A stretch of 63,830 nucleotides of DNA, filler included, from Rozella allomycis CSF55 (taxonomy: Eukaryota), in NCBI GenBank assembly GCA_000442015.1. It is 14 parts of 14 records of this genome, joined end to end, with 100 filler letters (N's around TTAATTAATTAA, not from the genome) between each part and the next. Parts side by side here need not be neighbours in the genome. Positions count along the whole stretch, not along the records: positions 24,125 to 33,628 come from KE560548.1; 13 more parts are not named here. One strand, written 5' to 3'. Made by a program: the position numbers and the translations under genes. Within the stretch, counting starts at the first letter, position 1, and each line of letters begins with the position of its first letter. Shown one piece after another: positions 1 through 63,830 of this stretch. The notes under the pieces were generated by a model that saw only the letters and a program-made list of their open reading frames with translations, ran no database searches and had not been told where the DNA came from.

Positions 1-1425
1 GCAGGGTGAGGGGGATCAGGCGGAGGTGTTTTTGGTTAATGATGCGAGAGATAAGAGTTACCGGTATTGTGTGGAGAGGCAGGTGGTTGAACAAGTTACT
101 TGCTGTATGGATGTCGTGTGGTTGGCTACTGGACCTTTACCAGTTGGATTGTCACAATCATGTGGTTTGGAGAGAGGGGGTGTTTATTCTATAGATGGTC
201 AAGGGAATCTGCATTTGGGATCAGATGTTGTAGATTTTCTTCCAGTGGATTCGTGCATCGCGGCGTGTGCGAATACTAATGCACTCGTCTTGCAAATGTA
301 ATTAGATTGTGTTCTATGTGATTTATATAGAAATGATTCAGAGATTGTCGTTTACAACAAAAAGTGGCGTTATTTAAATTTAAAGGAACGGATTAAAGAC
401 CTTGGTATATTTAATAACCACATTTACATTTTTGCGTCGAAATTTTGCTACAGAATTGATATTTCAAATGATGAAAATACGATTAGTGCTTCGAAAGTTC
501 TGTTTAGATCAAACGGCAAAATTTATTACACATCTGTTGGACCGTGCGTCCTTTCCGTTTCGAATTCATTCGTGCGCCTCGAGTAAGAAGAAAATAATGT
601 AATGAAAGCAATTTAATATACGAAAACGTTATNTAATGAAAGCAATTCAATATACACAAATGTTATAGTTGAGCAAGGAAATACAAATATTATGGATGAA
701 ATCGATAAAAAATTGAGCATTCGACTTGATACAGTGAAAAACTCATTGGACAAGGTTATAGAAATAAAGAAGAATCCTCCTAATGTCAGATATGAAATTT
801 TAAAGAGGGATTTTAAAATAAAGTTTGNGGATTTTAAAATCAAGTTTGCTCTTGAATCAAATTCTTTTATGGAAGACATGAACGTCGTAGTCGAAATTAA
901 TGGAGACACAGCAGGTGTTACGTTTGAAGATGGCGCTGCTGAAATATCTATACCGAAAGATTTCCTCCATTTCTCAGTGGTGCTAAAAGTTTTCCCAAAA
1001 GGCATAGACAATAGTGTTTTTGTGCAAATATTTTCCAGAGAATTTAACATATTGGATTTTGGCGAATGCTACTCTGAGATACCATCAGACTATTTTTCAA
1101 CTAATAAACTGACATTTGAAGATTTAAAATTAGGATACTTGGAGATTCCCACTGAAAGGGCTCTTCTATTTATGCAGAACTTTCAATTGTAATGTTTTAG
1201 AGTTACATTGATTAGAAATAACATTTCCTGTTATATAGATTTCAAGCATTTCACTTTATTTATTGCTTCTGTGACAGGTAAATCAAATTTTAGTATGCAT
1301 GATAAGACAATGCCAAACTGAAAGTGATTCGAATATGGCCTTGGAAGTACAAGGAAAATTTTGTTAGTCTTTTAGAAACTCTATACTCTAGTAGTAACCT
1401 AATAAAAATGGATCACGATTATTGA
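1..1425 (+). CDS. 5'-truncated multi-exon gene of unknown function (beta-rich N-terminus, coiled coil, beta-sandwich-like region)
   Basis: ORFs 26-301 and 692-1192 join through small GT-AG introns to TGA at 1423-1425. Single-n joints at 633 and 828. No family recognised. Confidence 0.5.
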
Positions 1426-1452
1426 TTTTTTAAGTTTTAACTTTGCCACTTT

Positions 1453-2347
1453 ATGAATTTAGTGTCTGCAGATTATGGTTCTAGTTCAGACGAAGAAAAA
1501 CGCAATCCGTTAGACGCTCAAGGAAAAATAATCGGAACAAAGTTAAAGAATTCAAAGAAAATTCTTGTCAAATTTGAATCGGATTCGGAGCCAGACGACG
1601 TGGAAGAACAAAAAGCAAAAAAGCTTAAAAATGAGGTCATACATGTTCAAACAGAACCAAAAAAGCAAGAAAATAAAATTACTGAGCCAGATAGTGACGA
1701 CGTTAGCACGGCAGAATCCGGAGACGAAAATATTGTAGAAACACTTGAATTTGATGAAACGGAAGTAGATTTTGAAGCATCAACTTTATATGGAATTGAA
1801 GATTACATTGAAGAAAAGAAAAGACAGAGGGAAGAACAAAAAAACAATCCGGCAGGCGACACTTCTGACTACTTGTTGAGACCACAGTTGGGTGCATTAG
1901 CCCCTTCCCAAATCAACGTTCATGCAGCATCTATATATCAACCAGGTCATAATCATGATGAGTATACAACCCATGAGCTTTCAGAACTAAATGAAGAAGA
2001 TAATAATACGACATTGTCGAACGAGGCCGTAAAGTTCTTAAATTTATTTAATTTAGCTTATGGCTTTAGGTGGAAAACATTTTAAGCATAATGGCCCAGT
2101 TGAGATTGCCGATGTAACACAGAAAGATATATTAGAAGCTCCAATAGATTTTAGCTCTGGTTTAGGGGTAATTCGTCTATATTTTATTGGATATTAGATA
2201 CGTAAATTGACAAATGAAGATTTTGCCAAAAGAAACAATATATTCCAACTTTTGAAGATATCAAAACAACAAGGAGCATTCTTGGAAGAAGCTCATAATA
2301 AAGCCAAGAGTGTTAGAAGAGAAGCCGCTGCAAAATACGGTTGGTAA
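1453..2347 (+). CDS. PRCC: PRCC-like (mitotic checkpoint / spliceosome-associated) protein
   Basis: N-terminus MNLVSADYGSSSDEE; after two GT-AG introns (28, 30 nt) the C-terminus reads KRNNIFQLL...RREAAAKYGW*, matching the PRCC C-terminal pattern. Confidence 0.75.
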
Positions 2348-2729
2348 GAAAAGCAAATTTTGATTCCTATAATAAAGCTTGAATTTCCAATTTTCCAAGC
2401 ATTTTAATAGAAATTTTTTAAGATATTGAATTCCTTTTCATTTTGGCGTCTGAGTGAGGACAAGGATGGCAAAATGAAAATTTAGATTACCTTCTCATCT
2501 CTCGATAGAGGCAGTTGCGAATCACCTGAAACGCTCGGAATGATACACTTTGCATTGAGATCAATTTCCAGTTCCCCTCTTCTGTGATTAAATTTTGTAT
2601 TATCGAGTTTTAGTAACACTTTTTCTTACACGTTAATAATAGTGATCACTGTTAATTAGCATGCATAAAATGATTAATACATCTGGTCTCAGCAGTCAGC
2701 GGCTAAGCCCCAAATCTTATTTGTTCACC

Positions 2730-3438
2730 ATGACACTTCCTGGATATGACAGCAATAATATATGTGAGGACACTAAAACTAAAGCTGAATCCTGTGAAGG
2801 TACTCTTAGGGAAATCAATAATGATGAGATTAGTGCTGAGACATTGGAGATTACCAAAAATATAGTTAGAGATTTAAATTCAACCATACAAACCGCTAAT
2901 GAAGTAATTTTAAAGCTTGAAGATCAAGAAGGTAAAGTAGTTTGCCGGCCATTAATCAGAACAATTATACAACGCAGTAAAGAATACCTCTTGCGCAAAG
3001 TACAATGACAGATTTTCATTTTCAAAGCTTGAAGCGAAGAAAGTAAAAAAGTACTTAAAGTCATTCATATCGAAAATATTTAAACGGCCTTCAAAGGATG
3101 TTGTTACAGCAAGACGTGATATCAAAGATTTTGATATGAATAAAGCAACAGAAAAACGTCAAGTGAACGCCGTTCACAAGGAAACGTCGGAGATGATAGA
3201 AAAGATCAAGCACTTGTCTTCTACATCCATATCCTTGTGTGGAGACAGATTACCAGAAGATACCGTCGATGCAATAGAAAACGAAATAGATGATAATGTA
3301 AAATATATGTCAAAACATCTCAATGAATTAAGAACAACTGGTGTTAATATTATTAACTTGATCGATGCGCAAATTAAACTAATTGATGAACTAACCTTGA
3401 AAGCTAACGTGAACGATAGTGGTATGGTTGATAAATGA
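2730..3438 (+). CDS. Diverged Sec9/SNAP-25-like Qbc-SNARE paralog
   Basis: Collinear with 5553-6344, same phase-1 intron (28 nt), frame open after splicing, C-terminus about 8 aa shorter. Confidence 0.7.
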
Positions 3439-4200
3439 ATAATAAATCGGAAACTAATATTGAATATATTTAAAATAGTTTATGACCGATATTTAGACTC
3501 CATTTTTGGATACAATCAATTGTGCTTCATCAGTTCATCTTGAATACTTAGTACTTGTATATGTGCTTCAATTACGACAGAATTTATTTTTTGGAATACT
3601 ACTATTTGCTAGGTTGATATTCTATTGTGGAATAGTGGCAGGTGGCGGCGTTTTCTTAAGTTGTTATATGATTACTGTGAGAAGTGGCATTATCAATCCA
3701 AAAAATTACGAATAGGAAGTCTGGCGTAAACGGAAAAATTTTAAGATAATGCTAGATACGTATGACATTAACATTAATCTGCCGATTCATTTTTCTTCTT
3801 TAATGTGATGAAACTTCAAGTTCCAAGGAACTTGAAACACCAGTGCCATCGAATAGGACAATATTTCGCGTCATTTTGATATCCCAATAAAAACCCAAAT
3901 TTATTTATTTATTAATGTATTAATGAAGTCTTTAATACATAATAATCCTTGTTCAATAAAATATTTTCAACCAAACAGCGACACATCACTCATCAGTATC
4001 TATTTTTTTGAAAGTCATAAGTCAATAATCATATTCAACCATCTGTGAAATTCGTATAATGTAGCCACAGTACTAATGTCTGATATGATGTAAGATATTA
4101 TTAACAGAAGTATTAATTTGAGAAAGATTAATTTGCTCCAGTGACCACGTAGTAAATAAAACATTTTTGAATTCTTCAAATTAAAGAATGGTAAGAATGG

Positions 4201-5494
4201 ATGAAAAAACATGATTTCATAAAATTCCAAATGATTCTCGAAAAACTTCGCGATCCTTTTGAAGACAATCAAGTTTCCCAATTCACTGACAAGTTTATTC
4301 AACAAACTAATTCTGATGCACTAATTTGCAAGTGTTCAGCTGTACGAGCGAAATATCTTGATGATCCTTTTGCATTGGCTTTGTGCACAAGAGAATTCAA
4401 ATGCTCGCCGATTATGAACAGAGGTATACCAATAGTTACTTGGTAATATAGGAACTTTTGTTAGAACCAAAACGATTGACCAAATAGTTCTTTCCTTCAT
4501 TCAAAATTTCAAAGAATCCACGGTGCAGATACTGTCCCTTGGCGCAGGCTCTGACACTCGATTTTTTAATTTAATCAAAGTAATTTTCCGTTACGTATAT
4601 GAAAGAGAAGACATTATAGGAATATTAAGTATTTTGAAGTGGACTTTGCAGCTGTTAACGCTAAAAAATGCAACGTTATTAAAAGGAAAAAAGAGTTTCT
4701 CTCCTTATTAGACAACCCTCGAATAGGTATAAATAACTTATTGGAGCCATAGATATATCTGAGATTTACAGTGATGACTACTTTTTGTTGTCAGAAGACT
4801 TGCGCAATTTTAAGACTAAAGTAANATATTAGACAATCCTCGAATAGGTATAAATAACTTATCGGAGCCATAGATATTTCTGAGATTTACAGTGATGACT
4901 ATTTTTTGTTGTCAGAAGACTTGCGAAATTTTAAGACTAAAGTAATGCCAAAACTAATTACATGTGGATTTACTTACACGTAAATTTAGTAGTCTTCTAA
5001 TTTAAGAAACCCCACAATCGTTCTTTCAGAGTGTGTATTAATATATCTTGATTCCATTGTTGGAGATGCCATCATTTCAACTTTGTCCTCAGTTTTGACG
5101 ACTTCTTGTTTTGTCACATACGAGCAAATAAAACCGCATGATGCTTTTGGCTCGGTAATGATAGATAATCTAAAAGTATTTTAATTCATTTATTTTCACT
5201 CAGGCTAAGAACATATCTCTTTTGTCCATTGAAAAGTATCCCGATCTAATTGCCCAAAAGGAGCGATACTTAAGTTTAGGATGTGATTTTTCATTTTGTT
5301 TGGACATGTATGAAGTTTACCAAAAAATGATAACAGAAGATGAAAAAGAAAGGTACTTTTCCAACTATATTTTAAAAAGGATTGCTAAATTGGAGATCAT
5401 GGATGAGATTGAAGAATTTATATTGTTGCTCCAGCACTATTGCCTATTGGTAGCTTCTCATAATTTTAATATCTCGGACATAATAAAAATTTAA
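4201..5494 (+). CDS. PPM1: Leucine carboxyl methyltransferase 1
   Basis: IQQTNSDA, YLDDPF, SPIMNRGTFVRT, QILSLGAGSDTRFF, YFEVDF, SECVLIYL, LEIMDEIEEF..HYC. Six 26-28 nt GT-AG introns; duplicated segment at n4825. Confidence 0.92.
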
Positions 5495-5552
5495 ATGTCT
5501 AATTTTATTGCGATTTCGACGTCCCAGCCACTCAGCCACATATTTGTTCGCT

Positions 5553-6344
5553 ATGACACGTTATGGATCCGACAGCAATAATCCGTTTGCCGAAGACCTT
5601 TTAAAAGAACACAACCCATACTATCGTGATTATACTATTAAGGACAACAAATATGATGAAGATGAGTTTAGATACCTACATTCTGAGATTAAGAATGTAC
5701 AAAGCGATACATTACGGAGTACCAGGAATATTGTTAGAACTATAAATTCGACGAAAGAATCCGCTAATGAAACTTTGCTAAAGCTTGAAGGTCAGAAAGG
5801 TAAGGAAATTACCGAAGATTAATTAGAACAATTGGACAACGCAGAAAAGAATGCTTTGAGCGCAAAGTATAATACCAGCATTTCAAAGCTTGAAGCAAAG
5901 GAAGTGAAAAAGTACTCCAAGCTATTCAATATTTCCTTACCGAAAATATTTAAAAGAACTTCAAAAGAGGAGAAAGATATAATTAAAGCAAGAAGTGATG
6001 TAAATGAGTTTGGGATCAATAAAACACTGGAAAAATCGAAGAAACAACCAAAGCATGTTGTTCGCAAGGAGACGTCGGAGTTGCAAGAAAAGATGGAGCA
6101 CCTATCTTCGACATCCATGTTTGGAGGCAGATTAGCAGATGACGATTTTAACGCGAAAGAAAAGGAAATAGATGATAATTTGAACTACGTGTCCAAACAT
6201 CTCGCCGAACTAAAAATGATGGGATTAGAAATGACTAGCTCCCTTGATGCACAATCCAAGCAAATTGATAGAATAGCATGTAAAGCTGACGAAGTCGACA
6301 ATGACATGGTCGATACTATGGGTATTCTTAAACGATATGAATAA
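5553..6344 (+). CDS. SEC9: Sec9/SNAP-25-like Qbc-SNARE
   Basis: Two SNARE motifs (DTLRSTRNIVR...TLLKLEGQKEQL; EKEIDDNLNYVSKHLAELKMMGLEM...QSKQIDRI); one 27-nt intron. Confidence 0.85.
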
Positions 6345-6517
6345 TATATGCGTAAACCAATATTACCATATAATGACAATAAATTTAATTAGTGTAGCCT
6401 ATGTTTAGACTTCTTTGATTAGTTCAGCGATTGGTCAGGCGACATGCTTACTCTTCCAAAAATAGAACTCCAAAACAATATTAACCCAATTTAAGCTTCT
6501 CATGTATTAATCTCCGA

Positions 6518-9086
6518 ATGAGCAAACAATCAGATTCATCATTCTTTGTAAAATCAGAAAATGTAGTCCCTGCGGGCAAGCCCCTTCACTTGGAAAAGAG
6601 ATTTCCAAAGGAATCTAGTTCGGCAGATGTTCAACAAACCGTAGAAACTAATCGAAAAGCAATTCAAGAAGCCAAACAACAAAAGTTGGCCGAAAATAAT
6701 CAACGAAAACTCACTGCTGTTGAAGAACATAGAAGAAAAACGAATCAGGAAGTTGAGCAGAAGCTTGCAGAATTGCAGGATGCCTTGTTAAAGGCCGAGA
6801 ATAATAGAACATTGGTGGTTCAAAAGATTATTAATCAAGCCAAGGAGACTAATTCAGTTGTCAAAGAGAAGGCTGTTCAAGCAATGAACCAAAGAAACAC
6901 TATGAGCAGAGCAAAAAGAAGAGAGCTGGAAAGAAAATTGAACATGGCTGCGTTTAGAAGAGATAGATTTTTAAGAGTCCCGAGATCAAAGTTACTGGAA
7001 ACAGTGCAGCATGGTTTGAAGGAAGATCACGAGGCGGCAACTTTAATTCAAAAGTGGTATAGGGGCAGGAAATTTAACAAAGTTATCAAGCCTTTCTTGA
7101 AGACCAATCTTAATGCGAATTCTGTGAAATCAATGACGTTTGAAGAGTTGGGACAGAAAATGCAAGATAAGTCAATCATACATGCAGTTTTAAGCTTATT
7201 GAAGAGTGTTTACACGGCAACTGAAGGTTCTATAAGAAAGATGAAACAGCCAGAACGGGTTTTCTTGTCATCATTTTTGATCATATCCCATCCTAAAGCT
7301 ATATTTGAAACCGTTACATTTCAAGAAGAGGAATTAATAGAAAAGGCCAATGTATTACAAAAAAGTCTTGAAGAATGGATTGGAGAATACAAAACAGAAA
7401 GAGGAACAAAATTAATGATAGAATTCGTTATAAATTTCGACGAGTTTTATTCACTTTTTGAAAATTGGAAAAACAAAGACAAGAAGAAATACATTGAAAA
7501 ATTGATTCAGCATTATCTTGAACTTGAACAACTTTGGAACTCTGTTTCCGATCAAGTAGATTTTGACACTCAATGGAAGCCAAAGTTGAGCGGACAAAAG
7601 GACCGATTAGAAAAAGAATTACTAAAAATTGGAGGCGAACAAGCATTGCAGAATTTAAAGGAAAAATTGGAGTCATTTGAACCAGTGAACCAAACAATTA
7701 ACCAAAAACAAACTGTGTATAATGATAGTGTTGTCCCAGAAAACAAAAGGGTTGATTCTGATCCAGTGGATGAGTTATCTGTACCAAATGATTTATCTAG
7801 TTTTGGTATGACGAATGAATATTTGGCACACGAGCTTGTTTTAGATTCACAGTTTGAGTTGAAAGAAAACGAAGATGCCAGAGTGAAAGAGATTAAAAAT
7901 ATAGCAAAGAGAGCATTTTTTGATAATGTTAGAAAAGAATTCAATGAAAATAGATTTGAAAAGTGGATTCCTGCATTGTTTGAAGATATTAAGAATCAAT
8001 TGCTAGAAATGGTCCAAAGTAATCAAAGTCTTGTCAAGGAAATAAATGAATCCATCGATATTGAATTAATTAAACAGCAAACACAGCACAACGTTCTTGA
8101 TACTAAAGGTCTGTTCCAGTATTGCATTAACAAATTGAAGTCCTTTTGCGCTCCATTCAGAGATCCTGCGGTAAGGAAAATAGAAAACATGGATTTGTCG
8201 GATTTAACATCTGTTTTTGTCGAAATATTCGACCTATTAGACTTGATGAANTGAAATATTTGACTTATTAGACTTGATGAAACTTGACTTGGCTAATTTC
8301 AAATTATCTCAATTGAAGCCCCATCTTAAGCAGCAGATAATTCCTTATGAACAAGCAAAATTTAAGGCTTTGGTTGACGGTGGATTAGAGCTAAAGGTAA
8401 CACGCGAATGGCTGAAGGGCATTTGTGAGACTGCAAATGCAACTGCAACAACTAGAAACCCAGAACAAATAAATCTCCCTGAAAATAAGCCAAAAATGAA
8501 TGAAGTATTTGTAGATGCCATGTTAAGTTTATTATCGTCTTCGGTGGCAGTGATTGGTGAAAAGTGTCCCGAAACATTACGGTTAGATGAATCAAGAATA
8601 GTTAAAATGCAAAATGAGCTTCAAGCAATCGCAATTGTTGCATCCTTACTTATGCTAATGAAAACCACGTTTGTAGAGCTTCGAAGAAATATGACAGAAT
8701 TAAAAAAGATGAGAGATATACTTCTTCTTTTACTTCAAGATCCATCAACAACCATTTCGCATTTACAAGTTCAATTGCTAGACTCTGTTAAAACTGTCAA
8801 AGGATCCGTCACCAGTGAAGAAGAAAAGTTACTGAATACAATGGTTGACAAAACATTGTCTTTTAAAGATACAGTGTATATTATGGTTCAAAGACGCATT
8901 ATTGGTGTGATCAGAAGCTACGTATTGACAGGAAAGTTTAAGCCTGAAATACTTCCAAGGCAAGGTCTTGATCTTGTTGCTAATGAGTTGGCACAATTAG
9001 CTGATAAGTTTATCCTATTAGTTGAACACAATCGCCAGGTTCATGCACCATGGTACGATGAAATCATAAATGAATTTATTCAATAA
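6518..9086 (+). CDS. T-complex protein 11 (Tcp11/Sok1) family protein with IQ motif
   Basis: AATLIQKWYR IQ motif; LAHELVLD, AKRAFFD, FCAPFRD, MKLDLANF, PETLRLD, HNRQVHAPWY. Frame break is the duplication at n8251. Confidence 0.9.
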
Positions 9087-9523
9087 CGTCAAATGAATAA
9101 ACATAAATTTATCACCTCTTCATTTGTAATCATTTTAGAATGAATTATTCTTGTTTGATCTAATTTATATATAAAAAGCCTATGACGTACAAAATCTTTT
9201 TAGAAAGCTATGGGTCCCAACTATTGGAGAAATGATGAGAGAAAAAAACACTATATAGAAAGATGATTAACTCTAAAGTATTTAAAACAAACAATAATAT
9301 ATTTAAAATTAATTTGTTAATGGACACAAATACGCAAGAATAATAACATGACTCCTGCGAGGCGTTCATTCTGCGGGTCTTTGGCTATTGCAAGTAGTTA
9401 TCAAACCATAATGTGATACAAATTTGCTTCAGTGCGGTATTTGCTGCCTATAGAATTGTCTCTTTTGCTACTATTGCTATTGTCCTTCGCGAAGTTGCTC
9501 ATTTCTTGTCTCCAACCCCTGGC

Positions 9524-9781
9524 ATGAAGGTCAACAAAATCTCAGTTAAAGTAGCTCCCTGGAAAGGCAAAAAAATAACAAAACAATTTGAAGCTGTTCT
9601 TATCAACAAGAAAATTGATGTTGCTCAAATCTGCTCCATGGAGAAATGGGCCCAAGCGTTCATGGTGGATGACTCTGGAAAAATCATTCTTATTCCTGTT
9701 GATCCAGATGGAATGTCCAAACTTGAGTTCAATAATGGTGATGTTATCACCTTAAAGGGTCCTCCTGAGGCTAGTAATAAT
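9524..9781 (+). CDS. 3'-truncated ORF, possible ubiquitin-like (beta-grasp) N-terminal domain
   Basis: ATG 9524 MKVNKISVKV...NGDVITLKG runs into the contig end. Fold guess from pattern only. Confidence 0.35.
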
Positions 9782-9881
9782 NNNNNNNNNNNNNNNNNNN
9801 NNNNNNNNNNNNNNNNNNNNNNNNNTTAATTAATTAANNNNNNNNNNNNNNNNNNNNNNNNNNNNNNNNNNNNNNNNNNNN
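9782..9881. other. Artificial contig linker N44-TTAATTAATTAA-N44 (first of 13)
   Basis: Identical 100-nt linker with stops in all six frames, also starting at 13018, 16336, 24025, 33629, 37979, 39583, 46739, 55798, 58220, 59504, 61234, 62648. Confidence 0.98.
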
Positions 9882-11593
9882 ATCACCTTTTCTTTAAACT
9901 CTTTGTCAAAGAATTCCAAATCTGAAACATCACGAATGACTCCTTTGGGTAAATAATCAATAACTTTGGACGCTTGATCGCGAAGGATTCTTTGTCTTTC
10001 TTGCTCAATTACTTGTCTTCTAAATTCATCTAGTTGACGAATTTTGTCGTCTTCTGAAAGTTCCCTTTGTAGTTCTTGCTCTCTGCGATGCCTCTTCTCT
10101 TCAATCAATTGATCAACGGCTCTCTTATGCTCTTGTTGTTTCATGCGACGTTTTTGAGCGCTCATTTGCTCAATCCTTTCATCCTCTGCGTATTTTTGTA
10201 GTAACTTTATGGACATCAACGATAATTCTTACCTGTTTTCTAAGGAGCTCTTCATTGTCTCTTTCCTTTTCAGCTATTCTCTTTTTCTCCTCTAGTTGCC
10301 TTTGATATGAATCTATCATATCCAATTTTGCCTTTATTCTCTTTTCCATTGCTTCCTATAATCTATTTTTAGAATTTAGGGTACTCTTTCTCTTTCCCTT
10401 TCTTTTTGTTCCATTTCATCCATGTAGATCTCCAGTTTTAATTCTTCAAGCTCAGCTTTTTCCTGCTCCTGGTGAGCCATTTGACTGGCAAGCTAAAATG
10501 TTTAAAAAGAATCATTTACTTTTGTGTACAATACAGAGTGTCTTTCTTCCTCGGCTTTTCTCAATTCTTTCAATTCATTTTCTCTTTGATTTTTCTTTTC
10601 AAGATATTCCAAAATTTTCTGATCTTCATCAACCATCTTTTTCTTTTCCAATTCTATTCTCTCGCGTCTATCCTTTAAAAATTCTTCAATAAATTGGCGT
10701 GTTTCATTCTGCTTTTCGTATTTCTTTCTTTGAACTCTTATACTTAGCGATTAAAGGATTATTTACGATTCGTCTTCTGCAATTATTTTGCAAACTAATT
10801 CATCAATCATTTGCTTTTCTTTCATAAACAATTCAAATTCTTGCTCCCTGCGATTTCTCTTCTCTTCAAATTGTTTCAGTAATGCTTCCTTCTGTTCAAC
10901 ACCTTTTATGTGTCTTTCAATCTCTTCTTTTTTTTCTTTTTCTTCAAAATCATTGTACAATTTGCATTTTTCCTGAGCTTTTTCCAATTCGAACAACTGA
11001 TACATCCTAATAGAATTCAATTACTCTCTCTTTTTCCTCCCTTATCTTCTTTTCCTTCATTTGAAGTATTAGTTCTTTATTAGTAAAGGCAGAGCTCAAT
11101 TTTTTTTCCAATTCCCTAATCTCTGCAGACTCACTTCTTATTTTCTTGACTAACAATTCGTAACTGTGTAATTGTCTTTGTTTTTCTTCCTCCTCTCTAT
11201 ATTTTTCTTCTTCAATTTGCCTTTCCTTTTTTTTATTTTGCAGCTCCACCAACTAGTTAGTCTCCATATATATCGAAAGTTACTCGTTCTTCTTCTTGCC
11301 TCTGTTTTTCTTCCTTTTCGANACTCCACCAACTACTCTCTATATACATCGAAAGTTACTCGTTCTTCTTCTTGCCTCTGTTTTTCTTCCTTTTCGATTT
11401 CAGATTTCTTTTTCATTAATCTTTTCCTCTGAAGCCTTTCATCTGAATCTACAGATGTACGTATTCTTTGTTCAATAGACATGGACTTCCTCAAATTATC
11501 AATTTCAAGTTCTTTTTGTCGTTGAAGTGATAAATTTCGATCGTTTAAAATGTGATATAAAGTCTTTTTTACTTTGAATAAAGATTTTACCAT
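9882..11593 (-). CDS. MNS1: Meiosis-specific nuclear structural protein 1 (axonemal microtubule inner protein), 3'-truncated
   Basis: IRSESAEIRELEKKL, KYAEDERIEQMSAQKRRMKQQEHKRAV, ERQRILR..YLPKGVI; 27-30 nt introns; duplication at n11322. Confidence 0.9.
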
Positions 11594-11873
11594 TTACTTA
11601 ACGGTTGTTAAGATGCCCTTGGTATTGTAAATATGAAAATCCTTTGTCGTGTTTTACAGGTTGAAACAGAGTAACTGTGAATAAATTGGCCATTTGGTAT
11701 TTCAAATAATTAAATTGAGTTTATTTTAGGATTGGTACATCATGCCACTTAATTGCTGTCTTGATTAATTTTGCTATTTTCTGTTAGACTGGCATTTTGN
11801 ATGAATAAATTGGCCATTTGGTATTTCAAATAATTAAATTGTAGTCAATTGAGTTTATTTTAGGATTGGTACA

Positions 11874-12140
11874 TCATGCCACATAATTGCTGTCTTGATT
11901 AATTTTGCTATTTTCTGTTAGACTGGCATTTTGTATCAAATGATCAAGGTTTTTATTCTCGTCATCGATTTTAATATCTAAAATATATGGGTTTTCATCC
12001 GGCCGATCTTTTACTTCATCAATATGACTCGATTTCAAATAGCGATTTTCAATCTTAGTAGTGATGGCCGTTTTTGGTATTGCAATAAATTTGTTGGTCT
12101 GGAAATCACATGATGATTTTATTTTCTCATTGGAATTCAT
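11874..12140 (-). CDS. Short hypothetical ORF
   Basis: About 88 aa from ATG 12140; 3' part duplicated at n11800. No homology recognised. Confidence 0.25.
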   Translation of the reverse strand: MNSNEKIKSSCDFQTNKFIAIPKTAITTKIENRYLKSSHIDEVKDRPDENPYILDIKIDDENKNLDHLIQNASLTENSKINQDSNYVA

Positions 12141-12220
12141 TGGTATTATATTCTTCCTATTGCTGATAAATGATAATTGAAATTCGCATGTCCAACTCAA
12201 TAAAAATGCCGGAAAATTAT

Positions 12221-13017
12221 TTATTTTGAATCCGCCAATTTATCACTCCTTGGTTTATCGATTATGTATGCACGTCCAAATATATCAGGTTCTTTGTGAC
12301 TTTTATCCATGGTCCAGAATTCATCTATTTGTTAAATACAGGCAGCAATTACCTTTAGCTGTGTATCGAGTAAGAGGAACGTCAAAAGGAAGTGGGAAGT
12401 AAATGCATTTGTCGCTTGACTTTTCTGGATTATAAGTGAAAGAATACTATTATGTAAGTAGAGATTGATTACTTCTGGGCCAAAAAGAGAGGGGCAGATA
12501 AAGACTCCTAATNCTATAAGTGAAAGAATACTATTATGTAAGTAGGGATTGATTACTTCTGGGCCAAAAAGAGTGGGGCAGATAAAGACTCCTAATTCGT
12601 AATTCATCATGAATAATTGGCTTCCATTCTTTTCCTTAGCCCCCCTTTCATAAAGCCAAGAAATAAATACCATGCTGCTTTGGAAAGATTGGCACTAGTG
12701 ACTACCACGTATTTTATGGTCTCAGTAGTTTCATCGAGGCGACAGTATATCAAATATGAAGGAAATGGATACTTTTACTTTTGAATGAGGAATATTTCCA
12801 GTTCTAGTTGATTTATCAGCTTTCCATGAATGGCAAAGAGGCAATAGGAAATCCCTTTGCTTTTCCAAAATACTAAAGCGTGCTGGAAGGCAGTCTCCCC
12901 CATCATATCCTTCGACACTATGAAATTTAGTAGAGTTGCTTACGATTCTCTAACATTTAACACGGTAGGATAGATAAGTTTTAGCATGGAAGGCGAGTAC
13001 CCAGCTAAATAATTGAC
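12221..13017 (-). CDS. TDP1: Tyrosyl-DNA phosphodiesterase 1, C-terminal part (5'-truncated)
   Basis: Spliced: YPTVLNVRESVEGYDGGDCLP...IPHSK|IYCR...VVTSANLSKAAWG...NYELGV...LPFDVPLTRY...EPDIFG. Four GT-AG introns plus one apparent GT-TG intron. Confidence 0.93.
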
Positions 13018-13851
13018 NNNNNNNNNNNNNNNNNNNNNNNNNNNNNNNNNNNNNNNNNNNNTTAATTAATTAANNNNNNNNNNNNNNNNNNNNNNNNNNN
13101 NNNNNNNNNNNNNNNNNTTTACTTATTAAATAAATTCTTTTAACTTTTTAAAAAAAATTGCATAGCCTTTAGAGTACGATTAAGTAACAAAAATAGTTCC
13201 ACAATAGAGTGAGCACCAAAATCACTTTAGAAAAATAAATTGATTTTGATAGTTATTGACTAATGACGCTCCCCTTTAATGTTTTTCATGCGCGTTTTCA
13301 GTTTTGCTTTTCAGTTTGAAGTTCATCTGGAATTTGTGGACATCATGGTTGAAAAACCGTTTCTCTAATACTTGAAAAGAGTCACAAATAATTTGACCAA
13401 ATAAAGTACACTGCAAGTACTTTTTACATTCACACTTTTGATTGATTACATTGCTTTGGACCATGGACATTTCTCTAAAATATCTTAGTGTAAAATAAAA
13501 ATAAAAAGAGAAATTGAAATGATATACGTATGTTATTTTCCATTGGGAGAAGTACTTTACTAAATACTAATTTACAGGCAGAGTGTATCCCAAAGTAGAC
13601 GTGGTAAATGTAATCAATGTCATAAGACTTTAACATAGCTCTCTAAATGCTGAGCGCATTGCTAAATTGATGCGTTAAGAAATTGTTGGCGCTCGCCCTC
13701 TAAATGACTCTTCATGAACTGATGATATTGATATTTTGGACCAGCATAGCAAATATTTCTTCTTACCTAATCTCCTTTTCTATAAACTCTAGTTGTCCAA
13801 ACTTTTTAAAATGAATTTTAAAACTTGGAAAACTCATTACGAAATTTAGCA

Positions 13852-14223
13852 ATGCATTGGCAAGTAGGATCACCAGTTCCTCGTTCAAATATTCGATCGA
13901 TTAAAATTATTTTTGATCCTATAAAAACATGTACAGAAGATCAGATTTTTTATGAAACGATTGAGAATCATTGGTTAAAGCAACATGAGTTTTGGGAAAT
14001 GAATAACACTCGTTTTTTGATGCAGAAGATGCAATTTATGGCTGAAAACAAAATACTTGATGAAAATGATGAATCTCTTCACCAATTTTACCAAAACTAT
14101 ATGAATAGATACAGACCAGAGTTTCTGAATTACCATCGACGATGGATTCTTGACAGCGTGAAATTGTTCAAACCAACCACTATGTTTTTACTTAGAAAGA
14201 TGAAACAGAGATTATTCAAATAA
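13852..14223 (+). CDS. COA8: COA8/APOPT1-like cytochrome c oxidase assembly factor
   Basis: WQVGSPVPRSNIR, HEFWEMNNTRF, FYQNYM..FLNYHRRW match APOPT family motifs. Confidence 0.75.
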   Translation: MHWQVGSPVPRSNIRSIKIIFDPIKTCTEDQIFYETIENHWLKQHEFWEMNNTRFLMQKMQFMAENKILDENDESLHQFYQNYMNRYRPEFLNYHRRWILDSVKLFKPTTMFLLRKMKQRLFK

Positions 14224-14276
14224 ACCAATTAATTGCAAGGTGTAAGGTGTTCTTGAGTTTTTGCAAAAAGAATTTA

Positions 14277-14659
14277 TTAAACCTCGCCGTGCTTCTTTTG
14301 ACTGGCGATGTATTCCGCAAATGATATTTTGCCATCGTTATTTTTGTCATCTTCTTCCAAGACATGGTCTACGGCTTTATCCAGTTCAACTAGGGGCATT
14401 GAAGGAAAGCTTTCGACAAATATAAAACGTAATTCATGCCCATCCAAATATCCATCTCTGTTTACATCTCTGAGGTTGAATAGTGCAGCTAATTCTTCTT
14501 CTTTTTTGAATTTCATGTCATTCTTGTATTTTGCTCTTGCTAACTTTGTCAGGAACCAAAAATGATATTAAGAATATATATTTACTCTCCAGAATGATCG
14601 CCGTAATTACTTTTTGCCAGAACTAATGAGACAAAAAACAATAACAGAAAGAAACCCAT
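14277..14659 (-). CDS. Secreted two-EF-hand protein, MCFD2/Ssp120-like
   Basis: Signal peptide MGFFLLLFFVSLVLA; EF hands DVNRDGYLDGHEL and DKNNDGKISFAEY; one intron required (14557-14585). Confidence 0.8.
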
Positions 14660-14752
14660 CGTTGTGTGGCTGAAGCAGAGCATGATGGGATTGAGACAAT
14701 AAAGGAGTAATATTAAATATTTATTTACAGTTTGACTATTTTCTAATATTTT

Positions 14753-16335
14753 TCAAAAATCTGTTATGTTTTTGTAAAATCTGGGAGGTCTACCTCTTTT
14801 CTTCTCTGGGCAGTTTAACTTTTCTAGTTCATCCGCTTCAATTCTTTTATTCAATCTATCTGTGATGAGATTTAAATGTAGTTTTAAATGTTTTTGTAAA
14901 TGAGACTCTCTAATCCCTTTGCTATTTAAAGATTCAATCAACTCTTTGACCTGTAAGGATTAATTAGATGAAACTTACATTGTCTGGGTGATCATAAAAG
15001 AAAAATTGATCTTCTTTCTGTACAATTAATAAACCAGTAGAATATTCTAAAGGACTGTTGTATTTATCAATGAAAAAATAACTAAAATGATCCCTATCTT
15101 GACCGATTGGTGACAACCTAGAAAAATTATAATCAAATATTTCTTTTTTTAAACTTTCAATCTATTTTTTAGAAAGAATAATTTTTACTTTTCCTTCAAT
15201 AGATTCAGACCCCAGTTCCACTAAAGATTTTTCATTTTGAATTTCAACTTTAACGTTCAAATCTTTAAGATTCAAATTTCTCTTCTTTTGAATTTCTAAT
15301 TCTCTTAATAGTTTTAGATTAACATGAAATTTTTCTTCTTCTTCATCCATGCAATCTCTTATTATGTCAGAATCTGTGGCAAGGTCAATCAAAAGAGAAA
15401 TTAATTCCAATCTTTGATCAACATTTAAATTTNTTTCTGAATTCTTTTCTCTTTACATTACCATTAACAACTAAAATCTCTAAAATGGGCGTGTATGAAA
15501 CGATTGGCAATCTTCTTTGAGCTTCTTGAAGAATCGCCACTAAAATTGTCACCCAATTCCCTTCATCCACTTCTCTTTCATACCATCCTCTTTCTCTCAG
15601 AAAAATATTCTGAGGTCCTCGCTTCTCTTCTTCTATATCCTCCTCTTTTGGCACCAACATTCTAGATTCTAAAACTCCCAATAAAAATCCAGCCCCATAC
15701 ATCTTCCTTTCTTTAATTGCTATATCTATCAAACTTGTAAATATCGATGATAGCAATGAGCATGTTTCGGTGCCTCTTGTCAGCGCATACTCATACTGAG
15801 GTAACGTGAACGGATACAATTTTATTTGCCTTCTTTCATATAATCATTTATTTTATTACGAGAATGTACAAAGAAATACAAACGTGGACAGGAATGCTGA
15901 AATGTCCTTTGTATTAATTGTCCAGTCAGATTTTGGTTGGGGCTTGGCTTTTGCTTCTTCAATCGGAAGCAATGAATCTTCCATGGGATACTTTGGCATA
16001 GAAGTCTTTCTTTCAAATTCATATGCCTTTCAAAAAACAAATTTCTGAATTACTCTTTGCGGTTGCTTAACCACAGGTTTATTGTTGAGTTTCTCCAAGT
16101 TATCAATAAAATTTTGAAGAGATTGTTTTCCAGGATATGAAAGTGACTTTGGCCTTTTATAATTTCAAGATATTCTTACGACAACTGGTTAGACTCTACC
16201 GCATAGATATCTTGATTAATAACAGCACCTTGGGCATTCGTAAACTGAACTAAATAACACAGAAATGATAATGATGGGATTTCTCCTATATACTTATAAT
16301 TGTTATTCAGTTCTTTCCTAGGAAGGACTGATACG
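14753..16335 (-). CDS. Itc1/BAZ1-like ISWI partner (DDT + WHIM domains), 5'-truncated
   Basis: KYPMED, FLCTFS..LYPFTL (DDT), PIGQDRDH..YFF (WHIM2), LNSKGIRESHL (WHIM3), C-terminal AT-hook KRGRPPR. Confidence 0.85.
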
Positions 16336-16435
16336 NNNNNNNNNNNNNNNNNNNNNNNNNNNNNNNNNNNNNNNNNNNNTTAATTAATTAANNNNNNNNN
16401 NNNNNNNNNNNNNNNNNNNNNNNNNNNNNNNNNNN

Positions 16436-17596
16436 GACTATGCTCCATCAGATACTGAATCAGAGGGAGAGCTGCAATCTGAAGTGGACACAGAGGACGA
16501 AGACCAGTCTATTTCTACAAGGCTCCAGCAAAACCAGCAGTATATGGACCAGCAATTGGACGCACCATCTACCTGGATATTGGAACCCCAGACCTGGCAA
16601 ACAACTGAAGGCACAAATGCTGTTTTGATAAGAAAACCGACGGCATCAAAAATGCCACACAGACTCATCAATCCCTACATTTACAGAAATATTCAAAATC
16701 TTGGCACTTTGGATGATTTGGCAGTGCTTTTGGACACCCCAGATGATTGGGAACAGCGATACAACCGAATTGTTACCGATGGACGTATCATCCGAAAGTT
16801 GAATCGTTTCATTTCTTTGCCTGATGACGCACACGAAGCTGATATTCAATTTTCTTTTGCTGGGCTTGTTCAAGTTATCGCCACGTATCTTGATCTTGAC
16901 TTGCAGTCGTCTTCGGAAACCAAAATTATTGTAGGCGGAATCCTAGCTAGATATCAGTACGATCTCCGCAGCAAGACGGACCCTCATTTCTTTGGCATCA
17001 ACGGGAAGAATTTGATAGCTTCCGAGGCCAAGACACATCGCACATTTGCTCCTGGTGAAATGTGGTACCGTTCTTCAAGGGGAATTCAAGTGGTGTCAGC
17101 ACTTTATGCTTTCAATTGTCCGACATTTCTCTTTACGCAAAGGCAATGGAAGCTGTTTGTTGAAAACGTTGATCGCAATGCTATCTTGACATTCCCATAT
17201 GACGACAACCCCGACTATACACATCACATCAACTCTAGTCTGGTTCAGCCGATGGGAAAAACATTTCTGAAAGCTATCGTCCTTTGCTTATTGTCTCGAC
17301 GTGACTCCTTGGATCAAACCATACAAGAACTCACGCTAAAAGAATGTTCCAATGTCATTGATACTCCAAAAGACTCTATCATTAAACCAAAGTACTTTGA
17401 GACATCCGATAAGCCCAAAACACAGTCTGCCCGTTTTCTGGGAGAACCAAAGCCGTCGTATCTATCTGGTTATGATGACAAAGGTCAGCCAATTTATAGT
17501 CTTGTAAGAGTGGTTCCCCAAGAAGTTGTGGCCAGAATCGAAGATGAAATTGCTGTACAGGAAAATAAGGAATATGAATGGCAACCTGTAAAATAA
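16436..17596 (+). CDS. PD-(D/E)xK restriction-endonuclease-fold protein, Crinkler/RHS-effector-like; 5'-truncated, intronless
   Basis: HEADIQ...RSKTDPHF...LIASEAKT...GIQVVSAL gives an E...D...ExK...Q catalytic pattern. Confidence 0.6.
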   Translation, partial: DYAPSDTESEGELQSEVDTEDEDQSISTRLQQNQQYMDQQLDAPSTWILEPQTWQTTEGTNAVLIRKPTASKMPHRLINPYIYRNIQNLGTLDDLAVLLDTPDDWEQRYNRIVTDGRIIRKLNRFISLPDDAHEADIQFSFAGLVQVIATYLDLDLQSSSETKIIVGGILARYQYDLRSKTDPHFFGINGKNLIASEAKTHRTFAPGEMWYRSSRGIQVVSALYAFNCPTFLFTQRQWKLFVENVDRNAILTFPYDDNPDYTHHINSSLVQPMGKTFLKAIVLCLLSRRDSLDQTIQELTLKECSNVIDTPKDSIIKPKYFETSDKPKTQSARFLGEPKPSYLSGYDDKGQPIYSLVRVVPQEVVARIEDEIAVQENKEYEWQPVK

Positions 17597-18040
17597 CTTA
17601 TATTGAATAAAATTGATTCATTTATTGTTACTTTTGTCCACCGTCCACGTGTGCGTTAAAGTCTACTACGACCTAGATTAGTGGAATCGAGATTCATTGC
17701 GAGTTTTACGGGATTTCTCAACAAGATAAGATCAACATCTGCTACTGAATTCTAACCATCCTTTGAAATATCATATCCACCACACCAAGAGAAATTTAAT
17801 GCTGTAGAATTTGAGGAAAAAATCGGCCATACCTCTTTCAATATTTGGCACTTATAATATGATGTCCATTGATTCTCAAAGGCATGTTTTTCTTCCTTCC
17901 GATGATAATAATATGAATATTAGTATATTACGCGTTAAATACAACTCTTTCTCAGTGGTAATCGTATAACTTTAAAAGTCCGAATTCAAAAACTCCAAAA
18001 TAGCCAATTTCCTATAAACTAATATTAAATAATTCCTTTA

Positions 18041-20769
18041 TTAATATGCTGTATTGTTTGATATAATATTCTTTTTCGATAACACATTTGCCAACATCTT
18101 GTAATTGTACGAATGTTTCATTTTTTCGCCAATTTTCTGTGCAAAATATTCAAATCGATAATTTTCTTTATCTAAACGACATGCTAAAATAGCCTTTTCA
18201 ATCATGTCAGCAATGAAGGCGGCAGGAGCAATGTAAACGAGATCAATTAAAGTATCAATGGCCGTAAAGATTAAATGAGGTTTTTCAATGATAAGATCAG
18301 TTAAAAACAATTGAAAAGATTCACCGGTAGACGAAAAGTAGCTTTCTGTGATTAAATTTGAAATTGAGATAGACTTTGGAGAATTCGTTTCATTGTCAAT
18401 TGATGGATTAGTTGGAATCGGACATGGCTTTGGAGCACTTCCATCTTTTGGGGCACAAATATCACATCCATCACACCAAGAGGAAACAAAAAAGTCGACT
18501 AGTTCTGGTTCTTCCAAATAATAATCCAACTTATTTGGATCCACGTATTCTCCGGCCAAAATTTCCTCTTGAGTTTTGTTATACTCNNNNNNNNNNNNNN
18601 NNNNNNNNNNNNNNNNNNNNNNNNNNNNNNNNNNNNNNNNNNNNNNNNNNNNNNNNNNNNNNTCTTTGGCTTTAATTTTTTTCGATACGGTATTCGGAAG
18701 GTTGGTCTTTCTGTTTCATATGATTGATTATGACCCTGGTGCAAGTTTAACTTTTCAAAGCCATCAATTAAGGAATCTTCAACAAAAGATTCATCAACTT
18801 GAAATATTTCTTCAGACTTTTGGAGTGTTTCAGTAAGTATTGATGTTTCTAACTTATTTTGTTTCTTCGATTTCTTTTGTTTCTTTCGTTGATTGGTCTT
18901 TTTGGATTGCTGACTGGTCATTGGCAAAGAGATATCTTCTTCCTTATTTTCATTGGAAACGACCGAATTATCCTTTTCTTTTCTCTTTTTGGACTTTTTC
19001 TTTTTAGTTTTGTTCATTGCCTCTTCTTCTTCCAGAAGCAATTCTTCAATAAGCTTTAATCGCCTAATTTCATCTTCATCATTTTCATTCACGGAAGCAT
19101 TTTCTTTAACCTGACTCTGTTCGATTTTCCTCAACTGTTTCAGTTTACTTTCATGCCATTGTTTAACATCCACGGGTAAAGCGCCAGAAAATATTATTTC
19201 TTGAAGCTGAATGGGCTTTATGCCAAGAAAATTTTCTTTTTCAATAATTTGTGGCCATAGATTAAACAAGTCTTCACATATTTGGAGATTCACAATATTA
19301 ACAAGACATAGATGCATCAAATTCATGCCGTTTGGCCTACTTAAATCGAAAAACTCGCGCTTGATTTCTTCATCGCTCATATTATTTCTATACGTAAAAT
19401 ATAATTGGCGGTGACCATAATAAACAGCGAAATCTAAAACGCTCCACCCATTGTCATCTTTCATGTACGGAAGGAAAACATCATAATCAATTAAGAGCTT
19501 GATCAAATCTTGTTTTCTCTCTTGAATAACCATTTCTCCCACGTTGAATCTCATTACATCTTGAAGGCGTGACAAGTTTATGTTATCACTGTGCAAAGCG
19601 ATCATTTCGGATGCAAAAACGTCGCCTTTACCGATGGCATAGAAAAATGGTGTTCTGTACAACGATGAAAAGTACTTGATCTCCGATTTCCGTTCCTCTG
19701 TCAAGAATTTCACAACATTTTCTTTATTCGCTAATATGGCATACTGTAGGCAATTTATTTCTTCATTTTGACTGAATTGAAGGAATCCTGAAAGAGGATG
19801 ATCCCCTATTAATTCCATTAAAGTAAATGTAACAGAGTTGTTGTCTGGTAAAAGAATTGCAAGCAAATCAATATTTTCATCATCCAGAGCAACCCGAATC
19901 GCACTTTTAAGATTCACTTTAGGGCTACTTATTGAATTAGAACCGACATGTTGTTGTTGAACTAAACTATCAGTCACCCAAATTTTCTTCAATTTCTCAC
20001 CTGAATTTCCTACATAACTTTCAATTTCAGAATAATCGATAAAAGCTTTCAGTGGAACCTTTTGATGTTCGTTATTGACTTTAACTAGACCATTTTTGAA
20101 TAATCTACTTAATAGTTTCATTGATTCAGAATCCCCTTGAGAGGATAAAAAGGAAGCAATAGAGTCTCCATTCGCACAAACGTAACTATCCGCCGAAAAT
20201 ATCCTTTTAGACAACAAAAGTTCAATTATCCCATAATTTTTCATTTTCAACGCGTAATCCAAACAAGTGCTTTGATCAAATGACCTTACATGGAAAATCC
20301 ACCGATCCTTTGGTTCAATTTTCTGAATCAAGTGCACCAATATATCCTTCCTGTTGAACATACAAGCGTAACTAGCAACACTATGATGATGATCTGACAA
20401 TGCAAAAATCCAGTCGTAACGATTCTCCATAATGAATTTGACAGAACCAAGTTTGTCAGCTGCCACAAGAAACATAAAAAGATTGATTATATCAACATCA
20501 ATAGACTTTGTGAAAATGTTATCCTTTAGAATAATTTTTGACATGTCTCGATCAACCAAATTGATTTTTACACAATAATCCCAATCAACTTTTCCAGGAC
20601 TTTTAGACTTGCTTGTTAAAGCACTATAACAATGAGGAGCCTGAATCCTATAAGAATCGATTTGTTTCTGAGTCAACCTTGTCAACAGGCGTCCTAGTCG
20701 CAGATCTTGAACGAGAAATCCATAAATACCAGTGGCAAGGAAAAATAATTCAAAAAATATAGGTCGCAT
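18041..20769 (-). CDS. Signal-peptide, ankyrin-repeat-like protein with Lys-rich tract; spans scaffold gap
   Basis: Hydrophobic N-terminus; TCLDYAL, NCLQYAI, TPFFYAI, WSVLDFAV, MNLMHLC repeats; KTKKKKSKKRK. Whether 18041-18586 is the same gene is uncertain. Confidence 0.65.
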
Positions 20770-20926
20770 GAAAATTCACGTGACTAGAAACGCTTCCAGG
20801 GTCTATACAAACCAGCATATACATGCAATATAGATAATAAGAAATAAAAAGGATTTATTTTAACATAAATATTCCATGACTATAAGCTAAAAACAAGTCA
20901 AATAACAAGGAAAGAAAAAAATAGGT

Positions 20927-20951
20927 TGCGAACATCGTGGATCGAACACGA

Positions 20952-20993
<42 letters not shown>

Positions 20994-20999
20994 GTTCGC
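20927..20999 (-). tRNA. tRNA-Phe (GAA), intronless
   Basis: 73-nt cloverleaf, acceptor GCGAACA/TGTTCGC, anticodon loop CT-GAA-GA, TTCGATC T-loop, downstream T-run. Confidence 0.97.
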
Positions 21000-21099
21000 T
21001 TGTAGCTACAGAAAACACACGTATATATGACTACGAACCTAAACACCAAATCTTTTGAATCTACTTGAGCCGAGAGAAATATTGTGAATATATCATTGA

Positions 21100-24024
21100 C
21101 TAATTGGAAACGTGATCATGAGCACTTTTATGAATTTTTTATTGTTATGATGGTTTGTATACAAGTTGCAATCCGTGGTGTTGGTATCATACAGTATGCG
21201 ATAATGTCAGTGCGGCGCAAATTCATTTTAAATGGACAAGGCAACCATAGCCCTGCACAGGTCGGATCGCAATACCCGCAACCAGAAAGTTTCCAGAAGC
21301 GGTAACTTGCGACACATTCCATTTCATGTCAATTTCCGAAATCCCGGCCTAGGATTTTCCAGATGTTGGATGGATCGCAATTCTCAAATTATCAGATTAT
21401 CCATAACAAATTTAAATAAATTGTATATGAAATAATGTTCTTGTTCTTTGTGCTGCTTTGAGTGCCCGGTTGTGTGGCAGTTTCATTGATGTAAAACACT
21501 AGATTGTATTGTGTGCGGTAATCCATGACGACATTGTTATTGAATTTATTAAGTGTCACGTCCGAACGCGTTCCGGCTGATTTAGATATTCTTCGCCACT
21601 TGTGACCTGAAGCACGAACCAAATTCCTTTCGATATTTTAACGTTATTACAATACATATACGGCAAACGTTGTGGCAGCGGAAACGTGTTCGTATTTGCG
21701 TTGCTATATTTGACAGTATTAAAATAAATAGAGTGCATGTTGGATAACGTTTTCGAATGCGTCGTTGAAAGAGGCGGTTTTGGTAATCTATACGAGGCAA
21801 CACCAAAGTGGTTAGGTACCATTATTCTTACAACCTGAGAATATTTTTCAAAATCATCAACACCCATCTTATTAGTATCCACCGTTGTCACTAGTATGGC
21901 CTTTTGTCTACCAATATGTCCTACTTTATCTGATTTAAGATGACAGATAAGTCGCCTTCCACTAAAGGTGTGGGGCTTTTGCACTATTGGCGCACTTATG
22001 TCCTGTAACTACCAGAGTTATTGCCTACCAGTAAATTCACGGTCATTTCATGAACTTGACATTCCATTGCACTCACACGTTATATGAACCACAAAGTTTT
22101 TACGGTCATAAATACTGAACGTAACGTGGCTTTTGTCTTTTCAAAAATCTGTCTCAAGCAAAGAGTTGAAAATGAGATAAAAACAAAGCTCAAGAGACTT
22201 AACACATAGTATAGGTCAGCCAAGTATATTTATGATTTACAGAACCTAACACAAATTGACGAAAAATAACTGATGACGTGATCGTCTTGTCCGACATCGA
22301 CAGCTTGGAAAAAAAAGACAGGCAATTTAAAATGCACAATAATACATTGGACATCCATACAGCTGAATAGAATAAACATTTGCAAAACATGTTAATTCCA
22401 TTTATTAAAATGGGATAGATGCCGAATGCCTTAAACTGAATTAAAAGAAGAAATATTTGAACTTTCCAAATATAACAATGTCAAATACATCGTGTGAGTG
22501 GAATAAAGTATTTCTGGTTTTTAATTGTTGAAATACAATATGAAGAAAAAATGATATAGATGCAAACGATGGATATTGTTGGCGACATCCAATTAAACGT
22601 TTAAAATATTATGCATCTTATAACACAATTAAGAATGTATATTAAAACATTAACACAGTACAGGTTTTCCCGGATGGTTATTGAGGATCAATATTTAGAT
22701 TATCAGCGTGGACGAATATTCTAAAGCTCAGTCATAAACTCATTATTAATTGCAAGTTTAGTAGCGTTGAATACCTAATGCGTGAGCATTAGACTTGCGG
22801 TTGTTGGAATCAAACATTAGTGATTGCTTTTAGAAATAATTAAAAAGTTTACAAAGACACAAAAAAAGATATCGTAAGAAAACGAATATTCACACTTTAT
22901 TAACATCATATTTATTGTAGAATGATTAATTTGAAACGAGTGAATTAATAACGCACGCCTATCATGACCGTTTCGCAGGTGCAATTTTGCAAGGATGGTG
23001 GTGTGTGACTGCCATAACGCATGCTTGAAACTACTTAGTTTAATAAAAATAACGCCAAATGAAACATGTTCAAAGACAAAGTCATTTATTTAGAATTGGA
23101 TTTCAATTTTGCAATCCCTTTATCTTTAAATATCCGCGATATATCTTGACCGTCCTGACATTGACAAAAATATTCAGATTTTTTCGTAAATTGAAGGTCA
23201 CATTCACAACTCCGGTCTTTAATTAACTCTAATCAGATCATTACGTTCCGTACCAGTAAGATGTTCCGCATCAACATAGCTAAGAAGCTTTTCGTGCATG
23301 TTGTCACGTTTGACTTAAGGATTGTCACTGACAAGAACATTGCAACATGCCTCTAAAACTGCAAATACCTCTTAAATTCGAGATCACCTACAATTGGCCT
23401 CTTCCATACTACGTCATTCATGTTTATACTTGGTCTCCATAAAATTGTATGCGGGACACTCTGTCGTGCCAATATAGTGTTTCTTCTAAATAAATGATAT
23501 TGTTTATTCAAGTGCGATATCAGGTTGCCTTTCAACATTTGCAGCTTGCTAATATATTGCAAAGTCATAAACAGCATGATCTTTAGGCGATATTTTAGTG
23601 GATTCTACAAATATAAAAATATTGAAGTGCCTTAAACGTTTTCGTCAATTTGCAATTTACTTTCATCATCTTTAGCCGCCGTTTCGCTAGTCGCCACATT
23701 TGTTGGTATAGCATTACTGGCATTAAATGTAAGTTTTGTGGTGCCGACACAACTCATTGCTTTCCGTATTTGTTGCCTACTATTCTTAGCGCACTGGTTG
23801 TTGTCGCTCCCTGCGCTACACAAGACAAACATTAATCAAAATCTGAAGTGGTTATCTGTGGATCTGGTTGTTGTTCAGGTGTAACGTTGAATGGTGCTTG
23901 TATTTGAGGCTTGTATATGTTTTTGATTGTGCACAGTATTAATAGCCTCTGTTATCGATGTTACTGCGGATAATTCGAACTTTATTATATGCTATATTTT
24001 GTGACCATGCCTTACATTGGCATG
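21100..24024 (-). pseudogene. Degenerate non-genic / transposon-like region, possible RecQ-like helicase remnant
   Basis: Fragmented ORFs; AILVTTVDTNKMGVD loosely resembles RecQ motif V, and GCGYCDPTC a Zn site. Confidence 0.25.
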
Positions 24025-24124
24025 NNNNNNNNNNNNNNNNNNNNNNNNNNNNNNNNNNNNNNNNNNNNTTAATTAATTAANNNNNNNNNNNNNNNNNNNN
24101 NNNNNNNNNNNNNNNNNNNNNNNN

Positions 24125-25330
24125 ACCATGTCCAATATTTCTTGTATTTCACCTTACTTAGCCATGCAATAAAATGTGAAGGTCAACCCTGTGCAAGGAA
24201 AGTTGGAAATGAATGACGGACGCACTGAAGTGGATAGAGTTGGCGTCACCGAACCAATAGAGATCTTTCATAATGGAAAAGTTGTTAATCATCAATTCGA
24301 AATTCTATACATGGGCTTTGATATTGCTTGTCCCATAAACAATTTCCCCGGCTTGGATTTACATGCCAAACTAGGAATTGTCATAACTGGAATAACATCA
24401 AAATGTGACAATGGAAATGGTAGAAATTTAAATAATCATGTAGAAGCCACCAAGGAGGTATCAAAGGTACCTGAAGAGCTAAACATTCCTATTACAACAA
24501 AGGAATAATACTCCAATAAATGGCCCCTTGACCCATATGATATTCTTAAATTGATTAAATGTCATTACATTTAAATCTACGATTCAATCCTTATTTGACG
24601 GCATCACTTAATTCAAAGAATTCTACACTGGCAGTTACCCTCCAGTACAATATCTAATAAGATTCTTTGACTTCATCGAGGTTGTTGATCAACATACGTA
24701 ATGACAGGATATTGGATCAGTTAAAGAAACATTTCCTTGGAATGATTCTTCATTTCTTTTTCCGAAAACAGATTATGTTAGAAAAGTTAAAAATTAAAGG
24801 TCGATGCATTTCCATTGACCAACGACATTTATAGAATGATAGCATAGCTAACGATATCTATCCATTACCATTAATGAGGGTCATATATGAATCATAAAAG
24901 ATTAATAAACTAGCATTCGACTACATCGCAATAGATTTGACGGAATTCCCAACATCACCCTAGCAAAACAAATATCTATTAGTAGTACTATAAGACGTAA
25001 TAAAGGTGGCGCTTACATACTAAAGGTCAGGATGGATCAATTTATGAGCGTCCACCATCATCTCTAAAGTTATACAATCAAACCCCAGTAGAAGCATCGG
25101 GAGATGTAACAGAGATAGAGCGCATTCACAATAATAAACAGAACAAAAAAACCAAGGAAGATGAATACTTCGTACAATGGAAAGGTTTTCCTTCAACTGA
25201 ACATGAATGGGTTAAAACTAGCGACTTTCAAGATCTTGATATAATACGCAAATATTGGAATGCAGGCAAAAGACAAAGGACGTCTCGTAAAACCAATAAC
25301 ACAATTCACAAGAAGGCTAAATTGTCGACT
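24125..25330 (+). mobile_element. Highly decayed Ty3/Gypsy chromovirus (protease, RT, integrase, chromodomain fragments)
   Basis: In order: GLDLHAKLGI (protease), DIYPLPL (RT), FDYIAIDLTEFP..NKYLLVV (integrase), RRNKGGAYILK, EYFVQWKGFPSTEHEWV..IIRKYW (chromodomain). Many stops and deletions. Confidence 0.8.
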
Positions 25331-25391
25331 AAAGCTGAAGAATTGTCTAATACTCCTGACATTGTTAAAGATACTTCTAACGGTACTCATC

Positions 25392-26173
25392 ACTATCAAT
25401 TGAGAAGTAGACAACAATTAAGGATACAATTACAAAATACATGACCATTATTTATTTTATTTATTATATTTAAGCCTGGCAGATACAATATAATCACTAC
25501 TATAACACATAGTAAAGATAACTTTATTAACAAACATTAATTCTAAAACCGGTCACAATTAAATGTTTATACAATAGAAATAATTATAGAATTAAATAAG
25601 AGTTATTAACAAAAAACATTTATTTAGAAATGGAAGATAGTTGAAGTGGGACGATCAGAAATCCTAAGGAGCCAGGATCAAATTAATTCCATGGTGACTG
25701 TTTTTGAGTCAATGCAATTAAAATCGCTTTGCGGCTCTTTCAAACCATAAGAAGGGATTTTGTTACCAACATTCCCCCTCTCNCTATCAATTGAGAAGTA
25801 GACAACAATTAAGGATACAATTACAAAATACATGACCATTATTTATTTTATTTATTATATTTAAGCCTGGCAGATACAATATAATCACTACTATAACACA
25901 TAGTAAAGATAACTTTATTAACAAACATTAATTCTAAAACCGGTCACAATTAAATGTTTATACAATAGAAATAATTATAGAATTAAATAAGAGTTATTAA
26001 CAAAAAACATTTATTTAGAAATGGAAGATAGTTGAAGTGGGACGATCAGAAATCCTAAGGAGCCAGGATCAAATTAATTCCATGGTGACTGTTTTTGAGT
26101 CAATGCAATTAAAATCGCTTTGCGGCTCTTTCAAACCATAAGAAGGGATTTTGTTACCAACATTCCCCCTCTC
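25392..26173. repeat. ~390-bp tandem duplicate joined by n25783 (assembly overlap)
   Basis: Two copies look identical on either side of a single n. Confidence 0.85.
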
Positions 26174-26651
26174 CCATAAAATTACTCTTTCCAAGCGGAA
26201 AGATACTTTCACCTTAAAACACTATCTGAAAATTTAAGTATAAACTTACTTGTGAAACTTGGAAAATACCCAAATCTCAAGTCAGAAGTTCAGGATGAAA
26301 AAAATTATTAAAAGGGTCTACATCCTTCTGTTCCAGTATTTATACTCTCAAAATTTGTAAATTTCGGAAATCAAATTGGAACTTTGACCTCAATAGAAAA
26401 TTCTGAAAGAATCGAGGAAATTCCGAAGCATTACGGCCAAAGGCTTCAAACAGCAATCCAATTCGATTTCTACACGCCAATCTAACATAGATCGAGTTAA
26501 AACTTAAATAACGCCTCCAGCTATCAGGACGGGGGTGATGTGGTACCAGACATATTAATGACATGATGATATTAGATGAATAAAACATCTGATTTTAATC
26601 ATAAGATGATATTTATTAAAGATCTATAAATAGAATGTGAAGATAAGATAC

Positions 26652-26734
26652 TGTCACGAATTATTTTGAGGGTTTCTATTACCAGGGTCCCGAAACACAA
26701 GTCGTACTAATATTGTGCAAGATCGTCCGTGACA
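26652..26734. mobile_element. 83-bp element with TGTCACG/CGTGACA termini and ATAC direct flanks (mini solo-LTR or MITE)
   Basis: 7-bp inverted ends in TG...CA form; ATAC at 26648-26651 and 26735-26738. Confidence 0.5.
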
Positions 26735-27199
26735 ATACGAAAACCAATTCAATAAAGATTCCGATCTCATTGACTGTAGTTATTACTTTTACAAATTACT
26801 TAGTATTTTCTTATCCGTTCTATGAGAGAACGTCCGGAATAATGTGAGGAAAACAGGTCCCTCCGAAACAGTGCAATTGAGAAACAGGATGTTTGTTTTG
26901 CCCGTGACAAGGAATTGCCCATTTGTGTCAGGCATTAAATTTCCGGTGTAATTTGCGTTACGGATAGCTTTTGCCCAGAATCCTTTCTTCGCTCATCGAC
27001 GCATCGTGTAGTGTGGAGTGCGGAATCTTCGAGCGTGATTTCCTCACAAGCGGTGAAATCTACGCTACATAATTCCTCCTTTTTGTATGTCATTTTACAG
27101 CCTTCAACCAGATGGAGTACGTGTTGCAATTTGCCGATGTTGCAATGATTGACAGACAGTTGCCAGTCTTCCAGAGTCCTTGAAATAGACGGGATAGTA

Positions 27200-27560
27200 G
27201 TAGCAGTAGAAATCTGTAAATCAACTGTAAATAAATTGTTTTCTTTCTGACCCTCTAATATTACCTATTGTAGATTTTGTTGAACAAATTCATCTAGCAT
27301 TTTTGATGCCAGGGAAACGATTAAACGTACCGCGCGTATCCAGCGTATTAATTGATAATAAATTGATTGCGCGATCTGGCAAATTTAAATATTTTGATAT
27401 TTTCTGGCCCTAGCGGCGTAGCGATCCCCTTACCCGTCCAGGAACTAGATCGATCATCGACTGGACTCATTCGCATAAAGATTAAGGGCTTCCGTATTTC
27501 TCATTACATGTTCCGAAGAACCAGAATCTACTAACATTCGCACATCATTAGTTTGACGAT
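27200..27560 (-). mobile_element. Ty1/Copia remnant (protease and pre-integrase region)
   Basis: MLVDSGSSEHVM resembles the Copia protease motif; downstream VILEGQKENNLFTVDL. Confidence 0.55.
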
Positions 27561-28688
27561 GAGTTGGGACTGGACATGAATTGTACATAAAGGAATTTTT
27601 TATAAATGGCATTGTTGCAGGAAGGCCATGTTGGGCAAGAGGTAGGCAAGCACGTCCAGCAAGTTGATTTAGTTCGACTATGTTGGCAATGATACGCCAC
27701 GACATGATTGGCTGTTTTAGGCGTTTCCCCATTATGTGATACCGATAATAATCGTTTCCATGAAGAGCGCCGATCCCGTTGAACGACATCAAATGATACC
27801 TTAAATGATTAATAGTGATTTATAGCTATATATTAGTGAGTAGCGTATTGAGATGACAGTCTCTGCGTAACGCATATATCAAACAACAGCTATTGGATTC
27901 ACCACATGACGCTAGAAATTGACGTTCTAACACANGAGTAGCGTATTGAAATGACAGTCTCTGCGTAACGCATATATCAAAAAACAGCTATTGGATTCAC
28001 CACATGACGCTAGAAATTGACGTTCTAACACAACGTGTTAAAGAAGCGCGGATTACATATCACAACTGGAAATGAAACGAAATCACATGAGCATTGACAG
28101 CCAGACGGTGATTTTGTGTGGATCATTACAACATTTGGTAACACGAAAATCCCGCTTTATGCTGCTGTAAAGTCTGGACGTAAGAATTTATGCAAGCTGG
28201 GATCCACACTCTTGATCATGGCAAAAGTTGGACAGTTTTGATTCGAACTGTTGGCGTACCATTTCACTTATCCCTTGCATGAAGATATGGTGGCCAAATC
28301 TATTTAAAGTAATCCAAGTTTCACGGCTTTTGTGAACTTGGTCTTGAGGTAGTAGCGGTGATTTGACATGTCGTTGAGATGTTCTCAAAGTACCTCCAAT
28401 TTGGGGACGATAGGCGATTGAGTGATGGTTGGTGGAAGTGTGTCAATAGCGCCATATGGAGTATTGGGAACGTTGGTCTGTTAAAAGATTGCAGTGTAAT
28501 AGGTAGGAGGTTATTTTTAAAAATTGTGAAAATCGTTGAGCTGAATTGGACCAAAATGTGTCCGAAAATTGGACACAATGCTAACCTACATGCTCAATAA
28601 ATATATTTTTGTTAATATATTTTGTCTATTGGAAATTTCACGAAATAGATCTTAAAGATTACACAAAGGTAATAGGCGCACATCATTT

Positions 28689-29170
28689 TTATTTATGAAT
28701 GTGTGAAATCAAAGACTTGAGGACGTCACCAAATTGGTCAATGCTATCATTGAGCTTTGTGACAGCCTTGGGCGTTTCTGTTAACAACGTAATTTGCATT
28801 ACCTCCTCCTTTTGTTTGTACATACTAGCCAAGGCTACCAATCTATCTTTCAACCACTCACCTATGCTTAAGATTGCTTGCGAGATATTAATATTGTTAT
28901 TTCTACGAGCAAAGGCTGCTGTTGTAGACAAACGTGGTTCACTAGTATGGGAAGTAAACCTCACTCGTTGGGATGACATTTCACATAAATTGTATTCCAC
29001 TTGCCCACGATGACATGCACCTAGACCATCGCGACCTTCAAAATACTGAACCATAATGTTCCAGAGTGGCGGTTCAGGACCCTATTCCCCATTACCTGCC
29101 TGTCACATTTCAGCTTTTCGTTTTGGGTAAACTGTTTTCGCAGCATTTGTCAACTGCGGCACGGTCACAC
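28689..29170 (-). pseudogene. Possible Myb/SANT-like (Harbinger-associated) protein remnant
   Basis: PPLWNIMVQYFEGRDGLG followed by a coiled-coil tail; upstream broken. Confidence 0.25.
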
Positions 29171-30517
29171 TGTAGACAGAAATGATTTTTTTAACTCGTC
29201 CACAGTTGTATTCCGTGTTGTTTAAACCTTGTAACGATCCTTGTTATCCAAAAACGCGGTTGAATATTTTGCCAGTCGTAAATGTAGGACACTCTGCACT
29301 TGTTCATCGCTCCAAATGTGGTTTTGTGCTGTTGGTAACTCACTATCAGAGTCCTAAATTGATTTTCTTCTTTTAAAAATTAATTGAATGAGAAAATGTT
29401 TTACAGGGGTAATATCGAATTGATAGTTAAAAAGCTCATCTATTTTTTAACTACACCGAGTATAGTAATTAGTGTTAAGTTGTTGTTAGTGTTAGTTTTT
29501 AAATAGTTATTAATAACACTATTTAAAGGAAAGTGTTCGAGTCGACAAAAATATACACTNTCTACTTTTTAACTACACCGAGGATAGTAAATAGTGTTAA
29601 GTTGTTGTTAGTGTTAGTTTTTAAATAGTTTTAATAACACTATTTAAAGAAAAGTGTTCGAGTCGACAAAAATATACACTAAATAAAGTAGTAAATTTCC
29701 GACATTGTTTTCTATGGAGCTGCTCTTGAGGCCTTGTGGTGGTTGCAAGGAACCTGTTGGTGGTGTTCACAGGTGTCCTGAATGCGGAAAATACATGCAT
29801 CCGTGGAGCCGGTCGGATGCTAGGGGTACAGACAACCGATAAAATGCCATGTCTCGGCCACCTTATGAGACCCAAAGTAGACTGCAATCACTTTTTAGTG
29901 TCACCAACTTTCAGTGTCAACCCACACTTCTTATGCCTCTTGCAGCTTCTGCCGCAGTTAGAACGAGTATGCCCGACAATTTTTAACTCCATACACCAGC
30001 CACAATTTCGCCAAGAATTCGTTATTTAATTACCATTGTCGGTGTATTTTTTATTGACTTTGAATTTTCGACTTTTTAGTTGAAGTTGGTTCTTACTATT
30101 TCCTTCTTTTAACCATTTCACTTTAAAAAATTAATCGAATGAGAAAATTTTTACAGGGGTGATATCGACTTTTTTTTTTTTTTGATATTTTTTATTGACT
30201 TTGAATTTTCGACTTTTTAGTTGAAGTTGGTTCTTACAGATTGAAGCTAAGTTTCACGTTAGCAAAAGGAATTCATCAAAGATTCTGAGAAGAGTGGTAT
30301 AAACATTTAAAAAAATATGTTTGAGTTTATTATAATTATGTATCATGATTTATGTTGAACCAAGTTTCTTGATAAATATCATTTCTTTGTCTATTTTACC
30401 ACAAACACACTGAAAATATATTGATGTCATATTTTAAATATATCCTGGTCTAAATAATTATTATTAGCACATATGTGATGTTCTAGAAAATTGGCGGGTG
30501 CTTTGCCACTCTTTGGG

Positions 30518-33077
30518 ATGACATCGTGGGCAACAATATACATAATTACGAGAGAAGGAAAAGAGAGCCGATCGTTGCCTATTAGTAAAAAGCGATATAC
30601 TTTTGGCAGGTGAGAGTATTTTTTGAGATTAAGAGGGATTTGACATGTGACATAAGGATCCAGTTACCGAGCGTATCACAGCGCCATTGTAGTATAGTAA
30701 AGGAGAGTGATGAAAAGGTGATTAAATGTTAGAGTGTGGAATAGGCGTTTATTGAGGTATCTGGTGAGACGGGAGTGTTATTGAATGAAGAGATGTGTAA
30801 AGGAGATAAGGGAAGAATAGAGTTGCGCAATGGCGATGTTATAATGATCGATGAGAGAAAGTTTAGATTTGAATATAGGAATAATGTTTTGAGGGAGAGT
30901 AGTAGAGTGAATAAGATGGATGTTGGCAGGACAAGAAGAAAGAGTTCAGTTGGTGGCAAGGAGAGGATGAAGGAAGTTTGTCCACCGACACCAAAGAATG
31001 TGACTCCATCGAGAGAGAAGATGAATGTTGTTTCTAATTGGAAGATTGATGCTAAAAATCGGGAATCAATAGCGCAACTTTTAACGTTGGCGAATTCACC
31101 CATCAAAGCGACGGTTGCAACCAAGAGTGATAAATTGAAAGATGATACAGGGAATGTTGAAGTAATTGATGAAGCGATTAAAGAAAACGTAAAGGAAGAA
31201 GAGGAGGAGAATGCAGAAGTAAAAGAAGCGGAGGCTAAAGTACAAATAAAATTACAAGATGTTAACGATGAAGAAGCCAAGGTGAAAATTTTAGTTGAAG
31301 AAGAGAAAGAGAACCTAATAGAGGATGAAGAAGAAGACAAAGTGAATCTCCTAGAAGAAGTTAAAGAAGAAGACAGGGAAATTCCTCAAGATGGAGAAGA
31401 CAATCAAGATGGAGAAGACAAAGTGAATCTTCTAGAAGAAGTTAAAGAACAAATAGAAGTAAAAGAAGCTGATGAAGATTTACAAAATACAGTGGATTCA
31501 AAAGAACATGAACTAGATTCAAAAGAAGATCAAGAAATAAATTTAATACAACATGAAGATCTACAAGCAGATTTAAAAGAAGATAAAATTAATGAAATGA
31601 ATTGTTTGACGCCAAAGAAGGTGACGTTTGGACCACCATTGAGCCCTGAAGTGTTTGACAAGAACCAACCCCCTGCATCACCATTGAGGAGAGGAAATTC
31701 TCCATTTTCACCGAGAAGAAATTTATTTTCGCCTGGAATTTTAAAAAGATCAAATTTGAAAAATGAATTAAAAAGTAGAAAGTTATTTGCAGTAGAAGTA
31801 GAAGGGGGAGATGAGGTAGTAGAGGGTGAAGGGGTAGTAGAGGGTGAAAGGGGAGAAGAAATGAATGATATACAAAAAGTTGAATGTGGAAATCCTTTTC
31901 AATTAATAAATGAATTGAACGACGTGGATGATTCTTCTTCTGTTCATTCTTTAGAAGTTGAAGAAATATTCTCTCGAGAAATGAAAGAATCCCACAACCT
32001 TGAAGGGATAGAAAATGAATCTTTTAAAGCTAAAGAATTTCAAGATAAAGAATTTCAAGGTGACGCTGTAGTTGAAGCGGAAGCTGAAATTAAAGAATCA
32101 AAAGATAAACAAACTGAAATTCAAGTAACGCTTGTAGAAGAAACAGAAATTGAAGAATCTAAATTTATTAAATCCAAAATTGAATCTAANAGAAGAATCC
32201 CACAACCTCGAAGGGAACAAAAATGAATCTGTTAAAGCTACAGAATTTCAAGTTAAAGAATTTCAAGGTGACGCTGTAGTTGAAGCTGAAGTCAAAGTTT
32301 ATAAGGAATCAAAAGAAAATCAAACTGAAATTCAAGTAACGCTTGTAAACGAAACAGAAATTGAAGAATCTAAATTTATTACATCCAAAATTGAATCTAA
32401 TGAAATACCCCCTGAAGTGCCTACTGGATCTGTTGAAGTGCCACCTGAAATTTCTCCAATTAAAACACGTTCTAGATCAAAGAAAAGATTAACGTTGGTT
32501 GAAGAAAAAAAATCTCATAAAGAAGAAATTGTTAAACGTGGCAGAGGAAGACCCAAAAAGGCAACAAATGATTCAAAAGAGAATCAGAATGTTAAAGAGT
32601 CGAAAGCATCAAATGTTGGATACGTTATAGAATCTAATGCTTCTATTAAAGAGTCAAATACTTCTATTAAAGATTTAACTAGTTCTGTTAATGACTCCAA
32701 TGCTTCTATTAAAGATTTAACGTTAAAGAGAACTTTAAGTGAAAATGTTCAAAGCAGCCCAAGAAGGGGAAGACCAAAGAAAATTAAACAAAATGAACCC
32801 AAAGATTTATCAACTACAATTTCAACTCTTGACACTACAACTAATTCAAAACATAATGTAAAACACGAAGCAATTCAAAGAATTTTATCAGATTCAAACT
32901 CTAATCTTCCTTCAAGCCCAAGAAGATCCTCTCGTCTAAAAAATAAACANTCTTGACACTACAACAAATTCAAAGCATAATGTAAAACACGACGCAATTC
33001 AAAGAATTTTATCAGATTCAAATTCTAATCTTCCTTCAAGCCCAAGAAGATCCTCTCGTCTAAAAAATAAACATTAA
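30518..33077 (+). CDS. Ki-67/Repo-Man-like protein: N-terminal FHA, PP1-binding motif, acidic disordered region, AT-hooks
   Basis: Introns 30610-30635 and 30718-30744 give YTFGRDLTCDIRIQLPSVSQRHCSI...LRNGDVIMIDERKFRFEY; KKVTFGPPLSPEVFDKNQPPASPLRRG; KRGRGRPKK and RRGRPKK. n joints at 32190 and 32950. Confidence 0.88.
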
Positions 33078-33098
33078 ACATTTAATCATTAAATTAGT

Positions 33099-33628
33099 TT
33101 ATTTCTTTACTTTGAAAAATGAATTAATCTTTTTGTTATTCTTAACATCAATTTGATTCTTTTTATTCACAGTTTTCTTTTATATTACATATTCATCCCT
33201 TACCTTGGCTGTCTGGGGCTTGTAATAATCATTCGTCGGGTTCAATTCTATTCCTCCCTTTTCTTTCATTACTTTTGTCAAATTAGAATTCGTAAATAAT
33301 GATTTTTCATTAATCAATTTAACATCTTCAATCCCTTTATCTCTCATCACTCTCTCTAAATATCCATCACCCACCCCAAACATCTTTAATAACCTCATAG
33401 CTGTCTTGATTCGATGTTCCCTCTTCTCTTCTTCATTAACATGCTCTTGGAAACTCTGTGGATCAATCCATTTGAAAAAATCTAACTCCTCGTAGCTCTC
33501 TAAATATCTATCAATAATCAATCCTAGAAATTTCACATATTTATCTTCATCTAGATCATAATACACAGTTGATCCTTTATAACAATTCACATCCTCTTAC
33601 CAACTGTTTCTTTTTGACACACTTTATC
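33099..33628 (-). CDS. RNH202: RNase H2 subunit B, C-terminal part
   Basis: KVCQKE..VYYDLDEDKYVKFL and terminal PIP-box-like NKKINSFFK after two small introns. Confidence 0.65.
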
Positions 33629-34039
33629 NNNNNNNNNNNNNNNNNNNNNNNNNNNNNNNNNNNNNNNNNNNNTTAATTAATTAANNNNNNNNNNNNNNNN
33701 NNNNNNNNNNNNNNNNNNNNNNNNNNNNCCAGGGTTCGAAATTCATTTTAGGTCAGAATTAAACGTTTCGAAACATTTTATTGGTAGATTGAATAAAGCA
33801 AAGATTGATGCAAGAGATTCAATCGAGACTGTTGACTCATTCTTGAAAGGCTACCAGTTTATTTGGATTTACATTTGGATTCTAAGTAATTGCTTTGCAA
33901 GACAGTAGAAGCTAAGACAGACTGTTCTATTTTGATTATACTTCAACAGAAATTTTTACGGATATAAATGGTATAGAAATATTATTTAAAATTGGGCTCT
34001 AACTTTCTACTTTATTCACCATGCAATATTAAATAAAAA

Positions 34040-35171
34040 TTAGAGTTCTACGTCGATGGTTTGGGCTGTTTGAGCAATAGGATAATTGTCAAAACTGAAC
34101 AATGACGCTATCTGCCAGAATAAAGACCACATCCAATTCCAAATCCATCGAATTAAATCCGGTATCCACACTCTTTTCTGAACGATATAAAAGACAACAA
34201 GTATATAAACAGTGAATGCAAATCCGATCAATGCTCGATCTGTATAATCCCTTTGCTTCAATTTGTTCAAAAGAAACTTTGTTGTGTTTAGTACACCGCC
34301 AATATTTTCATAATTATTGGTAGTTTCTTTCATTAATCTACTTGATTCCTCTGTCGTTTGGTGGAAAATAACACATTACCCAAAACTTGCGCCGATTCTA
34401 CACTTCGTTGCACCTCTGTCGCCATTAATTGTGTCATCCTTTGAATAACTGAAGTGGCATTTTGGGCAGCTTTTAACGGATCCGTTTCATATTTTGGCTT
34501 CCTGGATCTCACGCACCTTAATGTTTACTGTATACTTGCGTTATTAAGCAACTCTGTCCTTTTCCTTGTCAATAACTGAGTCTCCCACCACATTTGTATG
34601 TTTAAATTCGCGCTTCTAAGCTTTTTAACTGCCCTATATGCTCAATTTGTAATTTATATGTTTACTCTTCNGGTCATCCTTTGAATAACGGAAGTGGCAT
34701 TTTGGGCAGCTTTTAACGCATCCGTTTCATATTTTGGCTTCCTGGATCTCACGCACCATAATATTTACTGTATACTTGCGTTATTAAGCAACTCTGTCCT
34801 TTTCCTTGTCAATAACTGGGTCTCCCACCACTTTTGTATGTTTAAATTCGCGCTTCTAAACTTTTTAACTGCCCTATAGGCTCAATTTTTAATTTATATG
34901 TTTACTCTTCCCATCGATCTTTGTATTTGCCAGAAATGTCCTTAATTTGATCATCAGATAATTCTGAATCTTCAAGTGATTCCGCTAACTGTGATATAAT
35001 AAGTTTTGCTTTTTGTTGCTGAGATCTTACATGAGCCCGGATATTTTCGATATCAGTCAGGGTAAAGTCTGGATTTGGTTTATTAAGATTAGCGACATTT
35101 TTCAAAACATCTAATTCAAGAGTATTCAAGGCTTCTAATAGTGAGCGTGAATGAAGTGGAACATTTTCCAT
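34040..35171 (-). CDS. SEC20: Sec20/BNIP1 Qb-SNARE
   Basis: IQRMTQLMATEVQRS...LEESSRLMKET, LKQRDYTDRALIGFAFTVYILVVFYIVQKRV TM segment; internal duplication at n34671. Confidence 0.88.
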
Positions 35172-35198
35172 TTCGAAATTTCGCTTAAAATGTTTAAA

Positions 35199-37978
35199 AT
35201 GGGCACTTATTACAAGAGCGAACACTTCAAAGAGAGGAAATCGAATTATCGGAAATAGTGGAAGGATGCATATTATTTATGATACACAAATATTTTCAGG
35301 AGTTAATACCACCATTTCGACACCCCGATTACAGCAAAAGTTCGTTTCATAAGATGGGAGGCTGTTCATGAAGCTAATTGTATTATACTATTAAAGAATA
35401 GAGAACTTTTATCAATGCGAACAGAAACGAGTGCAACCCCAAGTAAGAACAATCAGGTTAAATAGGTTTTGGGGCTCAGCGAAAAATAACGAGANTTTAG
35501 CTTAAATTATTTAGAATTTAAAAAATTTGTGCTATGCTATTTTGAAGATGAAGCCGAATCAGTGTCAAGAAAGAGTGATCTGTCATGTCTCACTCAAGAA
35601 AAAATAAACAGGATTAGGGAAAAGCATCCAAATCTCCCTTGGTTTGCAAGTCATGATGGCGTTAATGTGGTGCGACTAAGTGCAGCTGCACCTGAAGCTT
35701 CGTTTATCATTGACGTAGAAGAAATCAAAAAGTACTCTTATGTATATGTTGGCNAGTTAAAAATGGACAGCTTATTACAAGAGCAAAAACTTGAAAGAGA
35801 GGAAATCGAATTATCGAAAATAGTGGATGCATATTATTTATGATAAACAAATATTTTCAGGTGTTAATACCACCATTTCGGCACCCCGATTACAGCAAAA
35901 GTATAAGATGGTGAACAAGAATTCAACTTTGAGGCTGTTGAATACAGAACTTTTATCAAATCAATGCGAACAGAAGAACAATCAGGTTAAATAGGTTTTG
36001 GGGCTCAGCGAAAAAACGAGATGNCTGTCAGGAAGAGATGAACGAAATCGCATCCTTGATGAAGATGTTTTTATTACCATTTGACACGATTTTTCAAACT
36101 GTTGAACACCGACCTGATATTTTTCTTTCGGAAAAGGGTTTGTCATTCTTAACTTTTAAGCTTGGCGTTCAATGCTTTTCGAACCATCAGAACTTGATTG
36201 AATTAACGTCTACATGTTGCCTGTTTTCAACAGTTTTTGGGCCATCAGGTGCTGGTAAAACTAGATTATGTTTAGAAATGCTGGCGAAGAAAATGGGGAA
36301 CTATATTAACTTTCAAAGTTCTATTGACACCAAATTATTTTATCAGTATATTCCTAACGGAGATGAAGATGGGGATTACACTAGATTAATCTCGGCAAAA
36401 ATTGATGGTCTTTTTGGGTTTCGACGAATTTTGTTGAACCTTGCAATATCATTGGGCTTGAATGCGAACCAATTCTTAATGTTTCAATTGGTGTTTTTAC
36501 AAGAAGAAGCTTTCGTGCTAATGAAAAATCAGGACTTACATGACAGAAAAGCACTGATAAACCTAATTCGCGAATGTTTGAAAAATACAAATTGCCCGAT
36601 TAACTTCAGCTTTCCAGAAGTTTCACGTGTTGCATGTGTTTTGGATGAGGCTCATATTCTGGATACTTTATTAAAGGGTAAGTTTTCTGGAAAGTACATG
36701 AATCAATCGCTTTTCTCACTATTTATTTCTAGATGCAAAGTGAGCGCCATTCAGCGTTATGTGGTAGCATCAACAGCGCAGAATCTTTTGGAGTCTATGC
36801 TGGATTCTATCCCTTCCATGGTTAGTCAATCAGGAGGGAGAAACGAAGCATTAGGTTCAGTAGTTAAACAGGTCTATGTGAATGTGAGTTCAAGCTTTAA
36901 ATCTACATTTGAGTTTGCGTCTCAGTTTTTGCAATGGGTGGATAATGATCCCAGACGAAAGATATTTTTTAANGTGTCAGGAAGAGATGACAAAGATCGC
37001 ATCCTTAATGAAAATGTTTTTATTACCATTGACACGATTTTTCAAACTGTTGAACACCGACCTGATATTTTTCTTTCGGAAAAGGGTTTGTCATTCTTAA
37101 CTTTTAAGCTTGGCGTTCAATGCTTTTCGAACCATCAGAACTTGATTGAATTAACGTCTACATGTTGCCTGTTTTCAACAGTTTTTGGGCCATCAGGTGC
37201 TGGTAAAACTAGATTATGTTTAGAAATGCTGGCGAAGAAAATGGGGAACTATATTAACTTTCAAAGTTCTATTGACACCAAATTATTTTATCAGTATATT
37301 CCTAACGGAGATGAAGATGGGGATTACACTAGATTAATCTCGGCAAAAATTGATGGTCTTTTTGGGTTTCGACGAATTTTGTTGAACCTTGCAATATCAT
37401 TGGGCTTGAATGCGAACCAATTCTTAATGTTTCAATTGGTGTTTTTACAAGAAGAAGCTTTCGTGCTAATGAAAAATCAGGACTTACATGACAGAAAAGC
37501 ACTGATAAACCTAATTCGCGAATGTTTGAATAATACAAATTGTCCGATTAACTTCAGCTTTCCAGAAGTTAAACGTGTTGCATGTGTTTTGGATGAGGCT
37601 CATATTCTGGATACTCTATTAAAAGGTAGCAAGTACATGAATCATCGATCGCTTTTCTCACTATTTATTTCAAGATGCAAAGTGAGCGCCATTCAGCGTT
37701 ATGTTTTAGCATCAACAGCACAAACCCTTTTGAAGCCTATCCTGGATTCTGTCACTTCCAAGGCTAGTCAATCAGGAGGGAGAAACGAATCATTAGGTTC
37801 AGTAGTTAAACAGGTCTATGTAAATGTTAGTTCAAATTTTAAATCTTTATTTGAGTTTGCGTCGCAGTTTTTGCAATGGGAGGATAATGATCCCAGACGA
37901 AAGATATTTTTTAAGCCGTTGGAAGTTCATATTCGACCTCGACACTTTCTGTGTTACTTGGAGTATCTTTATAATGTG
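35199..37978 (+). CDS. Crinkler/RHS-type P-loop NTPase, present as two n-joined near-identical copies; 3'-truncated
   Basis: Walker A GPSGAGKT and Walker B CVLDEAH each occur twice either side of n36973; fragmentary N-terminal copies at n35495, n35754, n36024. Confidence 0.65.
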
Positions 37979-38088
37979 NNNNNNNNNNNNNNNNNNNNNN
38001 NNNNNNNNNNNNNNNNNNNNNNTTAATTAATTAANNNNNNNNNNNNNNNNNNNNNNNNNNNNNNNNNNNNNNNNNNNNTTATTTTAAT

Positions 38089-38497
38089 CTATAAATTTAT
38101 TGTCATGGCTTCTTGTTGGATAGTTCTTGCATTCGAAAGTTCTTCGGTACCTTCCCAGCTTCCATCGACATTTTTCTATACAAAATTGAAATTTTTTACA
38201 TACCAAGAGGTTATTTAAGTCGGCCAATGCTCTCTCGAGCCTCTTCTTGCAGTCAGGGATCATTTTTTCTGTTTCTTCCAAAACCTCAATCTAATTAACT
38301 ACTACATATATTCATACTTGTTTTTTGATATCATATGCATCTTTATTTTCCATTTTCATTTTATCTATTTTGGCGGACTGGATTTTGTATTCTTTTTCAT
38401 ATGAAGTAATATCTTTCATAATTCTTTCTAGTGTTTAATTATTCTTTTACCTTTTCACTGTTCCTGACGTGACTGAAAGAGTTTTTAGTGAACTCAT
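38089..38497 (-). CDS. TBCA: Tubulin-binding cofactor A
   Basis: GTVKRIMKDITSYEKE...DAYDIKKQIEVLEETEKMIPDCKKRL; three GT-AG introns. Confidence 0.93.
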
Positions 38498-38600
38498 TTT
38501 CTAATTTGCAAGGGTTGTTGCATCTTGCAAGTTGCAACTACAGTATGAATATATCGTGATTGCCAATTGCCATTAATTTAGTTTTTAAATAAACGCTAGT

Positions 38601-39462
38601 ATGTTTCGCATACAAAAAACAATTGAATCGAATTTTTCCGAAACATTTTTTATGGAGCCCCTCTCCATTCTACCCTGCTGTACCAGCGATCTTAAAGATT
38701 GTGTACTACTTTGTAATAATAGATATGCAAAGTATTTTATATTTATAGCTTAACAAAGGCCGGTACTCATTCTAACGGATGCCAAATCTGTAATATTCCA
38801 CAGCACTTTGTGCGGAAATGCGGCACAGTTTTTTTCACTAATATTGATAGGATATAAAGTTAAAATAAAGAGCGGGAGATTAGAATATCGAAATAATTCA
38901 TTGACACCGAGCACTCCCAAAGTCTTCATCAGAATATATGACTTAGAATGGGTGGAAAATCAATTTGGAAGGAAAATAAGATGCGAGTCTGGAAATCCCC
39001 CTTTGCCCGAGTCAAACAAAATCTTGCCGAAAGTAAAATTTGTAGGTTAGCTCGATTCAGAAGTCAACGTTGTTCAATGCTTCCAATTTTGAGCGCAATG
39101 AAATGCCTTTGCTGGGGATTATTGAACAATTTACGACGTCAAGTTCATCTCTTGATATATTCGAAGGGGTATCTGCAAGATGCAAGATAACAGACCTTGA
39201 GTTTATGATAAAAACACTGATTGATACAAGAAAAATAGTTTATAACCAAAGTATTAAGCGAGCGAAACATTATATGATTGATCTGTTTCTTGCAATTTGT
39301 TGCTCAACACGTCATTTTTCGAATGTTAGTTTCAAGCCGAAAAAGTAATAAAATTGATCTGATTAAAAAAGAGTTGCATGGCTAAATAATCAAAATGTAC
39401 AGCACATACTACATCAAAGTATTTTGGGCATGAATTGTTCATGCGACAAAAGGACAAGATGA
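38601..39462 (+). CDS. Multi-exon hypothetical protein
   Basis: Continuous frame via three 27-28 nt GT-AG introns; divergent from TBCA; no family recognised. Confidence 0.5.
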
Positions 39463-39810
39463 AATCGTAAGGTTTTGGAAAAGTTGACAGAAGGTGTTAT
39501 CTTTATATTAATCATGCGCAAGCGGGAAGATATGAATTTTCGGTTTATACCTTTACCCATGCAAATAATGTGATGAGGAGGGNNNNNNNNNNNNNNNNNN
39601 NNNNNNNNNNNNNNNNNNNNNNNNNNTTAATTAATTAANNNNNNNNNNNNNNNNNNNNNNNNNNNNNNNNNNNNNNNNNNNNGAGGGCGACCAAAAGAGA
39701 AATTCCCAAATATGATGAAAGAAGTAAAAATAACAGAATATAAAATTCATTTTGACAGTGACATAAACGATTTTAACCTTCAAGACTTTAACAAAATGTG
39801 CAATTCACAA

Positions 39811-39816
39811 GCGAAC

Positions 39817-39858
<42 letters not shown>

Positions 39859-39883
39859 TCGTGTTCGATCCACGATGTTCGCA
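39811..39883 (+). tRNA. tRNA-Phe (GAA), intronless
   Basis: Identical to the 20927-20999 copy with different flanks; T-run terminator follows. Confidence 0.97.
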
Positions 39884-40300
39884 TTCATTTTTGCACTGTT
39901 CATTTTCCCACCCACTTATTGTATACTAACCAAAACAGAATGATTATTTTTTGTGTAATTATTGGGAATTATCAGTTGATAAATTGATAATCAACCATAT
40001 TACAAAATATGTAGGTAATTCATTTAATGTCTTAGGCTGTACAGTTAGCACCTATTCGAATCTCCATTTAAACCCAGCAGGTGCAGCCTGTAGGCTGTAG
40101 TAAGATTTACCTGAACTCAGTTCACATTTGGTTCCACAATTATTGGGTTTTATTACTTTTGCAGTCGAAGATGACTATGCTTAATCACATTCGTATTTTG
40201 TTCCTTTCTATAGAAACTAAAATAATGAATAGGAAAGAGGAGAGATTCATGCGTAAAATATATTTAAGCGGTTTTGAAATTTCGATAAACGCGTAAACTG

Positions 40301-40927
40301 ATGCAGGACATTATTGCAAACGAAGAACATATAAGATTTGATTTCGAGCCTTTTGTAAAAGAGCAGCTTGGTCTCTCAATTGGAGAAAATGCCAGAAAAC
40401 GTAAATAAACGATATTTTTGCTAATAGGCGAGGTTTGTAAATATTTTTTGAAAGGACATTGCCCTAACGGCTCCAAATGCCTATATCGGCATAACAAAGG
40501 AGAAAGATCGGTTGTCTGCAAACACTGGATCAGGAGTTTATGCAAAAAGGGCGACTCTTGCGAATTTCTGCATGAAATGAATCGCAATAAGATGCCAGAA
40601 TGTGTAAAATTTTCTATGCTGATTAATATAGTATTTTTACACTCAGTATAAGCAGTGTACTAACCCAGAATGTTATTATTTACATGTAGACCCAGATGCA
40701 AAAAGGAAAATATGTGTCTGGTACTCGAAAGGTTTTTGTAAGCATGGTATTAAACTAATCGTCTCCTTAATTTAATAGGTCCCAGTTGCCGCGGTAAGCA
40801 TGTGAGAAAGGTTATTTGTCCCCTTTATCTGACTGGCTTTTGCCCAAGTGGTCCCGATTGTGAAAATGAGCAGTAATATTTTTAATTTATGCTTTTTAGT
40901 CCAAAATATGGCACTGAAGATAAATAA
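40301..40927 (+). CDS. YTH1: CPSF30/Yth1 CCCH zinc-finger polyadenylation factor
   Basis: VCKYFLKGHC, VVCKHWIRSLCKKGDSCEFLHE, CVWYSKGFCKHG, CPLYLTGFCP; four introns. Confidence 0.95.
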
Positions 40928-40966
40928 GATATGTTTTGAATGTAAAAATAAATTTGCAATTTGGAA

Positions 40967-40976
40967 TTTTCGCGCC
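40967..40976 (+). promoter_or_regulatory. E2F/SBF-like site TTTTCGCGCC upstream of PLK4
   Basis: Matches TTTSSCGC and the SCB reverse complement, about 38 bp before the ATG, in an AT-rich spacer. Confidence 0.45.
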
Positions 40977-41013
40977 ATTATTGTTTTCAGTTTTCACACT
41001 TTCTGAAAGTCCG

Positions 41014-43093
41014 ATGGTACGAACATAATCCTGAGATAAACAAGACCAAATATTATTCCTTTGGTAAATTACTAGGAAAAGGAGCTTTCGGAAATGTCTA
41101 CGAAGCTGAAGCTCTCGTGAAACGATTTCGAGTTAAACAGGGAGACCAGGTAGCAATAAAAGTGGTAAAATATATTTTGAAATGTAAATAATAAGATAAG
41201 TCTTGTTCCGCCTTATGCATCTTTATTAGAACGAGTTAAAAATGAAATAAGAATAATGTCACAATTGTCGCATCCCAATGTGCTAGCGATTCTTGACTAC
41301 TACGAAGATGATAATAATGTGTACATTGTTATGGAAAAATGCTCCAAAGGAGAGCTTTTCGCTCATATGAGAAGACTAAAACGGCCATTAAAAGAGGACG
41401 AAGCTGTTGAGGTTTTCCGACAAGTTGCATTAGGAGTGCAATACCTTCACAGCAAAAATATAATACACAGAGATTTAAAATGTTCGAATATTTTGTTAAA
41501 TGAGAACATGCAAGCGGTAAGTATTCCAAATAGATATCATAGAAAATCGCTGATTTTGGATTAGCTGTAATTGTTAAGGATGATTGTGAACAAAAAACCA
41601 TGTGTGGAACATTGAGTTATATCTCTCCGTAAAAATATTTCTTTGTAATTAGTAGTGAAATCGTAACTAGAAAGCCATACGGTATAGCGACTGATATTTG
41701 GTCGCTGGGATGCATTCTTTATACCCTAGTGGCTGGTTGCCCGCCATTTCACGTATTAATTATTACTCTTAGAAATAGTCCGACCCTAACAAAAAAGACC
41801 TTTCAAAGATTGCAGCGGCAGATTTCAAAGTCCCATCTTACTTTTCTCCACAGTTGACTGATCTTGTACAAAAATTGTTAAAGAAAAATCCCATCGATAG
41901 GCTTAAAATCCATCAAGTCTTGGAGCATCCGTTTCTAGCGAAAAAACTGCCGCCAAAACCTAAACCAGTCTCAGATTTATTTGAAATTTATTCAAGAAAA
42001 CGTAACCCTTGCCTCTTTAATTAATTTAAGAAACAGAATGTTCAAACTTGATTGATACACGGAGGTTAAAAGCCACAATTCAAGAGTCCAACAAAGCTGT
42101 CTTTCAGATATTTTCTAGTGGATTGGTGAAAGCGCACATTAAGAATGACAATTTCTCAATGATTATTTCAGCGGATGGCTTATTAGTAATATTTGTGCTA
42201 GCCGTGTTATAGATTTATCAATGCAAAAGAGACATTACAATACCTTCTAATGCTGACTCTAATTATTTAATTGGACATCCAGAATTAGTTTTAGATTATT
42301 TTACTTTTCATCAAGCTCCTCCACATATTCTATCTCGCTATCAATACATTAACAAATTCGTTCAATGCGTTCGATCCAAAACGCCTCAGGTGATTTTGTA
42401 CGAAGAAGAAGCCAAAATCACGTTGATGGAAAATAATCCCATTCCAGACTTGGAAGTTAGCTATTATGATAAGTCTTGTCGTATCAGAGTATCAAACACA
42501 TCTCAGAAAATTGTCCTAAAGTTGAGAAATCTGAGCGATACGTTTCCCCTTCCATTGAAAGAAATACCAATACAGTTAAAACCGTATTTAAACTACTTGG
42601 AGCAATCCTTTCTCAAAATATGCAAAGTAGATTTGTCTCAGGCTCAGCAATTCCCCATTGTTATTCAGAGGCATTTAAACCCTGCAATGAGCCCCACGAT
42701 GGCTAGAACTAATATGCTTAGTAACGAATTGGGACTTCAATCCTTTGTATTTGCGCGATCAGTAAATATTTGACTTTCGCATTAATAGTTTACTTCGCTG
42801 TTTCAAAGGCCGATTGAAAAGTGTGGATTTTTCAATGATCTTGGTTGGATATTTTCATTCAAGGATAGAGACCTTTACGTATTACTGTTTCGACAAGGCG
42901 ATGCGATTTGTGCTTCAATGCAGTATATTCATTATAAAACATCGACGGACAACACATTTAAAGAGTAATCATTGATATCTATATTTATAGGTATGCCCTG
43001 AATATGCATGGTATGCCTGACCAAGTGAAATCCCGATTAAGAGATTTGCATGCAGCAATCCAGTGGCTCAGCAACCATGACACGCCAGTATAA
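41014..43093 (+). CDS. PLK4: Polo-like kinase 4 (SAK)
   Basis: [23 protein letters not shown]; cryptic polo box [21 protein letters not shown]...[17 protein letters not shown]-terminal PB3 (FFNDLGW...MPDQVKSRL); nine small introns. Confidence 0.92.
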
Positions 43094-43721
43094 ATCGATG
43101 GGAGAGGATATTTGGAAGAACAAGACTGAGAAAATAGTAGACTCTTAAATAAACTTTTATTAGAATGCCGACTTGTTTGCTTTAACTTATGGTTCATTCA
43201 TATCTGAGCTGGTGAAAGACTATGAAGACTACAATGAGGTTAACAAACAGCTTGATCAAATGTAAGTATGTTTGGAATGTGTAATTTAGAGGATATAATA
43301 TTGGAGTGCGATTAATTGAAGAATTTCTGGCAAAGACTTCATTGTCTAGATGTACCGATTTCAAGGACACTGTTGAGATTATATCAAAAGTTGGATTCAA
43401 GATGTTTTTAAATGTGGCACCGAATGTTAATCAAGTTGATTCAGAGGGAAAAGAATTTTCGCTGGTTTTCGAGGAGAATCCATTGACAGAGTTTGTTGAA
43501 TTGCCTGATAATGCAAAGGATCTTAAGTACTGTGGAATACTTTGTGGGGTTATAAGAGGCGCATTGGAAATGGTAATAAAAGCATAGTGGATGTGAAATA
43601 GGTTCAATTGCAAGTGGAATGTCAAGTGGTTTCTTGTGTGACAAAAGGAGATGAAAATACAGAAATTAGAATCAAATTTATTAAAATAATGGAAGATGAA
43701 GTTCCTGCTGGAGAATCTTAA
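43077..43721 (+). CDS. BET3: TRAPP subunit Bet3
   Basis: [30 protein letters not shown]...[15 protein letters not shown]...[11 protein letters not shown]...[10 protein letters not shown]. Alternative start at 43098. Confidence 0.95.
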
Positions 43722-43775
43722 TAAATTAAACCTAAAATTGAACAGATTTTATTAATTGATCTTTAGTGAACAAAT

Positions 43776-46738
43776 CTACAGATTTTTCGCTTGTCCATTC
43801 TACTTTAATTTCCACTATTGTTATATTGGATCAAATATATTACCCGATGAATTATTGAGGTTTGGTGGGGAGGGTCTTGTGACCTTGGATGGATGGTTTA
43901 GCAAGCCCAGTAGACCAGTAGGCAACGTCCATAGTTTTAATGTACGATCCTGGATGCTCAATGAAAGCAAGTGTTTCCCTTCAGGTGAAAATGAAACCAG
44001 ATCAACTTGTTTCTCGTGACCCTTTAAAAGTGAAAGTGTATTAGAGGTTTTACTTGAATGGAAATTGCTTTAGTTGATGTTTTCAAATCGTAGACGGTGA
44101 TGTTTCCATTGTAGCCGCCGTAAGCCAATTTCTGGCTTGATTTATGAAACGCACAAAAATTGAAACTAGAATTCTTTAAAATTTAATTTTACCTTTTAAC
44201 GACATCGAAGAGTGCAGAAGTGACAAAGGGAATACAGGAATCTCTTTGAAGAGAATCGCTTGGATCCAAAAGCTTTATACAAAGCTCGATAACTAGCAGA
44301 ACATGATTGAGAATGCATTGAGGCGCTTTGACAACAATTAGATTAATCACTCTGACAATGGCTATTTTTTCCACGAGAGATTTTGCATTTAAACATAATT
44401 TTGCCAGGTAGGAAATCAATTGTACGTTGTGGTCGACCAGATGAACAAAAATTGACTTTGAGGCTTGGGCACATAGAAGAGAAAAAGTTCCCGGGGGCGC
44501 TGAAATCCACGAAACCAATTTTTGAATGAAAGATTCAATTTCAATGATATTCGACCAATCTTGGTATCTTTTTTCAATGATTTCTCCTGCGATAATCCCA
44601 TGATAAGTGATTTGCTCATCAAACACAATCGGTTTAAATTTATTAATAAACAAAGTTTTGTATTTCAAAGGGACGGATTCAATGGAAAAATAACACATGA
44701 ACCCAATTTGTAAAATGCCATGTTCCGAACCAATCTCTTCCCAATGCTTTAAAAATGAATCTTTTTGTTCTTCATTCAACAATTCAAAATATTCAGCGAG
44801 TAATTTTCTTGAATGAGTAAGAATTTCAACATTTGAATCTTCAAAGAAACATGTCAAATATTCAATCTCTTTAAGAAAGAATTTCAGATCAAATGAGAAA
44901 GAAAGTCCCAATAAGGATTTTAATAGAAATGGCTTTTGGAAAAAAGAAATTTTAAAAATGTCTAATTTTCTTTCTGCGTAAACAAAATTGTGTTTTGAAT
45001 TTATCGTTTGAAAAATTTCTAATAAAAATTGGCGGTTTGTTGAAAGCAAATTTCGAACATCAAATTCTAAGAATGAAATATCAAAAATATTCAAGCTTAA
45101 TTTCTTTACCTGAATTGCAATCAATAATTGAAAGGAATTCATTCACGACACAGGTTTTCAATTTGCCAAATCTATTTAAGACAATAAAATGTTCTACTCG
45201 CAAATCAATTCACATGACGCTAAAATTTCTTCCTTTGTGTCCATCCACATAATTGGAGTCTGAACCCCCGTTTCCAACTATTGTTGCCTCAAAGTGTTAC
45301 AAAGATTACGTTAATGCAAGTCAAATTTCCATCTGAAAACTCAAAAAAGAAACATTCGACTTGATTATTAAAATAAACAGAATTTATAGTCTTCTTGGCG
45401 CAAGGGATGGTAAACAAGCTAATGAAAATGGAAAATTCTATTTACGCTACACAGGGGTTCACTCTGACAAATGAAATGGTTGAGTCTCTAGATCTAACTA
45501 GAATTACTTGAAAAGATTCATCTTCTCTTTTTATTTGAATAGGAACAATGTCAGTTATTTCGTTTTGATGATCTAAAAGTCTCGTCTTTACTGTCCCATC
45601 AATACAAAATAACGTTCCATCCTCTGTTCCCATAAATTCAAGTTTGCCATTAGTAGATGAAACCTGTAAGTAGGCTGTCACAGTACATGACATTCTACAA
45701 TCGTCATGTAGTTCATTCAATATTCTTTCAACCTTTAATTTATATGATTGATCACATTCATATGTTATTAAATAAATTTTATTACGATTTAAAATTATTT
45801 CTTCATTTGATGCTTTAATGGCTTTGAATGGCCAGGGTCGTTTACTTAAATTAAAAGTTTTATCTTTTAGAACAAATTTTATGCATTCATCATATTCGTA
45901 TATCTTTAACGGATTATGCAATACACAATCATCTTCTACATTCAAGTTTTCAGGTAATTCCATCAATGAGTTCCAAGACACCAAACTTGTGCCAAAGTAT
46001 ATTCCCATAAATGTTACAGTATTTTTTGAATCCAATGATCTCACAGTCGTGGAGTTCTCTTTGCCGACTGTCTACAGTTTAAATGGATCAGACAAACGAT
46101 ACCTTGATCGCATCATTCGTAACAATCATAAACTCTCTATTATATTCTATAATCTTTTTAGCTTCAGGTATATTCTCCTGCCACTTGACCACAAACTCAT
46201 TCTCGTCAAACCCTTTGAATTCAACAATCATAGTCACATCATCCATGACAATTCCAAGATTATCATCAAATCCACAAACAGATCTACAGTTGCTATTCAT
46301 TATTTTCTTTCTATTAACATCATCCGAAATTTAGTACATGCATTTATGTGAATTAATAGAGATTATCCTCAAAACATTACTTTGGGCAATTATAATCCAT
46401 TCTCCAATCATACACACATCTGTAATATCATTTAAATTTGTTTCAATATTCTTTTCACAAGAATAATCATAAAGACTCCAAATTGCTATTCCTCTGATTA
46501 CGTAAAGCATTATTACCTACCCATTTCTCGAAACTGAAACCAACTTGTCATTATTTTCTGCTAAAAATATAATTTCGCTCTGATACAGCAGCACGTAGTG
46601 CAGCCTATCATTCATAATAATTGCTACATGGCCATTTTTTGAGCCAAGCGTTATTCGTTGATCAATTTTGCTATAATAAACATATGATATTTTAAAATCG
46701 GTACAAAGAGACTCTTTTTCGATGCAAGATGTTGAAAA
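43776..46738 (-). CDS. WDR7/Rabconnectin-3beta-like WD40 protein, 5'-truncated
   Basis: KLLDPSDSLQRDSCIPFVT, AFHKSSQKLAYG..VYDLKT, GHEKQVDLVSFSPEGKHL match the WDR7 C-terminus. Confidence 0.75.
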
Positions 46739-46838
46739 NNNNNNNNNNNNNNNNNNNNNNNNNNNNNNNNNNNNNNNNNNNNTTAATTAATTAANNNNNN
46801 NNNNNNNNNNNNNNNNNNNNNNNNNNNNNNNNNNNNNN

Positions 46839-47495
46839 GATTTAGGAGAAGGGGTATCATTTGGCAGTAAGAAGTAAACTGTCAAAGCAAAGACAATGGA
46901 TAATATTATAATTAAATAGTTAATGGTCGGGAAAAGGCGAGTATTCGATACTCCAAGTGAAATCATGCCATACGCAATCTATTTAAGAAATTGTCTAATA
47001 CTTACAGTTCCCCATAGTCGTTGGCGTCCATACAACTCTTTTGAACCACCGGGAATTTCCATTAGCCACTTCAACATTCTAGCATCAAGCACGGGTATTA
47101 TAGCTGATACAAAGAAGACGTAAAATCCAGAAACTGTAGATGCCCACATCATAGTCTCGGTCTTTCCATTAATATCAATAAGCATAAGTTGAAATAAAGC
47201 AGCAGAAACCAAGACTGTCACAATTAAAGTAACCTTTGGGCGCCCAAGCCGGTCCGTAAGATAGGACCAAGTGTATGCCGCGAAAAATGAAACAAGTGAA
47301 AGAAGTGCAGCAATTATACCATAATCTTTTGTGTCAATACCATATCTTTGATTCAAGTATTTGGGCCTAAAAGTCTACTTGATATACAATTGAAACACTT
47401 ACGTAGCAAGAGAAATATGCCAAGTTCATGGTAAAGTAAAGGAGCTTGGGTATAATAAGGTACTTTTGACATAAAGACTTGATTTTGCTGCTCAT
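46839..47495 (-). CDS. MFS transporter (MFSD6-like), 3'-truncated
   Basis: PKLLYF, WSYLTDRLGRPK, YGRQRLWGTIAYG. Confidence 0.85.
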
Positions 47496-47703
47496 CTGGT
47501 TAAGTAGGTGGCTTGGATTGGCATTCACGTTGTGTGGGGTAATCGATTGAACTGGAAACGACAGATTTTTCCTAATTAAATATCTTAATTTAGTAAATTG
47601 ACGGCGTGCAATATTAAATCTTTACCAAAAAGGAAATGTTTTCAAAGTGATAAAAAGTGGCAAAACTCATTCGCATATAAAATTTGGTCTATTTATTGAT
47701 TTT

Positions 47704-48540
47704 TCACGATTTATCAAAATAAGGAACTCCTTCGATTGGTAAGTTTTGAACCTTTCCTGAAAACTTGCTATGATGAACAGTGGAGATATGCTGTTTTAAA
47801 TTGTCTTTTCTGCTAAAGAACTTATCGCAAAATTCACATCCAAATGGTTTTAGTTTTGAATGTGTCGCTTCATGTCTTGTCAGGTGTTCTTTCCTCTTGA
47901 AGGACCTATTACACATTTGGCAAGTTAAAGATACAGATCCTCTTTTTCCAAGAATAAAATTCTTCTTTTCTATTGGTGATAAAGCTGATTTTGATGTCTC
48001 AGTTGGGGAATTCAGATCCATTGAATTGTTACTGTTATCACTCTCCCTATTAAGAGAGCTATTTTGCCAAGAAACGAATCCATTGTTAATTTGCAGCATT
48101 TCAAGACCATGAGTTGCGTTCCTTTCATCTCTTTTTATACTTCTTTGTAGTAGATCTTGAAAATCAACAGTAGGCCAAAAGAATAACTTTTGCTTCTTCC
48201 TAGTCCTAATGCAGCCAATTTCGTTCAAAGTATTTATTATTTCATTGCTTGGATCTACCAACATTGCGTCTTTGCCTATTTTGTAGATTCGTAGATCTGA
48301 AAAAACACCTTCTTCAAACTTTTTCTGATCTTTAATTTGTGTAGACGTATTCTCTTGATAAAAATATTCTATCACTTTAAGAATATCTGTTCCAGTAACT
48401 ACTAATTGATTTTGATATCTGATACAATTCACAATTGATTGATCTGGTAGGATTATACCGCGGCTCACTTCATTATCTTGCCAATCCAATGTTATTGCTG
48501 TATGGGCAATTAAAAACTCTTCAAATGTTGTTACGGACAT
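47704..48540 (-). CDS. STE12: Ste12/SteA transcription factor (STE domain + two C2H2 fingers)
   Basis: VTGTDILK, KKFEEGVFSDLR, CIRTRKKQKLFFW; CQMC...HEATH and CEFC...HISTVH. Confidence 0.92.
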   Translation of the reverse strand: MSVTTFEEFLIAHTAITLDWQDNEVSRGIILPDQSIVNCIRYQNQLVVTGTDILKVIEYFYQENTSTQIKDQKKFEEGVFSDLRIYKIGKDAMLVDPSNEIINTLNEIGCIRTRKKQKLFFWPTVDFQDLLQRSIKRDERNATHGLEMLQINNGFVSWQNSSLNRESDNSNNSMDLNSPTETSKSALSPIEKKNFILGKRGSVSLTCQMCNRSFKRKEHLTRHEATHSKLKPFGCEFCDKFFSRKDNLKQHISTVHHSKFSGKVQNLPIEGVPYFDKS

Positions 48541-48599
48541 ATCCGTATCCAAGGGAATTTTTTTTGGGAATAATTTACATGGACAATAGAAATTTCCAA

Positions 48600-48863
48600 A
48601 TGCCCTTTGTAAAAGAAATGGGTGAAGTACCAATTGTGGTGCGCAGAAATCTAGTGAGAAAAATTCAGAGGCAAAAAGATGAAGCAAATGAAGAAGCTAA
48701 AAAAGCTGAAATAAACCAGGAACTTGAATTTTTACAGGATCAAGTTCAGCTTCTTAAAAAAGAAAAGGAATCTTTATTCATAAAGTTGAAAGAAGTAATT
48801 AAATTGGAGCAAGGTATAAAGTATGTTGTTTATTGACTAGGAAAGAAAAAGACTCTAGAATAG
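48600..48863 (+). CDS. Small coiled-coil protein resembling the GPS2 N-terminus
   Basis: LQDQVQLLKKEKESLFIKLKEVIKLE aligns by eye to GPS2 LEEKLLALQEEKHQLFLQLKKVLHEE; one 27-nt intron. Confidence 0.5.
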
Positions 48864-48942
48864 CAGCAAAGTACTTCTCTAGGCCAATCCCAATGTAGAG
48901 CTCAATTTTGTATTATGTATTTATATTTATGAATAAATTAAA

Positions 48943-50516
48943 TTAAACAACTTTATAATATAACATGTAAGCTGTTAATCGAGTTACTTCCCTGATATCA
49001 ACTTTAGTCACCATATGGTCGTCCATTCTAAACCACTTTATCTAAAAAAACTTTCAAGGTTACCTGCTTCATAAATTTAAGGTACGCAGTGTAATGTCCA
49101 TTATCGACAGTACCAACATGATGAATAACAGCGAAGAGCTCATACTTGTGATCATTTGCTATTCTAAAATCATATTTTTTATTCAAAATTACTCTGATGT
49201 TGATGAATATTTCGAAACATTCATTTCTGTAGGATAACTCACAAAAGTATCAATTTTGGTAGTGCTTAATGCAGTGTGTTCAAATCGCTTTAAGTGGAGG
49301 CATAGAACCGGTGGAAATTTGTGAAAAGAGAGCTTGCGAGAGCAATTGTTTTGACTGCATTTATTGCACGCATAAGTATTTCCAAGCCTTTCTTCTGCTG
49401 TGAAGCGTGCTAGGCAATCGGATAAGCAATGAATTCTTGACAAGCCAAGTTCATTAAATGATTGGCCATTATTTGAATTTTTGACATTTAAGGATAAAGA
49501 AATATCAATGAAGGATTCAAAAGAATTCGTTGTCGCGCCGCATTCAAAACAAGTTACTGTGGAACAAAGTGTCCCCGCAAATGATTTGTGCATCACACAC
49601 GAACAATTTTCAGAATTTTCATTATGGCCTAGTTCCTTGCAATGATTTTTATGAACTCCATCCACCATGCAAATAAAAAATTCGTGGGCATCTTGCTGGT
49701 CGTATCCTACTAGTTCTTTTGACGTCAGCCATATGCTGTAAAGAAATCTATGCGTGCTGATGGGGGCTATATCTCCTGAATAATACTATATCCAAGAAAC
49801 AAATCTTATTACGGCTTCGAACAGCATATCCAACTCACATGTTATGCAAATGCTTGAATCTGATTCTTTATTACCGCATTTATCAGAAGCCACATGACTT
49901 TCTTCAAGGAAAAAATTCTTTAAAATTGGGTTATTGAAACAGGCCTGAAGGACACAATTCATGAAGCATGTTTGTCCCAAATTGTACAGACCGCGTAAAC
50001 CTTTATAATAGTAATGCCAATATCATACCTGAGCATTTTAACGCTTCAAAGTTTTCATCCAAAGTCATCATGGTATTAAGTTTAGTTGAATTGCTAGAAT
50101 TTATTTCGTTTGATTTCACCTTGCAAAAATTTGGTTCGATTATACATTTTTTGCAAAGAGCACATTCAATGACAAGTGATTCTAAATCAACCACTTTTGA
50201 ATATCTAATAATTCCACTTACAAATCGGGTGTTGATTGGTTCTCGAATGAGACAGCCAATGTTCCTTTCTAACACAGGCTAAATATACACAGTGAAGACA
50301 GGCCAGTAATCTCGATCCTGTTAATTTACAAGATGAACAAGCAGGTCTGGGAGTACTAACCTAAAAATATCGTTGACTAAGTTTAACTACCTCGCTATAG
50401 CGTCGCTTTTTATAGGCGCTTAACGAATATCTGACTATTGATGCGTAATTATCTAACAATTTCTGGTTTTGATTAGCTAAAATCTCGTTATGTGAACATG
50501 TCACAAGTGTTTGCAT
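48943..50516 (-). CDS. UBP8: Ubp8/USP22 SAGA deubiquitinase
   Basis: ZnF-UBP, GLRGLYNLGQTCFMNCVLQ, GYDQQDAHEF, LCLHLKRFEH, HVGTVDNGHY; six introns. Confidence 0.92.
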
Positions 50517-50633
50517 TCCCCTGCAAGGGTGACCACAATGCTCTTGGTAATTGGTATTGTGTATTTTAATTCTATACCTAACGTAAATATGAATAAGAGA
50601 AAAAAATCTTGTTAATTTGTTTTGGCAACGAAA

Positions 50634-51100
50634 ATGGGATGCGGTGCATCAAAAAATGCCAACAACGCTATCAACCCGCTAAAAATAGAAGGTACAAAAA
50701 TTATTCGGCTTAAATTATTGAAAAACCGGTTGCATTCGAAATCCCAGTCGATGATGTCAAGGTGAAATCAAAGAAACCGCTTACAGCTGAATCTGAAGAG
50801 CGCTTAAATCGAGAAAGGGAACAATTGGAAAAACTAAAAGTGAAAATGGAAGAAAAGAATAAACTAGTGGAGGAAAACAGGCAGAGAGAATTAGAAAAAA
50901 AGGCGGCAAGACAAGAAGAACGAGAGAAAAAGAGAGAAAAAGTTTTGGAAAAAAAGAGGGAGAATGAAGAAAGTGGAATTGGTGGAGATGACATAAGTAT
51001 TGGCGGATCTAGAGTATCGTTGTCCAAAGACCTAAAGCCTGTAAAGCCGCCCTCTAATTATGGGAGCAAAGCATCAATTTCAACAGGACCTCAACAATAA
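50634..51100 (+). CDS. Dually acylated (MGCGAS) stathmin-domain-like coiled-coil protein
   Basis: Myristoylation/palmitoylation start, VAFEIP, charged helix; one intron required (50692-50720). Confidence 0.6.
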
Positions 51101-51144
51101 ACGTCTATTTCACAAAAAATTAATATGTAGATCATTTATATAAT

Positions 51145-52203
51145 TTAAAGTTCTAAAATTTCTGCCCGATATCGCATTTCAGGATTTTCTATCATTTTCT
51201 TTGCTTTCATAATTTGTAGCTCAAGATATTTGCGACTGTCCTTAAATGACAATGATCTCAGTTCAACATTATCATTATTAGCGAGCCAACGTCCTTCCTT
51301 TTCCGTTGTCTGCAATATGAATTGCATGACTGAAATTGTGGCCTCTAGGGCTTCCTTTAAGAACTTATATTGTTCCAAGTATGCTGAAAATAAAGCAACA
51401 AAAAGGTCTCCTGTTCCCGTGAAACTTGACTGATATTTTTCCATCCTGATTTTGTAGTAAATAGTCGCTCCTAGTAACATTAAGACGAGATAAGTACCAT
51501 CTGCTGACTTTTCTCCAGCAACTAAGGTTAGGTATTCACCTTCATCAATGCTAGTAATAATGGCAATATTCAAATTTAAATATTCAGCAAAAAAATATTT
51601 CAGAACATCAAATCCATCGGCTGCTTTGTCTATTTTTTTGTTCGATAACCATCTTTTAAATGGTTTTTGTTTGAATTACTCCGCTTCATATTGATTTGGG
51701 GTGATGATGTCCGCAAGCTTTAAAAGCGAATTGGTATAAACTGGAATATTTTCTTTATCGACATACATTATTCCATTATCCCCTATGACAGGGTCAAGGA
51801 CTGGAATTTAAGTTTGAAAACATTACTATATTTGGTTTTTGGATTCTTGAATCTGGTGATTTTTATGAAATCTGCTATTTCAATTAAGCATTCGGGTGAT
51901 TTAACATAGCCTGTAATAATATGGGTATATCTTTGAGTTAATGCATTCTCCACCAATGAATTTAGGATTTCCTTCATTTCATGGGCGCTAGTAACTGAAC
52001 CAGAGGAATTTCCGTATCCTTTTAACAACCATATATATTTTATACCTGTATGAAAAGAGAATTGAACAGTATTTATAGAATCGACTTCATGGCCTAAAAT
52101 ATGAAGAGGGGCAACAGCGCATTTGTTTCCTGGAATTAATTTGGATGTAAAAAGTACCCACATATCCAAAAACAACATGACTTTGAATTGATAGTACTTT
52201 CAT
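51145..52203 (-). CDS. PDXK: Pyridoxal kinase
   Basis: [53 protein letters not shown]. Confidence 0.95.
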
Positions 52204-52300
52204 GTTCTCAATTGACAATTCCAAAATTTATGATTGAATTAGGTATCCATCTATAATTTCAAATAATATCAAATATTTATTTAGAATTATTTTGATTTAC

Positions 52301-54862
52301 TCATCCTCTTCTTTTTGTAGATATCTAGTTCTTCAGTCAAGTTCTTTATAGATTCCTGCATTGTGAAAAAATTATTAAAGATACTTGAAGCTCTAGGTTC
52401 TTTGTCATATTTTCTTCTACTAGTAACTGAAGTTTTTTATTAGCCTCTGTGAGATTATGTTCTTGGTTGTTTGCCAAAGTTGCTTTTTTCAAGAACTTTA
52501 GGCCCTGGCCCTATATTCCCCTAAATATTCAATTACCAAAGACGAGGTCGACGTATTTGGTGGAGGCGCTTCATTAATAACAATTGGAGTAGGTCCAGTG
52601 CTTTTAAGTAGTAATTCTTGAATTAATTTGGACTTTGCTTCATTGTCTTGTTTCAATAATAACACATTTTCTTCCATATTCTTCATCTTTATATTATTCT
52701 AAACAAACAATATACCTTTTCTATTAGCTTATATTTTTCACCCTGGACATCAGTAAGTTTGTTTAGCAATTGATGGAGGTCGGAAGCCGGATCCGGAGAC
52801 GATTTGGTTTGGTGTTCCTATATCAAGCGATTATAAGAAATTTTTTACAAATATAGATTCTATAATGCTATTTCGTTTATTTTTGTCCACTGAAATGGCG
52901 GAAATTGATGTGTTGCTTCCTAGATGTTCAGCATTTTGGATGGGAACACTGAAAGTTCTAGCTCTATCAGGAATTTTTTCATTAGCCTCTTTTTCCAATT
53001 GAATAATCTCTTTTTTCAAATCTTTAATCTTTTTATTTATTTTTTTCACGTTACTAATTGGTTAGTTCGCTTCTCGCTAATTTTGACATTTTCCTTTTGT
53101 TCATCGAGGGATTTTTGCAAAATTTCTAATGATTGCCTCGCTTGTAATAATTCATTTTCCTTTTCCTTCTGACTTTGGCCTAAACCTTCTATCACAACTT
53201 CCTTTTCTTTAAGGAGGGATTTTAAGTTGTTCAATTCATTGGAATAGTTAATTTTAGTTATTTCTAGCATTTCCTGAAGTTTTTTGAACTCTTCATCTTT
53301 CAATAAGATAGCTTTATTAAGTTCCTTAAGTTCATTTTCATTGTTATTAATTTTTTGATTTAAATCGTTGATCTATTCACAAGATAAAGAACAAATATGT
53401 ACTTTGCCTGTTCTATCTTGTATTTGATCGTTTAAATTGCTTATTTTTTGTTGATACTCTTTTTCTACTTGCTTTACCTTAAGTTCTGTTGTCGTTTGCA
53501 ATGATTCGGCTTCTTTAAGCAGAAGTTCAAGACCATTTTTATTACTTTCAAATTCATTAATCTTATTTTTCAAAGATGATATCATTATAGGATTAAAAAA
53601 ATGATTACTTCAGATTGAAATGAACTGCATTCAACTTGATGCTTCTGAGTTAACATCTCAGACTCTTTTTTTAAACTCTGAAGTTCAGAGTTTTTTAGTT
53701 CGTTGTCAATATTTAATTTGGAAATAGAGTTGTTCAAATTAGTTATTTCTTCCTCTGCTTGTTTTAACTTGTCAGTAGCATCTTTAAGTCGAGAATTTAA
53801 TTCTAAATGAATAGCACTTAAGCTATTTTTGCTATTTTCTAATTCAGTCTTATCTAATTTATCAGTTTCCTTATAATTCGTAGTATATTCGCTTACTTCA
53901 CGCTTTTTAAGCACGTCAAGTTGCAATTTCAACTCACGTAATGCGTCGTTATCTTTTTTAGATCTTATTTCCCACTCATTTTCTTTATTCTTAATATTAT
54001 TTTGGTATTCTTTTAACGAATTTGTTAACTCTGATATCTTGACATTCTTCACATTTGTTTGATTTGATAAATCCTCCAAATCCGATTTAAGCTTTTCTAT
54101 ATTCAAATCTTTTTCATTGATTTTATTTTTGAGCTGATGTATGTAATCTGTATTCATCATATAGCCCTTCTTTAGTATATCTCGAATTAAATCCATAGGA
54201 TTTTCGTTGACATTGAGAACATCATTGTTTCCGTTCGGAAACGTATTTAAATTAGAAAAACTCGATACTATTTTTTCAATCTTTTCTACAATCTCTTTCT
54301 CGTTGGCTGGACTCATTTCTGAATGATCATGGTATGTTCCTTGACTTGTTTGATTCTCTGATTGATGAACTAGAGAAGTCAGCTAAATATAAAATAAACC
54401 AAATATACTACTTTGACGGACTTTGAATCATCCAACTTTGAATTACCAAACACGGGTTCATTGCTGATGTCGAATGATATCAATGACGCAGTTTCGTGAA
54501 TAGATTCTTTATCTTTGGGGTATCCCGATTGCTGAATTTTAGACGTTGAAACATTTGAAACAACAGCCGCGGTCTTTGCTTTTACCTTGCCCATAAACCC
54601 TTTGCTTACAACAAGAACAATTTTTACCAGTAAATGCTTCCTTAATATTAGCCTGTGAACTATTAGGAATGATTGAACCTTCTAGTAATGACTCTTTTGA
54701 TCTTCCAAAAGAATGAAGTCTTTCTATTTCTTTTCAGTGCATAAACATTTTCTTACCTAATTTCATTTTTTTCTCCCTTTCTTTCAGTTCATGATTTTCT
54801 GTTTTTAAATCAACCAATTTTTCTTGCAGTTGTTGAAATTCTTCAATCGAAATGCCAGACAT
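52301..54862 (-). CDS. GRIPAP1: GRIP1-associated protein 1-like long coiled coil
   Basis: N-terminus ISIEEFQQLQEKLVDLKTENHEL and C-terminus LTEANKKLQLLVEENMTKNLELQ match the GRIPAP1 ends; about ten introns. Confidence 0.75.
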
Positions 54863-55005
54863 GTTTAATTGTTGCTATGGTCGAAGCTGTAGGTAGATTC
54901 CTTATTCGATTAAAAAATAGTCCGCAAAAATACATTCGAATAAAATTGTCCCCAGCCCACCCCAAATTTTACCCATAAAATACATTCCTTCAGCACTAAA
55001 TTAAC

Positions 55006-55788
55006 TTAACCCAATTTATTTAATTGATCTACCATCTCTTGCCTTTTCAGTTGAAGAGGATCCAGGCATTTCATATTTATCAGCTGGGCTGAAGGGTCAA
55101 GACAACCAACACATTTAAAATCATCAGAGTAGCCAGCACACCCCGTGACAACTTTATTGTTAGGAATGCATCCGTTGGTCATATTTTGATCTGCCAATAT
55201 TCCCAATTGACTCCCTGACTTACATGATTTGCATTTTGAACGAAGATCTGCTCTGGGAACGTCATATGAATCACAAAATGGGATCTCATGTAGCTTACAT
55301 ATAACTCTTCCATACATATTAATGGTGGGAATGATTCCAGGGGAGGCACTTGTGACTGGTTTGCAGGCTTTACACAAACCTTTTTCATTGTTTTCCCCGT
55401 CGTAAAAGTAGCAAAGAGGATCAAAATATATTTCGGGTATGCATATCTGAGACAAAGCGGTTGTTGATAAGACGTTTTTGTATCCCTTTTCACATTGTTT
55501 GCAAATGGCAACCCCAGAGGAATTGTATGTTGCTTGACCAGGTAAGCAACGAGAGATAAAGGCCATTTTCGCTCCACCAATGTAAGGCACTTCAGATGTA
55601 ACAGATGGAATATTCCTTATTGCATAGTTTTGAGATATCTCGGCGCTTTCTAAACTTGAACCTGGTGTATACATTGGTATGTCTCCACTATTATTTCGTG
55701 AATAAATATTTGTAATAGGAATAGCTAAAGTAAAAGCAGCAAAAATGTTGGCTAAAATATACATTTTTACAACTCCTAGATGTTTCAT
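55006..55788 (-). CDS. Secreted cysteine-rich (CxxC repeat) protein
   Basis: Hydrophobic N-terminus; repeated CKQC, CKAC, CKSC, CVGC; intronless. Confidence 0.7.
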   Translation of the reverse strand: MKHLGVVKMYILANIFAAFTLAIPITNIYSRNNSGDIPMYTPGSSLESAEISQNYAIRNIPSVTSEVPYIGGAKMAFISRCLPGQATYNSSGVAICKQCEKGYKNVLSTTALSQICIPEIYFDPLCYFYDGENNEKGLCKACKPVTSASPGIIPTINMYGRVICKLHEIPFCDSYDVPRADLRSKCKSCKSGSQLGILADQNMTNGCIPNNKVVTGCAGYSDDFKCVGCLDPSAQLINMKCLDPLQLKRQEMVDQLNKLG

Positions 55789-57700
55789 ATTATGTATNNN
55801 NNNNNNNNNNNNNNNNNNNNNNNNNNNNNNNNNNNNNNNNNTTAATTAATTAANNNNNNNNNNNNNNNNNNNNNNNNNNNNNNNNNNNNNNNNNNNNTCA
55901 GGGCTTTGGCAGACGTACAAAGTGACGTTCAACGCTTAGGCTGCACGATCATACTCATCACGATAGCATGACAATGCAAACCTCATTCGCAGTTTTTAAA
56001 ATCGGCAACGATAACAACAATGGCATTTAATGTCGTTGTCGGTTTGGATACTTTACCAAAGCTAAAAACAAGTTTTAGAGGCTTATGCACGTTCTTCGAC
56101 CGTGGGGCAATAACTGAGCGCAATGATGAAAAACGTTTTGTGTTGCCTCCCCCGGGACTAACGGTCAATTTTGAATGCACCCGTAGCACGCACGACGTTC
56201 GTTGGGCAGCCCAGGCACTTGTCAAACTTCAATTTCATAAAGAGGATTATCCATGCTACACGAAAATATTTATGCTTAGTTACTATGCATATTTAGTCAC
56301 ACGAACAATTCAAACGCATATTTGTAACTTGGGTTTCGATAAAGGACTTTGATAGTCTACATCATTATTGAAAACCTCGCCATCTTGATCACAACCAAAA
56401 ACCTTTTATGGGTCGCATTAAAACGTTTTACAACAAATATAATATTCCAGAATTGCCCCTCTCTAATTTTGATCGCACCCACACAGTTGGAAAATACGCG
56501 CACGTTGTGTAGACACACAACGGATTTATTAAAAGTGAAAGGGGGTAAACTCATACAACTCAAAACAATAATTTAAGAACTATATTTAACATAGTCCGAA
56601 TCAAATACATTCCTCCGTTTATAGGAATAAAATACAACAAGGGACAAAGTGTTGATATCGGGCCAACAGCATCGGTTTATAGCCGCAACAAAAGATAGCA
56701 ACCCGTCCTGAAGGATGAGAATGTTGCCTGCCATACCAATACCCAATACCAAAATACAATACCAATACACAATGCAAAATACTGTATTAAACACTTCTAA
56801 GCTTCAATAAGCTTCAAGGATTGGTGAAACCAATCCAAAGTTTCTGAAAAAATAATCAATACTAGCATCACTATTCTTAATGCCTATACCATTGCAGACT
56901 CTGCGGAAATTACATGTTCTTAAATTATTACTAAAAGTATTTCTTACTTCCTATTGGAATGGATGCACATGTCGACTCGAAATGAAATAGTCATATGAGT
57001 CATAAGAGCTAGGTGTTGAGTCTGCGATCTTCATTACCTAAAGCACGTATATAATTACAGTGAACACATGCACCTTTCACACGAAATAATCTCCTTCAAA
57101 AGAGTGCGAAATTAACGCTGATGAATCACGATCATTAAATTATTGAGTGTTTTGTATTACTTAAATAATAGTAAGAAGAAATAATCAATCAATACATTAA
57201 AACAAACACATCTATTTTTTAAGAGAGTTATGCGCTATAATAGTGACATGATTTCCGGAAGCTCTCTTCGTTTTAGCAAGTTAGTACACCAATCTTTGGT
57301 CACACTTCTTCCATAAGCCACTGCAACTAATTCAAATCATGCCAAAACACTCGTTACTAATCTCCACTCTTTTCCTTTTTAAGTGTTATTGAGTTTTGCA
57401 TATTAATTGAATAATAATATAAAAAAACACAATCCATAAAGCAAAACACATTCATTATTTTTAAGAGCACAGGATCAAGCAATTACTAAGGTTAGCCAGA
57501 CCTTATAACATTTACCTGTGGGATTAGATGTGATTTTAAATTTATTTACAGGGTGCATTCAGGCCCTTGGGCCGAATTTATACTCTTACGGGAATTCCGA
57601 AATTTCAGATTCTGTAGGTGCTGCAACTCCAACCCTCGGAATTTTGAAAAGACCATCTAAAGGTTATAAGTTATTTTAAATTAAAGTGTGGGTTTTACCG

Positions 57701-57927
57701 GAATACTATTGTTTGAATGAAAAGAGATGTGTTTTTAAATGTCATCCAGAAAAAGATCAAAATATCGCATTTTGTTTAATAGTTAAAAATGGATTTAATC
57801 AGAATGAGGCATATTTTTATGAAATTCTAAAAGAAAGCCGTTTTATTCCGAAATTGGGTGCGATATTTTGATCTTTTTCTTGATGGCATTTAAAAACACA
57901 TCTCTTTTCATTCAAACAATAGTATTC
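57701..57927. repeat. 69-bp inverted repeat with 89-bp spacer
   Basis: 57701-57769 is the reverse complement of 57859-57927 with two mismatches. Confidence 0.9.
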
Positions 57928-58384
57928 AAAGATTACAACTTTGTTCTTTGCTGCAAACTTAGATGCGACAGAATTAGAAAAGAATAAGAGAAAATGAACG
58001 TCGAACCCAGAATACAAGTTAGATAATATTCCTCTGCCATTTTCGGGCGTATTTGAATTAGATCCACTTCTATTCGCATTCAACTTATTTGATTCTTGCC
58101 CTCTTTTAGGGATTTTCGTTATTTTTATTCTTCTTCCAGAATTTTGATTATATGAAGATAAATTTTCAAGGTATTGATTGGCCTCAATCTTAATCTTCCC
58201 TATCCCATGAATTAATTTCNNNNNNNNNNNNNNNNNNNNNNNNNNNNNNNNNNNNNNNNNNNNTTAATTAATTAANNNNNNNNNNNNNNNNNNNNNNNNN
58301 NNNNNNNNNNNNNNNNNNNGTCTTGTTAACTCAGTTTGTTAACAACTTCTTATTCTTCTTACACTTTAACAAGACTAACACAAC

Positions 58385-59503
58385 ATGAATACATCCCCAA
58401 GTAACTCTAGTCAACAAGCACCTGTCCCAAGTACCCTTGAAAACCAAATGAATTTGCAGACTCAGTCGCTTGATCAACTCATTGCTACTCTCGACCAGCA
58501 CCATGACTCTCGACCAACCAAAGTCGCTGAGTCTGAAGCGTTTCACGGTGATGCAAGAAAGGTATCTGCATTTTTACGTCAAGTCCAATTTGTGTTTGAA
58601 ATGCAGAAGTCTCAATACTCCACAAATCGCAAGAAAATCATTTACACGTCCTCCTACCTCCGTGGTCCTGCAGCTAAGTGGCTGGATTCTTTTTGGCCTA
58701 CCTTTGATGAACATTCGACTTACATGGATTGTGTCACTCAATTGAAACGGCAATTCGGTCTCAGAGAAACAAAAGCCTCTGTACAACGTGAAATCATGAC
58801 CCTGAAACAAGGAAGAAGATTTATTGCTGAATTGCTCGCAGAGTTCCAACGTCTCGCTCCACTCTCTGGCTTTAATGATGAAGCGATGAAAGCTTTTGTG
58901 TATCAATCCTTGAACACTGGTTTTTTAGAACACTATGCAATATTTTACTGAACCTGAAAATCTCAAAGAATTCTATGATCTCCTTTTGACAATGATGAAA
59001 GAAAGCATAGGAATGAGATGTTTCTAATTTATCAGCACGCAATTCCCCAAAATCCACAGCCACCAAGAAATCATTCTCCAGAACCCGTTCCCATGTTACT
59101 TGATGGAACCCAGAAACTCACCCCAGCTGAACGAGAACAATTAAAAGTTGATGGACGTTGCTTTAAATGCCGCAAGCGCGGTCATGTTGCCAAACAGTGT
59201 CCAACCAAATTCATAAAGAATGATTTGAAGTATTCTTAGTTTCAACAGTTTATTTATTTAAGTGATCATTTAAATCAAAACAATCATTTAGTTCTTGATG
59301 TTGAAATTAAAGGAATTAAGACACAAGCATTGATTGATTCTGGTGCATCCTCTTCTTTCATTGATGCATATTTTATATCCAAGCACCAAATTCCCATGAC
59401 GAAGAAACCTATACCCGAGAAAGCTGAAACTATTGATGGTAAACCATTGATGTCAGGAAGTATAACAAATCATTGCAAAGATGTACCGTTGAACTTAAAT
59501 GGA
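58385..59503 (+). mobile_element. Ty3/Gypsy LTR retrotransposon gag-protease, frameshifted, truncated
   Basis: AFHGD..FLRQ, SYLRGPAAKW, LKQG, PVPMLLD, zinc knuckle CFKCRKRGHVAKQC, protease ALIDSGASSSFID; two frameshifts near 58930-59000. Confidence 0.92.
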
Positions 59504-59616
59504 NNNNNNNNNNNNNNNNNNNNNNNNNNNNNNNNNNNNNNNNNNNNTTAATTAATTAANNNNNNNNNNNNNNNNNNNNNNNNNNNNNNNNNNNNNNNNN
59601 NNNTTTTTTATTTCTG

Positions 59617-60649
<1,033 letters not shown>

Positions 60650-60739
60650 TTTTATCAAAATATTTGGGTGGCTTGGTTGTTGGTTTGGAGGAGGTTGCTG
60701 ATATTTAATTATAAATAATAAGGATATGCAAATAATTTA

Positions 60740-61219
60740 TTAACTGTTGGTGGAATTTTTGGGCTGGCAATCACAAGCATCCTCTTGAAAATCTTCAAAC
60801 AGATATTTCGCATACAGCTGCACAGCATTGATAAAAGATTTCCTAACAACGGTACATTGCGACTCTTGAAAAGACGACAAAGTCTCATTTGCGCATTCCT
60901 TTTCCATGCAGTTGTCAAACTTTGTATCGCATTCTTTCAAGGTCGTGCCGCAAGTGCCGTAGCATTCGTCATGGTGATAGCAGCATTCATTGAAAAAGGT
61001 TGAATTGNAGCAGCATTCATTGAAAAAGGTTGAATTGACGGTAATGTTGAAGGTGTTGGGACCGCAGTATTCTTGGGTTTTGTTGTATGACTGCGTTTGG
61101 TTGATTGCGACGCGCACTTGGTCGGGTGGACAGGTGTATTCCCAGCGGTCGTTTACAGAATCTATGCATACTACTAGACTTAGGAAGGTTAATGTGCTCG
61201 CAAAGTGGAATGCCTTCAT
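60740..61219 (-). CDS. Secreted phospholipase A2, group XII-like
   Basis: Signal peptide, YCGP, ECCYHHDECYGTCG, CDTKFDNCM; short duplication at n61008. Confidence 0.8.
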   Translation of the reverse strand: MKAFHFASTLTFLSLVVCIDSVNDRWEYTCPPDQVRVAINQTQSYNKTQEYCGPNTFNITVNSTFFNECCXNSTFFNECCYHHDECYGTCGTTLKECDTKFDNCMEKECANETLSSFQESQCTVVRKSFINAVQLYAKYLFEDFQEDACDCQPKNSTNS

Positions 61220-61333
61220 TGTACGGTTGTTTTNNNNNNNNNNNNNNNNNNNNNNNNNNNNNNNNNNNNNNNNNNNNTTAATTAATTAANNNNNNNNNNN
61301 NNNNNNNNNNNNNNNNNNNNNNNNNNNNNNNNN

Positions 61334-62610
61334 TATGGTTAACGATAGGATCCAAAGGCGTATGTTGAATGTTTGTTAAAGACTTATCAAAAGTATGCAG
61401 GGGTGGTTGCAGAAACATTTAAAGGAGATTCAAAGTTTTCAGCATGTTTAGATAAATCTTGTAGAGAATTTATTAATAGAAATTCTGTTTGTGAAAATAG
61501 TTTAAAGTCACCAGAATTATTAGCGAGACATGCTGACAATTTGTTAAAGAAGGGTGGGAAGTATGAATCTTTGGATTTAGAAGAATCATTGAATCAAATT
61601 GTAAATTTCTGAAATTTGAATCTAAAAATAGATTACGATTTTTCGGTATATTGAAGATAAAGATGTTTTTCAAAAATTTTATTCTAAATTTCTTTCCAAA
61701 AGATTAGTTTATGGATTATCAATCTCTGAAGATAGTGAAGGTAGCATGATTTCAAAGCTCAAAGAATTATGTGGATTTGATTACACCCTAAAGTTGCAAA
61801 GAATGTTTACTGATGTTAATCTAAGCAAAGATTTCGACAAGGGTTTTCAAGATGTTTTCAAAAATTCAGATCTAAAAAGTATTTTTTATTTCATAGATTA
61901 AAATAGTGGATTTTTCTTCTTTAATTTTATCTACCAGTGCATGGCCACTTTCTGTCCCTTCTTGCAACTTCAATTGTCCAACAGAGTTGAAGAAGGCTAT
62001 TGATAAGATTACTGGTTATTACAACACAAAACATTCTGGAAGAAAATTAACGTGGCTTCACCAACATGCACGTGGAGAGATTAAAGCCTCTTTTCCAAAC
62101 TCTAAAATTCCTTACACTTTTCAAGTCTCAACTTATCAAATGGCAATTCTTTTATTATTTAATGATAAAGATGAAATTACTTTTGATGAAATAAAATCTG
62201 AAACCGCACTTTCGGATGATCTAATAAATGGAAATCTCTCAATCTTTCTAAAAGCAAAAATTTTAATTGAAAATAACGGAAAAATTAAATATAATTCCGA
62301 CTACAAGAGTAAAAAAGCTAAAATTAATCTAAACGTTCCAATCAAAACTGAACAGAAAATAGAGTCTGAAGAAACGCACAAAAATGTTGAAGAAGATCGA
62401 AAATTGTACATCCAAGCTGCCATTGTGAGAATAATGAAATCTAGAAAGAAATTAAAACACGTCAATTTAATGGAGCAAGTTATTTCCCAACTTCAATCTA
62501 GATTCAAACCTAAAATTACCGACATTAAAAAGTGTATTGATATTCTCTTGGACAAGGAATACATTGCTAGAGATGAAGTTGAAAAGGATGTCCTTGTCTA
62601 TGTTGCTTAA
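61334..62610 (+). CDS. CUL1: Cullin-1, C-terminal part
   Basis: [48 protein letters not shown] neddylation site. Confidence 0.92.
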
Positions 62611-62801
62611 ATAAATCTATTTTTATTAATTGATATTTGCAACATTTNNNNNNNNNNNNNNNNNNNNNNNNNNNNNNNNNNNNNNNNNNNNTTAATTAAT
62701 TAANNNNNNNNNNNNNNNNNNNNNNNNNNNNNNNNNNNNNNNNNNNNCAGATATTTACTTGAGGTCTTTTTCTCTCGCTAAATTAAGTGCGTTGACCTTG
62801 G

Positions 62802-63068
62802 CTAAAGAATATCCACTAAAAATGATAAATTATTGTTCCGGTACGCTATCGGAGAGTTTTTTGTGTAATTAAACACTTTGTCTTCATATTTCTGTGTTTG
62901 AACAGACAAGTTAACTCCGTTTCTAGGTTCACGCAAAATATCAAATCCATTGGCTGTTGGAAGATTCAATGATGCGAGGGTTCTTGGCAGAGATTGCTTT
63001 TTGTAAACATTATTGGTCTTTTTCGACCCAATGTTTTTCTTATCACGAGTGAATATTGAGGCCATCAT
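62802..63068 (-). CDS. Start of a hypothetical gene cut by the linker
   Basis: ATG-initiated ORF of about 88 codons downstream of an AT-rich region. Confidence 0.3.
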   Translation of the reverse strand: MMASIFTRDKKNIGSKKTNNVYKKQSLPRTLASLNLPTANGFDILREPRNGVNLSVQTQKYEDKVFNYTKNSPIAYRNNNLSFLVDIL

Positions 63069-63830
63069 TATTTGATAAACAAACAAAGCAATTTTGAGTG
63101 AACTGTAAAACTATCGGAAAGTATGAAACAAAATATGTTATATATGATATATTAAAATTTGAAACTAATAAAATAAAGTTCTACCGTCATCAAGTAAATG
63201 GTTAAATAAGAAATTCACTGGTCCCCTTTGTATAGGTTAAACATATTAAATCATGAGATTAAATAATAGCTCTTTGAATTACAATGGACTAATGAAGTTC
63301 TCGAATGATCCATATATTACCCCAAAGTACAATCAGCATTTGACGATAGAAGAACAATTTAATCATTAAATTTTTTTTTAATTATTATAGATCTTTTTAA
63401 ATTATTAAAAAATAGGTTAAGATATCAGACACCTGACACATAAATGGAATCACCAATGAGGATGGAAATACGGTCAATCGTACTATCCTACGGAATATCA
63501 TTTGTCTTTACAAAATATAGAATTCAATATATTTTTTACATTTTTTGTTCTATATTCATGAAACCTTCAAGAAAAATTTGTCGGAGAATTAGGTTGTTGC
63601 CCTGATCAACTCAGAATACTAATTAATCAATAAAAAAATTGATATATTTTAAAAAAATTGGAATACAAAGATAGTGGCAAACAAAGTTTGATGATTATAA
63701 AATAGAAGTATCAGCAATTCTATCAATTAATAACGTTAAGCTTCTGGGTATCTTATCTGATCATCTTTATGATATATATAGTCGTTCCCGAAAAGCTAGA
63801 CCAAATGGTTCTCAGTGATCCCTTTGAAAC

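Follow-up and report, generated by a model that had tools for sequence, protein, structure and literature searches.

A probable Ki-67/bridgin family member with a complete PP1-binding module in the early-diverging fungus Rozella allomycis

Our analysis identifies a three-exon gene on the plus strand of Rozella allomycis DNA, at positions 30518-33077 of the window (the whole stretch of 63,830 nucleotides that was analysed), whose product of about 724 residues, with two assembly duplications collapsed, is very probably a member of the Ki-67/bridgin family, equipped with a proposed mechanism for recruiting PP1 and descended vertically from an opisthokont ancestor. The sequence-only reading had proposed a Ki-67/Repo-Man-like gene in an early-diverging fungus, and the Pfam, PDB and homologue searches agree on this. 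Its premise that Ki-67 is restricted to animals, by contrast, does not hold, as fungal relatives appear in the accessible sections of the bridgin paper (PMC7794384) and of a 2026 preprint, and in GenBank names. Because published work and GenBank annotation already include such relatives, the Rozella gene leaves the current picture unchanged; it adds a member rather than a new kind, and the earlier claim of novelty was overstated. What is gained is a corrected and completed gene model, where the sole public Rozella entry that we found is a partial "hypothetical protein" lacking the FHA domain, and, for the Cryptomycota, a fungal lineage close to the microsporidia, a Ki-67/bridgin protein that is compact and has the PP1 module complete. 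A literature search pairing Ki-67 with Rozella gave one paper, on an unrelated subject. Being small and mostly free of repeats, the protein is suited to asking which properties of Ki-67 are ancestral, among them PP1 recruitment, chromatin binding, and targeting to the kinetochore or the chromosome periphery.

The splice model, a prediction guided by homology and reading frame, joins three exons across two very short introns, and its translation contains the peptides that the sequence-only reading had cited. Exon 1 (30518-30609) provides the ATG, residues 1-30 and the AG that opens the Arg31 codon, and encodes the N-terminal FHA strands. The ATG at 30518 is the first past an in-frame stop, and in the family alignment, where this segment is gapless, Met1 falls opposite Met1 of the mammalian Ki-67 rows. 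Intron 1 (30610-30635; 26 nt, GT..AG, phase 2) splits the Arg31 codon of the FG-R motif, leaving its final G to exon 2; it has a single frame-keeping acceptor, and its junction is also gapless in the family alignment. Exon 2 (30636-30717; 82 nt) contains that last base and 27 further codons, which form the FHA core with Ser45 and His48. Intron 2 (30718-30744; 27 nt, GT..AG, phase 0) lies between Lys58 and Ala59 and, if left unspliced, leads to a stop codon (ORF 30589-30732). Exon 3 (30745-33077) completes the FHA domain, which extends to about 30879, supplies the PP1 module, the regions of disorder and the basic tail, and ends with a TAA at 33075-33077. Of 459 ORF-joining candidates bounded by GT..AG, 76 were 26-29 nt long (16.6%), versus 8.4-9.9% for four control dinucleotide pairs.

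Exon 3 also includes two redundant assembly copies. The first (31985-32192, with an N at 32190) duplicates 32193-32400 at approximately 90% identity with a 3-nt indel, and the second (32827-32950, ending in an N at 32950) duplicates 32951-33074 at 96% identity. The N at 32190 changes the frame, so that the protein is about 724 residues long and not the roughly 835 implied by the raw span. The window has 19 joints marked by a single N, and the duplicated flanks found at 10 of them indicate an assembly artefact; an independent public Rozella protein (P0001) has one copy of the 31985-32400 block in an open frame. At the C-terminal end the P0001 model, compared by eye, removes a 34-nt GT..AG segment (32858-32891) and arrives at a different end; the final 35 or so residues of our model are uncertain.

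The N-terminus had been said to track the FHA domain of human Ki-67, and this was borne out by the Pfam match of exon 2, by PDB matches to Ki-67 only and by an end-to-end alignment. On its own, exon 2 (27 residues) scores 22.9 bits against Pfam FHA, above the cutoff of 20.7, and among 177,635 distinct PDB sequences it matches only two at E<=10, both of which are the human Ki-67 FHA (E 2.9e-4). The first 53 residues of exon 3 match the same two entries and no others, at an E-value (1.2) that is not significant alone, and exon 1 alone gave neither a Pfam nor a PDB match. The predicted phosphothreonine-binding residues are Arg31, Ser45, His48 and Asn72; Arg31 had been singled out as common to Rozella and Ki-67, and the mammalian Ki-67 rows of the alignment do have an Arg at position 31. 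Once spliced, the domain (residues ~6-103) aligns to 34 of 74 proteins bearing the PP1 motif, vertebrate Ki-67 included (i-E<1e-5); identities are 24-36%, and neither splice junction shows a gap. The domain shares 37 of 106 residues with the mole Ki-67 FHA. The PDB ranking was used in place of an outgroup test for the FHA family, and there a chytrid member of the family scored 51.5 bits against the Ki-67 FHA and 25.4 bits against the next FHA family, CHFR.

Downstream, at 31615-31704 (K349-P378), lies a PP1-binding module made up of an RVxF element (KVTF, 31618-31629), a PhiPhi element (EV) and a KiR-SLiM. The extended PP1-binding motif of Ki-67 and Repo-Man, claimed earlier, is thus recovered both by Pfam PP1_bind (PF15276; 43.3 bits, cutoff 27) and by the PDB, where it matches nothing but two peptides of CDCA2 (E 1.7e-7 and 2.3e-7) and one of Ki-67 (E 2.2e-6). 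No gap interrupts its alignment to these peptides, which were solved bound to PP1, and, judged by eye, it agrees with the published consensus (PMC5005033) at 12 of 14 specified positions, the two departures being Gln for Leu and Ala for Asn in the KiR-SLiM. The module contains Thr352 and three S-P sites (S358, S370 and S377), and because the alignment to CDCA2 is gapless these correspond to RepoMan positions 394, 400, 412 and 419, which are Aurora B and CDK1 sites (PMC5005033). Thr352 stands within the RVxF in the context KKVT, a candidate Aurora-type site. On the phosphatase side, PMC5005033 names residue 20 of PP1 as the position that governs isoform selectivity.

Two acidic segments flank the PP1 module, a low-complexity region at 31066-31602 (residues 166-344, pI 4.1) and a second region at 31798-32407 (pI 4.2; residues 410-543 once the duplications are collapsed). 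Judged by composition, both count as disordered, lying beyond the charge-hydropathy boundary. They are followed by a basic C-terminal tail at 32408-33074 (residues 544-724, pI 10.2), in which two GRP cores with Arg/Lys flanks (32537-32560, residues 587-594, and 32759-32779, residues 661-667) stand on either side of a 7-residue repeat of about four copies (32625-32715). The tail had been described as a basic AT-hook tail; its basic character and GRP cores are confirmed, but its Pfam AT_hook (PF02178) score of 16.9 bits is narrowly below the cutoff of 17.4. Similarly, the many S/T-P sites that had been noted are enriched within the protein, at 12 versus 4.4 +/- 1.9 in shuffled sequences (at least 12 in 3 of 5000 shuffles), but their density of 1.7 per 100 residues is the lowest among the 15 proteins compared. 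Overall the protein is acidic (pI 5.2), and apart from its tail only a linker and the PP1 region are basic. No match to the Ki-67 repeat (PF08065) was found at E<=10 in either piece of exon 3, and the repeats that the gene does contain are of 15-21 nt, plus a 42-nt row overlapping the 21-nt array.

Three references, one of them long and two short, gave a profile of 342 columns whose matches were anchored on the PP1 motif; it retrieved 74 proteins at E<=1e-3 from 1.84 billion representatives. Word-indexed searches with the exon-3 ORF (7,998 candidates) and with the motif region alone (5 candidates) each returned a single homologue, the partial Rozella protein. With the full-length spliced protein, mole Ki-67 (P0059) matches collinearly at the FHA domain (7-105, 48.3 bits) and the PP1 module (344-394, 22.8 bits). 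In turn, a profile of nine fungal members retrieves repeat-bearing vertebrate Ki-67 proteins at E-values from 4e-51 to about 1e-29; vertebrate Ki-67 fills the matches listed, and the fungal members among them are listed without PF08065. Five of the nine fungal representatives looked up already bear the GenBank name "antigen identified by monoclonal antibody Ki-67", and entries so named occur in Podila, Mortierella, Basidiobolus, Coemansia and Podochytrium.

Four other explanations of the locus were considered. That the locus is an animal contaminant, or a gene inactivated by frameshifts, is exceedingly improbable. Its one point of support is the frame shift at the N at 32190 in the raw sequence, against which stand the single block copy and open frame in a second Rozella assembly and the duplicated flanks at the single-N joints described above. 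The closest protein of all, P0001, is a partial sequence from Rozella allomycis CSF55 in a separate assembly, and its 96% identity argues that the gene is not of animal origin; the GC content is uniform (32-37%), a fungal Ste12-like transcription factor gene lies nearby in the same window, and GT..AG candidates of 26-29 nt are enriched. The earlier judgement that contamination is unlikely is upheld by the second assembly, the GC content and the Ste12-type neighbour. P0001 also bears on whether the locus encodes a PP1 targeting subunit of the Repo-Man (CDCA2) type, with the upstream FHA exons belonging to another gene or matching by chance. The PP1 motif does match CDCA2 peptides slightly better than the Ki-67 peptide, it shares with Repo-Man the threonine of the RVxF and three S/T-P positions (PMC5005033), and P0001 has no FHA domain. 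However, P0001 lacks the domain because it begins at the edge of a contig of 1,681 nt, whereas in our model the FHA exons are in frame and only 26 and 27 nt apart. Of the 74 proteins with the motif, 34 align to the full-length domain without a gap, in contrast to the CDCA2-type rows (P0003 and P0007), which have no such domain. We consider this explanation very unlikely, and return to a protein in which FHA domain and PP1 module belong together.

What such a protein does is a matter of which relative it resembles. If it were an organiser of a perichromosomal layer, a chromosome "surfactant" in the manner of vertebrate Ki-67, its FHA domain of the Ki-67 subtype (with Arg31 at the same residue number), the RVxF-PhiPhi-KiR-SLiM module downstream of it, the disorder-type remainder, the enriched S/T-P sites and the basic C-terminus would all be accounted for. 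The Ki-67-like layout proposed in the sequence-only reading holds only in part: the Rozella protein is acidic overall, versus a pI of about 10 in vertebrate Ki-67 and 9.8-10.9 in the holozoan members compared; it has about 724 residues versus 2,000-3,200, the sparsest S/T-P sites among the 15 proteins, GRP cores in its tail and no Ki-67 repeats, and its layout is that of bridgin. In addition, the accessible part of the 2026 preprint states that many fungi undergo closed mitosis and may not need a perichromosomal layer. A role as such an organiser is thus unlikely. Bridgin (Bgi1) of Cryptococcus neoformans, which was described in 2021 as a Ki-67-like kinetochore protein and whose authors regard Ki-67 as the metazoan homologue, offers another model; as set out in the accessible sections of the paper (PMC7794384), it is 1,295 residues long and combines an N-terminal FHA domain, an acidic unstructured middle, a repeat motif present 13 times and a C-terminus that is basic and binds DNA. 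On this model the FHA domain and acidic region of the Rozella protein would bind the outer kinetochore and the basic tail would clamp centromeric chromatin, with delivery of PP1 secondary. The Rozella protein shares the N-terminal FHA domain, an acidic centre that is unstructured by composition and a basic C-terminus, its acidic middle (pI 4.1-4.6) and tail (10.2-10.3) lie near the bridgin values of 4.65 and 11.2 given in those sections, and its distribution of charge is closer to bridgin than to Ki-67, which is basic. PP1 also co-purified with bridgin, but the PP1 site there is an "unconventional putative" one just after the FHA domain (residues 161-164; PMC7794384, same sections), whereas the Rozella protein has the full Ki-67/Repo-Man module mid-protein (349-378) and minor repeats only, and the likeness to bridgin considered here is one of architecture. 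A primarily kinetochore-bound role is accordingly possible, though we lean against it.

We favor instead a Ki-67/bridgin family member in which recruitment of PP1 is central, and propose the following mechanism, reading PP1 binding, attachment to chromatin and the timing in mitosis from sequence motifs. The basic tail would bind DNA or chromatin non-specifically, and the FHA domain would dock a phosphorylated mitotic partner; for the related cryptomycete protein, AlphaFold3 modelling in the 2026 preprint predicted no binding of NIFK. At mitotic exit, the central module may then bring the PP1 catalytic subunit to chromatin. Earlier in mitosis, phosphorylation of Thr352 inside the RVxF would block PP1 binding, and phosphorylation of S358, S370 and S377, which correspond to CDK1 sites of Repo-Man, would be expected to block it likewise.

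The gene was probably passed on vertically from an opisthokont ancestor. A quick tree of the FHA domain (34 rows, 109 columns, with no unrelated-FHA outgroup) has only three well-supported branches among its 31 inner ones, and Rozella's branch in it is long (1.56) and lacks a supported neighbor. Because this tree is poorly supported, the case for vertical descent draws on genomic context and on where the introns lie, and the introns are useful precisely because the tree alone leaves the relationships of fungal and animal members undecided. The position and phase of intron 1 (phase 2, in the Arg codon of FG-R) are shared with L027, L011 and L012, and its acceptor side agrees in L008; those of intron 2 (phase 0) are shared with L011, L012, L008 (donor side), and L024 and L025 (acceptor side). 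The 82-nt length of exon 2 likewise recurs in L008, L011 and L012. In the animal-like locus L027, intron 1 is shared and intron 2 is not. The recurrence of both Rozella intron positions and phases, together with the 82-nt exon, in divergent metagenomic homologues is a new observation, and the two shared positions constitute evidence of common descent that is independent of sequence similarity. We somewhat favor a scenario in which the ancestor of fungi and animals already possessed a compact Ki-67/bridgin protein with a two-intron FHA domain (82-nt exon) and a complete KiR-SLiM module with Aurora- and CDK-type phospho-switch positions, which Rozella would retain near-intact and from which Repo-Man would be a later, FHA-less offshoot. 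If true, the PP1 surface described for "just two regulators" in vertebrates would be an ancient opisthokont interface.

The accessible part of the 2026 preprint reports fungal Ki-67 homologues, including one from a cryptomycete (Paramicrosporidium), and even homologues outside the opisthokonts; the word "intron" is absent from it. The Ki-67-type proteins of early-diverging fungi resemble the Rozella protein in their FHA plus PP1_bind architecture, in being mostly acidic overall and in a near-identical motif core (..KKV[ST]FGP.LSPE[IV]FD..PP..P..RG). Among the full-length fungal members compared, the one from Rozella is the shortest, and it differs from the four Mortierellomycota members in its basic tail, as the last 20% of these proteins has a pI of 4.3-4.9.

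We find that the locus at 30518-33077 (+) is indeed a gene of the Ki-67/Repo-Man type, as the sequence-only reading had proposed; its observation is confirmed and its interpretation supported. The Rozella gene joins an already known family, here with a corrected gene model, and the conservation of its intron positions is a modest new observation. The gene has three exons on the plus strand. The first ATG past an in-frame stop opens exon 1 (30518-30609), whose last two bases, AG, begin a split codon. After intron 1 (30610-30635), a GT..AG intron of 26 nt, the Arg31 codon is finished by the initial G of exon 2 (30636-30717), which adds 27 further codons. Intron 2 (30718-30744; 27 nt, GT..AG, phase 0) is followed by exon 3, which extends from 30745 and closes with the TAA at 33075-33077. 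A stop codon interrupts the frame if either intron is retained. The locus also encodes the peptides cited in the sequence-only reading. Among GT..AG segments of the window whose removal joins two open frames, lengths of 26-29 nt are enriched (76 of 459, or 16.6%, versus 8.4-9.9% for four other dinucleotide pairs used as controls), though homology of the predicted spliced product is the stronger support for such tiny introns. Upstream of the locus, 280-470 nt from the start codon, a segment of about 50 nt was seen by eye to occur twice (about 30048-30097 and 30189-30238), with copies roughly 140 nt apart and TTTGAA in each; a promoter element is one possible explanation, a further assembly redundancy the other.

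The extended PP1-binding motif proposed for this protein proved sound. Residues 349-378 (31615-31704) score 43.3 bits against Pfam PP1_bind (cutoff 27), and in the PDB this module has three matches only: two Repo-Man (CDCA2) peptides (E 1.7e-7 and 2.3e-7) and a Ki-67 peptide (E 2.2e-6), each solved in complex with PP1 and each aligned to the Rozella module without gaps. The Rozella FDKNQPPASPLRRGNSP agrees at 12 of 14 specified positions with the KiR-SLiM consensus given in PMC5005033, and is preceded by KVTF (RVxF) and EV (PhiPhi). Thr352, S358, S370 and S377 correspond in the gapless alignment to RepoMan positions 394, 400, 412 and 419, of which 394 is described as the Aurora B site and the others as targets of CDK1 at which phosphorylation prevents PP1 from binding (PMC5005033). 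From this correspondence we infer that the Rozella protein may recruit PP1 in a gated fashion, with phosphorylation preventing binding.

A profile search of 1.84 billion representatives returned 74 proteins at E<=1e-3. The 20 representatives identified comprise 10 holozoan proteins (vertebrate Ki-67 and CDCA2, sponge, mollusc and choanoflagellate), one unnamed protein, and nine from fungi (two from Podila and one each from Entomortierella, Mortierella, Gamsiella, Bifiguratus, Basidiobolus, Coemansia and Chytriomyces), five of which are already labelled 'antigen identified by monoclonal antibody Ki-67'. A profile built from the nine fungal proteins finds vertebrate Ki-67 (E 4e-51 to about 1e-29), together with two further fungal 'Ki-67 antigen' entries. 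The suggestion of an opisthokont-wide origin is therefore correct but not new, since it had already been proposed in print. The bridgin paper describes a fungal kinetochore protein resembling Ki-67 that combines an FHA domain with a PP1 site and has a basic tail; it reports homologues in Basidiomycota, Pneumocystis and Taphrinales, and names Ki-67 as the metazoan homologue (Sridhar et al. 2021, PMC7794384). A 2026 bioRxiv preprint (10.64898/2026.06.18.733134) lists homologues of Ki-67 from fungi, among them the cryptomycete Paramicrosporidium, as well as from outside the opisthokonts. The preprint makes no mention of Rozella, bridgin or introns, and our literature search returned no relevant paper joining 'Ki-67' with 'Rozella'.

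Exon 2 alone (27 residues) scores 22.9 bits against Pfam FHA (cutoff 20.7) and, among 177,635 distinct PDB sequences, matches two human Ki-67 FHA entries only (E 2.9e-4). The first 53 residues of exon 3 match the same two entries only, collinearly, at an E of 1.2 that is not significant alone, and exon 1 alone has no Pfam or PDB match. Spliced residues 1-110 align over about 6-103 with 34 of the 74 PP1-motif proteins (i-E<1e-5; 24-36% identity), with both splice junctions free of gaps; identities are 37/106 to mole Ki-67 and 38/109 to a chytrid protein. The predicted Arg at residue 31 is present in both the Rozella and mammalian Ki-67 rows of the alignment and, with Ser45, His48 and Asn72, occupies positions that in FHA domains usually contact phosphothreonine. 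A chytrid member scores 51.5 bits on the Ki-67 FHA against 25.4 bits on CHFR, the next FHA family in the PDB, and the Ki-67 FHA is thus a subtype distinct from other solved FHA domains. A tree of the 34 FHA domains resolves little, with good support at only 3 of 31 inner branches and Rozella on a long branch.

A motif scan of metagenome contigs yielded 27 loci, 13 of which also have an FHA match (E<=1e-3), and splice junctions were mapped at nucleotide level in eight (L007, L008, L011, L012, L024, L025, L026 and L027). Intron 1 (phase 2, in the Arg codon of FG-R) is shared by L027 (797-1030), L011 (1991-2054) and L012 (1529-1609; split codon AGC); the acceptor side of L008 agrees, and L007 is consistent, its upstream exon lying off the contig. 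Intron 2 (phase 0), which lies exactly 27 codons further downstream, is also present in L011 (2137-2199) and L012 (1692-1871), and its position is supported by the donor side of L008 and the acceptor sides of L024 and L025. The 82-nt length of the Rozella exon 2 is shared by L008, L011 and L012. The pattern is not universal. In L027, which of these loci most resembles animals (42-61% identity per exon to a fish Ki-67), the second intron (1137-3083) lies 8 codons beyond the Rozella position; L026 instead carries an intron within the DI-R codon; L007 does not have intron 2; and the FHA regions of L001, L002, L003 and L019 are uninterrupted. These junctions fit the first human MKI67 intron position proposed in the sequence-only reading but not the second.

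The Ki-67-like layout held in part. After a basic linker (residues 106-165, pI 10.7), two acidic stretches (166-344, pI 4.1; 410-543, pI 4.2) flank the basic PP1 region, and residues 544-724 form a basic tail (pI 10.2) containing two GRP cores, where Pfam AT_hook reaches 16.9 bits, marginally below its 17.4 cutoff. Residues 106-724 fall on the disordered side of the charge-hydropathy boundary (37% charged), and the 12 S/T-P sites, six of them near the PP1 motif, exceed the 4.4 +/- 1.9 of shuffled sequences (at least 12 in 3 of 5000 shuffles). The overall charge is not basic: the protein has a pI of 5.2 and no Ki-67 repeats detectable with Pfam, whereas the five holozoan FHA-bearing members compared are basic (pI 9.8-10.9). 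Of the other fungal members compared, those from chytrids and Mortierellomycota share the acidic overall pI (4.8-5.1), and those from Basidiobolus and Bifiguratus are basic (pI 9.2-9.3). The last fifth is basic in Rozella, Basidiobolus, Bifiguratus and chytrids; the basic tail is not universal among fungal members, since this region is acidic (pI 4.3-4.9) in four Mortierellomycota proteins (P0005, P0019, P0025 and P0085). Bridgin is reported to combine, in the same way, an acidic middle and a basic tail, with pI 4.65 for its unstructured domain and 11.2 for its basic domain (PMC7794384). By its sequence, the Rozella protein could act either at the kinetochore, like bridgin, or at the chromosome periphery, like Ki-67.

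Animal contamination is excluded. The sole close database protein is P0001, a partial 'hypothetical protein' of R. allomycis CSF55 (530 residues, 96% identity), encoded on a contig of 1,681 nt; the window is AT-rich throughout (GC 32-37%); and it contains a Ste12-type transcription factor gene (47704-48696, -) with a STE domain (E 1.2e-29) and two C2H2 fingers, which serves as a fungal marker near the locus, Ste12 being a fungal family. The gene contains two single-N joints, at 32190 and 32950, and each bridges two near-identical copies, of about 205 and 208 nt (~90% identical, 3-nt indel) and of 124 nt (96% identical), respectively. The N at 32190 shifts the reading frame, and the independently assembled P0001 has one copy of this first block with its frame open; collapsing both duplications gives an open CDS of 2,175 nt encoding 724 residues. 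By eye, the P0001 model splices out a 34-nt GT..AG segment (32858-32891), which recurs about 124 nt downstream, and meets a stop 15 residues later, so that the C-terminal ~35 residues hinge on this splicing and either the P0001 ending or the unspliced basic ending could apply.

Single N's in the window lie at 633, 828, 4825, 8251, 11322, 11800, 12513, 25783, 27935, 29560, 32190, 32950, 34671 and 61008, among others; at 10 of 19 such joints the left flank is repeated directly to the right (alignment score at least 30), with shorter repeats of 20-33 nt at four more. These look like unmerged contig ends or alleles, and will bring false duplications and frameshifts into further genes of the R. allomycis assembly. 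The N at 8251 terminates a TCP11-family ORF (6485-8254, +; Pfam Tcp11, E 4e-36), and past it a second long ORF (8250-9086, +) carries on in a different frame; the two are probably one gene cut by a joint of this kind. Paired 44-N blocks exactly 12 bases apart (9782-9881, 13018-13117, 16336-16435, 24025-24124, 33629-33728 and about nine more), along with a lone 76-N block at 18587-18662, form a regular pattern that suggests a masking or scaffolding convention with no biological meaning. Two large ORFs were also seen, at 18499-20775 (-) and 35942-38026 (+), one with ankyrin repeats and the other with an AAA_22-type ATPase domain.
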